The notes beneath the pieces were generated by a model that worked only from the letters and a program-made list of their open reading frames with translations, ran no database searches and was not told the origin of the DNA. From IMG/VR virus record IMGVR_UViG_3300030098_005088, positions 1 to 53,806 of that record: 53,806 nt of DNA. One strand, written 5' to 3'. This document shows positions 1 to 53,806 of this stretch, piece after piece. Both the position numbers and the translations under genes were made by a program. Numbering within the stretch: the first letter of the stretch is position 1; each line of letters begins with the position of its first letter. This DNA comes from a virus. Taxonomy: Duplodnaviria; Caudoviricetes.

Positions 1-95
1 TAACATGTAAAGCTCTATCATTGTTTGGTTGTGTTTCAATAAGTTGTCCATTATCTGTTAATATATTAACATGTATAGCACATACTTCATCATTA
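1..95. repeat. Terminal direct repeat / assembly overlap, left copy
   Basis: Identical to 53712-53806 except position 19 C versus 53730 T; an ORF reads in frame across the joined ends. Confidence 0.95.
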
Positions 96-271
96 TCAAT
101 GTACAGACCTTTAAATAGTACTTTAACTCTATCTCCTGGTTTTACACCATCAGGTAATAACTCTTCATCTTTACTACCTGGTTCAAATTTATATGTTACG
201 TGTCCCTTATAGGGAAGTAAGAATACTCCCCCATAAATATTAGCTTCACGTAATCTAATTTTTCTTGCCAT
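1..271 (-). CDS. 2H phosphoesterase-like protein, N-terminal part (154 aa when joined to 53711->53518)
   Basis: ATG at 271 preceded by AGGAGG; manual translation MARKIRLREANIYGGVFLLPYKGHVTYKFEP...DRALHV|TITSGDFP... gives two HVT motifs; missing from the ORF track because it spans the junction. Confidence 0.7.
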   Translation of the reverse strand, partial: MARKIRLREANIYGGVFLLPYKGHVTYKFEPGSKDEELLPDGVKPGDRVKVLFKGLYIDNDEVCAIHVNILTDNGQLIETQPNNDRALHV

Positions 272-446
272 TATATCCTCCTATTAAGATTTTAAGACCT
301 TGAAGAACTGTTATTATATAATCAATACATGCTACTAACCCTTTGTTAGTTGTATCAATTCCTTCAAATAACTTGTCAGCTTCATCGAATTTTTTATCTA
401 AATAACTTTCTATAATGTGCTGAGGTATTCTACCGTTTTTTGACAT
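255..446 (-). CDS. Hypothetical protein (63 aa)
   Basis: AGGAG SD; sits in a tightly packed - strand gene run. Confidence 0.7.
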   Translation of the reverse strand: MSKNGRIPQHIIESYLDKKFDEADKLFEGIDTTNKGLVACIDYIITVLQGLKILIGGYNGKKN

Positions 447-585
447 TAGCCCTCTCCTTTCTGCGTTGTGCTTTTTGTTTACCTATTTCTTTTCTTATAA
501 ACTCTTTTAAAGCACCTTTGCCTTTAATTTCAGGATATTTTTCTTTCCAAGGTTTAATATCAATATATGTGTTATTTATTCTCAT
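430..585 (-). CDS. Small basic hypothetical protein (51 aa, MRINNTYIDIKPWKEKYPEIKG...)
   Basis: Manual translation; AGGAGG SD; fills the gap between neighbours. Confidence 0.6.
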   Translation of the reverse strand: MRINNTYIDIKPWKEKYPEIKGKGALKEFIRKEIGKQKAQRRKERANVKKR

Positions 586-1015
586 CTATATCCTCCTTTA
601 AGCTTTCAAATATAGCTTTTACACCACTCTCAAACTCTTTGGGATCATTTTTACTAATAACACCTGCTACATTAATACCAGCTTTTCTAAATCTGTCAAT
701 TGTATTATTTACCTGATCTTCTACGGTAACATATACAGGAATATTTGCATTCTTAACAGCTTGAGATAGCTCTAAATGTAGTTCATCACATACAGTACAT
801 CTGCATCTAGTAGAATGTATATTTTCTAGTTCGAATCTATGTTCTGCAGGCACTCCTACCCTTTTAAATAGCTTTACTTTATCAATACTAGGGTGAAGTA
901 CTACGTGTTCATTATTCTTCTTTATAGTGGTATAATTACCATCAACTGATATTATAGGATACCAGTTCTTTTTTGAAAACAAATTACTTATACACTTGCT
1001 TACTTTATTAGACAT
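572..1015 (-). CDS. Hypothetical protein with H/CxCxxC putative metal-binding motif
   Basis: GGAGG SD; HSTRCRCTVC. Confidence 0.7.
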   Translation of the reverse strand: MSNKVSKCISNLFSKKNWYPIISVDGNYTTIKKNNEHVVLHPSIDKVKLFKRVGVPAEHRFELENIHSTRCRCTVCDELHLELSQAVKNANIPVYVTVEDQVNNTIDRFRKAGINVAGVISKNDPKEFESGVKAIFESLKEDIDENK

Positions 1016-1059
1016 GTTGTGTCCTCCATTATATTATTAATTTCATTGAACAAAAATTT

Positions 1060-1895
1060 ATGTATACCTGAGACTAGGATATACTCGCTGCTACTTTACT
1101 GATATCTTAAGCTTTAATGCTCATTTTACAGATGTCCTCCACCATTTGCATGATAGAACAACAGCATACACAGTAGTTTATAGAGATACCGCTCTTTCTT
1201 AGATACAAACTATTCCAAGGTTAATCACAGTTATATAGGTTGTACGGCCCATAAAATTGCTTTCATCCCTGAACTATCAAAAGACTCGCGGTCTTTATCA
1301 AGCCTCTCATTATTGCAAGAGGGTTAGTGTATTTTGCTTTGTATCGCAGACCGATTTCTGCAATGTATGGATGTGGCCCCATACGGCCTATCTTCGTTAT
1401 CATTTTATGTATTAGATTTCTCTAACGGTTATTGTTAATAACTGGTTATTTTGATAAAGGCACGGTCAATAGCTCCATAGCTCTTTCGAGTCACAGAATA
1501 CTAATCCCTCATCTATGTCCTGTAGTCACAACACTACACTTCACTCTCAATAAGTATCCATTGGTCTCAGTCTCCTGTTAACCATCACTTATCTTCATGT
1601 TAAGAGTCCCTGGCCTCCTTTGTGTAGTTGGCCTGTTATCTCCTATTAAGGGATCTACCGATTTCACCTATTGGATGTCTCCATCCTCAACGTAGCTACC
1701 ACACTACATATACCTATCTTCATTGACCTCAGGCGCTAACCCACTGGACAGATCATAAGCATGTTGACGGCTTGCTTCTCTGGACTCATTACTGAGCGCA
1801 ATACTAGGACCGTTATAACCCTGCATTACTTTTAATGTATTACTACATCTATCCTTGTGTTTAATATGCGATGTGAAGCCACCACATAATTCTTA
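1060..1895 (-). ncRNA. Candidate large structured ncRNA (GOLLD/ROOL-like, ~800-850 nt; ends approximate)
   Basis: About 0.9 kb with no ORF of 60 aa or more, visibly GC-richer than flanks; - strand GNRA-capped hairpins at 1785-1796, 1673-1686, 1481-1490, 1412-1425 plus several other stems. Confidence 0.6.
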
Positions 1896-2046
1896 CTAAA
1901 AGGTTGGTGTTTTTTTGGAGAAAACATTTATCCCAAAAACTCTGATATATATCATGGAGGTTGCATAAGGATGCTCCTTTCAAGTTAGTTAATAGTTATT
2001 ATTATTTATCATCTAACTGTCTATCAACTATATATATCAAACGTAT

Positions 2047-2075
2047 GGGGTACATTACTATTAATAACATACCCC
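2047..2075 (-). other. Stem-loop GGGGUAUGUUA/UAAUGUACCCC
   Basis: 11-bp stem whose two G-U pairs form only on the - strand; downstream of the 2118-2369 gene. Confidence 0.5.
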
Positions 2076-2117
2076 TCTATGAATCAGTAAGCAGCGTCAT
2101 AGAAAATATATGTGAGC

Positions 2118-2369
2118 TTAACCTACAGCTCGTGGATACCATATTGCTAGTATCAAAAGATAATACATGACTGCTGCTATACCTGTAGTAATTAATATGT
2201 GATATAGTACTCTATCCCATTTAATACCATTAAGTACACGCCAAGCACCTGTCTTATATCTACTACTTAATACTAAGCAGAATAAGCCAAATGTTCCTAA
2301 TATACTAATACTATTAACCCACTGGAATAACATCACAATTACCATCATTATTAAAGATATTCTTACCAT
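2118..2369 (-). CDS. Small membrane protein
   Basis: AGGAG SD; 2-3 hydrophobic segments. Confidence 0.65.
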   Translation of the reverse strand: MVRISLIMMVIVMLFQWVNSISILGTFGLFCLVLSSRYKTGAWRVLNGIKWDRVLYHILITTGIAAVMYYLLILAIWYPRAVG

Positions 2370-2485
2370 TCAGTTCTCCTTATGAGTTTGGTATAAGTTT
2401 ATATCTATATCTTAGCCACTTTCGGCTGATTAAGCTTGAAGTAACTATTAAAAGAGTACTATACAAGCTACTCTTTATATTCGAC

Positions 2486-2893
2486 CTAAGGTGTACCTCC
2501 TTTGTTCTCCAAAGCAGTTAATCTTTGCTCGAGTTTACTTACAAAGTTATGGGTTTTACTCATACCCGTTTTAATATCACTATACTGCCTATCCATTACC
2601 TTAGCTAATTTAGCTATTGGATCACCATTAGGTGGATTACCACCACCATTACCACCACCATCTAGATTTCTAATCTTAGTTAGATTATCTATCTTTTCTT
2701 CTAGACTAGCGATAGCTCCAGTCTTACCTAATGCAGATAGTATAGTTGTGAAGTCAGACATTTCTCCACCTGCAGCTGCTGCTACTGCCACACTACCTAA
2801 TGATTCTAAGTTATGCTTACTAAGCTTAACATCAGACTCACCCATCCTTCTTAGTGCTTGCTGAGCACTATTATTTTCACGCCAACCTGCCAT
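2486..2893 (-). CDS. Hypothetical protein, first gene of the leftward (early) arm
   Basis: AAGGAG SD; 135 aa, helical/coiled-coil with a Gly-rich linker. Confidence 0.75.
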   Translation of the reverse strand: MAGWRENNSAQQALRRMGESDVKLSKHNLESLGSVAVAAAAGGEMSDFTTILSALGKTGAIASLEEKIDNLTKIRNLDGGGNGGGNPPNGDPIAKLAKVMDRQYSDIKTGMSKTHNFVSKLEQRLTALENKGGTP

Positions 2894-2988
2894 AATTGGA
2901 CTCCTTATATTAATATATTCTAGGTTAATTATTTAACGAGACTAACCATAAACCTCAAAAGGAAAAACTCAAATCATTTATAACGTAA

Positions 2989-3019
2989 TTCCGATAAGGA
3001 AAATCCCCCAGTAAGGGGG
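2989..3019. promoter_or_regulatory. Tandem hairpins at the strand switch (candidate pac site, genome end or early promoter)
   Basis: TTCC-GATAA-GGAA then CCCCC-AGTAA-GGGGG in the divergent intergenic region upstream of terS; function inferred. Confidence 0.35.
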
Positions 3020-3069
3020 TACACAGATATAAAAGACCGCATATCAAAATGCTACAATTTTTAAAACCT

Positions 3070-3098
3070 TTGGTATTTCTAGTAAGTTTTATTATATT
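3070..3098 (+). promoter_or_regulatory. Sigma70-like promoter
   Basis: TTGGTA-N17-TATATT upstream of the 3123 ORF. Confidence 0.55.
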
Positions 3099-3122
3099 TA
3101 AGTTAAAAATCAAGGGAGAAAG

Positions 3123-3377
3123 ATGAAGCAAAAAAGAAAGAAGCTTACTTATAAACAAATGGTAGCTATTATGCAAGATCAGAGGATGAGGATAGAGCAA
3201 ATGTACTCAATTATAGACTCTGTGAACTCAGTAATAAATACTTATATAGATTACAAGAAAGATGGTGATAAATTCATGGAGTATTTAAAAAAGAGAAAAG
3301 AAGCTCTTGATAAATCTAGGAATGAGACACCTGATAAAAAAACTGTACTAAAAAAAGAGTCTACCGAGGAGAAATAA
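3123..3377 (+). CDS. Hypothetical protein
   Basis: GGGAG SD; first gene of the rightward arm. Confidence 0.75.
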   Translation: MKQKRKKLTYKQMVAIMQDQRMRIEQMYSIIDSVNSVINTYIDYKKDGDKFMEYLKKRKEALDKSRNETPDKKTVLKKESTEEK

Positions 3378-3381
3378 ATCC

Positions 3382-3410
3382 TTGTTTCACAATTTTATTA
3401 GTAGTAATAT
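3382..3410 (+). promoter_or_regulatory. Sigma70-like promoter
   Basis: TTGTTT-N17-TAATAT. Confidence 0.45.
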
Positions 3411-3412
3411 AG

Positions 3413-3610
3413 ATGGATAACTATCGCATGAAAAAGAAAATATATAACTTGAGGATAGTAGTTGATAGAAATGGAGAGGTTGAGGAAATATATGAGACCT
3501 TAGACTATGATAGAACTGCTTTGCTCATAAGAGGAGTAGATATGAGTGAGTTTTTAGATGATGAAGCAAATGAGCTCATTCAGGGATGCAATGAGGTAGG
3601 ATTATCATAA
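3413..3610 (+). CDS. Hypothetical protein
   Basis: ORF track; start may be the downstream ATG (MKKKIYNL). Confidence 0.65.
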   Translation: MDNYRMKKKIYNLRIVVDRNGEVEEIYETLDYDRTALLIRGVDMSEFLDDEANELIQGCNEVGLS

Positions 3611-3675
3611 ATCAACAAGTTGATTTGTCTTGCCCTTACGGGCGCATTTAACAATAATAGTAAAAAGGGAGAATT

Positions 3676-3849
3676 ATGGACGCTTGGAAGAATTCAAGAG
3701 ATATCACTATGGTTAAGGATCAGGTTGCACAGGTAAAAGCATACCTACAGACCTTAGAACGTAGGATTTTAGACCTAAATAGTAGGTTACAACCTTTAGA
3801 GAAAAAGGAGTCTGTTAAGCAGAAAAAAAGCTCTAAAGATAAAAAATAA
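3676..3849 (+). CDS. Small coiled-coil protein (57 aa, MDAWKNSRDITMVKD...)
   Basis: Manual translation; GGGAG SD; TAATG overlap with the next gene. Confidence 0.65.
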   Translation: MDAWKNSRDITMVKDQVAQVKAYLQTLERRILDLNSRLQPLEKKESVKQKKSSKDKK

Positions 3850-4580
3850 TGAAATACTTTAAAGTTAATGGTATAGAGCATAAAGTCTTTGAAAAAGACG
3901 ACCCTATACCTGGCTACATTGGCAATATTGTGGACTGGAGGGATGGTCACGTAGGTGACTGGGTTAAAGCCGATGACGGTTGCGTGATACAGGTGTTAAG
4001 ACGTGGAGTTATGCACGCTCGGAAAGGTAAAAAAGCGAAGAAAGAGTACATTGGGACTTGCACAGGGACTTTCCCCGTAAGTAAAAATGTAAAGATGGAC
4101 ACTAATCGTAGGTTAAATATATATTCGTTTAGTGGAAGTAAGAAATCCCATGATATTCTTATAAATAGAACAGACCTAAACAAGAGGGAAGAACTCTTCG
4201 TCTTAAACCTCGCGCAAGGAATGCCATTAGATAAGGCTTATACTAGAGCATTTCCTACTAATAATAAAAGGTATGCATTAGAAAAAGCACAAGATTTAGT
4301 AAAAACAGAGAGAGTAAAAACAGCTATGAAAGAAGAATTAAAACCAGTATTAAAAGCATTAGGCATTAATGAGACAAGTGTCATAAAAAACATTAATACT
4401 ATTGCAATGTCTGCTGAAAAGGATGAAACAAAGCTAAAAGCTTTATTTAAACTTGCAGATATTATGGATTTAGAAGATAAGAATAAAACTACAGTTACTC
4501 AGGTGACTGGTATGCAATTTAAAGGTTTTTTAGATGAAGATGTTGAAAAAGCAGAAAGACCTAAGGAACTAGAGGAATAA
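3849..4580 (+). CDS. terS: Probable terminase small subunit with N-terminal extension
   Basis: HTH-like segment REELFVLNLAQGMPLDKAYTRAF...AQDLVKTERVK, C-terminal KLKALFKLADIM; position upstream of terL. Confidence 0.65.
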   Translation: MKYFKVNGIEHKVFEKDDPIPGYIGNIVDWRDGHVGDWVKADDGCVIQVLRRGVMHARKGKKAKKEYIGTCTGTFPVSKNVKMDTNRRLNIYSFSGSKKSHDILINRTDLNKREELFVLNLAQGMPLDKAYTRAFPTNNKRYALEKAQDLVKTERVKTAMKEELKPVLKALGINETSVIKNINTIAMSAEKDETKLKALFKLADIMDLEDKNKTTVTQVTGMQFKGFLDEDVEKAERPKELEE

Positions 4581-4918
4581 TGAAAAAATTACCTGAAGAA
4601 TTAGCAGAATTGTTATTTGGAGAAGATGGAAAATATGTAATAGGCAATCCGTCAGATGTCCCAGCTAATGAAGATTATTTCAATTCAAGGAATGAAGACT
4701 CACCTCATCATATGAGTATAAATCATCCAGCATGGGAAAGAGTTAGAGATAAATTTTTCGAAATAGCAAATCCTAGGGGTGTGGCTGAAGAAGAAGAAGC
4801 GCCACCTCCCCCAGACGTAGAAGGCTGCCATTGCAATTGTTACGCTGAATGGCCTATGTGGATGGTAGGTTATGGTTGTCAGAACTATTACGGAGATATA
4901 CTTTCCTGCTGTGGATAA
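4580..4918 (+). CDS. Hypothetical protein with Cys-rich C-terminus
   Basis: TAATG coupling; poly-Pro linker then CHCNC...C...CC. Confidence 0.65.
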   Translation: MKKLPEELAELLFGEDGKYVIGNPSDVPANEDYFNSRNEDSPHHMSINHPAWERVRDKFFEIANPRGVAEEEEAPPPPDVEGCHCNCYAEWPMWMVGYGCQNYYGDILSCCG

Positions 4919-4938
4919 TAATTAAAAGGGGAATATAG

Positions 4939-5268
4939 TTGGAAGAAGATTTTACAAATGTCGTCTCTGAGGAAGACGAGGTAAGGTCAATACAAGAAAA
5001 GCAGAGTAATGCTTTAAAGCAGCAAATGAGCGCTAACTTGTATTTGATGCACAAAGCTGGTGTAGACATATCGGATTATGTAGACGGATTAGCCAAGGAA
5101 GCTAGCAGAAGAATGTCTATATGTAAAGAATGTCCTAGCTTAATGAGGTTTAATAGATGTTCAGAGTGTGGTTGTTTTATGAATATAAAAACAAAACTGC
5201 CTATGGTAGAATGTCCTTTAGATAAATGGGGTAAATATAATAGAAAAACAAAAATGTTGAAGAAATAG
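4939..5268 (+). CDS. Zn-finger protein (DUF6171-like)
   Basis: RRMSICKECP...RCSECGCFMNIKTKLPMVECPLDKW. Confidence 0.7.
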   Translation: MEEDFTNVVSEEDEVRSIQEKQSNALKQQMSANLYLMHKAGVDISDYVDGLAKEASRRMSICKECPSLMRFNRCSECGCFMNIKTKLPMVECPLDKWGKYNRKTKMLKK

Positions 5269-6821
5269 TGGCAAATATAAATCTTCATAATGTATCTAAA
5301 GAAGAAGAAGCTTTACTTATGGCTAAAAAAGATTTAATATCTTTTGGTAAATTATTTCTTCCTGATGATTTCATGAGAAGTGAAACGCCTTTTTTTCATT
5401 ATGAAGTAGCCGATGCTCTTATAAATAAAGTTCATAGACAATTGGCAGTCATCTTGCCGAGAGGACATGGTAAAACGGTTCTTACCAAATGTAACATTCT
5501 ACACGATTTCTTGTTCTCTAAAGATCCCCTGTTTTACGGTTGGGTGGCTGCCTCCTCAAAGATTTCTGTTCCAAATTTAGATTATATAAAATATCATTTG
5601 GAATATAATGAAAAAGTTTTGTATTATTTCGGTAATTTAAAAGGGAGAAAGTGGACTGAAGACGATATTGAACTTAGTAATGGATGCAAACTTATATCCA
5701 AATCGAACCTTTCAGGTATTCGTGGCGGGGCTAAGCTCCATAAAAGGTATGATCTCATCGTATTGGACGATTTTGAGGACGAAAATAATACCATTACGCC
5801 TGAGTCTAGAGCTAAAATCAGTAATCTTGTTACAGCTGTTGTGTTTCCCGCTCTTGAGCCTCTTGATGGTCGTCTTAGGATCAATGGTACGCCTGTGCAT
5901 TTCGATGCTTTTATTACCAATATTCTTGATGGGTATGAGAAAGCAAAGCACGACGAAAAAGACTATAGCTGGAAAGTAATTACATATAAAGCTTTACAAG
6001 CAGATGGTACTCCTTTATGGCCTTCATGGTTTGGTCATAAGGAAATGGAGAGAAAGAAAAAGTTTTATGCTGATTCAGGTCAGCCGCAGAAGTTCTATCA
6101 AGAGTATATGATGGAAGTTCAAAATGAAGCTGATTCTATTTTTAATAGAAATCACATACAATACTGGGATGGTAAATTCTTGAAAGATGAAGAGTCTGGT
6201 GTTTGCTATATAATAGATGAAGAAGGAAACGAAAAAGCTGTTAGTGTCTTTGCGGGAGTGGATCCTGCTACGGACAGTGCTAGAAGGGATAGCGATTATA
6301 GTGTCATCCTTTTTATCGCTGTTGATGATAATAACAATTGTTATGTTCTCGATTATATACGCCATAGGTCATTACCTGTATTGGGCATACATGGTACGAA
6401 TCAAAAAGGTATTGTTGATTATATATTTCAATATAATAAAATATACAAGCCTAATTTATTTGTCATTGAAGACACTACTATGTCGAAGCCAGTATTTCAG
6501 GCGATAATATCTGAAATGAGAAGAAGAAATGATTTTTCTATTAAACATAAAGCTGAAAAACCTGGCAATAGAATGAGTAAGAGAGATAGAATTCAAGAAG
6601 TTTTAGCACAGAGATTTGCTATAGGAGGAGTTCATTTAAAGAAATCTCAATATGATTTACAAAGAGAGATTATAACATTTGGACCTCGTATGGCTCATGA
6701 TGATACAATAGATGCATTAGCATATGCATGCAAGTATGCTCATCCTCCTCAAGGAGTAAAAAAGAAAAAAGAAGGATGGCATAAACATAAACCTAAAGCT
6801 AGGAGTTGGATAGTTGGATGA
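5268..6821 (+). CDS. terL: Terminase large subunit
   Basis: Walker A PRGHGKT, Walker B LIVLDDFE, INGTP coupling motif, FYQEYM, nuclease motifs GVDPA and HDDTIDAL. Confidence 0.95.
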   Translation: MANINLHNVSKEEEALLMAKKDLISFGKLFLPDDFMRSETPFFHYEVADALINKVHRQLAVILPRGHGKTVLTKCNILHDFLFSKDPLFYGWVAASSKISVPNLDYIKYHLEYNEKVLYYFGNLKGRKWTEDDIELSNGCKLISKSNLSGIRGGAKLHKRYDLIVLDDFEDENNTITPESRAKISNLVTAVVFPALEPLDGRLRINGTPVHFDAFITNILDGYEKAKHDEKDYSWKVITYKALQADGTPLWPSWFGHKEMERKKKFYADSGQPQKFYQEYMMEVQNEADSIFNRNHIQYWDGKFLKDEESGVCYIIDEEGNEKAVSVFAGVDPATDSARRDSDYSVILFIAVDDNNNCYVLDYIRHRSLPVLGIHGTNQKGIVDYIFQYNKIYKPNLFVIEDTTMSKPVFQAIISEMRRRNDFSIKHKAEKPGNRMSKRDRIQEVLAQRFAIGGVHLKKSQYDLQREIITFGPRMAHDDTIDALAYACKYAHPPQGVKKKKEGWHKHKPKARSWIVG

Positions 6822-7770
6822 AGAAAAGAATTATATAAGCCCCGAAGAAAGGACTTATTTTGATGGCGCCGTAGCAGATTTTATAGGAAGGCAAATAGGT
6901 GCTATGAGCATGTGGGACGAAAGTTCTGAGGATAGCTCATATGGGACTGTTGGTAGAGCTATAAAAAGACAGCTAGCTCTTGGCGTAGATAAAGCTGATT
7001 TAGATAAAGTAAATAGAATGGATGTTAATATTATTCTTTTTGGAGAAGAACAATTAGTTAGAGAATTATTTGGAATGGCATCATTTGATGATGAAAGAAA
7101 TCCTAATAGAGACCAGGCTGTTTTTTCTAAAAATAATTTAACAGGCAATATGGTTTTATCAGGCAGTAAACTGGGACAATCTTATCAAAAAGAATTAAAT
7201 CAAAGATTCACAGCTCAACTTTTAGCTGAATATTTCAATGAGGCACCCGATGAACCAAATTGGGGGGATCCAATAAAAGAATATCACATGCCAGGAGAAG
7301 ATTCTGATTATTGGAATGAAGTTATTCAATCTCAAGTTCATTTTGATGGGATAGAAGCTAGATCTAGATATGCTATACATCCAGATACTGGAGAGAAGTC
7401 TTTTATATTTAGAGATCCTTTATTAGAGGTTATTCATGTAGATAAAGATGGGAACTTTTTTGATTATTGGAACGTAGGTTTAGATAAAGAAGAAAATGTC
7501 TTGTTTTTTCCAGATGAGATTAATAAATTAGGGCTAAAGGGTAACGTAAGATTAAGCAATGTTAAGAGAGCTATGGCTGCTCCCTTCACAAAACCACCTA
7601 GGATTTATGGTAATTTATCCATAGATGCAGATATGGTTAATAGGAAATACAATACTTTATCTCAAAGCCAAATGTATATTTTAGAGCAAAGATTTGGATA
7701 TGTTCCAGATGCTTCTCAAATAGCAGAAGAAATATTAAGCTATCATAAACATAGATTAGAAGGAGAATAA
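6814..7770 (+). CDS. Hypothetical protein (318 aa)
   Basis: Long ORF overlapping the terL stop; no recognisable motif. Confidence 0.75.
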   Translation: MDEEKNYISPEERTYFDGAVADFIGRQIGAMSMWDESSEDSSYGTVGRAIKRQLALGVDKADLDKVNRMDVNIILFGEEQLVRELFGMASFDDERNPNRDQAVFSKNNLTGNMVLSGSKLGQSYQKELNQRFTAQLLAEYFNEAPDEPNWGDPIKEYHMPGEDSDYWNEVIQSQVHFDGIEARSRYAIHPDTGEKSFIFRDPLLEVIHVDKDGNFFDYWNVGLDKEENVLFFPDEINKLGLKGNVRLSNVKRAMAAPFTKPPRIYGNLSIDADMVNRKYNTLSQSQMYILEQRFGYVPDASQIAEEILSYHKHRLEGE

Positions 7771-7771
7771 A

Positions 7772-8455
7772 ATGCCTCACGGTGGTGGACATGGAAATAT
7801 GAATTTTGGAGGAGACTTACCTGGAGGAGGTTCATCTGGATTTAACCCAGGGGGATCTTCTGGAGGAAGTAGTTCATTTAGTCAAGATATTAATATGGGC
7901 CAAAATTATGGTCAAAATAATATGACTTCATCTAATTTCTCTACTTCAAGTTCTGGTTTTTCTAGTGGTATGGCAGCTGGTTTTGCACTTGCAGACTTTA
8001 TGTCTTTTGGTAAAGACAAAGATAAGGATGATAAAGACGAAAAAGGCTGGAAAGAAAAAGCTAGAGATAAAGGAAAAGAATGGTGGGCTGGAATAAAAGA
8101 AAAGTATACAGAAATTATAGATTCTATTGGTCCTGTGGGAGGTGGAGAGCCTACAATTCAAGGGCCATCTACTACAACTATAGGAGGATGGAATTCTGGA
8201 ATGCATGATCCCCTGTCTCATTTTGTTGACAATAGTGGATTTTATGGACAAGAGTTATTAGATCCCTTTTCAGTAAAGTATCAAGATGGAGATAAAACTC
8301 AAGAAGGCTCCAGGAGCAATAAAAAACTTCCACCTCAAGAAGATTTTAATTTAGAATTATGTTATAGCTCAGAGGGAGACCCTATCCCGTGTGGTACATA
8401 TGGAGGAGAATGCACTCAAGGTCAAATAGAACTAGAAGACGGGACTTGCGTATAA
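7772..8455 (+). CDS. Gly/Ser-rich hypothetical protein with Cys-containing C-terminus
   Basis: AGGAG SD; low-complexity N-terminus; four Cys in the last ~32 aa. Confidence 0.7.
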   Translation: MPHGGGHGNMNFGGDLPGGGSSGFNPGGSSGGSSSFSQDINMGQNYGQNNMTSSNFSTSSSGFSSGMAAGFALADFMSFGKDKDKDDKDEKGWKEKARDKGKEWWAGIKEKYTEIIDSIGPVGGGEPTIQGPSTTTIGGWNSGMHDPLSHFVDNSGFYGQELLDPFSVKYQDGDKTQEGSRSNKKLPPQEDFNLELCYSSEGDPIPCGTYGGECTQGQIELEDGTCV

Positions 8456-8559
8456 TGGATTGCTTTACATTAAAAGATTTAGGCGGAGAAGAGGTTTGGA
8501 GAAAAGAGCCTATCGATGAGACATCAGAAGAAAATACTGGTAGAAAATATAATGGCTAA
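8455..8559 (+). CDS. Small hypothetical protein (34 aa, MDCFTLKDLGG...)
   Basis: Manual translation; overlaps both neighbours. Confidence 0.4.
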   Translation: MDCFTLKDLGGEEVWRKEPIDETSEENTGRKYNG

Positions 8560-8947
8560 ATTCGGAAGAAGGTCAAGAGAGAATCTAGCAAGTTGTCATA
8601 AAGACTTGCAAAAAGTATTTAATGAAGTTATAAAAACAGTCGATTGTTCTGTTATAGAAGGGCATCGAAGCAAAGAAAGACAGAATAAGTTATATGGAGA
8701 AGGAAAGACTAAAGTACGTTACCCAGATGGTAGGCATAATGCTAGCCCTAGTAACGCTGTTGATGTCGTTCCTTACCCTGTGGATTGGAGCGATAGAGAG
8801 CGTTTCCACCTTTTTGCTGGGTTCGTCCTTGGGGTGGCTTCTAGGATGGGTATTACTCTTCGCTGGGGAGGAGACTGGAATATGAATTTTGAGGTAGATG
8901 ATAATAAGTTCGATGACTTTCCTCACTTTGAATTAAGGAATAAATAA
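8552..8947 (+). CDS. Endolysin, peptidase M15 family (L-Ala-D-Glu peptidase-like)
   Basis: EGHRSKERQ, GRHN...AVD, RWGGDW, DFPHFEL; start set at MAKFGRRS. Confidence 0.92.
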   Translation: MAKFGRRSRENLASCHKDLQKVFNEVIKTVDCSVIEGHRSKERQNKLYGEGKTKVRYPDGRHNASPSNAVDVVPYPVDWSDRERFHLFAGFVLGVASRMGITLRWGGDWNMNFEVDDNKFDDFPHFELRNK

Positions 8948-11316
8948 TGGCAAAAAGAACTGATAAAAAAGCTGATAGAGTTCGTCAAATATTTGACAAG
9001 GTAAACTCTAAAACTAGAAAGCAATGGGAATATGTAAACCAAAAAGGATTTGATTTCTCTAATGATAATCAGCTGACAGACGAAGAACATTCTTCTTTAG
9101 AAGAACAAGGCATGCCTACTTTCACTATCAATAGAATCATACCTATAGTGGAAATGTTAAATTTTTACTCTACAGCAAATCAACCTAGATGGCAAGCAGT
9201 TGGAGCTACAGGTGATGACGTAGATGTTGCTGCTGTTTTTTCAGATATAGCAGATTATATATGGTATAATTCAGATGGACAAACATTATATTCAAATGCA
9301 ATTAACGATGCTATAACTAAAAGTATAGGATGGATTTCAGTTAATGTGGATAAATTTGCTGATAATGGAATGGGTGAAGTTAAAATAGAGCAACCAGACC
9401 CATTTGATATATATGTAGACCCTAAGTCTAGAGATATACTATTCAGGGATGCTGCTTTTATTATGATTAGAAAAGTTTTACCTAAGTCTCATTTAGAACA
9501 ATTATTCCCTGAGCATGCATCTAAAATAAAGAAAGCTGGTACTGACAATAACAATGATTACAGTTATACAGAAAAATCTGTAGATAACATGCAGCATGAC
9601 TTTCATTACAAAGACGTTACCGAGTCAGAGGCAGTTAATACAAAAGGGGAGCATGATAAATTAATTGAATTCTTTGAGCTTTATGAAAAAATACAAGTAG
9701 AATATGTCAATGTATTCCACAGAGTACCTGCTGACCCTCAAGCTTTAGAAATGGCTAAACAGGAGCAGGCTGTAGCATTAGAGGAGATGCAAAAAGAATT
9801 AGCAGTTCAATTCAAAGAGCAAGTTCAACAATTACAACAAGCTGCTCAGTCTGGAGAAATGATACCAGATAGATTAAAATTAGAAATAGAAAAGCTACAA
9901 AAAGGAATGCAGGATCAAATTGCTCAAGCTCAAATGCAAATGGAAAGCCAATTACAAGCTATGCAGGAAGTTGTAGAAAATGTTATTATTACAAAAAAAG
10001 AATTTGATATAATGAATGAGAGTGAAGACTTTGCTAAAAACTTAGTTAATGCTGTTCCTTTCTTTGATACTAGAATTAAACAAACTTGCGTTGTAGGAGA
10101 TAAGACCTTATATGAATATGTCTATCCTACTGGTTTAAAAGAATATCCGTTAGTTCCAATACATTATAAATGGACAGGTACTCCATTCCCTATGAGTGCA
10201 GTATCTCCGTTAATAGGTAAACAAAGAGAAATTAATAAAGCACATCAAATAATGGTTCATAATGCATCATTAGGAAGTTCTTTAAGATGGATGTATGAAG
10301 AAGGAAGTATTGATACAGATTATTGGGAAAAATATTCTTCAAGTCCTGGTGCTTTATTGCCTAGAAACCCTGGTTCAGAACCACCTACTCCAGTACAACC
10401 TGCTCCTTTATCAAATGCATTCTTTTCAATAACACAGGAAGGAAAGCAAGATATAGAGCATTTAGCTGGTATATATGGTGCAGCACAGGGAGCTCCTGCT
10501 GATCAACATGAAACATATAAAGGTATGTTAGCTATTGATGAATATGGAACTAGAAGAGTTAAATCTTGGATGAAAAATGCAGTTGAACCAGCATTAAAGC
10601 AAATAGGTGAAATAGTGAAAGATTTTTCTCAAGTTGTATATACTGCAAATAAAGTATTTAGAATAATTCAACCTCAGGATGTAAATGGTGAAAAAGAAGT
10701 AGAAATCAATATACCTGTTTACAATGACTTAGGTGAAGCTATTAACATGATGTATGATTATTCAGCTGCAAAATTTGATGTTAGAATTGTAGCTGGGTCT
10801 ACGCTACCTGTTAATAGATGGGCTTACTTAGCCGAGTTAAAAGAATTAATGCAATTAGGAGTTATTGACGATGTAGCGTTATTAGCTGAAGCTGATATAA
10901 GGAATAAAAAAGCTATACTTAAACGTAAAAGTTTATATTCTCAGTTACAAGGTCAATTGCAAGGTATGGAACAGACCTTAAAAGACAAAGAAGGTACTAT
11001 TGAAACTCTAGAAAGACAATTAGTACAAGCTGGTATTAAAGCTAAGGTAGACCAAGCTAATATAGAAGTTCAAAAACGAAAAGAAGAACAAAAAGGTCAA
11101 GTTACAAAAGAAGTTCTGCAGACTCAAGCTGAGCAGAAATTATTAAGAAATGTTATAAATAATGAAGCTCAGTCAGCAAACTCTAGAATGAAAGATAGAG
11201 AGGCAGCTGCAGCAGAGGGAGTTGCTATGAAACAGAAGGAATTAGAGCAACAATTAGAGCTAGAAGCTCAAGAAATATTAAATTCTGTAAATAATCGTTT
11301 GGACAATAACAAGTAA
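8947..11316 (+). CDS. Portal protein (P22-like) with long coiled-coil barrel
   Basis: PTFTINRI, DIYVDPKS, LIGKQREINKA, KFDVRIVAG; size and position after terL. Confidence 0.88.
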   Translation: MAKRTDKKADRVRQIFDKVNSKTRKQWEYVNQKGFDFSNDNQLTDEEHSSLEEQGMPTFTINRIIPIVEMLNFYSTANQPRWQAVGATGDDVDVAAVFSDIADYIWYNSDGQTLYSNAINDAITKSIGWISVNVDKFADNGMGEVKIEQPDPFDIYVDPKSRDILFRDAAFIMIRKVLPKSHLEQLFPEHASKIKKAGTDNNNDYSYTEKSVDNMQHDFHYKDVTESEAVNTKGEHDKLIEFFELYEKIQVEYVNVFHRVPADPQALEMAKQEQAVALEEMQKELAVQFKEQVQQLQQAAQSGEMIPDRLKLEIEKLQKGMQDQIAQAQMQMESQLQAMQEVVENVIITKKEFDIMNESEDFAKNLVNAVPFFDTRIKQTCVVGDKTLYEYVYPTGLKEYPLVPIHYKWTGTPFPMSAVSPLIGKQREINKAHQIMVHNASLGSSLRWMYEEGSIDTDYWEKYSSSPGALLPRNPGSEPPTPVQPAPLSNAFFSITQEGKQDIEHLAGIYGAAQGAPADQHETYKGMLAIDEYGTRRVKSWMKNAVEPALKQIGEIVKDFSQVVYTANKVFRIIQPQDVNGEKEVEINIPVYNDLGEAINMMYDYSAAKFDVRIVAGSTLPVNRWAYLAELKELMQLGVIDDVALLAEADIRNKKAILKRKSLYSQLQGQLQGMEQTLKDKEGTIETLERQLVQAGIKAKVDQANIEVQKRKEEQKGQVTKEVLQTQAEQKLLRNVINNEAQSANSRMKDREAAAAEGVAMKQKELEQQLELEAQEILNSVNNRLDNNK

Positions 11317-11327
11317 AGACGTATATT
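11299..11327 (+). promoter_or_regulatory. Sigma70-like promoter for scaffold/capsid genes
   Basis: TTGGAC-N17-TATATT. Confidence 0.55.
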
Positions 11328-11355
11328 ACAGACATAAATAAGGGAGGAATCTTCA

Positions 11356-12228
11356 ATGGAAGAAGCAACACAAGGTAACCCAAAAGCTGAAAATATGTTT
11401 GGCTCCGAAGGTGGGGACTTTTTCGATGCGCTAGAAGCGGATGTCAACGGCGCTATACAAGACGATGCGCCTCAAATGTCTAATGATGCAAATATGACAG
11501 GCAATAACACGCCTGATCAAGCCCCTAACCAGGCAACACAAAATGCACCAGAAGACGGAGGTGTTGATTGGCAGAAACGGTATCAAGACTCGAGTAGAGA
11601 AGCTCAAAGATTAAACGGCGAGCTTAAAAATTTGAAACCCTTTTTACCCGTTTTAAACGCAATGCGTAATGACTCAGGTCTAGTGGATCATGTCAGGAAT
11701 TACTTAGTAAACGGTGGAGCTCCTACTCCAGGAGTGGCAGGAGGTTTGAATTTACCAGAAGATTTTCAGTTTAATCCTGAAGACTTAGGTGATGCAAACT
11801 CTGATTCATCTAAAGTATTGCAGGCTCAGATAGATGCAGTAGTAAATAAAAAAGTAGGAACAATGCTTAATAAAGAGAAGGCTGCTGCCGTAAAACAGCA
11901 GAAAGCTCAACAAATGAAAGCTCATGAAGTAGATTTTAAAAAGAGGCATAATATGGATGACGCTTCTTTTGAAGATTTAAAGTCTAAAGCTGCAAAGCAT
12001 ATTCTTAGTTTAGATGATATTTATTATATCTTAAATCGTGATAAAACAGCTACTAACGTCGCTAATAACACGAAGAAAGGTATGATGAAACAAATGGAGA
12101 ATGTTAATAATTTGCCTGGTTCAAAGGCAGCTGTTAACAGCCAAGGAACTGCCGAGAAAAGTCCTGAATCTGATGCATTTGACCAGTTATTGAACGTAGA
12201 CCAAGGTAGAGATAATCTATTTGGATAG
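11356..12228 (+). CDS. Capsid scaffolding protein
   Basis: Acidic N-terminus, DWQKRYQDSSREAQRL coiled coil; lies between portal and capsid. Confidence 0.75.
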   Translation: MEEATQGNPKAENMFGSEGGDFFDALEADVNGAIQDDAPQMSNDANMTGNNTPDQAPNQATQNAPEDGGVDWQKRYQDSSREAQRLNGELKNLKPFLPVLNAMRNDSGLVDHVRNYLVNGGAPTPGVAGGLNLPEDFQFNPEDLGDANSDSSKVLQAQIDAVVNKKVGTMLNKEKAAAVKQQKAQQMKAHEVDFKKRHNMDDASFEDLKSKAAKHILSLDDIYYILNRDKTATNVANNTKKGMMKQMENVNNLPGSKAAVNSQGTAEKSPESDAFDQLLNVDQGRDNLFG

Positions 12229-12237
12229 GCGTTTAAG

Positions 12238-12289
12238 CCTCCTTATAGATTATTAACAGTAACAGTTAATTAAAATAGAATAAAGGAGG
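12238..12289 (+). promoter_or_regulatory. Hairpin sequestering the major-capsid ribosome binding site
   Basis: CCTCCTT (12238-12244) pairs with AAGGAGG (12283-12289); inner ATTAAC/GTTAAT stem. Confidence 0.5.
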
Positions 12290-12297
12290 ATGATCAC

Positions 12298-13851
12298 ATG
12301 TCTGATCAATTTTCAGTTCGATATCCTAGTGCTGACCTTACTGTGCCTGATAATTTTGCGGGTAGTATCAATGATGCTACAAGTTTAAAGACGGGTGACA
12401 TAAGAAGGAAGTACAATTTCGGAGATCGATTTAGTGAGCTTGCTATATCACAAGATCCATTTTTTAGATTCTTGTCTATGGTAGGTAAAAATCCCACGGA
12501 TGACCCTCAGTTTAAATATGCTGAGAAACGTGGTATGTGGCATAAGAGATATGCATATGTAATGGGCTTTCATAATGGTACAACTTGGAAGTTTGACGAT
12601 GCAACTCTTAAAGACACATCAAACGCAGCTGTAGCAAAAGGTGGTGTAGTAAAATTATTTATGGCCACAGATTACAGCAACAAAGGTAATATACAAAATA
12701 TTCATGGTCAAGCAACAGGTTCAATTGATGTTGGGGGAACAGCTGCAACAGACCCTATTTTCTTATTACCAGACCAAATAATAAAAGTAAACATGTCAAC
12801 AACAGCTAGTGCTACAGTTGAGGACTACTCTTTATTTAAGATTACAGCAGTAACGGCTGGCCAAACAGCTACAGCTACTACTTGGAATCTTGAAACAGGA
12901 GCAGCTAATGGTTCAGGTACTGTAAATGGTAGTTATGTGGATGCCGTATGTATTAAAGCATCTTCAAAAGATGAGCTTTGTTCTTTTAGAAGCGACAAGC
13001 CTTTAGGTACTGTATATGGATCTAGTGTAGCTGATACATTAGAACCTGGCAGAACTTATGTTGTTGGTAGTGGACACTTAGAAGGTTCTGGATATCCTGA
13101 TACATGGAAAGACCAACCTTATTCTTTCAATCACGGTCAAACTCAAATATGGAAAACTGCTATGGCAATGACTAATACTGCTAGAGCAACTTCATTGAAA
13201 TATGATTCAAATGAGTGGGCTAGAGTTTGGAAAGATAAGTTGATTGAACATAAATGGGATATTGAGCAATCTTTATTGTTTGGTTCTCAAGTTAGTCAAG
13301 GTGATATAAATTACACTCAAGGAGCTATCGACTTTGTTTTAAATAATGGTAATGTATTTAATTTAGATACATCTACTAAAACAGCAGATGACTTCCTAGA
13401 TGATATGTCTAATTATATTGACCCTAGATATAACAATAGTCAAGCGACTGTATTCTTCTGTGATACAGCTACATTTAACTGGTTGCATAAATTAGGCGGA
13501 TACTTTAAGAATAATCTTGAAGTTTCTTCTCAATTTAGATCAGATATGGCTATCACTGGTAAGAAAAAAGTCTTCGGTGTTGATATTACTACAATTTCTA
13601 CTCCTTATGGAGATATGAATGTATCTAGAAATATCCACTTAGATGGCAGTTCTGTTAAGATTGTCGGTCTTAATATGAAATATGCTAGCTGGAGACCTTT
13701 AGTTGGTAACGGTGTCAACAGAGATACTTCTGTTTATGTTGGAGTTCAAACATTAGAAAACAGTGGTATTGACCGTAGAGTTGACTTAATCCTTACAGAG
13801 GCTGGGGCACAGTTTGAAATGCCTGAATGTCATGCTGTATGGAAGAGCTAA
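12298..13851 (+). CDS. Major capsid protein (HK97 fold, DUF5309/SU10-like)
   Basis: GQTQIWKT, EHKWDIEQSLLFG, ITTISTPYGDM, DLILTEAG...PECHA; strong SD; follows scaffold. Confidence 0.88.
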   Translation: MSDQFSVRYPSADLTVPDNFAGSINDATSLKTGDIRRKYNFGDRFSELAISQDPFFRFLSMVGKNPTDDPQFKYAEKRGMWHKRYAYVMGFHNGTTWKFDDATLKDTSNAAVAKGGVVKLFMATDYSNKGNIQNIHGQATGSIDVGGTAATDPIFLLPDQIIKVNMSTTASATVEDYSLFKITAVTAGQTATATTWNLETGAANGSGTVNGSYVDAVCIKASSKDELCSFRSDKPLGTVYGSSVADTLEPGRTYVVGSGHLEGSGYPDTWKDQPYSFNHGQTQIWKTAMAMTNTARATSLKYDSNEWARVWKDKLIEHKWDIEQSLLFGSQVSQGDINYTQGAIDFVLNNGNVFNLDTSTKTADDFLDDMSNYIDPRYNNSQATVFFCDTATFNWLHKLGGYFKNNLEVSSQFRSDMAITGKKKVFGVDITTISTPYGDMNVSRNIHLDGSSVKIVGLNMKYASWRPLVGNGVNRDTSVYVGVQTLENSGIDRRVDLILTEAGAQFEMPECHAVWKS

Positions 13852-13863
13852 TAGGAGGATAAT

Positions 13864-14073
13864 ATGAGTTCAATACATCCAATGCAAGGCAGAAATGCTA
13901 ATATAACTAAGTCTATCACTAAGTTAACAGATAGCACAGGTGGTACTGCAGGTAATGAGTGCAATGACACTACAGCTTCTGTAAAAGATGACTTAGCTAG
14001 CATTATTGCTAAAGTTAACGCTATCCTGGACGCTCTTGAAGCTTACGGGATTACAGACGCCTCTGGCAATTAA
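13864..14073 (+). CDS. Small capsid decoration / head fibre-like protein
   Basis: DDLASIIAKVNAILDALEAYGI motif; directly after the capsid gene. Confidence 0.55.
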   Translation: MSSIHPMQGRNANITKSITKLTDSTGGTAGNECNDTTASVKDDLASIIAKVNAILDALEAYGITDASGN

Positions 14074-14084
14074 GGGGGTAGGTA

Positions 14085-14423
14085 ATGGCAAAAGTTAAAA
14101 AACCTGCTATGCACCAACATGATCAGAATGTAGTTTCTGTGACTGCTGCTGCAACTCCAGGTCCTACTGTAAGTGTACCTGCTGGTTTAGTTAAGGTTAC
14201 AAGTGCTAGTTCAGGCTTTATTACTTTAGCTGATGGTGACTACAATGGGCAAAAAGTACTATTGCATTCTGAAGATACTTCAAATGATACGTCAGTTTTA
14301 GATTCATCTGGAACTGCTATAAAAGGACAAGATCAGATTGACGTCAGTGATGGCGTATGTCTTGTTTGCTATTATTATCATGATGGTGAATCAGGTGCTT
14401 GGTACGGAGTTCTAAGTACATAG
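14085..14423 (+). CDS. Putative virion decoration protein
   Basis: Beta-rich, ITLADGDYNGQK motif; position. Confidence 0.55.
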   Translation: MAKVKKPAMHQHDQNVVSVTAAATPGPTVSVPAGLVKVTSASSGFITLADGDYNGQKVLLHSEDTSNDTSVLDSSGTAIKGQDQIDVSDGVCLVCYYYHDGESGAWYGVLST

Positions 14424-14432
14424 TAAAAAAAT

Positions 14433-14477
14433 GGCAAGGGTCTCCAGGCGGATTCTCTCTCCCTGGGGGCCTGAGCC
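14433..14477 (+). terminator. GC-rich stem-loop after capsid genes (terminator/attenuator/mRNA stabiliser)
   Basis: GGTCTCCAGG/CCTGGGGGCC stem with G-U pairs on +; only a short U run follows. Confidence 0.45.
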
Positions 14478-14493
14478 TTAAAAAGAGAAAATT

Positions 14494-14631
14494 ATGAGTT
14501 TAATGAAAAAGAAAGTAAAGATGCATAGGTGACCTGATAAAGGTACACTGCACCCAGTTGGGGAAAAGCATCATAAAAAGAAAAGTAAACCAATGAGATT
14601 AGGTAATTCTAAATATAGTGAGGGTAAATAA
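14494..14631 (+). pseudogene. Small basic ORF with one in-frame TGA (MSLMKKKVKMHR*PDKGTLHPVGEKHH...EGK)
   Basis: Frame continues 32 codons past TGA 14530-14532 to a TAA overlapping the ATG of the next gene. Confidence 0.45.
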
Positions 14632-16412
14632 TGGCATTTGTAGATGATGTATCTGCATTAACTCAGCATACTTTTGGAGCTTCTACAGTTCCAAGCCAAG
14701 ATGATTTATCATCTATTCTTAAGGTAACAGCAAAAGAGATTTATCAAAGAATAAAAATCATGCAGCCTCTGAGGGTACAGGATTTTCAAAATGAAGTTCT
14801 TGTTACAGCCTCTACGACTTTAAGTTATACTGGGGTAACAGCCTCTGCAGCGACACCCAGTGTGTTTACAAAAACAGGACACTCTCTTCAAAATGGAGAT
14901 TGGGTTACTTTATCTGGTTTTACAGGAACAGCTCCAGAACAAATAAATGGAATAACAGCTCAAGTAGAAAACTCAGCTGCTAATACATTTACCTTAAAAG
15001 GAGTTTATTGTAGTAATGCATTGGCAGATGGCGTAGTAGTAAGGTCTGACTTTGCTAGTAGTTTTACTCCAGATAGTTTGGAGATTCAATACATCTTAAG
15101 GCTTGACCATTCTACAGGTAGATATTATAATGCAACGAAAATGTCTACTGGTCAACTAGCAGGAGTTGAGGATCCTTTAAGTGAGAATTACAGAACTCCT
15201 CAGTTTCCAGGATACGTAGTAAAAGGTGGGTCAATTTGGATATACCCAAGTCCTTCAGCTCAAGATAAAGCTGTAGTTGGATTGGCAGGATTTGATAATA
15301 GTTTAGCATATAACTCTACAGATGTAGCATATTTTCCAAAAGATTTAGAACATGCTTTAGTACTTGGAGCATCTATGAAAACAGCTCAAGCTTTGATATC
15401 AGATGTAATAATAAATGGAATGCCTAATGAAGTGGTAATGCCATCTTTTCCATCTACTCCAGTTTTAAGTAGTCTTAATTATAATGATTTTGCATCAGTT
15501 TCAGTGACAGTACCGCATCCAGCAATGCCAACTGCTCCTGAGTATATTTCTAATTGGGCTAATATTACAGAATTTAGTATAGGGGCAGTAGCTCCTGCAG
15601 CGCCTACTCCACCGACTTTTACTCACTATGATGTTCAACAAGCGGTTATGGCTATTAATTCATTTTTAACTACAGCTCCAGAATTTGATTCTACATCTCT
15701 AAATACAGCTGATGTTGCATCTAAAATTTCTGACGATGATCCAGAATTAGCTGGAATAGAAATACAGAAATTAAGTGCTGATACTAATATACAAGTACAA
15801 GAATTTACAGAGCAAACAACGCAATACCAAGCTGAACTGCAGCTTAAGTTACAAGAACTAAATATATTGGGGCAAAAATATCAAAAGGAATCAGATCAAA
15901 AGTTCAATGCTCAATTACAAGAATTTCAATCAGAGCTATCTATATATCAACAAAATATTACGAGGTATCAAGCGGAAGTTTCAAAAGAAATACAAGAATG
16001 GCAAATAGGTCAGTTGCAAAGATATACTAATCAAATACAAGATAATAGTGCGAAGTTTCAAGAAGAAAACACTAAATATCAAGCAGAAATGCAAAAAATG
16101 CTGCAAACATATCAGGGAGACCTTCAAATAGCAATAAAAAATGGAGACGCTCTTTTTCAACAACGTGCAACAAAAGCAGCGAAAGATTTTGAATCATTAG
16201 TAGCTGGCAATACAGAGAAAATACAGAAATATAGTCAAGAGATTCAAGCTTGGTCTGGAAGAGTATCAGGTTTAGTTGGCAAATATTCAGCTGAAGGTCA
16301 AGTAGCCAATCAAAAGCTACAAGGATATCAAGCTTTATATAAAAACTTGTTAGAGCAATATATGACTGCATTCGTAGCTCCTCAGCCAGCACCTCAAGGA
16401 AATAGAAGATGA
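14631..16412 (+). CDS. Virion protein: probable head-tail adaptor with beta-barrel insertion and Gln-rich coiled coil
   Basis: IWIYPSP...FPKDLEHALVLGAS adaptor-like segment; GHSLQNGDWVTLSG insertion; repeated YQAE units. Confidence 0.6.
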   Translation: MAFVDDVSALTQHTFGASTVPSQDDLSSILKVTAKEIYQRIKIMQPLRVQDFQNEVLVTASTTLSYTGVTASAATPSVFTKTGHSLQNGDWVTLSGFTGTAPEQINGITAQVENSAANTFTLKGVYCSNALADGVVVRSDFASSFTPDSLEIQYILRLDHSTGRYYNATKMSTGQLAGVEDPLSENYRTPQFPGYVVKGGSIWIYPSPSAQDKAVVGLAGFDNSLAYNSTDVAYFPKDLEHALVLGASMKTAQALISDVIINGMPNEVVMPSFPSTPVLSSLNYNDFASVSVTVPHPAMPTAPEYISNWANITEFSIGAVAPAAPTPPTFTHYDVQQAVMAINSFLTTAPEFDSTSLNTADVASKISDDDPELAGIEIQKLSADTNIQVQEFTEQTTQYQAELQLKLQELNILGQKYQKESDQKFNAQLQEFQSELSIYQQNITRYQAEVSKEIQEWQIGQLQRYTNQIQDNSAKFQEENTKYQAEMQKMLQTYQGDLQIAIKNGDALFQQRATKAAKDFESLVAGNTEKIQKYSQEIQAWSGRVSGLVGKYSAEGQVANQKLQGYQALYKNLLEQYMTAFVAPQPAPQGNRR

Positions 16413-16855
16413 AAGCATTAGTAAAAGCAAATATAAGACCTTATGAATTCCATGCTGGTTTATCTAGTAGTGGTTTATTAAATGACCCTGAAGGTAGATG
16501 GTGGCCTGACTCTGATGCAGGCGAATATTCTGGAGAATTTTTAATAACAGGGATAGCATCTATAGAGAGTGGTACTGTTGCGTTAGCTACGGGCAGCAAC
16601 CTTCCTTTAACAGGTACTAATGTACCTACTTATGTTTGGTTAAAGAATGCTGCTCCTAAGATTAATGCTGAAACTGATGTTCGTAGAGTATCCGTACAAA
16701 TTGAGATGAACAGTGGAGAGCCTGTAACTTATTTAACAAATCAACAGGCAGCTTTTTTTAAACTAACATCTCATATTACAGCGTTACCAAATCAATGGGA
16801 TTTTACTGTAGGAGGAGGCAAAGTTCGCTTAGAATATTGCCTAATGTATATATAA
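16409..16855 (+). CDS. Hypothetical virion protein
   Basis: ATGA overlap; beta-rich. Confidence 0.65.
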   Translation: MKALVKANIRPYEFHAGLSSSGLLNDPEGRWWPDSDAGEYSGEFLITGIASIESGTVALATGSNLPLTGTNVPTYVWLKNAAPKINAETDVRRVSVQIEMNSGEPVTYLTNQQAAFFKLTSHITALPNQWDFTVGGGKVRLEYCLMYI

Positions 16856-17448
16856 TGTCTGCTACACCTGATAAAAGAAGAATAGATATAGGACTTAGTA
16901 TAAGGGTTTTTAGCGAGTCTGAAAGCCCAGAGGCTATAGTCCCTTTAGAAGAGTATAGTGAAACTACTCCTAAAAAATACACTGGAACTGTTCATTTTAG
17001 CAGTGGTTCTCAGAGCAGTATATTAAACGAAGTTTTTTCATCAGATGCTGATGGAACTTGGTCAACTAAATGGAACCCAGGTGTTACTTTTGATAACTGC
17101 AATTTAGTTTTCAATAAAGATGAACCAGACCATCCTTCAGGAGAAGGTAAATGTTTTACAGATACAATGGAGGTGAATGAAGATGGTGCTTCTACTCACA
17201 AGATTCCATTTGTTACAGGCACAAGAAGATTAAGGTTTTATGCTTTTTTTGTTAAGAATAATACAGTAAGAGCTAACACCTCAAATACTTTTAATAAATA
17301 TGCTGTTCAAGCTTCAGCTGGTCAATTTGCTATAGTGCCTATGTATAATACTATCAGTACTAGCTTGCAAGCATACTTTTTAAGTTTTGCTAAAGACGGC
17401 TTAAGTAAGCCAATATTTGAATATATAATAGGAACCGAAGCATTGTAA
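16855..17448 (+). CDS. Hypothetical virion protein (start MSATPDK)
   Basis: TAATG coupling at 16855 preferred over the ORF-track start 16795. Confidence 0.65.
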   Translation: MSATPDKRRIDIGLSIRVFSESESPEAIVPLEEYSETTPKKYTGTVHFSSGSQSSILNEVFSSDADGTWSTKWNPGVTFDNCNLVFNKDEPDHPSGEGKCFTDTMEVNEDGASTHKIPFVTGTRRLRFYAFFVKNNTVRANTSNTFNKYAVQASAGQFAIVPMYNTISTSLQAYFLSFAKDGLSKPIFEYIIGTEAL

Positions 17449-17457
17449 GGAGAAAAT

Positions 17458-19041
17458 ATGCCATTATTAAATACACCTATAAAAGATAAATACAAAGATT
17501 TGCTATCAATAGATAATAGCAATACAGGAGCAACAGGATTAACTGGAGGTGCTGCTAAATATATTGAAGATGGAGATGGCACTAATTTTAATTTATCTGT
17601 TGGGCAAACTAAAATAGGTGTGGGTACTGAATCTCCTTTATATGATTTTGATGTTGTTGGTACAGGAACAACTCTTAGGGTAAAATCAGGCTCTTATGCT
17701 AGATTAAGATTAGAATCAATTGTATCTAATGATACTCAAATATATTTCGATGTATCAGGCTCTACTCATGGAAAACTAGAATTTAATAATAGTTCAACAG
17801 ATACAAATAGGTATTTTATGTTTGACACAGGAGTTACAGAAAGGTCATATTTAAAAGGAGATATGCTTGGGCTTGGAGCTATCTCTCCTGGATCAAATCT
17901 GTATATCTCGTCTACAAAAGATCCTATATCTGATTTAAATGACAATAAAGATTATCAAGTAATTGCATCTTCTTCAGAAACTACAACTGATAAGACAGTT
18001 GGAATAGGTTTTCAAGTAGATAGTGCTGCTGACAATGTTGGGGCTGCAATAATTCATCAAAGAAAAGGGAATAATAGTCAAGGTAGTCTTTATGTATACA
18101 CTAAGACAAGTAATATAGTTAATGCAAATCCTGCAAGAATGATGGCATTTGAATCAACAGGTAAAATTTCTATATCTCCTTATGGTACTATTTCTACAGC
18201 TGCTACAAGTGCATTGCATTTATATCAACCTAATAATAATGCAGACGGAGGAATGGCTATAACATCTTCTGGTTCAAAAACTATAATGTTGTACGGAGAT
18301 GGAACATCTACTACAATCAAGTCAGGTGGAAATTATGATTTAAAATTATTAAGAGATTCTGATACTAATAATATAGTATTAGGTTCTTCTGGAGTAGGTA
18401 TTTATACTACTAGCCCTACTGCTGCTTTAGATGTAACAGGGAATGTAAAATTTAGTGGTAATTTATTAGCAAGTGACGGCAATTTCTATTATAATGGAAC
18501 TGCAAACACTCTTAGTATAGGATTAGGAGCGGGGGCTGCTAATGGAACTTTAGATATAAAAGACGACACTGCAATTATTCGCATGGAAAGCTCAAATACT
18601 GGTTCTGTTATAGGTATGCTTGATTATAAGCTCGGGGGAGTAACTGGAGATTTTCGTACACAAGTTCGAAATAACTCTAATTCTCAGGTATTTACATCTA
18701 CTTATCATCATGAAAATGGAGATGCAACTCAGCGTGAATTAAAAGTTGCTATAGGAAATAGTGCTGCAATAAATCAATGGCATAGTAAAGATTATTTATT
18801 CTTTAATTTCAATAGCTATCTTAATCAGGATAGAGAAGATTTAATTCCTAATGGAGCTAACGATAATGCTAGGGGAGTATTTATTGCTAACGGAGGTCTT
18901 GGTATATATGAAAGAGGTACTATTCCTACTGGAACTCCAGCGGCACTTAATGGATTTGGTTTTATATGGGTAGATTCAGCTACTAAAAAGTTAAAGTATA
19001 GAAGACCTGATGGAACTACAGAAACAATAACATCAACATAA
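17458..19041 (+). CDS. Tail fibre / receptor-binding protein
   Basis: Repeated (I/V/L)G(I/V/L)xTxxP...L(D/H)(V/I) units such as IGVGTESPLYDFDV and VGIYTTSPTAALDV; G/S/T/N rich. Confidence 0.75.
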   Translation: MPLLNTPIKDKYKDLLSIDNSNTGATGLTGGAAKYIEDGDGTNFNLSVGQTKIGVGTESPLYDFDVVGTGTTLRVKSGSYARLRLESIVSNDTQIYFDVSGSTHGKLEFNNSSTDTNRYFMFDTGVTERSYLKGDMLGLGAISPGSNLYISSTKDPISDLNDNKDYQVIASSSETTTDKTVGIGFQVDSAADNVGAAIIHQRKGNNSQGSLYVYTKTSNIVNANPARMMAFESTGKISISPYGTISTAATSALHLYQPNNNADGGMAITSSGSKTIMLYGDGTSTTIKSGGNYDLKLLRDSDTNNIVLGSSGVGIYTTSPTAALDVTGNVKFSGNLLASDGNFYYNGTANTLSIGLGAGAANGTLDIKDDTAIIRMESSNTGSVIGMLDYKLGGVTGDFRTQVRNNSNSQVFTSTYHHENGDATQRELKVAIGNSAAINQWHSKDYLFFNFNSYLNQDREDLIPNGANDNARGVFIANGGLGIYERGTIPTGTPAALNGFGFIWVDSATKKLKYRRPDGTTETITST

Positions 19042-19057
19042 TATAAAAGGAGAGAGA

Positions 19058-19237
19058 ATGAAAGATTTTAAAAAAACAATAGAGGACCTAAAGAATCAGT
19101 TAAAACAGTATGAGATTCTTTATTTTAAAGCACAAGGAGCTTTAGAGGTCTTAGAACAAATGGATAAAAAGGAGGAAAAAGATGACTCACAAGGAGATAA
19201 TGGAAAGAGCTCAAATAGTAGCACCAGGAAAGTATAG
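19058..19237 (+). CDS. Small coiled-coil protein (59 aa, ...KAQGALEVLEQM...), possible fibre chaperone
   Basis: Manual translation; AGGAG SD; follows the fibre gene. Confidence 0.6.
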   Translation: MKDFKKTIEDLKNQLKQYEILYFKAQGALEVLEQMDKKEEKDDSQGDNGKSSNSSTRKV

Positions 19238-19466
19238 GCAATTAATACAAGAATTCTTTTCTGATTTTCAAGATGCTATGCCTCCTAATACTTCATATAG
19301 ATCTAGTAAGCAGACTATAACAGCTAATAAAAGATTTTATGATATAGATGATGTGCATAAACTTCAAGGGGTATTTGTAAAGAATCATAAAAATACTGAA
19401 GGAGAGTTTAGAGCTATTCCACGATTATTGAATGAGCCTAGTACTCCAGATGAGGATAATGCATAA
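19182..19466 (+). CDS. Hypothetical virion (connector-like) protein
   Basis: AGGAGG SD; position. Confidence 0.6.
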   Translation: MTHKEIMERAQIVAPGKYRQLIQEFFSDFQDAMPPNTSYRSSKQTITANKRFYDIDDVHKLQGVFVKNHKNTEGEFRAIPRLLNEPSTPDEDNA

Positions 19467-19846
19467 TGAATGAATACGCATATTATATTAAAGATAATAG
19501 TACTTATGCCATAGTAAAATGGGATGAATCTAATGGTAGATGGATATCTCCCAATAAAACTGAAGTAGATAGTCTATACTTCGAATATACAAAAGAGGTT
19601 GATTTATTGGTTTCTATGGTTACTCCATCTTTTGCAACAGCATTGATGGCTACAGAAACTGGATTACATCCAAATGTAGAAAATGCTTTAGTATATTATA
19701 TTAAAGCTAAAGAATTTGAAAGAAATGGTGATTTAAAAGCTAGAGAGTATTTTATGAGGCTGGTTAGAAGACAAATTGGCAAGTACAGCAGGTTGTCTAA
19801 AGGCAGTGTAGTTAAAATATCTTCAGGCAAACATGCAATTAGATAA
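19466..19846 (+). CDS. Hypothetical virion (connector-like) protein
   Basis: TAATG coupling; LHPNVENALVYYIKAK helical motif resembling adaptor C-halves. Confidence 0.6.
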   Translation: MNEYAYYIKDNSTYAIVKWDESNGRWISPNKTEVDSLYFEYTKEVDLLVSMVTPSFATALMATETGLHPNVENALVYYIKAKEFERNGDLKAREYFMRLVRRQIGKYSRLSKGSVVKISSGKHAIR

Positions 19847-19859
19847 AGGAGAATAAGTA

Positions 19860-20228
19860 ATGAGTTACTTAAAAAACAAACATAGAGGCCTCAGGGAGTA
19901 TTCAGGAGAAGCAGCAGGAAATGCAACGTTAGGGCAAGGCGGTGTAGATGTAGTAGAGCCTGCTAACGGTGTTGCTGGTAGTGCTGAGTGCGGTGCAGGA
20001 AATTTTGCTGATGTTAAGCAGTGGGTTGGACTTACAGTATGCTGTCTAGCTGCAACCACTGAAGTTGCAATAACAGTTGAGTTTAACAAAGGAAGCAAAG
20101 TAGCAGAAGATGGAGCAAGAACAGATGTTACTTTAAATGTACATGCTGCGCAGACAATTTATGCGCCTATACATAAAATATCCTTCACAGGTATTACTGG
20201 ACTTAAAGTTTTATTATTAAGAGGTTAA
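19860..20228 (+). CDS. Hypothetical virion protein
   Basis: AGGAG SD; beta-rich. Confidence 0.65.
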   Translation: MSYLKNKHRGLREYSGEAAGNATLGQGGVDVVEPANGVAGSAECGAGNFADVKQWVGLTVCCLAATTEVAITVEFNKGSKVAEDGARTDVTLNVHAAQTIYAPIHKISFTGITGLKVLLLRG

Positions 20229-20255
20229 ATTAAAATAACATAAAGGAGACAGAAA

Positions 20256-20747
20256 ATGTCAGATTCAAAACCTTCAATCCTCAGCTTAACTGAAGAGGAT
20301 TATCACACAACTGGCAATTATGTTGCTGGTGACGAGCCTGCTGCTAAAGTTAGCGGAAAGTCTTATGGTGCTAGAGGGCATAGTAAGAAAATAGCAGCTG
20401 CAAATAAGCTAAAAGAAGCAGAAAGACTCGCGAAAGAAAGAGAAAAAGAGAGAGAAAAAGATCAGAAGAAAGCTGCACCTACTTTTAATGAATGGATAGA
20501 GGTTCAAAGTAAAGGTAAATTTAAAGGCCCACATGAAGCATTAACAGCTTATCAACTGGAGTTTGGAGATATTATACCAGGCGCAGGTTTAGGTGGCGGT
20601 GGAAGCGAAGGCAAAGCAGGTTCAGGCTCTGGTGGGGGCGGTCTCGCAGACCAAGCTGGAAGTGGAACTGGAAAATTTTCTAAATTATCCGAACATGTTC
20701 AAAGCATGAAGCCTAAAAATCAAGCTAATAAAGAAAAAAAGAGTTAA
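20256..20747 (+). CDS. Hypothetical low-complexity protein
   Basis: AGGAG SD; charged helix and Gly-rich tract. Confidence 0.65.
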   Translation: MSDSKPSILSLTEEDYHTTGNYVAGDEPAAKVSGKSYGARGHSKKIAAANKLKEAERLAKEREKEREKDQKKAAPTFNEWIEVQSKGKFKGPHEALTAYQLEFGDIIPGAGLGGGGSEGKAGSGSGGGGLADQAGSGTGKFSKLSEHVQSMKPKNQANKEKKS

Positions 20748-20784
20748 GAAGTTATTAATTCATCATTAAAAGGGGGAGAGACTC

Positions 20785-21564
20785 ATGAGTAAGATGAAGT
20801 TATCAAAACGAGCAATTGTAACACCAGATAAGCATTTTCCAGAGCATGACGCTCCAGCTATAAAAGCACTGTGTCAAGCTATAGAATTGGTGAAACCAGA
20901 AATATATGTAGATTTAGGCGATGTTGGAGAATGGCATGCTTTTTCTGCATGGAGGTTTAAAAGGAAGAAAGCTCCACCATTGGAATATCTTATCGATGAT
21001 TTTGATAAAGATGTAAAAGATGTAAACGCAGGAATGGATATAATAGATGAAGCATTGGATAAAGCAAATTGCAAAAAGAAATATATTACAGAAGGCAACC
21101 ATGACAATTGGCTTAACTATGCTGTCGAAAAATACCCTTACATTCCTCAGTATAAATTCAAGAACGCTGTACGATTATCTGAGAGGGGTTATACATATTA
21201 TCCGTTCGGTAAACATCTAAAAATTGGTAAGCTTTATTTTTACCATGGACATCAATATGGAGGTCAATACCATACTTCGAATCATTTAAGAAAACTTGGA
21301 TGTAATGTTATGTATGGGCATTGGCATGATCTTCAACAAATGTCTGCTACTCACATGGATGGACCTAAGTCTGCTTGGAGTATAGGATGTTTAAAAGATA
21401 TGTCAGGAGAGAAGAATAAATGGTTAGACTATAGAAGAATTAATTGGGCACATGCTTTTGCTATAGTTGATTTTTATGATAAAGGAAGATTTACTGTAGA
21501 TGTAGTCCAAATAATAGATGGAGTTTGTTATGTCTGGGGAGAGAGGCTAAATGGCAATAAATAA
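20785..21564 (+). CDS. Calcineurin-like metallophosphoesterase
   Basis: DKH, DLGD, EGNHD, HGH and GHWH motifs in canonical order. Confidence 0.9.
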   Translation: MSKMKLSKRAIVTPDKHFPEHDAPAIKALCQAIELVKPEIYVDLGDVGEWHAFSAWRFKRKKAPPLEYLIDDFDKDVKDVNAGMDIIDEALDKANCKKKYITEGNHDNWLNYAVEKYPYIPQYKFKNAVRLSERGYTYYPFGKHLKIGKLYFYHGHQYGGQYHTSNHLRKLGCNVMYGHWHDLQQMSATHMDGPKSAWSIGCLKDMSGEKNKWLDYRRINWAHAFAIVDFYDKGRFTVDVVQIIDGVCYVWGERLNGNK

Positions 21565-21572
21565 GGTATTTA

Positions 21573-21935
21573 ATGGAAGAACAATTAGAAATACTTATAG
21601 GAAAATATGGTTGGCTTTTAGCGACTGGATTTATATTCCTTTTAGCAAGACAGACAATAGAATCTGCAATAGAGGCATTAAAAGTATTTTTAGGAAACGA
21701 CCTTAATACAGATGATGTCATAATCTTTGACGAAAGACCTGCTAGAGTAGTTAGGGTAGGATTATGGAAAACAATCTTATTCGTCTATGAAGTAGGATGC
21801 ATAAATGGCAAAGCATTCGTTAAAGGAGGAAATAAGGTTGCCATACAAAATGATAAACTAAAGGACCATTTAATAGAAAAGCCTCTTCCGATGCTAGATT
21901 TAAAAAAATGGGACGATTGTAAAGAGGAGAAATAA
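21573..21935 (+). CDS. Membrane protein with MscS-like beta domain (possible lysis component)
   Basis: N-terminal TM then DDVIIFDERPARVVRVGLWKT. Confidence 0.55.
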   Translation: MEEQLEILIGKYGWLLATGFIFLLARQTIESAIEALKVFLGNDLNTDDVIIFDERPARVVRVGLWKTILFVYEVGCINGKAFVKGGNKVAIQNDKLKDHLIEKPLPMLDLKKWDDCKEEK

Positions 21936-22111
21936 TGAATGATACACTCAAAGTATTAAGCACTCATCCTGAAGTAGGCATTATATCTAGTTTTGGCACT
22001 GGATTCTTTGCTATATTTAACGTCTTAAATCCTATATTAACGGCGATATCTTTAATAATAGGTATCTCGATAGGGGTGATGACATTATATGCTAAAATAA
22101 GGGGTAAATAA
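21935..22111 (+). CDS. Small two-TM protein, holin candidate (58 aa)
   Basis: Manual translation MNDTLKVLSTHPEVGIISSFGTGFFAIFNVLNPILTAISLIIGISIGVMTLYAKIRGK; TAATG overlaps on both sides. Confidence 0.6.
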   Translation: MNDTLKVLSTHPEVGIISSFGTGFFAIFNVLNPILTAISLIIGISIGVMTLYAKIRGK

Positions 22112-22320
22112 TGATTCAAGCATTAATTATTAAAACAGTTATAGGAAAAGTCATGGAGGCTATAGAGAAAGCTGATGATAAAAGAATAGCTAGAAGCCAT
22201 GATAAAAGAATAAAAGCTTTAGAGAAAATAGCTCATAAACCATCTGACTGGGTGTGTTTAGAGTGCGGATGTAAAGCTAAGAAATCAGTTAAAGTTAAAA
22301 AGAAAAGGAGAAGTAAATGA
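22111..22320 (+). CDS. Small hypothetical protein
   Basis: Coupled start; CLECGC motif, basic tail. Confidence 0.6.
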   Translation: MIQALIIKTVIGKVMEAIEKADDKRIARSHDKRIKALEKIAHKPSDWVCLECGCKAKKSVKVKKKRRSK

Positions 22321-22505
22321 ACGGATCTATTAAGGAAATGATAGTAGGATATATATTTAATGATGAGATGGAAGAAAAGATTATCAAAGCATTAAATGAC
22401 AATATAGATATTCCTATTATATCTGAGAAAACAGAGGAAAAGATTTTAAAAGCTGTTTATAGCTCTGTAGAAGAAGTTATTAAAGACGCTATAATGAAAG
22501 ATTAA
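22317..22505 (+). CDS. Small hypothetical protein
   Basis: AGGAG SD; ATGA overlap; LNDNIDIPIISEKTEEKIL. Confidence 0.65.
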   Translation: MNGSIKEMIVGYIFNDEMEEKIIKALNDNIDIPIISEKTEEKILKAVYSSVEEVIKDAIMKD

Positions 22506-24904
22506 TGCCTAAAAAGACTTATATAATCAATCAATTTCATGGGGGCTCAATAGGAGCTAGAAATAAAAGTGATTTAAAACCAGAAGAACATATGATTCTG
22601 GAAAATATAGATTTACATAGGACAGGAGCGGCAATTATATCTACTAGATTTAAAGGCAATAATGTCCCTTGGCACAATTCTTCTCATCCTCTTAGCATGG
22701 CTAAACATGGAAGAGGGTTTTTTATAGGGTTTGCAGATATAGACCCTTATGAGGGGAAGCCAGGAAAATATGAGGTAATGTTATTTGAAAATGGTTCTCA
22801 TGTAGAGATATATATTTTAAATGCTGAGGCCCAAACAGCTTTCGCATCAACAGATTCAGCTCATACAGGTTGGTTTAAAACTGGTAATCCATTTGGAACA
22901 GATTCAATAGGAACAGGTCCTTTTGATATGATAAAGGTGGAGAATCAATACTTCGTTTCTTCTTGTGATCATTCTGCTCCAGGAACTGCTGTAATGTTTG
23001 AAATTGTAAGGGAAAATAGGTTTAGTAATACTAGCATAGATGGAGTTAGAGCTATAAAAGGCTACAGGGAGTTAACTCATTATACATATACTGGTATGGC
23101 TCAACTTAATACTGGTAATTGTTTAGATATTCTTATTGGAGGCAGTGGAACAAGCCCCTCTGACCATCGCCAACAAATTGTATGGGATGTTAATTTCGGT
23201 AGCGCAGGAAGTGGTAGTTGGAATATAAATGTAGATACTGACGGAGGAGGAACTAGGGATAGTTATGTAAAGCTTTATGCAACAATATTATACACTAATG
23301 ACGCTGAGTCTTATCCTGTATATATGAGGTCTATGGATATGACTGCTGGCGGTCATGACGGGGCTGGTAATGGATATGATGGCTCTGGTTCTAGTGGTAG
23401 TGCTTTTGGCGCAATTGGAGCAAGAGAATTAGTAAAACTTCAAATACACTGCTGGATGTCATGTCAGTATTCAGGGACTCCAGAAGGACCAATATATGGA
23501 TGGCACCCAGATCAAAGTGTTTTAGGTAATAGAACTGCTACAGCAAAAGGGACAGTACTATATTATAGCACAGTTAACAACGCTACTGGAGAAGAAACAG
23601 AAATGGTTAGATTAGCTGTAGCTGATGCCAATTTAGGGGTAAAAGTTGATACTGATACAGATTTCACTCCTTGGACTAATGCATCTACAGGACATGGTCA
23701 TAATAATGTAGGTATACAACAAGAAGTAGAATCTTTAGAACCACCTCTTTTAAACACTTACGAAATAGTACATGGCTTTAGATTAGAAGATGTATATAAT
23801 TACAATAGTGCTGACCCTTATTTAACTTTAAATAAGTCGATAATGTGGAAATGCAGCACAGTTGCAAATGGAAGATTATTTGTAGGGAATGTTCAATACG
23901 ATGGTAAAAACTACCCTGATAGAGTATATAAAAGTGCATTATTTGAATATGGTATGTTTCCAAAGCAAAATTACTTAGAAGTTGTCCCAGCAGATGGTGA
24001 TGAGATAATCAATATAGAAACACTTGGAGATTCATTATTAGTATTTAAAGAGCAGACTATGTATCTTATAAGTACAGCTAAAGAAATAGAAGTCTTGCAA
24101 AATGAATATCCTGGCATGGGATGTTCTTCATGGGGAGCAGTTTGCAAATTTGAAAAAGGAATAGCTTGGGCTAATAGAACAGGGTTATATGTTTTTGATG
24201 GAGAATCTGTTACTAACTTAATAGAAGGTAAATTAGAAGTTCAAGATGGTTCTTTTGGAGGAGATAATCAGTTTGGATATTGGCAGATATCGCCAAAAGA
24301 TGTTAGTCTTGGATATAATGCAGATAGACAAACTCTGATTGTAAAAATTGCTAATGTAGGAGATCCTGAACCTAGGCATTTAATACATTATTGCTTAAGA
24401 GGAGGAGGTTTTACTAGAACTAGACTTGGGGTAGAATACACAGCTACCACATATTCTAATTTTCAGCTTAACAGCAATAGAGTATTACAAATAGCAACGC
24501 CTGGAGCTGCAGGTAATCGGTCTGGAACTTCTATAAAGACTTTAACAGGAAGTTCTGTTATGTCTGTATTTACTCATGAGACTAATTTTGGAGACCCTTC
24601 ATCTTTAAAAAATATAAGCAAACTTTATGCAAATTGGGGAGCAACAACCGCAACAGGTGTTATGGATTTAGATATTTCTATTAGTTTTGATGGAGGTAAT
24701 AGTTATAACAATGTTGAGTCCAACATAGTTTTATATAGCGCAAGTGCTTCTAGCACAGTAGAATGGAGTAATGACCTGCCTTTAATTTCACCAAGCATAA
24801 AAAGAGGGGTAAAAACCTGCATAGTTAAGTTGCAAGGGACTGTCCCAGGGGACTTTAGATTAGAGGATATAACAATAGTTTATAGAGAATTAGGTAAGAG
24901 ATAA
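22505..24904 (+). CDS. Tail tubular / stabilisation protein (P22 gp10 / T7 gp12-like beta-propeller)
   Basis: N-terminal INQFHGG, NGRLFVGN, DGDEI...LLVFKE, GLYVFDG, C-terminal FRLEDITIVYR. Confidence 0.75.
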   Translation: MPKKTYIINQFHGGSIGARNKSDLKPEEHMILENIDLHRTGAAIISTRFKGNNVPWHNSSHPLSMAKHGRGFFIGFADIDPYEGKPGKYEVMLFENGSHVEIYILNAEAQTAFASTDSAHTGWFKTGNPFGTDSIGTGPFDMIKVENQYFVSSCDHSAPGTAVMFEIVRENRFSNTSIDGVRAIKGYRELTHYTYTGMAQLNTGNCLDILIGGSGTSPSDHRQQIVWDVNFGSAGSGSWNINVDTDGGGTRDSYVKLYATILYTNDAESYPVYMRSMDMTAGGHDGAGNGYDGSGSSGSAFGAIGARELVKLQIHCWMSCQYSGTPEGPIYGWHPDQSVLGNRTATAKGTVLYYSTVNNATGEETEMVRLAVADANLGVKVDTDTDFTPWTNASTGHGHNNVGIQQEVESLEPPLLNTYEIVHGFRLEDVYNYNSADPYLTLNKSIMWKCSTVANGRLFVGNVQYDGKNYPDRVYKSALFEYGMFPKQNYLEVVPADGDEIINIETLGDSLLVFKEQTMYLISTAKEIEVLQNEYPGMGCSSWGAVCKFEKGIAWANRTGLYVFDGESVTNLIEGKLEVQDGSFGGDNQFGYWQISPKDVSLGYNADRQTLIVKIANVGDPEPRHLIHYCLRGGGFTRTRLGVEYTATTYSNFQLNSNRVLQIATPGAAGNRSGTSIKTLTGSSVMSVFTHETNFGDPSSLKNISKLYANWGATTATGVMDLDISISFDGGNSYNNVESNIVLYSASASSTVEWSNDLPLISPSIKRGVKTCIVKLQGTVPGDFRLEDITIVYRELGKR

Positions 24905-25398
24905 TGAGAATCCATGATGATATAAAAAGATTAAAAATATCAGACCCTGTTAAAGTGGTAAAGCGTATTCCTTTAAATGCAGATGGACAGAGTGGAGATA
25001 TGAGATTATTACAAACTTCAAAAAAAGAAGAATTATACTTGAAAGTTAGAAATAAATGGTTTAAATTACCCGTGGAGGAAGTCCGCAGAAATAAAGAAGT
25101 TGTTGAAGTTAAAAGTAAGATGATTGAGGGCATAGTTCCAGCTGCAGGTAAAGATGTATTTTTAAATAAAAAAGAATTTCCTCAAGGAAGTGTTCTTGCA
25201 GTATTCTTAACATTTAGAAGCAAGGATACAGCTTCAGACAAAGATATGTGGGCTATTCCAGATATAAGGTCTTCTGGTAGCTCTAGTAGGTCAGTAGAAT
25301 CTTATTACGATGATGTAAAGCATTCTATTTACTTTGATGCAACAGGCTCTTTTACTAGAGGAAAAAAATTTAGAGCAATAATATTTTATAAACAATAG
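24904..25398 (+). CDS. Hypothetical tail-associated protein
   Basis: TAATG coupling; GQSGDMRL...LYLKVRNKW. Confidence 0.65.
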   Translation: MRIHDDIKRLKISDPVKVVKRIPLNADGQSGDMRLLQTSKKEELYLKVRNKWFKLPVEEVRRNKEVVEVKSKMIEGIVPAAGKDVFLNKKEFPQGSVLAVFLTFRSKDTASDKDMWAIPDIRSSGSSSRSVESYYDDVKHSIYFDATGSFTRGKKFRAIIFYKQ

Positions 25399-25406
25399 GA
25401 GATAAC

Positions 25407-26075
25407 ATGGCGAATTGGGCAAGTGCTAAATTAGCTGTAGACGTTTCAAAAGAAACAACCAGAGAAAAAAGAGAATACCAAGAAGCTATGGCTGAACGAG
25501 CTAGGCAGTCTCAAAGACAAGGACTATTTGGTTCTTTACTAGGTTTTTTAGGTGGAGCTTTTTTTGGACCATTAGGTTATCTTTTTGGTAATATGATAGG
25601 AACGGAAGCATATGATGCATATGATAATGCAGAAGATGCTTTTATAGGAATGGGTGGTAAGTTCAATCAAGCAGAAGCTGAACAACTAAATAGAAGTCTA
25701 AGTGATTATGATGACAAAGAGGACACTGATAAGTTATGGGGTTATGCTACTACAGCATTAACTTCTTACGCTATGTCTGGAGGTGATGATTGGACTAGTT
25801 TTGGTAAAGGCGAAGATGCTGCTAAAGGTTGGTTTACGGGAGGAAAAGAACAGGCTAAAGCGGCAGATCGAAATTTCTTTTCACATTTTGCTAAAAACCC
25901 TTCATTCTACAAATCAGTTACTGGAGGAGCAGGTGCAAATTGGGCAGCTCAAAACACGTTAGAAGTGCTTAAAACATTGAACTACTTTGATGATGAAGCT
26001 AAATGTATTGAGGGTGGTGGAACTTGGGATGCTGGAATGTCTACATGTTATAACGATGAAGAAGAAAAAAAATAG
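25407..26075 (+). CDS. Putative ejection / pilot protein
   Basis: Gly-rich hydrophobic segment GLFGSLLGFLGGAFFGPLGYLFG; position after the tail hub gene. Confidence 0.6.
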   Translation: MANWASAKLAVDVSKETTREKREYQEAMAERARQSQRQGLFGSLLGFLGGAFFGPLGYLFGNMIGTEAYDAYDNAEDAFIGMGGKFNQAEAEQLNRSLSDYDDKEDTDKLWGYATTALTSYAMSGGDDWTSFGKGEDAAKGWFTGGKEQAKAADRNFFSHFAKNPSFYKSVTGGAGANWAAQNTLEVLKTLNYFDDEAKCIEGGGTWDAGMSTCYNDEEEKK

Positions 26076-26088
26076 TTAAGGATTAAAT

Positions 26089-26841
26089 ATGCCAGATAAT
26101 CAATCATATACAGCTTCAGAGCTGTTTAATGTATACACAGACCTAGCATCAGGCAATCAAGGCAGTTTTGCAGGATGGCTTGGTGTTGAAATGGGTTATG
26201 ATGGGAGTAGTGCTGATTTTAATGATAATTACGGCTCTTTTATCACTCAATTTGATCCTGATTTAGGTCTAAATACAGCTCTTCAGGAATACTATAATGC
26301 AACAGGAATAGATATTACAGGAATGTCTGCATTTGACAGAACAGAACTTTTAAATGGTATAAAATTTTCTCCAGATTCAGGTCAAGGAGGCATAATAGAT
26401 GCACTGTCTGTTCAGCTTGATCCAGGTAATATGGGGTCTATTAGAGATGAATATATCATAGCAGACAAAGAAGCTAAAAATGAATTTGACCAACAGGTAG
26501 CAAATACAAGAAATGAATATAAAGGCGCTTCTATAGATATAACAAATCAAAGAGCACAAGCTTCAGGTAGTACTGGAGGAGGCGGTGTTATGAAGAGTGG
26601 AGTTGGTAAAAGGCAGGTAGTTGACAATATATCTGCAGGAAATAAAATTGGCTCTACATTAACTGAAGCTCTTGAGGTAAGCAGAGAAGAAGCAGTAACA
26701 ACTATGGGAGCAGAACTAGAGTCTGCAAATCTTCAATTAAGAAATGCTGTTGGTACTCAAATTCAAGGTTGGTACAACAATGTAATGCAAGGGATAGATG
26801 CCTTGGCAAATGAAAATATATGGGGGGAGGATGACGGATAA
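26089..26841 (+). CDS. Putative internal virion protein
   Basis: Helical, acidic; lies in the ejection-protein block. Confidence 0.55.
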   Translation: MPDNQSYTASELFNVYTDLASGNQGSFAGWLGVEMGYDGSSADFNDNYGSFITQFDPDLGLNTALQEYYNATGIDITGMSAFDRTELLNGIKFSPDSGQGGIIDALSVQLDPGNMGSIRDEYIIADKEAKNEFDQQVANTRNEYKGASIDITNQRAQASGSTGGGGVMKSGVGKRQVVDNISAGNKIGSTLTEALEVSREEAVTTMGAELESANLQLRNAVGTQIQGWYNNVMQGIDALANENIWGEDDG

Positions 26842-27692
26842 TGCCTGATCAACAGCCTAATACAGCTTTTGAATATTGGAACATGGCGACCACAGATTGG
26901 GAGAATTATTTATTAAATATTGCTTCTGACTTTGGAGGGTATAGTAATTTTATAGAAGATTACGGCATGTATATGGGTGCTCCAGATGATTATTTGTTTA
27001 ACCTATATAATGAGAAGATGCTTAATACTTATGAGACCTTAAATGAAAAGAAAGCTACTAATTTAAAGAAAATAGATATTAAAGATAGAGCTGATTTGCG
27101 TTCAGCTAGAGAGTCCTATAAAAATACTATGAAAAAAGTAGACACTCAGTTATCTAAGTTGGGCATTAAAAGTGGAGTTGCTGATAGGGTTGTTCAGGAT
27201 ACTACAAAATACAATGTAGAGAAAACACAAAGAACTAAAAATAAAAGAGATGTTGAAGTCAGGCAAGCTGAGGATGCATATAGAAAAGATTTTAAGAAAG
27301 CACAAATAACAAGGACAAAGGGACAATCTAAAGAAGTTGAAAGATGGTTCAGTTCTGCAATGGATGATGTCTCTAGATTAGCACAAGTTGGTGCCTTTTC
27401 TGATTTCCCTAATGCTCAAGATAACCCTATGATAACATTTGAAGATATGATTCAAAATGAAGCGTTTTATGAAGCATGGGGTGCTTGCGCTCCTCCTTGT
27501 CAACCTAGTTATTCAGGTTCTGGACCTAATGTACAGGTCACATGTACTTGTCCTGACTCTGGAGGTGGAGGAGGCGGCGGCGGTGGCACTGGCGGCTGGG
27601 TTCCTGGATGTAGTCATATAATTACTGGACAATGTATAGAATGTCCATCGAGTTCTTGCATTAATAGTTGCGGATCATGTAATGCAGCTTAA
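26841..27692 (+). CDS. Putative internal virion protein with Cys-rich tail; probable paralog of the previous gene
   Basis: TAATG coupling; similar architecture; 11 Cys in the last ~70 aa. Confidence 0.55.
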   Translation: MPDQQPNTAFEYWNMATTDWENYLLNIASDFGGYSNFIEDYGMYMGAPDDYLFNLYNEKMLNTYETLNEKKATNLKKIDIKDRADLRSARESYKNTMKKVDTQLSKLGIKSGVADRVVQDTTKYNVEKTQRTKNKRDVEVRQAEDAYRKDFKKAQITRTKGQSKEVERWFSSAMDDVSRLAQVGAFSDFPNAQDNPMITFEDMIQNEAFYEAWGACAPPCQPSYSGSGPNVQVTCTCPDSGGGGGGGGGTGGWVPGCSHIITGQCIECPSSSCINSCGSCNAA

Positions 27693-27742
27693 TATAATGA
27701 TGGGTGCTAATTCTAATATGAAAATAACTTTAAGGAGAAACA

Positions 27743-29317
27743 ATGTCAGATATGCAAGCTAAATTTATGGATGCTTTAACAGGCTTTATGAATATGAAGT
27801 CTAGGGAATTTATGCAAGAAGATGCGCAAAAGCATGAAGTTCAAATGCTTGCTTTAGAAATAGCTCTAAATCAAAATACAAAACAAATAAATAGTCTTGA
27901 AACTGAGTATAAAACACTTATGACTGACTACAAGGATAGAGGTGGTAATCTTTCTGGATTAATGGAAATTAATACAACTGGGAATGCTGCTGTACTAGAT
28001 ACTCAGAATACGGAAAAAAGTGCTGAACTTTTAAATTCAGTTCTTCAGGAAAAAAATGCATATGGTCAACAGTTAACTAACGCTATTAACCAAATACAGG
28101 AAAGGCTTGAACAATTTGATGCTGTCGACAAGTTATTAATAGATGTGGAACCTGGAGAAGATAATATATTCACTAAAGAAGATTTTTGGCAAGGATTAGA
28201 AAAGAATTTAGCAAATCAATTAAAGAAAGATAATAACCTTCCTATCAATTTTGCAGTTAATGCTATGGGAATGGATATAACATCAGCAAAGCCTGGAGAA
28301 GAAGCTAAAACAATTAACTACTTAGATAATTATGTAGAGAATATGACTAGCGCTGAAGGTGTTGCTGCAAGGAACGATGTTCTTATAGATAGAGAAAGAA
28401 AGAAATTAGCTTTAGATAAAGCTCGTAAGGAATCAGTCGTTTGGAATGACTCTGAAACAAATATAGTTCAATGGGAAAAAGATGTTAAGAGATTAGACCA
28501 AGGCATAGGTTCAATAATTAATCCTTATTCTAAGTTAATTAAAGGACAGCAATCATTTAAAAACTACACTATGGCTAAATTTAAAAGAGTTCAGTATGAA
28601 CAAGATCAAGGTAGCGATATGACTACTGATATGCTTCAGAAAGATAAAATGTACCAACAATTACTTGGTGCAGAAGGAGCTGCATTACAATCCTTAGCAG
28701 ATCCTCTTGCATTAGCTTTAGGTACTAATAATACTCAAGTTGCAGGACAAGAACTTTTAGAATGGGTAGGATTAGCTGATGCAGGTAAAAGCTCAGTATA
28801 TGAAGGTATGGCAGGGGCATTAGAAGCAATGTATGCATATTATGATAAAATGGATGACAGCATGAAACCTCAGTATAGAAATGTAGTTCTTGCTAACTAT
28901 GGAATTGATTTATCTTCAGATGGATTTAAACAAAGCTTAGATATAGTAGGTCAATCTATGGTTGAAAGAGACAATAGAAGGAAAATGATACTGCAAGAAA
29001 CTATCAAGATGGGTAAAATTAATTCTAGTAATCCAGAGGCAGATATTGCTGAGTCTTGGTTCTTAGATACAATGGCTAAGAAAATGCCTGCTATACAAAT
29101 TACTATGTTAAATATATTAAAGAAATATGATTTGTATAAGGATATTACTCTTGATGATATAGATGCAGATGCTTTTCAGGCAGATTTATATAGTAAAATG
29201 AAATCAACAAATACTACGCCTGCTGAATTTGGTCCTCTATTAGAACAAATGCTAACTATGTTTCAATTAGATATAGAAAATGGCAAGGCTAAATATATAG
29301 GAGAAGGCAATGAGTAG
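27743..29317 (+). CDS. Putative internal virion / ejection protein
   Basis: AAGGAG SD; all-helical, no Cys; position. Confidence 0.6.
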   Translation: MSDMQAKFMDALTGFMNMKSREFMQEDAQKHEVQMLALEIALNQNTKQINSLETEYKTLMTDYKDRGGNLSGLMEINTTGNAAVLDTQNTEKSAELLNSVLQEKNAYGQQLTNAINQIQERLEQFDAVDKLLIDVEPGEDNIFTKEDFWQGLEKNLANQLKKDNNLPINFAVNAMGMDITSAKPGEEAKTINYLDNYVENMTSAEGVAARNDVLIDRERKKLALDKARKESVVWNDSETNIVQWEKDVKRLDQGIGSIINPYSKLIKGQQSFKNYTMAKFKRVQYEQDQGSDMTTDMLQKDKMYQQLLGAEGAALQSLADPLALALGTNNTQVAGQELLEWVGLADAGKSSVYEGMAGALEAMYAYYDKMDDSMKPQYRNVVLANYGIDLSSDGFKQSLDIVGQSMVERDNRRKMILQETIKMGKINSSNPEADIAESWFLDTMAKKMPAIQITMLNILKKYDLYKDITLDDIDADAFQADLYSKMKSTNTTPAEFGPLLEQMLTMFQLDIENGKAKYIGEGNE

Positions 29318-30350
29318 TTTTTTAATAAACACTATAGGCCGTTTTAATGCTCAAGGATATAGTGATGAATTGCTTGAGCTACAAGATGCCTCCACTATCA
29401 ATGAAGCTAAAGTAGATTTCTTAGTAAAAGAGGCAATTCAAAAAGGTTCTTCTAGAATTTTAGAATCTTCTGTAGCAGAATTAAGTCCCGCAGAACATAA
29501 TATGTTTACTAGCAAAGTAAAGGCTATAACTCAATTAAGAGAGAATCCTAGCTTTGTTTACTCGCAACAGAGGACAGGAGGCACTACGCTTACTAATAAT
29601 TATCATCCAGATTATACAGATGCTGAATATAGAGCGTTGTTTGATAACTATGATAAACTTTCTAACAAGATGTATGAGTATGATCAAAAAAACCTAGGTG
29701 GCTCAGGAGATGGATGGGAATATTTTAATAATTTGACATCTCAGCTTCAAACTGAAAAAAATATAGAAGCAAAGTTAGTTCAAAGAGAATCAGAGATACA
29801 TCAAGAATGGGTTTATGGAGAAGGTGCTACCAATCAATTGCAAGGATTTAAAAAAGGGGGACTTCCTGGAGCTATAGCAGACGTAGCAAGACTTGCAGTA
29901 TTTCCTTTTTATATGCTAGCTGACCTAGTTGAAAATGTAAAATATATTGGCGAAAGAGAGTATGATGAAGAAACAGATTTAGATGTATGGCATACTGCAG
30001 GACTTACTCCTGACCCATTAGAAGAATCGCCTAAATGGCAAGCATGGAAAACCGAGTGGAATGAGAATCAAGAAAGCATTAACAACACTGTCAATTTAAT
30101 ATCAGAAACCTTTTCTCCTACTATTGGAAATGAAGTAGAACAATTAGTTAATATTCAGACATCTATAGATAATAAAGGATTAGTACATTATAAGTACTTA
30201 GATGATGCATTAAATAATGCTGAAGAATATGGTTTAGAATTTAATGAAACTAGTGGATTATACGAGCTTAATCTCGAAATAGACAATATGAATCAAGTCC
30301 AATCTCTAGATACCGAGATTGATGACATTTTGAATAAATACAATAAGTAG
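29310..30350 (+). CDS. Putative internal virion protein
   Basis: Overlap with the previous gene; one hydrophobic segment. Confidence 0.55.
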   Translation: MSSFLINTIGRFNAQGYSDELLELQDASTINEAKVDFLVKEAIQKGSSRILESSVAELSPAEHNMFTSKVKAITQLRENPSFVYSQQRTGGTTLTNNYHPDYTDAEYRALFDNYDKLSNKMYEYDQKNLGGSGDGWEYFNNLTSQLQTEKNIEAKLVQRESEIHQEWVYGEGATNQLQGFKKGGLPGAIADVARLAVFPFYMLADLVENVKYIGEREYDEETDLDVWHTAGLTPDPLEESPKWQAWKTEWNENQESINNTVNLISETFSPTIGNEVEQLVNIQTSIDNKGLVHYKYLDDALNNAEEYGLEFNETSGLYELNLEIDNMNQVQSLDTEIDDILNKYNK

Positions 30351-30361
30351 CAAGGGGGCAA

Positions 30362-33300
30362 ATGAACTACGAAGAAGAGAATAGTCAATATGATTATTTA
30401 GCGAATCAACCATCTTATTTAGACCAACTTTCAGGGAATCAAGCTGGTGGAAGTTTAGAAGCATTAAAGCCTATTCAATATGATTCTATGCAGCAATGGA
30501 GAGTTTTTGACCCTCAAGGGTATCAGAGTGCGATAAGCCAACTTCAAGAAGAACAGGAACAATCTCAAGATCCTAATTATTTTTTAACAGACGATAAATA
30601 TATACCTGGAGTTTCAGACCTAACTACATTTGTAGGTAGTGCTTTATGGGGTGCTACTGAAGCTGTAAGCATGGGAGCTTTAACAGCACTAAATCAATCT
30701 TACAGAGGTGAAATAGGCAAGTCTTTTGGCTATGAGGCTTGGGAAAATGCAGCTGTATCAGGTAAAGCTGGATATTTAGCTGGAAGTATCCCTGCAAGTC
30801 TTTATACTTTAGGTTTAACAGGAAAAGGTTTAAGAGCTGCATCTGGGGCATTAGGAATTGGTCAAAAAACTTTAGCTAAATTTGGCGCAAAGCAAGTTGC
30901 AAAAGGAACTGATGATATACTATCTCAGGTAACTAAAGCAAGTGGAATGTCTGATGATGTTGCTACAGATGTATTTCAATTAGCTAATAAATCAATAAAA
31001 GAAGGAACAGACGAAGCTCTTGCTGCAGCTGAAACTTGGAAAACATCTAGTAGAATTAAAAAGAATCCTTTCGGAGATAGTGACTTACGGTTAGATATAC
31101 AAAATAGAACTAGGATTGCTATAAAAAGCAAGCTAGATGATATGGTAAAAGCTGGAGATGACGGAGCAGAATGGGCTGCAAAGGTGGGTGCAAATCCAAA
31201 TGCAATAGATAATATAGTTAATGAATCACTTAAACAAGCTCAGCAATATGGACATTTAGGAGCTGGGAACTTTTCAAGAGCTTTAGCTATTAAATTAGGA
31301 GATGGTAAGGCGGCTTCATATGTTGGAGATGCTGTTTATGAATCTATTCTACTAGCTACTCATTCAGCAGCTCATACAATTATAGGGAATTATAGTGCAG
31401 ATGCATTAGATTTATCTGAAGAAGAGTATCAGAGAAGAAGTTGGATGAAAGATGCCTTATTTAGTGCTGTTACTGGATGGTTCTTCCCTGCTGTTAGGAG
31501 GATAGGTGGAGGTAAAGATGTTCAAATAGCATGGGATGGTATGATACCTAGAGCCCAATCGGGATCTTTAAAAGATTTTCAGACAATGACTAAAGCTTTA
31601 TGGCAGAAACTTAACTCTCAACCAAAAGTTACATGGGATAACGCTGCTAAAACATTTGGAAAGGATAGTCAATTTACTCCTAAACAGGTTCAGACTATGC
31701 TAAGGAATATATATAATGCTAGTGGCAAAAGTGATGATGTTTTTAGAAATGCTGGTCCAGGTTTCAATATTTCCTTTTTAACCGATAGTAATGCTTTAAA
31801 TCATGCTAGTTCATTAAAAGCGTTGTATAATGCTTATAATTCAGTTACTAAAGATGCATTAAAGATAGCTGTCCCTATGATGAAAGAAATTGGAAAAGAT
31901 TTAACTCAATCAATGTTTAGAATGGTCCCTGGCACAGTAGTTATGAATGCTCATACATGGCATGAAACTGATTGGGATCACTATCCTGCAGACAAGATGG
32001 TAGTAGATGTTGTTACTGGTATGTTATTTATGAAAAGAAAACATAGAGCTCCAGGGGAAAAGTTGAAAGACTTTTATGGCTCAGGAGAATATACTGGTGC
32101 TGAACTTGCAAAATATGCTAAAACACTAGATATATTAAACTATGATAAAAAAACCTTAGATTATTACGCAGGAGTGTATAGCACTTTAGATGTAAATGAG
32201 CAACTGGCTAAGCAATTAGTAGGCAGAGCTAATAAATCTACTCAAGATAGAAGAGATTTAAGTGCTATGGTTGAAAAAGATAAGCTTAATAACATTAAAC
32301 TTGAAGAAGATATAACAACAAGAACTGCTAGAGGAGAAGATGTTAGAAGCTTTGAAGAGCATGGAGCATTAAATTATACTAAGAAAATACAAGAAGCTAA
32401 AAGATTAAGAGATCAAGGAAGAGATGCCGAAGCTAAGGCTATTGAACAGCAAGCAACTAAAGAATTAGCTGAATGGGATATAGCTAGAAAATTAGTAGCT
32501 TCTCTTGAATTAGGAGTAAGCAAAGAGTCAATCAGGCATATGACAGAGACTGAAGCTATAGACTTTATAAAAAAACTAAATTCTATTAAATGGAAAGGTA
32601 AAGAAGTTACTCATGAAAATGTAGATGATTTCTTAAGAGAAAGCAGAATAGCTGCAGTTAATGAAGTTACTGCTGATATACAAGGCTTAATGGAAGGTTA
32701 TATTAAAAATTCATTAAACGCTTTAGGTATGTGGAATGATGCTATGGTTCAAAAAGGGGGCCGTATTAACGTACATAAAGATGTTCTTGATGTTTTAGAT
32801 ATAGTTAATAAAGATATTAATCATGCAAAATCAGCAGAAGTACTAAAAGCAGTTCTTCATATGGCTGACAAGCTGAATATTATTAGGCTTGGAGAAGAGG
32901 GAATTAAATTTGAATCTTCAAGGAGAGAAAATCCTGTAGGTAAAGAAACTTTAGATTTACTTACTCAAGAATATAAAGCAGCTACTGACTTAATGCATGA
33001 TAAAGTGTTTAATGATGGCATGAGCAATTGGAGAAATGTAGTTCCAGGTAAAACTAAGGAAGGATTCTTAGATGTTAATATTCTAGCAGCAACTCCTATA
33101 TGGGATGCTATGCATACAAATATGCTTCATATGAGAAATGCTGTAGGATATGATTTAGTGACTGGCAGAAATCTAACTGGGATGAAGGATAACAGACTAG
33201 GAGAACTTCATGATAAAATAGACAGAGAACTGTATGAAGGGAATGCTAATGTAGCAATAAAAGATGTTCCTTCATCAAAAGATGTCCCTCATGTCCAAGA

Positions 33301-36300
33301 AGTTTTAGATTTTATAAATCATTACAATCAAGCAAGAAAGCTTACAGGAAGAGAAACAGGAACCAAAGAAATAGAATTTACGCAAGCAGAAAAATTCTTC
33401 CAAGAAGTAAAAGCTGAGACAGGTAGTATTTTCACGAATAAAGACCATTTTGCAGCCTTTAAAGACTATATGTACCAAGAGTACTTAACAGAAGTTACTG
33501 GAAGTGATTCTATTGGTAGAAGTTTGAGAAGAGCTGTGAATATGATTTTAGATAGAGATAATCCAATGGCTTTAAGGAATGATCAAAATGGAACTACTAC
33601 TATGCCTTCTTCTAAAGCATTAGAACAAGTGTTATTAGGAAATGTAAGTGAACAAGTAAGGCTTAGTGCTGCTCAAACTAAAGAAATTAGAGATTTAATA
33701 GAAATCTATAGACAGAATATTGAAAATACCCTAAAAGACAAAGGTAATATAATTAAGTTTTCAGATGATTTAATTTTGTCTGAAGCTTCTATATATACTA
33801 GAAAAGATTGGCAAAGACAGCTAACTAATATGGTAACCCAAATAGAAGGTGATAAGCTTTTTAGAATGGGTCATTTAATGAAGAATCTAGATATATTAAA
33901 AGGTTTAGTTGAGAATCCAATGTGGTCAGAAGTTGCTCATTACAAATCATTAAATGATATAGCAGCTAATAAGAAAGAAATAGAAGTTTTACAAAGAGAG
34001 TTTGCAGATTTAAGAATGAACACATTAAAGTTAGTAGAACTTATTTCTAATGCAGCTCAATATGGGGATGTTACTTTATTAAGAACAGCTTTAGACCAGC
34101 AGTTTAATTTAGAAAGAGCATTGGTTGAAGTGAATGAATTTACTGCCAATAAAAAAGCTTATGGCAGAGATACTACATTAGGCAGTCTAGCATCTCAGAT
34201 TGACGTAATGATAAAAGATATTATAAATAAAAGAAATGATAAACTAGGAATTGATAGCTATAATGATGTTCAGAAATTCATAGAAAGCCAGTCTGAGATA
34301 AATAGATATTCTGATAGTGCTGGTAGAATAGTAACTGAAAGACAAACAGTATCTGAGAATGTTTATTTAGATAGATACCAAGTAGGTGATAGAATGATGG
34401 ACATGCTTCGTGGTAATCTTAAATCTACATATGATAACTTTGATGGAGTTTCTGCAGCTGTTAAAGCTGTATTAAACAATCCTGCTATAAAAAATCAACC
34501 TTCACATATTAGAGAAGCTATACTTGAAAACTTAGATAAAATAGGATTAAATGAGCAGTCTTATATAACTCAAATTGTAGAGCCTCAATTAGCTCATCAT
34601 TGGAACGTAATTAAGAATACTAAGAAAGTTAAAGATGCTAACTTAACATATTCTCAATTTATCACTGATACATTTCAGTTGCTAACATCTAGTGGTGGTT
34701 CAAGTAGGATTCAAATAGCTACATATAAAGGTGGAGGTAAGTTAGATTTATCTACAGCTACTGTATCTAATTGGAATAAAGGATTCAATGCTCTTATTGA
34801 TGTATTTGGGTTTGATGCTTCGCCAGGTAGCTTTTTATTAGTTTCTCAAACACATGCAGCTCAAGGAAGATTAACTTCTAAATTAGATATGGCTACTATA
34901 GCTCAAATTAGAGCTGATTTGGGAGCGGGAATAGTCCCTAAGTTTAAAATGAGCGAACTATTAACTGCTGCAGAACAAAATGAACTTGCTAAGTTAATAT
35001 CTGGCAATGTCGTTGTTGGATCAGGTAGAAGAGGTGCTCCTCAGTATGGATTCTTTTCATTGGATTCTAAGACTATGGTTATGATTAATCATAATAAATA
35101 TAAAAGCATTATAGACCAATTTAGAAATCAAAACTCTGATGCTTACAATAGGTTTAAAGATGTATTGGGTCCTGAGACAGTAGAAGCATTCATAAGAGAT
35201 CATTTGAAGATAGATAAGGTTAATTTAACTAATCCTAACGAATCAGTAAATTCAGAGGTTATTGAAACTGTATTACGTGCAACAAGGCTTGCATTTGATA
35301 GACCTGACGTCTTAAGACAGTGGGCTAATGGAACTTTAGACCCTAATGATTTACCTAAAGTATTTAAATACTACAGCCTTTCTAGCCCTAAGAGTGGATT
35401 AGCATTAAATCAAAGAGTTTTAAAGCTAACAGATGCTTTTGTAGATAGAATGTTTGTAAATGACCCAGAATTAGTTCATATACGAGAGAAATACATGCAG
35501 CATAGGGTAGATGCACCTAAGCATAGAAAGTTCATAATATTTGATGAAAAAGACCCTAGCGGCAAAACTGGATTCTTTGATGCTTATACAAGGCATAGAG
35601 ATAGATTGGAAAGACAGCTTATTGAAGAATTTGGAATGTCTCCAGAAGTTGCTAAAGAAACAGCAACTAGGCTTGCAGAAAAAACTAAAGCTGAAAGCAA
35701 AAGTACTGTAGATGGTGAAGTATTTTTAAGCTTACCAGAAATGATATCAATGTTAGTGCCTAAAGGAGCTGACAAGAGTTGGTTCGTATGGGATAAAGGT
35801 GAAATAGTAGGATTTAATGTAGCTATTAAACCAGTAGTATCACATTCTGAAGTTAGCAAAAATGGTGCTATGACTGTAGTTATGGATAAAACAGCCTTTA
35901 AATTTGACCCAGTAATGGATAAAGCTATGAGAAACGCAGATGGTAAATATTGGACTGATTCAATAGCATTCAGGTCTGCTGTTAAAGTTGGTAAAAAATC
36001 TAATGGATGGGGACTTGAACCTACTGATATAGGAGTTGGAATTAAATTAGATACTCCTCTAGAGAAAGAATTAGGTGGAAGATTTAGTGATTGGAAAGAA
36101 GTTGTTGCAAAAGGGCTTGGAGCTTCTCCAAAAGGATTGATTAATCCTGGGATGGTAGAAGTAGATAGAGCTAACATATTGTTAAAATCTATCAGTGGCA
36201 AACATAAAGGATCAGTAAGTGTTGCTTATGGTAACTTTTTATCTAATGATGCTCAAAAAGTATTAGACAACTGGCTTGGAAGTACTGCTAATATATTTGA

Positions 36301-39300
36301 TTTAACTAGAAAGCTTTCTGTTATGAAAGATAATCCTTATGCATTACTACAAGTAGGTAGAGAAATGAGTAGAAATGAACTTCAGTCTGGAGATAGAAGT
36401 AGTAGACTTTCAGGTTTAGAGTTTATATTATCTGAAGGAGGATTACCTACATATGAATTCATGAGACCTCAAATAGAAAAATCATTAACATCATACTATA
36501 TGAATACTCAGAACTTTGTTAACGGTGAGATTAAGTTTGGAGGATATAATGTTATGACTGCAGGGTCAGGACTCTCTGATCCTATTAGGCATGCGGGGAT
36601 ACAAACTTCTTTTGGAGGCTCTGCTGTCCCTCATTTTACTGGGGAACAAGTAATAGGTCATATGTTAAGTTCGACTCATGCTGACGGAATTCCTTTAGTT
36701 ATGAAACTATCTAGTGCTAAGGCAAAAGAATTAAATAGAGTTTTAATAGATAAAATCAAAAAAACTGGTTTAAAGCTTGAAGTTGAAGATGCTAACTTTT
36801 TCGCTAAAGGTGAAGAGTATCTAGGCCTTCATTCTTTATCTGGAGATATGGTTACTGGTCCTATAATAGGTAAAATTAATAGAATTATATTAGATGGTAA
36901 CAGAACTACTAATAGGGAGATAGACCAAACATTTAGAAATAAAATAAATACAGCTGTAAGAGAAACTTTAATAGATGTTATAGCTAAAGATTATAGAGGA
37001 ATATTGAAGAATGCTTCAATTGAAATAGATAAAAGTAATATATCTTATAGTGATTTCGTTAAATACTTAGATAGAGGGTTTGATAAAAATCTAATTGAAA
37101 CCTCTGATCAATTAAACAGAGAATACAGAGTAAAGACAGGAAAGAATGCTAATTCAGGATATGCTGCCACTAAAACAGGATATGATGGTATCTTTGCGTC
37201 AGCTATAGACTTAAGAACTCCTAAAGATGGTATTAATAGCTGGGTAATTAGTAAAGTAGAAAAGATATTAGATAAAAGAAGAGGAGCTGTAAGTGAGATT
37301 AATCAAGCTGATGCGATAAATCCTCAAGATGCTGATTTCGATTTAGATAAAAGTGCTCAATTTACAACATCTCCATCTAAAGTAGTAGAAGAAATATATG
37401 GAGGTGCAGGTTATCACCAAAAGTCAAGTATAGAAATATTAAAGAAAGCTGGAATGGAACTTAAGATTGAAGGCCCAACATACGAGGTATATGTAAATGA
37501 AATGCTAGCACAATTAGACTCTCAAAGAGCTCCATTGGTTAGACAGCATTCAATAGCATCTTTTATTATGCAATACTTTTCTTCTGTTAATGAAGCGAGA
37601 ATGTACAATATATTAAAACCTGGATATAGAACGGGTGTTGACTTTACAGACGGGATAAGTAGAGTATCTAATAGCATACATGATACAGCAGTTATTTCAG
37701 AGTTTAAAGGATCTAATGACCAGTTATATAAAGTTTCCTTTAGAGAAGCTGGAGAATTTGTAGACTCTGTTCAGTTTATGAAAAGCATGATTAAAGAGAT
37801 GATTGATGTACATGGCTCACCTAAAGATTTAGGAGGTGTTAATACAAGAGATTTCTTTTGGTTTTCTAATAAAGTAGGCTTATTTAAAATACAGAAAAAA
37901 GACTTTAAATCAGGTAAATATGAAGAGATTAATTGGAATGATATGAGTGCTGATGTTAGAGCTGTTCAAAAAGGTTTATCAAAGCATGTAGTCAAACCTT
38001 TGAATGATATATTTAATTTAAAAAATGGAGTTGAGACCCTAAGCGACGGGTCAAGTAGAAAGCTTACTGTATATGATTATGTTAGTATTTTTAATAATGC
38101 TAAATGGGAGATGTCTAGATTAAAACCTTTTAAGGTATGGGACCCTACTCAGAAAAAAATGGTTTCTGTAACTCCTTATATGGACAGAAATAAAAGGCCT
38201 ATGTTAGAATCTTTTGCTAATGATATGCTTGCATTTTTAGGAGATGGTTGGTCTCAACGTAATGGAACAGCAAATCATCCTCTTATAAAAGGTTTAAATG
38301 AATTAAGCAAAGCTTTAGATAAGCAATTTACAGGAAGAGATATACAGAGAAATGACCTTCTTGCTAATTTAATAGAAGGTAAGATGCATCCTACCGATGA
38401 AGTAGTAAGCAAAGCATTAAAAGAATATGTTAGAGATGAACAAAGATGGGTAGAGCTATCTAGTGTAAGATGGGAAATAAATAGACTTTCAGATATATTA
38501 AATGATATGCAGGTTTTTAGACAAGATAAAACCAATGAATACGCTAAAAAACAGGCTAGACTAGAAAGACTTAGTAAAATTATGGATGCTGCAGAAACAG
38601 AATTTAATAACACATATATAGGCAAGGCAATTCCTAAAACAAAACGTGGAGGTTATTCAGCAACAGAAGTAACTAGAGTCTATAAGTTAAATGCTAATAA
38701 AGAAGTTATTGACTTTACAGATTATAGACCAGGAGAATTCATTAAGTTTAATAGAGGTGATGTTGTTATTGAAAATCCTAGAAGATATGTTATATCTGAC
38801 AATTTAGATCAAGACCATAGAAGAGCTATGTATAGAGCGTTTGGTAATAGGAATAAAGGAGTTTCAGAGTTTGATGCTTTCCATAAAAATGGTTATATTA
38901 GAGAGCTTAAAAGAGACCTATTTAGCAAAATTGGCGATTTAAATAAAAATAGCTCCGATCAAACTATTAGAGACAGTCAGTTTTATTCTGATATATCTGA
39001 GATGGAATTAAGTATCATGAGAGATGTTTATAATAAAGCTAAAATGAGAGGAGATGCATATGCTACTCAGTTCTTATGGAGCTTATTAACTCCTAAAGTA
39101 AATCAAAATGTAGTATCTATTATGAATTATGATGCTCATGCAAACTCTTATTTCAATTCTTTTTATTTCAACTCTAATAAAAGGTCTGAGAAATTAGTTG
39201 TTAGCTTTTTAAGTAGGGCTATGGAAGGTAAGGTTCCTGAGATATCTTCAAATGATGCGAGGAGTATCTTAAAAAACATAGATAAGAGAAAAAACTTAGC

Positions 39301-39736
39301 ATTAGTTAAAGAATGGGGTAAAACATTAGATGGCGAAGCATTTAGAATGGTGGACAGAGATATAGAAAGAAACATAACTGATTTTAGAGTGCTCCCAGAA
39401 AGAAGTGATTCTCCTCACTGGAATAGAGTTGATGTTAAAAATGAAAGTGCTAGAAGAATAATGCAATCATATATGACAGGTTCTTATAGATTAGACCCTA
39501 TTGAACTATATAGACTTACTGCAGCATTAGATAAAACTAATAACAGTATGATAGATGTAAATAGAATGAGTGAATTAGTTAAAGGTTATTGGACTGATAT
39601 AAGTGATATTGACTTAGGTAGAGGTTCATTTAGATATTCCAGAAGGTCTATGAGAGAAAAAATGGAATTAAACAGAGAATATACTAAAAAAAGAGACGCA
39701 TTAGAGGCTATTGAAGAGTCGGCTTGCGGATTATAA
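30362..39736 (+). CDS. Giant virion protein with putative two-barrel (crAss-like) DNA-dependent RNA polymerase
   Basis: DADFDLDK catalytic-loop-like motif (37328-37351), upstream LRTPKDGINS, VDGEVFL, MDKTAF and FRSAVKVG in the order I recall for crAss-type virion RNAPs. Confidence 0.78.
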   Translation: MNYEEENSQYDYLANQPSYLDQLSGNQAGGSLEALKPIQYDSMQQWRVFDPQGYQSAISQLQEEQEQSQDPNYFLTDDKYIPGVSDLTTFVGSALWGATEAVSMGALTALNQSYRGEIGKSFGYEAWENAAVSGKAGYLAGSIPASLYTLGLTGKGLRAASGALGIGQKTLAKFGAKQVAKGTDDILSQVTKASGMSDDVATDVFQLANKSIKEGTDEALAAAETWKTSSRIKKNPFGDSDLRLDIQNRTRIAIKSKLDDMVKAGDDGAEWAAKVGANPNAIDNIVNESLKQAQQYGHLGAGNFSRALAIKLGDGKAASYVGDAVYESILLATHSAAHTIIGNYSADALDLSEEEYQRRSWMKDALFSAVTGWFFPAVRRIGGGKDVQIAWDGMIPRAQSGSLKDFQTMTKALWQKLNSQPKVTWDNAAKTFGKDSQFTPKQVQTMLRNIYNASGKSDDVFRNAGPGFNISFLTDSNALNHASSLKALYNAYNSVTKDALKIAVPMMKEIGKDLTQSMFRMVPGTVVMNAHTWHETDWDHYPADKMVVDVVTGMLFMKRKHRAPGEKLKDFYGSGEYTGAELAKYAKTLDILNYDKKTLDYYAGVYSTLDVNEQLAKQLVGRANKSTQDRRDLSAMVEKDKLNNIKLEEDITTRTARGEDVRSFEEHGALNYTKKIQEAKRLRDQGRDAEAKAIEQQATKELAEWDIARKLVASLELGVSKESIRHMTETEAIDFIKKLNSIKWKGKEVTHENVDDFLRESRIAAVNEVTADIQGLMEGYIKNSLNALGMWNDAMVQKGGRINVHKDVLDVLDIVNKDINHAKSAEVLKAVLHMADKLNIIRLGEEGIKFESSRRENPVGKETLDLLTQEYKAATDLMHDKVFNDGMSNWRNVVPGKTKEGFLDVNILAATPIWDAMHTNMLHMRNAVGYDLVTGRNLTGMKDNRLGELHDKIDRELYEGNANVAIKDVPSSKDVPHVQEVLDFINHYNQARKLTGRETGTKEIEFTQAEKFFQEVKAETGSIFTNKDHFAAFKDYMYQEYLTEVTGSDSIGRSLRRAVNMILDRDNPMALRNDQNGTTTMPSSKALEQVLLGNVSEQVRLSAAQTKEIRDLIEIYRQNIENTLKDKGNIIKFSDDLILSEASIYTRKDWQRQLTNMVTQIEGDKLFRMGHLMKNLDILKGLVENPMWSEVAHYKSLNDIAANKKEIEVLQREFADLRMNTLKLVELISNAAQYGDVTLLRTALDQQFNLERALVEVNEFTANKKAYGRDTTLGSLASQIDVMIKDIINKRNDKLGIDSYNDVQKFIESQSEINRYSDSAGRIVTERQTVSENVYLDRYQVGDRMMDMLRGNLKSTYDNFDGVSAAVKAVLNNPAIKNQPSHIREAILENLDKIGLNEQSYITQIVEPQLAHHWNVIKNTKKVKDANLTYSQFITDTFQLLTSSGGSSRIQIATYKGGGKLDLSTATVSNWNKGFNALIDVFGFDASPGSFLLVSQTHAAQGRLTSKLDMATIAQIRADLGAGIVPKFKMSELLTAAEQNELAKLISGNVVVGSGRRGAPQYGFFSLDSKTMVMINHNKYKSIIDQFRNQNSDAYNRFKDVLGPETVEAFIRDHLKIDKVNLTNPNESVNSEVIETVLRATRLAFDRPDVLRQWANGTLDPNDLPKVFKYYSLSSPKSGLALNQRVLKLTDAFVDRMFVNDPELVHIREKYMQHRVDAPKHRKFIIFDEKDPSGKTGFFDAYTRHRDRLERQLIEEFGMSPEVAKETATRLAEKTKAESKSTVDGEVFLSLPEMISMLVPKGADKSWFVWDKGEIVGFNVAIKPVVSHSEVSKNGAMTVVMDKTAFKFDPVMDKAMRNADGKYWTDSIAFRSAVKVGKKSNGWGLEPTDIGVGIKLDTPLEKELGGRFSDWKEVVAKGLGASPKGLINPGMVEVDRANILLKSISGKHKGSVSVAYGNFLSNDAQKVLDNWLGSTANIFDLTRKLSVMKDNPYALLQVGREMSRNELQSGDRSSRLSGLEFILSEGGLPTYEFMRPQIEKSLTSYYMNTQNFVNGEIKFGGYNVMTAGSGLSDPIRHAGIQTSFGGSAVPHFTGEQVIGHMLSSTHADGIPLVMKLSSAKAKELNRVLIDKIKKTGLKLEVEDANFFAKGEEYLGLHSLSGDMVTGPIIGKINRIILDGNRTTNREIDQTFRNKINTAVRETLIDVIAKDYRGILKNASIEIDKSNISYSDFVKYLDRGFDKNLIETSDQLNREYRVKTGKNANSGYAATKTGYDGIFASAIDLRTPKDGINSWVISKVEKILDKRRGAVSEINQADAINPQDADFDLDKSAQFTTSPSKVVEEIYGGAGYHQKSSIEILKKAGMELKIEGPTYEVYVNEMLAQLDSQRAPLVRQHSIASFIMQYFSSVNEARMYNILKPGYRTGVDFTDGISRVSNSIHDTAVISEFKGSNDQLYKVSFREAGEFVDSVQFMKSMIKEMIDVHGSPKDLGGVNTRDFFWFSNKVGLFKIQKKDFKSGKYEEINWNDMSADVRAVQKGLSKHVVKPLNDIFNLKNGVETLSDGSSRKLTVYDYVSIFNNAKWEMSRLKPFKVWDPTQKKMVSVTPYMDRNKRPMLESFANDMLAFLGDGWSQRNGTANHPLIKGLNELSKALDKQFTGRDIQRNDLLANLIEGKMHPTDEVVSKALKEYVRDEQRWVELSSVRWEINRLSDILNDMQVFRQDKTNEYAKKQARLERLSKIMDAAETEFNNTYIGKAIPKTKRGGYSATEVTRVYKLNANKEVIDFTDYRPGEFIKFNRGDVVIENPRRYVISDNLDQDHRRAMYRAFGNRNKGVSEFDAFHKNGYIRELKRDLFSKIGDLNKNSSDQTIRDSQFYSDISEMELSIMRDVYNKAKMRGDAYATQFLWSLLTPKVNQNVVSIMNYDAHANSYFNSFYFNSNKRSEKLVVSFLSRAMEGKVPEISSNDARSILKNIDKRKNLALVKEWGKTLDGEAFRMVDRDIERNITDFRVLPERSDSPHWNRVDVKNESARRIMQSYMTGSYRLDPIELYRLTAALDKTNNSMIDVNRMSELVKGYWTDISDIDLGRGSFRYSRRSMREKMELNREYTKKRDALEAIEESACGL

Positions 39737-39745
39737 AGGGGAATT

Positions 39746-42733
39746 ATGAGTTATTGCCACGGACAAAGATTTAATACTGAAGAACAAAAAACTAGAGTTA
39801 AAGATGTGAAGAAAGTAGTCTCTGGTTTTGTTAGTAACCCTAAGGTTGTTGCTACAGGATATGGTGATTTCAGTACATTTAAATGGCTCTGGAATAAGGC
39901 TACTGGGACTCCCTGGGATCCTGTAACATTTAAAATAGATAAGTCTGATATAGCAAGGTTTAAAGTTGAGGCTTCTGATTTTATATCAGAAATAGGTAAA
40001 AATCCTGCAGGGTGGAGGCAATGGTTTAAACTTCCTAAAAGATTAACAGATAAAATGCCTGAAACTGAAGCTTTTACTCAAGGAATATCTGATGCAATAT
40101 CTTTCAGACAAAGACATTTAAGAGAAAATGGTGTTAAAGTAGATAGCATGCTTAAAGGTTTAGAAAAAATGTTTCATATGGAAGAATATTATGGAAAAGC
40201 TATAAAAAAATCAGATTATAGAGAGTATCAAAACTTAGAATTAGAATTAGAGCTTGCTAAATCAGTAACCCAAAGAAGAAAAGCTTTAGATAAGATTATT
40301 AAAAAAGCAGGATTAAAAGATTCTGATAACAATCCAGTATTAGGGCAGATATTATTTAGATTTAATGATTTAATTACTTTTAGATCAAATGCTAAGAATG
40401 AAGTAGAAAGACAGATACAAAGAGATTGGAATGATGTAAGGAAAGATTCAGCTTCTATGGCATTATCTGGTATAAATCATGCAAAAAGATTAATACAAAC
40501 TGTAAAAGACCTGCCTACAAGACATCGACTTAAGTTGGCTATTTCTAGATTAGAATCGGCTGCAAATAGAATATTCTTTCAATCTAAAACAGATAATCTT
40601 AAAATAGTAAAAGACCCAGATTTATCTCAGTTTAGAATAAAAGAGAACGAAATTCAAGTTTATGATGCTGACTCTAATACTATGAAGCCTCATAAAGTAT
40701 ATGACCCTTCTACAAATAAATTTGAAACTCCTATAGAGCTTACAAAGTATGCTCCAGAATATGTTATAGAATTAGCAAATACAACTAGATATATTACTGA
40801 GTTTGCAATGAATCCTAAAGATGCTAGATTTAAAGATATGACAGCAGATAAGATATTAAATGAAATTGAAACTAAAGTTGATTTAGGTTCTATGATCAAT
40901 AGACTTAAAGCTAAAGGAGATGCTCAGTCAGAGCATTTTTATTCATTAGACCCAGCTTTCTATCTAAAGAAATATATACATGATGTATCTCATTTTAACT
41001 TTGCTACTAAAATACATTTAGATTATAAGAATGCAGTAGATAAGATGTTTAGTGTTATTCGTAAGGGTAAATATAATACTGCGGAGCTATCTGATTGGGC
41101 TAAGTCTCATTTAGATGTATTAACAGATATTAAAGACTCTGCTTTAAACATGCATGAAGGTAAAATAGCTGAAATGAATAATGTAGTAAGAGCTATTACA
41201 GGCTTAGAATATATATCAAAGTTAGGATTTAGTATAAAAGGTGCTATCAAGAATAGAACTCAAGGTCTGTTTGATTTTATACAATTTGGAACTAGGATAT
41301 ATACTAAGGTTCCTGATTTTTATTCATCTAATAAGATGCACGTAGAAATGGCTGATAGACAGATGAATAGATTTGGTTTTAAATTCGGAGAAAAAGCTAC
41401 TGCTGCTGGCATAGCTGAAGCCACTAGAGGTTCTATAGATATTGAAAAAGCTAATAGAATAGACCCTGAAAAAGGATTAACTATTGAAGGAATGAGTAAA
41501 GGAACTGTTGCTAACAGAGCTATTGATGCTTCTGCTGACTTCGCATCAGGTTTCTGGGGCCCTTTATCTCATAAAGGAGTTGAGAATTCAAACAGAATTA
41601 ATACATTTAAGCGTTCTTTTGCTTTAACATATATGGAAATGATGAAACAATCTGATTATTGGGCTAAAGAATGGATGAGATCTAGGAATACTAATGTTGA
41701 ACCATCAGATAAACAGCTTGCTGAGTTTATAGAGTATAAAGCTGGTAATTTATCTGCTAATATGGTTAAGACGCTTCACTTTGAATATGATAGGTGGGCT
41801 AAGGCTAAAGTATTAAAAACTGGTCCAGGTCAAGTTGTAGGTCAGTTCCAAACTTTTAAATTTGCATTCTGGGATTTACAATATCAAATGTTGAAAGGTG
41901 CTGTCAAGGATGCTAGAGCTGGAACTATGATAAGGGATGGAAAAATATCCCCTGAAGTTGCTAGAGCTATGAGATTATTATCAATGTATTCATTTATAAC
42001 TTATGGCATATCAGCATTAACTGACCATGATTTTACAAATGTTATACAGAATGATAGCTTTCAGTTTATGAGTCAAATAAGTGATTGGCTAACAGCTGAT
42101 CCAGATAGCGCTACAACAAATGAAGAATTTGAAAGAGAAGTAAAGAAAAAACACATGTCTTTCTTTGGAGGAGGTCCTTTGGTAGGTAATATGGGTCCTG
42201 CGGTAAATGATTTACTTGCATTAGCAGAACTATATGATTTCTGGGATAGAACTCCAGCTGAATACCAAGAACTGCTTCATCATAAATACAATCCAGATGA
42301 CCCTAAATGGAATGAAAATGTGGATAGAATCATAATGGGTAATGCATTAGCTAGATGGAAATGGCATGTAATACCTTCTTTATTAAGAGGTTCTGAAGAA
42401 TCCACATTAAGACAGGTTACAGGTCTATATCAACCTAAATGGGTTGATAAATGGATACCTATTGATCCGTTCAACATGAGAGATATGGATGAGTCTTTTT
42501 CTAAGCAAAGAAGAGATTGGCTTAAAGATAAGCCCTGGAGTGTAGCTAATTTATATTCTAAATATATATTAGATGGTCAAAAAGAAGTATTTAAAAAGTC
42601 TAACAAGAAGGGCTCTATTAATGACTATTATAGACTAACAGGACAATCACATTTAAAACCACCATCTGTCGAAACTGGGGAAAGTCTGGAAGCGATAGAT
42701 ATACTAGATAAGATATTAGCTGGGGAATTATAA
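39746..42733 (+). CDS. Large internal virion / ejection protein
   Basis: 995 aa helical; LHFEYDRWAK...VGQFQTF segment resembling podovirus ejection proteins; last gene of the arm. Confidence 0.6.
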   Translation: MSYCHGQRFNTEEQKTRVKDVKKVVSGFVSNPKVVATGYGDFSTFKWLWNKATGTPWDPVTFKIDKSDIARFKVEASDFISEIGKNPAGWRQWFKLPKRLTDKMPETEAFTQGISDAISFRQRHLRENGVKVDSMLKGLEKMFHMEEYYGKAIKKSDYREYQNLELELELAKSVTQRRKALDKIIKKAGLKDSDNNPVLGQILFRFNDLITFRSNAKNEVERQIQRDWNDVRKDSASMALSGINHAKRLIQTVKDLPTRHRLKLAISRLESAANRIFFQSKTDNLKIVKDPDLSQFRIKENEIQVYDADSNTMKPHKVYDPSTNKFETPIELTKYAPEYVIELANTTRYITEFAMNPKDARFKDMTADKILNEIETKVDLGSMINRLKAKGDAQSEHFYSLDPAFYLKKYIHDVSHFNFATKIHLDYKNAVDKMFSVIRKGKYNTAELSDWAKSHLDVLTDIKDSALNMHEGKIAEMNNVVRAITGLEYISKLGFSIKGAIKNRTQGLFDFIQFGTRIYTKVPDFYSSNKMHVEMADRQMNRFGFKFGEKATAAGIAEATRGSIDIEKANRIDPEKGLTIEGMSKGTVANRAIDASADFASGFWGPLSHKGVENSNRINTFKRSFALTYMEMMKQSDYWAKEWMRSRNTNVEPSDKQLAEFIEYKAGNLSANMVKTLHFEYDRWAKAKVLKTGPGQVVGQFQTFKFAFWDLQYQMLKGAVKDARAGTMIRDGKISPEVARAMRLLSMYSFITYGISALTDHDFTNVIQNDSFQFMSQISDWLTADPDSATTNEEFEREVKKKHMSFFGGGPLVGNMGPAVNDLLALAELYDFWDRTPAEYQELLHHKYNPDDPKWNENVDRIIMGNALARWKWHVIPSLLRGSEESTLRQVTGLYQPKWVDKWIPIDPFNMRDMDESFSKQRRDWLKDKPWSVANLYSKYILDGQKEVFKKSNKKGSINDYYRLTGQSHLKPPSVETGESLEAIDILDKILAGEL

Positions 42734-42747
42734 AACCCCCAGCTTTT
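42718..42747 (+). terminator. Rho-independent terminator at the arm convergence
   Basis: AGCTGGGG-loop-CCCCAGCT followed by TTT. Confidence 0.75.
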
Positions 42748-42751
42748 ATCT

Positions 42752-42928
42752 TTACTTCTTGTAGCGATAGTCTCCTATACTTCTCCTTGTTGTTTGCAAC
42801 ATAGTTTCGCATAAGTTTAAGACTTTATGATAGTTATAACCATCAATACTTTTACTTAGCTCCATCATATGATGCACACAGGTTAAGAATTCGACTCTCG
42901 CATTAACTTTCATCGTTTTATCGTTCAT
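42752..42928 (-). CDS. Small hypothetical protein (58 aa, MNDKTMKVNARVEF...)
   Basis: Manual translation; ATGA overlap with the primase-helicase stop; GAGG SD. Confidence 0.5.
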   Translation of the reverse strand: MNDKTMKVNARVEFLTCVHHMMELSKSIDGYNYHKVLNLCETMLQTTRRSIGDYRYKK

Positions 42929-44685
42929 GATTCCTCTCCGAATGCAGCTTTTATGTTTAGATTATCTAACATTAGCTTTATGTTTATCTGTTCTTTTTCT
43001 CTGTTCTTATCACTTTTCAATTGAAGATGTGTCACTAGCCCGTTTTCTCCTTTAAATGGCTTGATTGATAGCAATTTATTCGCATTATAGGCAATTCTAA
43101 ACGAACCTCTGGCAGATGCTATATCTACTCCATCTCTGAACGCAGCTTTAGTTATTTCGGAAACAGCAAATACTGTAAGATTATACTTAACAGCAACTTC
43201 CATTAACGATTGCGATACTTCTTCCATTTTCATATTTAGGTCTTGATGCTTACTTTGCATTAAACCCATATGGTCTATTATGAGTACTTCTGGAACTCTC
43301 GGTAACATACTTATTCTTTTATCTAATTCATATGTAAAAGGCGCTGAGAAATCTACCATTAAATAATCAAACTCTTTGTCTATGCCGTTTTTCTGCATAA
43401 CTTGATAATGATTCTTTAGGTCTTCTTCACTCCATCCTTTATGTATTTGAATGAATCTAGAGAATAATTGTCTTGGAGACATCTCCATTTCTACAAATAG
43501 TGTAGGTTTCTTTAATGAAACAACCCAATTTTGTAAGAGCATTGTCTTCATACTAGCAGGCGGTGCCTGTAATATAACTACTTCACCTGGATAAACTGGA
43601 AAATCCTGTCCATACAGAGCTCCTAAATTAATAGGTTCTACATTTGAAGCATAGAAATTAATAAGTGCTTTCTCCATTGAGGTAGCATCCATTGTATTCT
43701 GCGACTTCTTACTCTTGTATAATCTACATGTTGAACTGCAATGAGAATCCATAATCTGATCACTACAACCATATCTATTTCCATTACCACCATGTCCATC
43801 ATAACAAGAATCCACTATCTTACTCATCTCTTCGGATGTGAACTGATATTTATCACGATCTACTTGTCTTCTCCAATCTTCCATTATTATTCTTACTGTT
43901 CTTTCTGGGTATCTCCATCTTAAATGAGCAGCTATACGTAATGCAGTAGCATGTCTCTTTCCAATGGCTGTTCCTTGAAGCATTCTTTGAATACACGTGT
44001 AATAGATTGGATCAGGAGACCTTCCTTGGTCTTCTATCTTTACTTTCTGTACTTCTTTTTTAGGCTTGGTATTTGTTCTAATATCAAACACAGGAGCACA
44101 ATCAGTATTAACTGTTTTTATAGGATGAGTTTGTTTAGCCCATGATAATATATTAGATTCGTTAAAATCTTTTTCATGTGTAGGTTCTAGCATGACTTTA
44201 AATAGTCCTGATTTAGAGTTCCTAGTATTAGCTATTCTAATTATCCTTGTTTTATCAGTTACAGATGGGTCAGCATATTCATAGATTCCATATCTAGTTA
44301 AAACTTCTTTTACTTTTGTATGAAGATTGTCACAAGGACTCCATCTAAATGCTGTTCCAGGTATATGTATATGAAATCCTGTACCACTAAAATATGTGAT
44401 ATTAGGCACATCTAAACTACCTAGTAAGGTTTTAAGTTTTTGAACTTTTAACCATGCTTTTCCTATACTAGCTCCATCTACATCTAGTATAAATTCATCA
44501 GGCATATAGATTTCTCCACTAAACCCTGATAATGTCTTATGTTTAGAGAAGTAATGTATTACAGTCTCATCATAATCATATAATGAACAGAATGTATCTG
44601 TATTACTATTTCTAAAGTCATTAATCTTCTCTGCATCATGAAAATGATGTCTTTTATTTAAACCAAAAGCAAATTCTTTAATCAT
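42925..44685 (-). CDS. AEP primase / PriL-like domain / DnaB-like helicase fusion
   Basis: FILDVD, YFSGTGFH, RIIRIANTRNSKSGLFK (AEP); C...YGC...C...C; APPASMKT, FVEMEM, LIIDHM (SF4 helicase); start MIKEFAFG with GGAGG SD. Confidence 0.88.
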   Translation of the reverse strand: MIKEFAFGLNKRHHFHDAEKINDFRNSNTDTFCSLYDYDETVIHYFSKHKTLSGFSGEIYMPDEFILDVDGASIGKAWLKVQKLKTLLGSLDVPNITYFSGTGFHIHIPGTAFRWSPCDNLHTKVKEVLTRYGIYEYADPSVTDKTRIIRIANTRNSKSGLFKVMLEPTHEKDFNESNILSWAKQTHPIKTVNTDCAPVFDIRTNTKPKKEVQKVKIEDQGRSPDPIYYTCIQRMLQGTAIGKRHATALRIAAHLRWRYPERTVRIIMEDWRRQVDRDKYQFTSEEMSKIVDSCYDGHGGNGNRYGCSDQIMDSHCSSTCRLYKSKKSQNTMDATSMEKALINFYASNVEPINLGALYGQDFPVYPGEVVILQAPPASMKTMLLQNWVVSLKKPTLFVEMEMSPRQLFSRFIQIHKGWSEEDLKNHYQVMQKNGIDKEFDYLMVDFSAPFTYELDKRISMLPRVPEVLIIDHMGLMQSKHQDLNMKMEEVSQSLMEVAVKYNLTVFAVSEITKAAFRDGVDIASARGSFRIAYNANKLLSIKPFKGENGLVTHLQLKSDKNREKEQINIKLMLDNLNIKAAFGEES

Positions 44686-45040
44686 ATTTGCCTCCAATCA
44701 GTCTTGCAAACTCCTTAAACTCTATTATTGCATATGTTTTCGTATTATTACGTTTGATTACTAACACGGGAACTCTATCTTCGCAGTTAGTTTCTGCTTG
44801 TTCTAGTGCTCCCCATAAGTTTAATCTTTCTACATTTTTGCATTCAAAAGAATAAGGTATTGTTTGTTTAGCTTTAGGACTCAAGATTATATCTTCACCA
44901 GGCATCCCCATTGTCTGAGATTTAATATCATCATCTTCTAATCTCGGAACTTTAGTAGTTTCAACAAATATCTTTCTTAGTTGATCCCTGACCCAGTTCT
45001 GAAGTCTTCTTCCTTTAGCTTTAGAGCTTTTTATTTTCAT
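44678..45040 (-). CDS. Holliday junction resolvase-like PD-(D/E)xK nuclease
   Basis: SSKAKGRRLQ, GEDI, SFECKN, PVLVIKRN. Confidence 0.85.
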   Translation of the reverse strand: MKIKSSKAKGRRLQNWVRDQLRKIFVETTKVPRLEDDDIKSQTMGMPGEDIILSPKAKQTIPYSFECKNVERLNLWGALEQAETNCEDRVPVLVIKRNNTKTYAIIEFKEFARLIGGKYD

Positions 45041-45371
45041 AGTTATCTAGTTCCTCCACAATTGAGTCAATTTTAAGAGTTCTATCATAATCTTCTTTTG
45101 CTTCTTCAGCAGAAGGCTGACTATTATATCTAAACTCATACGTCCTTTTTTTTTGAGATTCAATTATTATTCTAGGCTCATCATCAGGATAGTATCTTTG
45201 ATCATAATCTGTGAAGTCTTCCTTTCCACATAAAACCCATTGTAAAGCTTCAATCCATCCTAAATTTATAAGTTCGTCTTCAGAATGATAAGGCTGTTTT
45301 ATGAATTCTTCTTGAACAAGCATAAGCTCTTTTAAATGAAACTTTATTTCATCTTTACTTGGTTTTTGCAT
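45021..45371 (-). CDS. Hypothetical protein
   Basis: AGGAGG SD; GWIEALQWVL motif. Confidence 0.7.
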   Translation of the reverse strand: MQKPSKDEIKFHLKELMLVQEEFIKQPYHSEDELINLGWIEALQWVLCGKEDFTDYDQRYYPDDEPRIIIESQKKRTYEFRYNSQPSAEEAKEDYDRTLKIDSIVEELDNYENKKL

Positions 45372-45591
45372 TCCACCCTCCTTTAGGTATTAAACCCTGT
45401 TTTTTTGCTGACTTTATATCCAGCTCACATCTTTCGCGCATCTTACGAAGAGCATCATCCATGCGCTGATTTTCCGATTGGACCACAGACTTTGTTTCAG
45501 ACACTCTTCGTTCGATTTCTTCTAAAATGGCATCCACTGCTAAGATGTGTTTGCGGATTTGTTTTAGTTTACTACTTATCTTCTTCTGCAT
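45355..45591 (-). CDS. Hypothetical coiled-coil protein
   Basis: Overlaps both neighbours in the operon. Confidence 0.6.
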   Translation of the reverse strand: MQKKISSKLKQIRKHILAVDAILEEIERRVSETKSVVQSENQRMDDALRKMRERCELDIKSAKKQGLIPKGGWNAKTK

Positions 45592-45760
45592 ATGACGCAG
45601 CTACAAAGATATGGCCATCATTCTTCCATGCAGCTAATAATAAAGTAGTACCTTTAGGTAAACCATCTTCTAACTTTAAATTACCTCTAAAGTCAGGTTG
45701 TTTGCCTTGTTTATCTTCATTTGCATTAAGATAAGCGTTACCTAGTTTCACGTATTCCAT
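45572..45760 (-). CDS. Small DUF736-like (putative ssDNA-binding) protein
   Basis: NEDKQGKQPDFRG...LAAWKN. Confidence 0.6.
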   Translation of the reverse strand: MEYVKLGNAYLNANEDKQGKQPDFRGNLKLEDGLPKGTTLLLAAWKNDGHIFVAASYAEEDK

Positions 45761-46121
45761 TACTTGTTTCCCCCTTTAAACGGTTATAGTAATATTTTGA
45801 TTTATTTGGATATTTCATATCTTCTGAGTCTATCATTCCCCATAATATACTTAAATAAACCATAGCGTCAGTTAGTCGACCTCTAACATCTTCTCTCTGA
45901 GATTGATGTCCTCTTAGATAAGAAGCAATTCCATCTACGTGTTTCATGAAATATATCCATAAAATCATCTTCTTATCAAATCCAGTTTGCTCAGCAATTC
46001 TTTCAAAGTTAGCAAAGACGTTATCTTCATCCATTGCATACTCCTTCTGACCTTTTCTATGAGTGTCCATAATTTCTGTCATTATATCGCTCATTAATTC
46101 TATCATGTGATCATGTTTCAT
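45738..46121 (-). CDS. All-alpha NTP pyrophosphatase-like protein (nucleotide-modification-associated, DUF1599/MazG-like)
   Basis: KGQKEYA...FANFE...KH...RLTDAMVYL; start MKHDHM by ATGA coupling. Confidence 0.7.
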   Translation of the reverse strand: MKHDHMIELMSDIMTEIMDTHRKGQKEYAMDEDNVFANFERIAEQTGFDKKMILWIYFMKHVDGIASYLRGHQSQREDVRGRLTDAMVYLSILWGMIDSEDMKYPNKSKYYYNRLKGETSNGIRETR

Positions 46122-46291
46122 TTGCCAAACCACCCATCTCGCCATTGTTTTTCTATAGATGCAGCATTTGCTGTCTTATATGACTTTTTCTTCTTTTTAC
46201 TCATAGCTTTTTTTCTAGCTAAAGCTGCTCTTTCTTTATGAGCTGTACTAGTACTTAAGTTAACTAGTGTAACTTTCTTTTTCTTTGTCAT
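46118..46291 (-). CDS. Small very basic protein (57 aa, MTKKKKVTLVNL...WRDGWFGK)
   Basis: Manual translation; ATGA overlaps at both ends. Confidence 0.6.
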   Translation of the reverse strand: MTKKKKVTLVNLSTSTAHKERAALARKKAMSKKKKKSYKTANAASIEKQWRDGWFGK

Positions 46292-46779
46292 TTTATCCCC
46301 CTGACATATGATTTCTTGATCAATCTACATCCTGGAACCTCTTCCCCTTCTTTAAGCTTATTTAAAATAGCTTTTTTATCTAATTTTTGGGTGGTTACTG
46401 TGATATAGTATTCATCTGGAATTAACTCTTCATCTATTATGTCTACAGAACCTGCTGACTCTAAGACTTTAATAGGATTAAATACATCATGACTTGGTAA
46501 TTGATTTGTATCAGCATAAGTATTTACAACGTAAGATTTTAAGCTTTCTTGGCTCTTTTTTAAGAACTTGATGTAAGCCTTTAACTTATCTAATTGCTTG
46601 CTAAATAATATCAATTCTCCTTCAATTTCTCCATGAAGATATTGCATTCCATTTTCTTTAGTAAATCTTTCTTGAAATAATTCTTGCAGCCTTAATTCAG
46701 CTTCTTCTGAATTGAAAACTTCTATTTCATTTTGAGCTACTAATATATCTCTTGTTATTGCTATTAACGATCTTTGCAT
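46288..46779 (-). CDS. Siphovirus Gp157-like protein
   Basis: SVDIIDEELIPDEY...KLDKKAILNKLKEGEEVPGCRL. Confidence 0.8.
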   Translation of the reverse strand: MQRSLIAITRDILVAQNEIEVFNSEEAELRLQELFQERFTKENGMQYLHGEIEGELILFSKQLDKLKAYIKFLKKSQESLKSYVVNTYADTNQLPSHDVFNPIKVLESAGSVDIIDEELIPDEYYITVTTQKLDKKAILNKLKEGEEVPGCRLIKKSYVRGIK

Positions 46780-47021
46780 ATTCTTACTCCTTTTAATCCT
46801 CCATTATACTTGAAGAATTGCATGTTCTTTTCTTTAACTAAGCCTTTAAATATATAATAAGGATATGTTTTTCTCTCTGAGGTCCATACAACTGATTCTA
46901 TAATCATTTTATGTAAATCATGTTTCTTTCCTCTGTAATGCAATGTATATTGCGGCATACCTATTGACTTACTTTTAGCTGAGTTAAAGAAATACCAAAA
47001 TCTATAAGGCGTTTCTCTCAT
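46764..47021 (-). CDS. Hypothetical protein
   Basis: GGAG SD; overlap with the next gene. Confidence 0.65.
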   Translation of the reverse strand: MRETPYRFWYFFNSAKSKSIGMPQYTLHYRGKKHDLHKMIIESVVWTSERKTYPYYIFKGLVKEKNMQFFKYNGGLKGVRICKDR

Positions 47022-47096
47022 AACGATTCTCTCCGAAGGCTGAGTTCTTGTTCTCTCATTTAAGATAGTATTAGTTAGCTACCACCTTCTTTGAGT

Positions 47097-47681
47097 TTAC
47101 TCAGGCATTCCTGCGAAGATGTCCGTAGTGTCATCTCCTTCGTTTATTACCTTGTCGAACTCTTCATGTTCGGTTGTATCAGATACAAAGCCATTAGTAC
47201 TTTCTGAGGGATGCTGTTTTCCAACAACATAATCATTATAGTATTTTTCACATGACTTTTTCCAATAATTAACATCATTTGAGCTGAATTTCTCAACTTG
47301 ATTTTCGAACTCTGTTGGAGCTACGTTAGGTAAAACTCGGAAGTAATCACCTTCTTTGTATAAGAAGAGATTTAGTTGTTTGTTAGCTAATTGTCCAGGT
47401 GAATCATCTATCTGTACTAAAGATTCTCCATCTTCAGCAGAAGATACTGATTGTATACCTGCATTAGCGAATCGGAATATTCTTCCAATTGCGAACTCTT
47501 CTCCGTCCTTGCCTTTTTTTGCATATACCCTTAAATTAAGTGATTCGGGGTAGTCTTTAAACCAGATATCAAGAAATTTAGTTCCTTGCCAATCTCCATA
47601 AGCTGCCTTATGAATAGTTGCTAGATTCCATCCTTCTTGAAAGTTTCCGCCACCACCTTTCTTAATCGTTAGTGTTCTCAT
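47097..47681 (-). CDS. Putative single-stranded DNA-binding protein
   Basis: OB-like beta N-half, acidic disordered tail; directly after the Sak4-like gene. Confidence 0.55.
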   Translation of the reverse strand: MRTLTIKKGGGGNFQEGWNLATIHKAAYGDWQGTKFLDIWFKDYPESLNLRVYAKKGKDGEEFAIGRIFRFANAGIQSVSSAEDGESLVQIDDSPGQLANKQLNLFLYKEGDYFRVLPNVAPTEFENQVEKFSSNDVNYWKKSCEKYYNDYVVGKQHPSESTNGFVSDTTEHEEFDKVINEGDDTTDIFAGMPE

Positions 47682-48438
47682 TTGAATCCTCCTCGTTTAC
47701 TTTAGTTAAGGTTTGCAATGCGAAGGTTTTACCACTACCAGGAGAGCCGATAATAAGAATTCTACAATTCTCAAATCCTCTTTCATTAGCTGCAGCTATA
47801 ACCTTGCTATAGTCTTGATCCATTTCAACTGGAAGCAAGCTAGTTCTATCTTTAGCGTGATCATACATCTCGCTTCTTTTGGTTACCCATTTAAAAACTC
47901 TTGAATTATCAGGAGCAGTTGTAGTTTTACAATAGAATACGAAATCAAACCATTTAGATATATCTTCTTTAGTAGAACCATCGATATACGGAGTTAATTT
48001 TGTTGTTCCATCATCCATTGTAGATGTTTTTGAATGGCATGTACATATTACTACTCCAGGTAATCTGCTTATAAACTCTAGAGCTACATCTAAAGTATTT
48101 TTAAGCCTTCCCCAATCTTGTAGTTTTAGTTTACCATCTTTATCAGTTAAACTTCTCATATATTTCTTAGATAGTTCACTGAAAGTATCTAATACAATAG
48201 CGTCAACAGTTGTGCCATTCTTTGGTATTACTTGACTAGAAGTTTCAGGAATTTCTAATCCACCAATTTTATGTATTACTTCTGTTTTCTTTGTTGTATA
48301 GATTTGAGCGATTGTTCTTTGAAAGTCTACCCAAGAGGTAGGACTTAAGACTGGAAAACCAAACATCTTGGAAATGTGCTCTTTACTTCCAATAGTTTGA
48401 TGTCCGCGTTCTAGGTCAAACATGAGTACTTTACGCAT
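47662..48438 (-). CDS. Sak4/AAA_24-like ATPase, circularly permuted
   Basis: Starts at KVLMFDLERG, has AIVLDTFSEL, QDWG, CTCHSK, FDFVFY, HAKDRT; Walker A ILIIGSPGSGKT at aa 231-238. Confidence 0.85.
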   Translation of the reverse strand: MRKVLMFDLERGHQTIGSKEHISKMFGFPVLSPTSWVDFQRTIAQIYTTKKTEVIHKIGGLEIPETSSQVIPKNGTTVDAIVLDTFSELSKKYMRSLTDKDGKLKLQDWGRLKNTLDVALEFISRLPGVVICTCHSKTSTMDDGTTKLTPYIDGSTKEDISKWFDFVFYCKTTTAPDNSRVFKWVTKRSEMYDHAKDRTSLLPVEMDQDYSKVIAAANERGFENCRILIIGSPGSGKTFALQTLTKVNEEDSNENTND

Positions 48439-48487
48439 GATTTCTCTCCTTCTTTTTTATTATATAATTAGTAACATTCGGGTCTAT

Positions 48488-48516
48488 AATATAAGACAAT
48501 TATCTATATTATACAA
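48488..48516 (-). promoter_or_regulatory. Sigma70-like promoter for the replication operon
   Basis: TTGTAT-N17-TATATT on the - strand. Confidence 0.55.
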
Positions 48517-48523
48517 GTATTTA

Positions 48524-49045
48524 TTAACATATCTGAAAGCCTCCGCTCTCTCCGACAAATGTAGCAAATCTTCTTACATTTTCTTCAGCAAAAGGATAGT
48601 TTCTTGAAAATGAATCAGGTTCTTCTTCATCTGTCAATCTTTGATATTCTTCTTCATATTCTTTAACAGTGCCATTATCCAATAATCTCACTAATCTTTT
48701 AGATATTTTTTTAGATTTTGCTTTGCTTATTACTTTCCCATCATTATAGCTTCCAGCATTCATCTCTTCTTCACTCAGAATATCACTACATTGCTGACAA
48801 ACAAAGTGCCATAAAGGTCTCCACCACCATACATTGTTTCTAAAATATACACCTGGATTATCCTCTTCATATCTTTCCATACTATTCCAGTATTTCTTTC
48901 TATCTTCAGACGTTAAACCTTCTAGCAATTTATGTTGTTCTTTAAAATCTTCCAATAATTCTAATTCTGAATAAATTGGATATAAAGTTGTATCAGTTTT
49001 CTCAGTATTAATCTGAGGTTTTACTCCATAAACATCGAATCCCAT
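48524..49045 (-). CDS. Phage hypothetical protein
   Basis: MGFDVYG...YFRNNVWWWRPLW...FVGESGGFQIC; AGGAG SD. Confidence 0.75.
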   Translation of the reverse strand: MGFDVYGVKPQINTEKTDTTLYPIYSELELLEDFKEQHKLLEGLTSEDRKKYWNSMERYEEDNPGVYFRNNVWWWRPLWHFVCQQCSDILSEEEMNAGSYNDGKVISKAKSKKISKRLVRLLDNGTVKEYEEEYQRLTDEEEPDSFSRNYPFAEENVRRFATFVGESGGFQIC

Positions 49046-49054
49046 ATTTCTCTC

Positions 49055-49267
49055 CTATTCTTTTCTATATTTCATTTCTCTTCTTAGTAAAGCTTTATTA
49101 CTTTGCTTTTTAATTTCATGATATTTCTTTTGAATATCCATAAAAGTATCTAAGTCTTTCATCTTCATTTGACAATCCATCACTTCTAAGAACTCCCATA
49201 ATTCATCAATATATTCTACCAATGTTGCAGTAGTTCTGCTTTGTAGTATTGTTTCATCTAAGTACAT
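49055..49267 (-). CDS. Hypothetical protein
   Basis: AGGAG SD. Confidence 0.65.
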   Translation of the reverse strand: MYLDETILQSRTTATLVEYIDELWEFLEVMDCQMKMKDLDTFMDIQKKYHEIKKQSNKALLRREMKYRKE

Positions 49268-49294
49268 TTTTTCTCCTAATTAAATTATAAGTTA

Positions 49295-49390
49295 TTAGAG
49301 AGAATGCCTGCGTTTTGCGTATGCAGTATTGATATAATCTCATGCTTCATCGACTTATTGAGTGTCTTCTCGGGACTTACATCTCTCTAA
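49295..49390 (-). ncRNA. Candidate structured element A (closed four-way junction)
   Basis: TTAGAGAGA/TCTCTCTAA closing stem with three short internal stems; strand tentative. Confidence 0.35.
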
Positions 49391-49397
49391 ATTATTA

Positions 49398-49552
49398 ATA
49401 GTTGATATGCTACGGAGGACGCCGCCGAGGTAGCACTCGACCTGGACCTTTAGTTACCAGGGACATGGGGTGGAGGCGTCACGGTATCGCTGCTGTTTAC
49501 GGGGTAAACTCCCTGTCTGCACGATTCGTTTGCTTGTCCTATATCAAACTAT
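49398..49552. ncRNA. Candidate structured element B (GC-rich, potential double pseudoknot)
   Basis: Closing stem, GACGCC/GGCGTC, CCTGG/CCAGG, CGAG/CTCG, GTTTAC/GTAAAC and crossing TGCTAC/GTAGCA pairing. Confidence 0.5.
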
Positions 49553-49561
49553 TTCAAATTT

Positions 49562-49649
49562 AGGGGTAGCGTTTAGGATTCTAGTAGCTGATTCTATTGG
49601 TATTGTTTGACACATCATCAGTTGCTAGCATTGGATCGATACTACCCCT
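49562..49649. ncRNA. Candidate structured element C (long interrupted hairpin)
   Basis: AGGGGTAG/CTACCCCT and CTAGTAGCTGAT/ATCAGTTGCTAG stems. Confidence 0.4.
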
Positions 49650-49664
49650 CTCCTCCGCACAAAA

Positions 49665-50348
49665 CTATCTAGCAAGAACCTTCTCCATAGTCATACTAGG
49701 GAAATGAAATGATATAAATTTATCATAAGGTTGTCTTGTTGTTAGTTTTCTCACAGTATTAGAAATAAATGAACCACTCATATTGGAACAATAGCTGGTT
49801 GCTTTTGCATTACAGGGTTCAGGATCACCAGATTCATCTGAGTACCATGTTGAATTGTATTGCGGAACTGTTGGATATTTGAGGACATATTGTTGATAAT
49901 GCTCAGCACCCATTCTACCGTCTATCATTGCAAAAGGAGATAATTTCTTATCAGCACAGATTTTTTCTACAGCATTTAATCTAGCTTTCATACTATCAAA
50001 GGCTAGTATTACTATATCTTTTCTATTTTGATAAGATATTTGTTCAAACATTCCTATATTTATCTCAACGTATAAATTACCAGGAATAGATTCTAAATGT
50101 TTTTTCAAAGCTCTAACTTTAAACTCATTTACATCTTCCTTGGTATATAAAGATACGCCAAGATTTTCTATTGCTACTTTATCTAAATCATATAGATAGA
50201 AATCATCAGCCCCCATTCTACGTAATTGCATAGCAGTACAACTACCTATAGCTCCACATCCTAAGATATGAAAAGAGTGCTCATGTAAGTTATTTACTAA
50301 TCCAGAGGATCTTTCGTTAAATTCCATGTAAATATCCTCCATATCCAT
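49665..50348 (-). CDS. ThiF/MoeB-family E1-like (ubiquitin-activating) enzyme
   Basis: ILGCGAIGS, YDLDKVAIENL, FKVRAL, AFDSMKAR, IDGRMG, candidate catalytic Cys in EPCNAK. Confidence 0.92.
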   Translation of the reverse strand: MDMEDIYMEFNERSSGLVNNLHEHSFHILGCGAIGSCTAMQLRRMGADDFYLYDLDKVAIENLGVSLYTKEDVNEFKVRALKKHLESIPGNLYVEINIGMFEQISYQNRKDIVILAFDSMKARLNAVEKICADKKLSPFAMIDGRMGAEHYQQYVLKYPTVPQYNSTWYSDESGDPEPCNAKATSYCSNMSGSFISNTVRKLTTRQPYDKFISFHFPSMTMEKVLAR

Positions 50349-51276
50349 CGTCTATATCTTCATATTCTACAAAATCATGGTCATCGTTATGTTGAATAGC
50401 ATCAAATAATTCACCTTTATGCATTAGAATTATCTTATATTGAAAGCCTTCTTCATCAGCTTGAGCATTGATTTTATTGACTCTGTTTTTATATTTAGTA
50501 TAACTTAATTCACCCATAATGTAATTATGGTTTAGTTCTTTAACTGAATCTACCATATTTAGATATTCTTTAATATCTTCAGGAGATTGACTTAAAGCTT
50601 GAGTTGTTGGATTATTTAACATTGGTTCATGAATTGGTTTATCCCACAGAGTAGCTTGTTGTTGATTTCCAGTTAGTTTATATCCTGTAGTTCTTGCAGT
50701 TCCCCATCCTGAATAGCCTGAGTAACCTTTATGAATTACAGTTTCTTTACTACATAGTTCTTCTACTTCTGTTTGAATAGCATCAGGTACAGTTTTACCT
50801 TCTAATCCTATTACTTCAAACTCTACGTCTTGATGAATTTCTATTGGTTTCCAAATAGATACTCTAAATTTATATTCTTGTTTTAAATTTATAACAAGAG
50901 CAAAACTTATATCTCCTTCATTAAATTCATCAATAGCTGTTAAGTCTGTTGAGCTCCAGAATGCTGCCATAGTATGATGTGAATGCCACCAACAAAATCT
51001 AAAATTCATATCTTTATATTTCATTGCTGTTTTTCCATAATACTGCGCTAATGCATCTTTGTCTAGGTCACAGTTACCTCCACTAACTTCCTGTTTAAGT
51101 ATTACTGGGTCCATTAACACCCAATCACCCTTTTTAATATCTGTTTTTTCTGAATCACTTGGAGACTCAACCATAACAGCCATACCTCCTATTTCAGCTT
51201 TCCATTTATTATAAGCATGTTGAGCATAATGATGCATTTTCATCCAGTTTTTATGAGTTGTTAAGAAACGGTTCAT
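50317..51276 (-). CDS. JAB/MPN+ (JAMM) metallo-isopeptidase with C-terminal extension
   Basis: AEIGG (Glu) and WWHSHHTMAAFWSSTD = HxH-x7-S-x2-D. Confidence 0.9.
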   Translation of the reverse strand: MNRFLTTHKNWMKMHHYAQHAYNKWKAEIGGMAVMVESPSDSEKTDIKKGDWVLMDPVILKQEVSGGNCDLDKDALAQYYGKTAMKYKDMNFRFCWWHSHHTMAAFWSSTDLTAIDEFNEGDISFALVINLKQEYKFRVSIWKPIEIHQDVEFEVIGLEGKTVPDAIQTEVEELCSKETVIHKGYSGYSGWGTARTTGYKLTGNQQQATLWDKPIHEPMLNNPTTQALSQSPEDIKEYLNMVDSVKELNHNYIMGELSYTKYKNRVNKINAQADEEGFQYKIILMHKGELFDAIQHNDDHDFVEYEDIDDGYGGYLHGI

Positions 51277-53029
51277 CGTCTGGTTCCTCCCATTGTTGCA
51301 TTATAGTTTCCTCTGAAACATTCTCTGCTTCAGCTTGTTCTTCTTCTGTTATTTCAGGTAGATGGTCATTCCTTCTATTGTGAGGATGGTCGTCTCTGTC
51401 ATCATATGATTCAGATGTATATTCCCCATTGTCTCGCAATTCATAGTTAGGATCTTCAGCATCCGCTGCTCTTTCCATTGAAGTTCTATTAACATTAATA
51501 GGTTGTGCTGTTTGACCATTTGCTGCCATTTGTGCTAGTATTCTATCTTCTTTAGCTTTTTGTGAAGCTTTCTTTCTTTCTTCTGGGTCTTCATTAGCTA
51601 ACTCACGTAAACCATCAAATACATTACTGTTTAAATAACAATTAACAAATGTATAAAGACTATCTGCTTTATCTTCATTGCTTAATCTATCATATAAACT
51701 ATCCCACTCTATATGAAGGTTAATCATAGTATCGTAATATTCTCCAATAGTCTGATCGTCTAGTCCTTCATGTAGCTGGTTTTGAAAATATACTCTTATA
51801 TCACTATCAGTAAATCCTTTATGAGTAAGAAAGTCTTGAAATATTTTCGATATCTCACTTTCACTATACTTTACACTTAATATTTGATATATTGTACAAT
51901 TTCCTCTATTTTCGCATTTGTCGTTATCACATATTTGTTGTACATGAGAATAATCTTCTATGACAGTTCTATCATCAGCCTCTCTTAATCCACTTACTAT
52001 TTGGCATCTTTCATGTCTTCCTATTACATCATACATTTCAGTAGGGAATATTGAAGGTTTGCCTACAAAAGTATCTCTTATATTATTAAGAGGATTAGTC
52101 GAAGGAACTCTATATATACTGTTCCATATATTTAGCATAGTTAATGCTTCTTCTAGTTCCAGTTTATATATATGTGTTTGTATTTGTTTACCTAAATCAC
52201 CTAAACATATTTGGTTTCTTACATTATAGTTAGTCAAGATATTTTCTTCATTATTTGCATTAGTACGCTCATATGGAGACCTATATCTTCTAGATATATA
52301 AGGATGCTGTTTAAAGTATCTAGTACCAAAATAATATCCATATATGTCCATTTTATTTCCTCTGCTATAATATCCATCACGAAAGGCAGGATTGCATCCG
52401 CTAATAAAGTTGTTTAAGTGTTTAAACATATTAACAGAAAATAATAACTGCACTTTATGTCTAGGTATTTCTCCTATTAGTTGATCTTGATTAAACAATG
52501 AGAAATGTCCTTCAGGTAAATCTATAACTATATTCCATGTAAATCTTCTATACGATGGTGCCCCAGTATCTTCATTATATATTGGGTTAATAGTTACTGA
52601 TACATTATCAATAGATGATATTTCATTCATTCTACTTTTTATAGAATCAAAAGCATCTTCTATTTGCTCTGTATTGTCAGTCATTACAATGTTTTGCCTA
52701 GTTAAATGATTTCTCATATCTTCTATTTTTAGTATATCTCTCTTAAAATTATTAGCACTATAGCTATAAGAGCTCATTCTGTCAAATATAGAATACATTC
52801 CGCTAGGTTTCATTTTAAATCTTAAGCCTTCATTAGCATAAGATGTCTTTATGGTATTATAAGTACCTGGAGACCAATAAAACTTTTTAGTAAGTTTTAC
52901 ATTAGTTCCCCATCTTGAATTGAATCGTTCTAATTCTTCTAATATTTCTGCTTGCGGTCCAAGGAATATGTTATTTGCCACCTCTTCAATATTAGGGTTG
53001 AACTCATCTATTTGCATTATTTCATTCAT
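51251..53029 (-). CDS. Large protein with a prokaryotic E2/UBC-like core
   Basis: HPYIS...QICLGD...TMLNIW...TNPLN, resembling the E2 HPN(I)...(I)CL signature; lies between Ubl and JAB. Confidence 0.7.
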   Translation of the reverse strand: MNEIMQIDEFNPNIEEVANNIFLGPQAEILEELERFNSRWGTNVKLTKKFYWSPGTYNTIKTSYANEGLRFKMKPSGMYSIFDRMSSYSYSANNFKRDILKIEDMRNHLTRQNIVMTDNTEQIEDAFDSIKSRMNEISSIDNVSVTINPIYNEDTGAPSYRRFTWNIVIDLPEGHFSLFNQDQLIGEIPRHKVQLLFSVNMFKHLNNFISGCNPAFRDGYYSRGNKMDIYGYYFGTRYFKQHPYISRRYRSPYERTNANNEENILTNYNVRNQICLGDLGKQIQTHIYKLELEEALTMLNIWNSIYRVPSTNPLNNIRDTFVGKPSIFPTEMYDVIGRHERCQIVSGLREADDRTVIEDYSHVQQICDNDKCENRGNCTIYQILSVKYSESEISKIFQDFLTHKGFTDSDIRVYFQNQLHEGLDDQTIGEYYDTMINLHIEWDSLYDRLSNEDKADSLYTFVNCYLNSNVFDGLRELANEDPEERKKASQKAKEDRILAQMAANGQTAQPINVNRTSMERAADAEDPNYELRDNGEYTSESYDDRDDHPHNRRNDHLPEITEEEQAEAENVSEETIMQQWEEPDDEPFLNNS

Positions 53030-53047
53030 TTGCCCTCCAAGGTTGTA

Positions 53048-53104
53048 TAAAAGGGAAATATATACTAATATCCTCCGACAAGATATATTCTACACCTCCC
53101 TTTT
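53048..53104 (-). terminator. Stem-loop with U tract between Ubl and E2 (terminator/attenuator)
   Basis: AAAAGGGAGGUGUA/UAUAUUUCCCUUUU with three G-U pairs on the - strand. Confidence 0.6.
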
Positions 53105-53120
53105 AAATGATTAAAGTTTA

Positions 53121-53363
53121 CTATCCGATTACATAATAGACAACTGATTCTAACCCACCAGTTTTATTATTTTGGACAGCTGCTATTATTTGACCATCTG
53201 ATAATTCAAAATCGTCTGTTCTAACAACTCCATCAACACTTACTGACGCACCTGAAGCTATATCAAGTTCAGTTCTTAAAGCTCCAACTGTACCTGCATT
53301 TACTTCTTGTTCTTCAAATCCACCACCTGATAGTATTCTTACTTTTTTACTTGCGTTTGCCAT
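53121..53363 (-). CDS. Ubiquitin-like (beta-grasp) protein with GG plus 10-aa C-terminal extension
   Basis: KVRILSGG, GTVGALR, SVSVDG, DFELSDGQII, KTGG-LESVVYYVIG; AAGGAG SD. Confidence 0.88.
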   Translation of the reverse strand: MANASKKVRILSGGGFEEQEVNAGTVGALRTELDIASGASVSVDGVVRTDDFELSDGQIIAAVQNNKTGGLESVVYYVIG

Positions 53364-53374
53364 TTGGCTTCTCC

Positions 53375-53518
53375 TTATTTATCTTTATTATTATCTCGTT
53401 TTACTTCTTTCCATTTACTTTTAGGAATATATTTCCATTCATCAGAGTTAACTAAGGAATATGCTACATCGTCAGCTACTCTTTTGATCTCACCATTACT
53501 ATGTTGGATACATTTCAT
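53375..53518 (-). CDS. Small hypothetical protein (47 aa, MKCIQHSNGEIKRVADD...WKYIPKSKWKE)
   Basis: Manual translation; AGGAG SD; TGATG coupling to the upstream 2H gene. Confidence 0.65.
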   Translation of the reverse strand: MKCIQHSNGEIKRVADDVAYSLVNSDEWKYIPKSKWKEVKRDNNKDK

Positions 53519-53806
53519 CAGAATCTCCTCGATTTATCCATCATTCTCTTATCACTTCGATATATATCAAAGTACCCTATACGCTCTATAGGATTAGTGA
53601 ACACGGTATAAAACTTAGATTTTGCTAATAATTCCATATCAGTAGATGCAGATAATAATTCTGTCAATCTAATTCCAGCTTCTTGTTTAGGAAAATCACC
53701 AGATGTTATAGTAACATGTAAAGCTCTATTATTGTTTGGTTGTGTTTCAATAAGTTGTCCATTATCTGTTAATATATTAACATGTATAGCACATACTTCA
53801 TCATTA
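53518..53806 (-). CDS. 2H phosphoesterase-like protein, C-terminal part
   Basis: Continues the frame from 271->1; contains the second HVT motif; stop TGA at 53518-53520. Confidence 0.7.
   Translation of the reverse strand, partial: NDEVCAIHVNILTDNGQLIETQPNNNRALHVTITSGDFPKQEAGIRLTELLSASTDMELLAKSKFYTVFTNPIERIGYFDIYRSDKRMMDKSRRF
53712..53806. repeat. Terminal direct repeat / assembly overlap, right copy
   Basis: Matches 1-95 with one mismatch. Confidence 0.95.

Follow-up and report, generated by a model that had tools for sequence, protein, structure and literature searches.

What does the longest stretch without open reading frames encode in the genome of an uncultured marine phage? The DNA analyzed here (the window) is a virus record of 53,806 nucleotides (nt) that is rated complete, carries a 95-nt direct repeat at each end, and encodes a large terminase, a portal protein, a head protein, and a primase-helicase. 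Its terminase has no close cultured relative, the best match among GenBank phages being 26% identical; relatives of the terminase are found in more than 600 IMG/VR stretches, the best 80 of which show 76 to 81% identity. The longest part of the window without an open reading frame (ORF) of at least 60 amino acids (aa) on either strand spans positions 1016 to 1960 and measures 945 nt, against 397 nt for the runner-up. This bears out the preliminary description, made from the sequence, which had singled out this locus as the largest noncoding stretch and had proposed a large structured RNA there. The largest ORF inside 1065 to 1891 has at most 52 aa. At an ORF limit of 75 aa, the second largest stretch of the window is 49046 to 49664 (619 nt; 397 nt at the 60-aa limit), which gave no Rfam match at gathering scores. 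Elsewhere, positions 30362 to 39736 of the plus strand hold a single ORF of 3124 aa, which is followed by one of 995 aa.

The region is, with high confidence, a minus-strand GOLLD RNA gene that is divergent and apparently functional, a reading that, together with the analogy to GOLLD cages, offers the best explanation of the locus. The region is homologous to GOLLD, its structure is conserved, and it is present in RNA libraries. In the complete phage genome, the gene is located in the leftward arm, about 1 kb inside it.

Scanned over its full length with Rfam at the default gathering scores, the window gave no match. A scan with an E-value threshold revealed a match to GOLLD (RF02032) at 1065 to 1513, on the minus strand only, with 84.9 bits and an E value of 3.9e-22, extending over model positions 1 to 416 of 416. 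The curated gathering cutoff for GOLLD is 150 bits, which is a choice of curation and not a biological feature, and the default scan misses the GOLLD of the window because 84.9 bits lies below it. Between 900 and 2500, at E values up to 10, the scan gave three matches, namely, GOLLD and two short ones at chance level (E of about 9), and none to ROOL or to group I or group II introns. The preliminary description had suggested such a scan and had likened the 3' part to a GOLLD-type 3' end; the 449 nt that align over the whole of RF02032 bear out that comparison. The matched segment corresponds to the 3' domain.

The search for GOLLD covered 75 of the best 80 records with a large terminase 76 to 81% identical to that of the window and found it in 5, of which 3 score above the Rfam cutoff. 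An alignment upstream of the 3' domain showed blocks common to the window and its relatives, and a gapped motif built from these shared 5'-domain blocks matched 11 viral contigs, all 11 of which carry the GOLLD 3' domain. There are 12 GOLLD relatives in all, 5 of them linked to the phage family of the window by the terminase and 7 added by the motif search alone. With the Rfam model the relatives score 119 to 176 bits, apart from one copy that is truncated by the end of its contig and scores 87.8 bits, and six of the 12 fall below the cutoff (142.7, 137, 147.8, 126.4, 119.1, and, for the truncated copy, 87.8 bits). The window has the lowest score among the 12 full-length copies. It is also the most divergent copy, as blastn against the 12 relatives gave a single match of 59 nt. 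No match was obtained by blastn of window positions 1000 to 2000 against GenBank phages, nor by searching the viral contigs with a degenerate pattern taken from the 3' core of the window.

The 5' domain was examined with three covariance models (R1, R2, and R3), which were built from five relatives of one subgroup with the window excluded, were divided into pieces due to size limits, and give rough E values, as their calibration was shortened. R1, the middle piece, matches 1655 to 1779 of the minus strand over its full length (38.7 bits; E, 6.4e-7), and R2, the first piece, matches 1780 to 1891 of the same strand, also over its full length (37.2 bits; E, 1.2e-5). The two matches abut in the window, where R1, searched to an E value of 1, has no other match below 0.8 and R2, searched to 0.01, has no other match. 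R3, the last third, gave no match in the window or in four relatives from another subgroup; at E values up to 1, it gave eight matches among the loci of the 12 relatives, with L085 recovered only at 0.062. The corresponding segment of the window, 1514 to 1654, is lineage specific in sequence. Its minimum free energy (MFE) fold has three hairpins, arranged in the order seen in the relatives, and its predicted architecture may thus resemble theirs, a resemblance read from the MFE prediction. The parts of the RNA, all on the minus strand, are as follows.

1065 to 1891, minus strand: whole GOLLD RNA gene, about 827 nt (Rfam match and two model matches; RNA-library contigs lie within 1067 to 1878; 5' end placed by homology).
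1780 to 1891, minus strand: first part of the 5' domain (model R2, with 22 of 26 model pairs standard in the window; covariation), comprising a hairpin at 1884 to 1869, GUAA hairpins at 1848 to 1835 and 1797 to 1784, and a variable stem at about 1834 to 1799.
1655 to 1779, minus strand: middle multibranch part of the 5' domain (model R1, with 22 of 28 model pairs standard in the window and 4 others gaps; covariation), comprising a closing helix (1771 to 1768 with 1660 to 1657), a long arm (1762 to 1756 with 1716 to 1710) that carries a lineage-specific insert, a hairpin at 1709 to 1690, and a GAGA hairpin at 1686 to 1673.
1514 to 1654, minus strand: last third of the 5' domain (lineage-specific sequence; three hairpins predicted by MFE).
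1453 to 1513, minus strand: first hairpin of the conserved 3' domain, with a GAAA tip (Rfam positions 1 to 63; 20 of 23 consensus pairs standard by hand count).
1347 to 1452, minus strand: variable single-stranded linker (unpaired Rfam positions 64 to 131 and a 32-nt insertion in the window).
1065 to 1346, minus strand: core of the 3' domain (aligned to Rfam positions 132 to 416; consensus fold of 12 sequences), comprising a long-range helix (1346 to 1337 with 1210 to 1201), internal hairpins, and a GCAA-capped hairpin.
About 1068 to 1080, minus strand: terminal 3-bp hairpin with a conserved UCUCA loop.

This is the two-domain plan of the family, with a variable 5' domain (about 1514 to 1891), a variable linker, and a conserved 3' domain (1065 to 1513). 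The limits proposed previously, 1060 to 1895, agree with these within a few bases, and the four GNRA hairpins listed there are all present on the minus strand at the coordinates given. Two of them, CUCA-GUAA-UGAG (1785 to 1796) and GGAUG-GAGA-CAUCC (1673 to 1686), correspond to helices of the 5' domain that are conserved and covary; CUC-GAAA-GAG (1481 to 1490) caps the first hairpin in the Rfam model, and UUAGA-GAAA-UCUAA (1412 to 1425) lies in the variable linker. Among the further stems named, AAAGAC-CGCGA-GUCUUU (1280 to 1296) matches a consensus GOLLD hairpin and UGUAGU/ACUACA forms the final hairpin predicted for the 5' domain, while UGCAGA/UCUGCG does not correspond to a consensus GOLLD helix. 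Besides the hairpin at 1412 to 1425, the linker contains a local GGCC...GGCC hairpin around 1375 to 1388, and in the MAFFT alignment this region shows extra sequence specific to the window where the relatives show gaps.

A hand count on the Rfam alignment found 76 of the 98 GOLLD consensus pairs standard in the window, 14 noncanonical, and 8 deleted. The deleted pairs comprise three at the tip of one hairpin and five that make up one whole hairpin, at about Rfam positions 247 to 262, which is also absent from most relatives. This missing element, the second hairpin of a two-hairpin branch, is probably P21b, judging from the sequence alignment. Conserved loops of the 3' domain (GAAA, GCAA, and UAGUCUCA) stand at aligned places, and several junction bases deviate from the GOLLD consensus. 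With helix names taken from the accessible part of PMC12990946, the hairpin at 1453 to 1513 is probably P13/P14 with its A-rich L14; in the same comparison with the available literature, the A-rich tip, the GNRA loop, and the UCUCA terminal loop are putatively assigned to L14, L24, and L27, respectively. The MFE z-score of the RNA is −2.79. In published GOLLDs, a loop makes a long-range kissing contact with the linker, and self-complementary loops kiss between subunits. In the window, the loop at 1241 to 1246 contains a palindromic GUAC and could pair with 1379 to 1384; such matches are likely to arise by chance, and the loop was dropped as a candidate subunit contact for this reason.

Comparison across homologues, which had also been suggested as a check, revealed compensatory changes across 12 to 13 sequences. 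In the model-based alignment of the middle piece (13 sequences), 97.7% of the cells hold standard pairs, compared with 68.6% in shuffled alignments and 26 to 48% in slid controls; both sides have changed in 20 of 28 pairs, and none of 500 shuffles reaches the observed covariation score. The first piece (13 sequences) is 91.8% paired, compared with 77.1% when shuffled, and shows changes on both sides in 13 of 26 pairs. Both alignments were fitted to the structure of the model and are therefore biased in its favor. For the 3' domain, a plain MAFFT alignment of 12 sequences gave a consensus fold of 73 pairs, 60 of which show compensatory change, and this fold recovers the same helices as the Rfam 3' domain. 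On this alignment the window forms 49 of the 73 pairs and the other sequences form 63 to 71, a low value that is due in part to the misplacement of three window hairpins by MAFFT.

Seven RNA-library rows from four studies hold at least one-fifth of the sampled words of 900 to 2200, and in DNA rows the share reaches the full set; the DNA and RNA runs containing the region carry a marine label. Run X20, at a share of 0.18, was left aside. One RNA run per study was compared with window positions 1 to 4000, and each yielded one contig of 724 to 793 nt on the RNA (1089 to 1817, 1067 to 1856, 1182 to 1878, and 1119 to 1856), although such contigs show neither strand, ends, nor level, and RNA libraries can contain DNA. 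Two of the contigs stop at 1856 and one has adapter letters at 1878, positions that were not taken as the 5' end. The word depths of these contigs are 122.7, 41.8, 45.1, and 11.7, compared with about 2 to 5 for short flank contigs, and the flanks have little or no contig cover. The contrast in depth is a hint at most, as contig depth and missing cover, with no DNA run alongside, cannot rank genes.

The contigs of three of these runs, each from a different study, contain a second natural allele. Across the four runs, 19 substitutions and six indel rows lie inside the RNA, with 13 of the substitutions present in all three allele-bearing runs and 6 in one or two. The substitutions were placed by hand on the Rfam alignment, the pairs of models R1 and R2, and the MFE fold. 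Seven can be placed in helices: five keep the pair (1512, 1495, 1760, 1833, and 1565, the last in a helix predicted by MFE only), and two repair a mismatch (U·U to G-U at 1254 and, in one run only, U·C to U-A at 1176). Another eight substitutions and two indels fall in loops, junctions, or the linker. The remaining cluster, at 1810 to 1826, comprises four substitutions and four indels at the tip of a stem that varies from 0 to about 40 nt among the relatives, and, as the model aligns this hypervariable stem, the substitution at 1811 would break a pair. The overall preservation of pairs speaks for selection acting on the fold within the lineage of the window itself.

Among the terminase-related records that are at least 90% complete, 2 of 12 contain GOLLD. 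All five records with GOLLD have it upstream of the terminase gene and in the opposite orientation, the arrangement also seen in the window, and in the four loci checked, GOLLD starts 0.9 to 1.1 kb from a conserved intergenic block (2963 to 3100 in the window). In this phage family, GOLLD is thus an accessory gene that occupies a fixed slot in the leftward arm. The block itself, which lies between the leftward and rightward arms, is about 100 to 140 nt long and shows 72 to 82% DNA identity in 27 of the loci examined, and the genes to its left have no DNA similarity between loci. An alignment of 16 copies reveals compensatory changes in a pair of neighboring hairpins, as well as an extended −10 motif for the rightward arm that resembles TACAAT and is invariant, and there is a terminator-like hairpin on the minus strand at 3019 to 3005. 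Terminase relatives that are 57 to 65% identical (L105, L106, and L107) lie on contigs binned as Poseidoniales, Dehalococcoidia, and Methanosarcinales, which may be a binning artifact or a hint at hosts; the binning of viral contigs is unreliable, and no host was assigned from these labels.

The genes next to GOLLD differ between loci. The available literature describes tRNA genes as often, and not obligatorily, neighboring GOLLD. The whole window contains no tRNA gene, as the preliminary description had observed for the vicinity of the RNA; this absence is not a defining feature, as a tRNA-Met gene lies directly upstream of GOLLD in 3 of the 12 related loci and the other 9 likewise have no tRNA in the stretches examined. 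In L104, ARAGORN called a further tRNA at 648 to 737 of the minus strand, directly upstream of GOLLD and beside the tRNA-Met, with the anticodon UUA, which reads the stop codon UAA. In L083 and L101, an apparent tRNA 3' end lies just upstream of GOLLD, and no tRNA gene was called there. Just downstream of GOLLD, 4 of the 12 relatives carry a gene whose product has a phosphatase domain of the polynucleotide kinase type (Pfam PF25109; the single protein scanned gave an E value of 5e-40), at the following positions.

L082, 1948 to 2376: phosphatase-domain gene.
L085, 2059 to 2628: phosphatase-domain gene.
L086, 1940 to 2398: phosphatase-domain gene.
L103, 2283 to 2780: phosphatase-domain gene.

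This protein also occurs in three records without GOLLD, and a literature search linking GOLLD RNA with "polynucleotide kinase" found no such paper, its three matches being unrelated plant papers. In the window, none of the three proteins that flank GOLLD matched in PHROGs or Pfam, and the downstream 147-aa protein has no relatives among the viral contigs. This protein was rejected as a remote relative of the phosphatase domain (BLASTP E value of 0.22; hhalign probability of 0.4%). A conserved protein partner beside GOLLD was likewise rejected, since no family of flanking proteins extends to more than 4 of the 13 loci and none includes the window.

The divergence of the window raises the question of whether the locus is a decaying GOLLD relic, no longer working and kept only for want of deletion so far. 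Its 84.9 bits compare with 119 to 176 bits in the relatives, 22 of the 98 consensus pairs are lost or deleted in the hand count, and it agrees with the other sequences at 54 of the 67 columns invariant in the 11 relatives and differs at 13. GOLLD is, in addition, dispensable in the family, being absent from 70 of the 75 records and from 10 of the 12 near-complete ones. The low score and the unformed pairs, along with the blindness of R3 to the last third and the pair broken at 1811, count against a functional GOLLD. However, four of the 13 deviating columns are the halves of two compensatory flips, in which pairs invariant in the 11 relatives are reversed in the window alone (UG to GU and AU to UA; columns 262/329 and 403/422), and L085, which is equally deviant (54 of 65 invariant columns), still scores 142.7 bits. 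All seven placeable substitutions of the second allele preserve or repair pairs, contigs from the RNA libraries of four studies cover the RNA, and the conserved loops are retained, namely, GAAA on the first hairpin, GCAA, and the terminal UCUCA. Decay of the gene is, on this evidence, very unlikely.

The preliminary description had offered two options, a divergent member of GOLLD and a new class. The former stands, as the score lies below the cutoff and a single 59-nt match links the window to its relatives by blastn. A new class sharing only a GOLLD-like 3' module, with an unrelated 5' part and another function, could be argued from the lack of a detectable relative of 1514 to 1654, the enlarged linker, the missing tRNA genes, and the flanking proteins without relatives. 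Yet two-thirds of the 5' domain (1655 to 1891) is homologous, helix by helix, to that of GOLLDs that pass the Rfam cutoff, R3 also fails on four undoubted GOLLDs of another subgroup, and a variable 5' domain and linker are features of the family as stated in the available text of 10.1101/2024.12.08.627333 and PMC12990946. A separate class is thus highly improbable and is not supported; the RNA of the window is a known class in divergent form. It is scarcely conceivable that the region is no RNA gene at all and represents the decayed remnant of a protein gene, an origin of replication, or a long structured leader belonging to the 147-aa gene downstream. There is no convincing promoter directly upstream of 1891 (weak consensus matches lie at 2027 to 1998), and no terminator-like site in the interval from 1065 to the start codon that follows at 1015, which makes read-through into that gene possible. 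Against this, the region holds no ORF above 52 aa, the covariance models match on one strand only, and the compensatory changes are a signature of RNA pairing, not of coding sequence or origin repeats. The downstream genes, moreover, differ among the 13 loci (the largest shared family reaches four loci, that of the window not included), which makes a role as a cis-acting leader for one gene unlikely.

As a divergent GOLLD, the RNA of the window can be compared with members of the class whose assemblies have been described. According to the available text of 10.1101/2024.12.08.627333 and PMC12990946, the env-38 GOLLD, of 833 nt, forms a 14-mer, for which the latter lists the cryo-EM entry 9MEE. 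The accessible part of PMC12990946 also describes the Streptococcus agalactiae GOLLD, of 700 nt, as a 12-mer, its 3' domain alone forming mainly a 10-mer, and reports that differences in peripheral helices such as P21b accompany different subunit numbers. Compared by description, the window resembles env-38 in length (about 827 versus 833 nt), in the two-domain plan, and in its marine viral origin, and relatives of the window have GOLLD directly downstream of tRNA-Met, as is reported for env-38 in the available text of 10.1101/2024.12.08.627333. It differs from env-38 in scoring below the Rfam cutoff, in having no tRNA in the genome, in its enlarged linker, in a last third of the 5' domain that is unrelated in sequence, and in the absence of the hairpin that, by our own mapping, is probably P21b. 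The S. agalactiae GOLLD, in the portion of PMC12990946 at hand, has no P21b either and still forms a cage, so that loss of a peripheral helix appears compatible with a cage and alters the subunit number; it differs from the window in lying on a Gram-positive chromosome or prophage, in being shorter, and in its reduced 5' domain. ROOL, in the available accounts, is likewise a large, ornate, phage-associated RNA that is often near tRNAs and forms an octameric RNA-only cage, but it is unrelated in sequence and fold, consistent with the absence of a ROOL match in 900 to 2500 at E values up to 10.

By analogy with these RNAs, the transcript of the window would fold without protein, and its copies would assemble into a closed dihedral cage of roughly 10 to 14 subunits, in which the 3' domains would form the ring and the 5' domains the caps. 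A homo-oligomeric RNA cage is the most likely product on this comparison, with a subunit number that is not predictable. Such a cage would act in lytic growth, perhaps by enclosing or scaffolding a macromolecule of the host or the phage.

GOLLD is among the largest noncoding RNAs of bacteria and phages, and its protein-free cages were shown recently. The picture of the class is unchanged by the case described here. What the locus offers is the complete genome of a marine phage, along with a family of over 600 related contigs, in which GOLLD is an accessory gene at a fixed slot and carriers can be compared with noncarriers, as well as a pair of natural alleles and the RNA-library contigs of four studies, with which expression and structure are testable in natural populations. 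The Rfam cutoff misses half of this clade, which implies that environmental surveys undercount GOLLD.

In the family, the GOLLD slot lies between tRNA-Met (3 of 12 loci) and the phosphatase-domain gene (4 of 12 loci). An unlikely but conceivable reading of this arrangement is that GOLLD cages are part of a phage module for tRNA protection or RNA repair, of which the window would carry a stripped-down copy, with neither tRNA nor phosphatase, that might act on host tRNAs and have a subunit number other than 12 or 14. One complete relative that is free of GOLLD, L031, has 680 nt between tRNA-Met and the phosphatase-domain gene (6868 to 7547, minus strand), a spacer that contains only a 53-aa ORF and matches no Rfam family and not model R1. 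The spacer occupies the place that GOLLD has in other relatives, and its predicted fold has a z-score of −3.47, which none of 20 shuffles equaled; a different large RNA may thus occupy the GOLLD slot there.

Follow-up and report, generated by a model that had tools for sequence, protein, structure and literature searches.

A putative ubiquitin-like precursor with a capped di-glycine end in a conserved four-gene module of tailed phages

The synthesis of a ubiquitin-like protein (Ubl) as a precursor, in which residues beyond the di-glycine are trimmed by a JAMM metallopeptidase, is not a new idea: such trimming has been demonstrated for the pro-ubiquitin and Rpn11 homologue of Caldiarchaeum subterraneum and for BilA and BilC, and proposed for CxnE/CxnF and QbsE/QbsD. 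The pro-ubiquitin of C. subterraneum carries a nine-residue pro-peptide after the di-glycine, which is cut by a neighbouring Rpn11/JAMM homologue; the uncut precursor is reported to be refractory to E1, and the same peptidase also deconjugates (PMC5654768). BilC is described as cutting BilA between a conserved Gly and the next residue (PMC10557695), and BilA homologues with 2-9 extra residues are mentioned (10.1101/2023.09.04.556158). For the sulfur carrier CxnE, in which GG is followed by a decapeptide, removal of the decapeptide by the clustered JAMM protein CxnF was proposed, and for QbsE, in which GG is followed by two residues, the clustered JAMM peptidase QbsD was proposed to expose GG before adenylation (PMC5925218). 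In phages, JAB cleavage was predicted by Iyer and colleagues at the C-terminal Gly of the tail-assembly Ubl of lambda and T1 (PMC1779556; 2006).

The DNA analysed here (hereafter the window) spans 53,806 bases and represents a complete virus record, that of a tailed phage with terminase, portal, and capsid genes. The genes for terminase, portal, and major head protein are on the plus strand, and those for a primase-helicase and the Ubl module on the minus strand; the module sits in a leftward, replication-type gene block, not among the structural genes. In the order of the minus strand, it consists of genes for the Ubl, a 592-residue protein (X592), a JAB peptidase, and a ThiF-type E1, with overlaps of 26 nt between X592 and JAB and of 32 nt between JAB and E1. 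The features referred to below are as follows.

53371-53376, minus strand: AAGGAG, Shine-Dalgarno/ribosome-binding site, 7 nt before the Ubl ATG (read from the sequence)
53121-53363, minus strand: Ubl precursor gene, 80 aa plus TAG stop (from the ORF list and the sequence)
53154-53159, minus strand: Gly69-Gly70, predicted mature C-terminus of the Ubl (codons checked)
53124-53153, minus strand: LESVVYYVIG, ten-residue C-terminal extension, predicted pro-peptide of the Ubl (codons 71-80)
51251-53029, minus strand: X592, 592-aa protein, candidate E2-like enzyme (virus-borne family without annotation)
52205-52207, minus strand: Cys275 of X592, candidate catalytic cysteine (no variation among 126 aligned sequences)
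51896-52006, minus strand: Cys cluster of X592 (C342, C367, C372, C378), possible metal-binding module (conserved cysteines)
50317-51276, minus strand: JAMM/JAB metallopeptidase, 319 aa, predicted maturase and deconjugase (PADLOC JAB, 5.7e-6)
50944-50985, minus strand: JAMM motif HSHHTMAAFWSSTD (H98, H100, S108, D111), with Glu28 upstream at 51193-51195
49665-50348, minus strand: ThiF/MoeB-type E1-like adenylating enzyme, 227 aa (Pfam ThiF, 4.2e-18, 65.8 bits against a cut-off of 28.1)

With C. subterraneum, the window shares a small beta-grasp modifier with a short extension after GG and a JAMM peptidase. The Caldiarchaeum genes are chromosomal, in an archaeon, and include a recognisable E2 as well as a small RING E3, whereas the window module is phage-borne and its E2-like candidate matches no profile; identity between the two Ubls is about 24% over the structural alignment (6fno_D). 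BilABCD likewise devotes four separate genes to a Ubl, an E2 (a candidate in the window), a JAB, and an E1. It is a bacterial anti-phage defence that tags phage tail proteins, whereas the window module is found in viral contigs, has the order Ubl, E2-like, JAB, E1, and encodes a 592-residue E2-like protein with a helical N-terminus and a Cys cluster. Carriage by bacteria as an anti-phage system was not found: the window is a phage, the loci with relatives are 80 viral contigs, and pattern scans of 185,579 species genomes, of limited sensitivity, yielded nothing for the Ubl and two contigs of one MAG for the E1. CxnE/CxnF and QbsE/QbsD are described from natural-product clusters with sulfur-transfer partners, and no such partner occurs among the eight neighbours scanned in the window. 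The TAPI protein of lambda and T1 and the JAB domain of TAPK also represent, as described, a phage beta-grasp protein with a conserved C-terminal Gly and an adjoining JAB; this pair belongs to a tail-assembly module without an E1, whereas the window module has an E1 and an E2-like candidate and lies outside the structural genes. A full-text word search returned no paper describing a phage-encoded module of Ubl, E2-like protein, JAB, and E1; the Bil supplementary tables, which are outside that search, might list phage-borne homologues.

The Ubl gene starts with ATG at 53361-53363 on the minus strand and ends with TAG at 53121-53123, directly followed by TAA. Codons 69 (53157-53159) and 70 (53154-53156) both specify Gly, and the original prediction, in which KTGG is followed by LESVVYYVIG before the stop, proves exact codon by codon, coordinates included. 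Seven of the ten tail residues are hydrophobic. Judged by the conservation of GG across relatives, the masked GG end of the Ubl is more than a chance occurrence.

No family was found for the Ubl at E<=0.1 among Pfam, PHROG, NCBIfam, and PADLOC profiles. Searching 5.8 billion proteins yielded 33 relatives, including the protein's own entry, of which four carry a precomputed match to Pfam ThiS (PF02597). The alignment of these 33 proteins (A1) was the input for an AlphaFold2 model and for profile searches. The model has a mean pLDDT of 68.6 and represents a beta-grasp fold, with strands at residues 6-13, 15-21, 39-43, 46-48, and 58-64 and a helix at 26-33; pLDDT is below 50 at residues 65-73 and 75-80, which span the tail. 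In Foldseek searches of the PDB, the best match of the model is the ThiS/MoaD-like protein Mth1743 (1ryj; E 1.4e-4, TM 0.65/0.72), followed by the Caldiarchaeum ubiquitin:Rpn11 homologue complex (6fno_D, E 5.7e-4; also 8.5e-4) and then by MoaD, ThiS, and eukaryotic Ubl domains. Matches of the A1 profile to PDB sequences are weak (ThiS 2lek, E 0.052; MoaD, E 0.072). As modelled, the 80-aa protein is a ubiquitin-like beta-grasp protein of the ThiS/MoaD/ubiquitin kind, and its initial designation as a Ubl is borne out by the model and by top structural matches to ThiS/MoaD proteins and an archaeal ubiquitin.

Across A1 (33 proteins), K67 and G70 are invariant and conservation of G69 reaches at least 90%, with both Gly residues within an NK(T/S)GG motif; no position after GG is conserved. 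A pattern scan of IMG/VR recovered 84 stretches encoding Ubl relatives, of which 80 loci were kept, and GG is present at the equivalent place in all 80. The tail comprises 0 residues in 7 loci, 1 in 8, 2 in 34, 3 in 13, and 4 in 2; longer tails have 6, 7, 10, or 14 residues (one locus each), 9 (four loci), 18 (five), 31 (one), or 60 (two). Together, the 80 loci and the 33 proteins provide 113 Ubl sequences, 91 of them distinct: GG is the C-terminus in 6, is followed by 1-4 residues in 52, and by at least 6 in 33, such that at least one residue follows GG in 85/91 and 0-4 residues do so in 58/91. These three length classes require at least nine changes on a quick, poorly resolved tree. With GG in 80/80 loci and a tail of 0-60 residues, we infer that GG is under strict selection and that the extension is labile; the comparison of homologues proposed with the original prediction, namely whether GG is kept while the tail varies, thus came out in its favour. 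An invariant GG with a variable extension is, at the level of sequence comparison, the signature of a modifier or carrier with a reactive C-terminal Gly that is exposed by proteolysis. An extension of 31 (L075) or 60 residues (L058, L060) after GG would certainly block an E1. These continuations (L058, 674-1111; L060, 5944-6381; L075, 5971-6285) look like a small fused domain, not a tail, and are reminiscent of ubiquitin fusion proteins.

The JAB protein scores 16.9 bits against Pfam Prok-JAB, under the 25-bit cut-off. Its conservation was assessed by dropping sequences of less than 250 residues and keeping 58 (the window and 57 of the 62 loci with JAB), 53 of them distinct. The HxHx7Sx2D motif is present in 53/53 distinct sequences, and E28, H98, H100, S108, and D111 are invariant. 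For the E1, sequences of less than 200 residues were dropped and 54 were kept, 48 of them distinct; the nucleotide loop GCGAIGS (residues 30-36), R13, D54, D56, D118, D143, C179, and C187 are invariant in these 48. The best NCBIfam rows for the E1 are ThiF adenylyltransferases, and Pfam shows no extra domain in its 227 residues. The expectation that a JAMM peptidase accompanies the Ubl in an activation cascade stands to the extent that the conserved module encodes both a peptidase with an intact E...HxHx7Sx2D signature and a ThiF-type E1. Window positions 50317-50800 encode the C-terminal half of JAB, in which about 150 residues extend past the peptidase domain; C175, Q207, G255, and N270 are conserved there, and no family was found for these residues.

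All seven loci in which the Ubl ends at GG (L027, L028, L051, L053, L074, L080, and L082) still encode JAB. Tail trimming had been put forward as what ties JAB to the cascade; this claim is weakened, since 7/7 tail-less loci retain JAB and the motif is intact in all sequences examined, which argues that JAB is not retained solely for trimming. A second role, the removal of the Ubl from conjugates, is probable by analogy with the Caldiarchaeum enzyme and BilC, for which it has been shown. An on-switch provided by the tail, as had also been suggested, is doubtful: the genes for X592 and JAB overlap, as do those for JAB and the E1, so that their products are probably made together, and regulation of this kind would therefore be unlikely.

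Searches of X592 against Pfam, PHROG, PADLOC, and NCBIfam found no family, apart from one weak NCBIfam row far under the cut-off. None of the curated E2 profiles (Pfam UQ_con, Prok-E2_A to E) matches X592 at E<=0.1, and no Pfam E2 family matches any of 34 members of its family at E<=0.05. A profile built from these 34 members matches 535 cluster representatives at E<=0.001, 286 of them at E<=1e-30, and a word-indexed homologue search with the X592 alignment returned four proteins. Residues 1-410 of the window's X592 were aligned with 125 relatives, after exclusion of short proteins, of partial profile matches, and of the window's own entry (126 sequences in all). This alignment is invariant at C275 and P313 and at least 90% conserved at G24, P25, Q26, N37, T47, G55, P243, W302, N315, G323, C342, C372, and C378; C367 reaches the same level in 34 sequences. 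The protein comprises an N-terminal helical bundle (about residues 22-116), an apparently UBC-like core (about 120-320), the Cys cluster, which may bind metal, and an acidic tail. Locally, HP(Y/F)I and a variable loop precede (V/I)CxG(D/N), and a helix, W, and T(G/N)P(L)N follow, with Cys275 after the HP loop; this pattern resembles an E2 active-site region.

The confident AlphaFold2 model of X592 (pLDDT 88.5, pTM 0.86) begins with a helical N-terminal domain; a helix then leads into a five-stranded sheet, after which come the HP loop, the Cys, and more helices. Foldseek found no match to this model in the PDB at E<=0.001, and the 126-member profile has no match among PDB sequences at E<=10. 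In the ESM Atlas, the three best named clusters for residues 115-335 score 0.89-0.90, with Prok-E2_D (PF14460) on 11%, 39%, and 15% of their members; matches to the UBC superfamily are weak. A complex prediction for X592 1-410 with Ubl 1-70 gave a score of 0.05 against a mark of 0.32; it was run without controls and is counted neither way. On the local motif and these fold leads, X592 is probably E2-like, with Cys275 as the candidate catalytic residue. In view of the lack of a match to any curated E2 profile, we term it E2-like and stop short of assigning it to the E2/UBC family. The N-terminal bundle, encoded at window positions 52736-52963, includes a nearly invariant GPQ motif (residues 24-26), and its structural matches are generic helical bundles only.

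We put a probability of roughly 70% on the reading in which a capped pro-Ubl is matured by JAB, activated by the E1, and transferred by X592. The product of the ORF would be the precursor of a Ubl with Gly69-Gly70 as its reactive end, and the ten residues past GG would form a disposable cap, the removal of which is needed before the E1 of the module can adenylate Gly70. This pro-protein reading is well supported by comparison of relatives and by precedent, and the predicted cleavage is plausible. The most likely maturase would be the module's own JAMM peptidase, cutting the Gly70-Leu71 bond; it would probably also free the Ubl from partners to which it has been attached. The ThiF-type E1 would activate the matured Ubl, which would then most likely be handed to Cys275 in the apparent UBC-like core of X592, and we infer that attachment to targets would follow.

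Precursor formation and trimming by JAB would equally hold, with only the downstream chemistry differing, if the Ubl were a sulfur carrier of the ThiS/MoaD type that is JAMM-trimmed and adenylated, and whose thiocarboxylate donates sulfur to a phage-directed modification or metabolite, with X592 as the sulfur-using enzyme. The ThiS matches in four of the 33 Ubl relatives, the weak best PDB sequence matches to ThiS and MoaD (E 0.052 and 0.072), and the ThiF adenylyltransferases that head the NCBIfam rows of the E1 are all in keeping with such a role, as are CxnE/CxnF, with GG plus a decapeptide and a clustered JAMM protein, and QbsE/QbsD, with two residues (PMC5925218). However, no rhodanese, cysteine desulfurase, or sulfur-insertion domain was found among the neighbours (eight scanned with Pfam, six with NCBIfam), a function for which host enzymes could serve, and the E1 has 227 residues without an extra domain. 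Moreover, the invariant Cys of X592 sits within HP...C...W...P.N, and the fold and feature leads for this protein, though weak, favour UBC/E2 over a sulfurtransferase. We consider the sulfur-carrier role unlikely.

The lability of the tail itself, which ranges over 0-60 residues with at least nine changes of length class on the quick, poorly resolved tree and is modelled by AlphaFold2 as disordered, would suit neutral drift, in which stop codons wander past GG unselected and the Ubl acts without C-terminal activation, for example as a non-covalent partner, or is in part matured by unspecific proteolysis. That GG is invariant beside an intact E1 and an intact JAMM motif throughout the family is difficult to account for if the C-terminus has no chemical role, and in the one system tested, that of Caldiarchaeum, the untrimmed precursor is reported to be refractory to E1 (PMC5654768), such that drift appears very unlikely. 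A function of the tail in its own right, as a beta-strand that docks on a partner or on another Ubl or as a released peptide, was part of the original prediction, which had named oligomerisation through a beta-strand. The part of this idea that survives is a loose hydrophobic pattern counted from GG in the 33 distinct tails of at least six residues: Leu at +1 in 19/33, I/L/V/M at +4 in 27/33, F/L/Y/I at +6 in 25/33, and, among the 29 that extend this far, V/I at +8 in 19. The tails belong to related sequences, so the pattern may be mere inheritance. Against the idea, the tail comprises no more than four residues in 58 of the 91 distinct relatives, in which the module is kept wherever enough flank is available, and AlphaFold2 predicts no strand for the tail, with pLDDT below 50 over residues 65-80 apart from residue 74. 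A tail with its own role is thus doubtful, and we regard it as the least probable of the readings weighed here.

The reading of a capped pro-Ubl that is matured by JAB can be extended to a full ubiquitination-like cascade that belongs to the phage and not to the host, with its genes oriented like those for replication: a pro-Ubl, a virus-only E2-like protein with a helical N-terminal domain and a possible built-in E3 in its Cys cluster, a JAMM peptidase that serves as both maturase and deconjugase, and a minimal E1. Together they would tag proteins of the host or of the phage, in the service of take-over or counter-defence, and the semi-conserved hydrophobic tail, in the clade of the window, might be a docking strand that makes activation dependent on the peptidase. 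We offer this extension tentatively, as a possibility that is rather less probable than not.

Single-sequence searches of the ORFs in the 80 loci found X592 in 70, JAB in 62, and the E1 in 56; the X592 profile raises its count to 74, with every tail-less locus included. The 18 loci in which JAB was not found have at most 4026 nt of sequence downstream, and short-tail loci with enough flank keep the same module. DNA from window positions 49000-53806 has no match among deposited phage genomes, and tblastn searches with the Ubl and with JAB have none in 50,697 of these genomes. The E1 matches 76 deposited phage records, all at less than 60% identity (26-39% among the matches listed); the organism name starts with Bacteroides in 29 records and with Flavobacterium in 29, and among the matches listed, the Bacteroides and uncultured records are crAss-like phages. 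Scans of 185,579 species genomes, which relied on one or two peptide patterns and were of limited sensitivity, found no relative with the Ubl alignment and two contigs of a single MAG with the E1 alignment. Within scans of such sensitivity, the Ubl module is found only in viral contigs.

In two of the deposited phages, Kehishuvirus 'tikkala' (OQ198717, 2091-5705; L083) and Flavobacterium phage Fpv3 (NC_031904, 1536-4606; L086), a JAMM-motif protein is encoded directly upstream of a ThiF-like gene that is annotated as 'thiamine biosynthesis protein'. The two JAMM-motif proteins match the JAB profile derived from the window at about 1e-8, and each pair follows a protein of about 420 aa of unknown function, an order like that of X592, JAB, and E1. 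Profiles detected no relative of the Ubl or X592 in either phage.

A 157-aa gene upstream of the Ubl was considered as a possible E2 or module member and set aside; its profile matches amount to a weak DUF6791 row (E 0.036), and synteny with the Ubl holds in one of the 80 loci. This gene crosses the ends of the record (ORFs 2-271 and 53518-53805, both minus strand), which bear a direct terminal repeat of 95 nt (1-95 and 53712-53806) with 99% identity and a single mismatch that alters one residue (N/D). Directly 3' of the E1 gene is a non-coding island (49300-49660) with 47-49% G+C, compared with about 30% around it; for both strands the folding z-score is near -2. Five related loci share no more of it than short exact patches of 21-28 nt. 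The window has no tRNAs, and Rfam has no match in 49000-53806 at E<=0.1. In the structural block, an ORF of 3124 aa (30362-39736, plus strand) and the 995-aa ORF after it (39746-42733) have no PHROG family at E<=1e-5.

To our knowledge, the prokaryotic operons with a Ubl, E1, E2, and JAB that have been studied so far are cellular, and several of them are anti-phage. A GG-capped precursor is textbook for ubiquitin-like proteins, and alone the Ubl of the window adds one more example. What is new is its context, a four-gene module that is carried by phages and includes an E2-like partner of the X592 type, from a family without annotation; the module is a more interesting object than the capped Ubl itself. 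The carriers form a family of tailed phages of roughly 45-60 kb that are known only from metagenomes. If the module is a working conjugation cascade, phages themselves would use ubiquitin-like tagging, and the four proteins would provide a compact system to reconstitute. In that case, annotations such as 'thiamine biosynthesis protein' and 'metalloprotease' in cultured phages of Bacteroidota would also be flagged as probable E1/JAB pairs.
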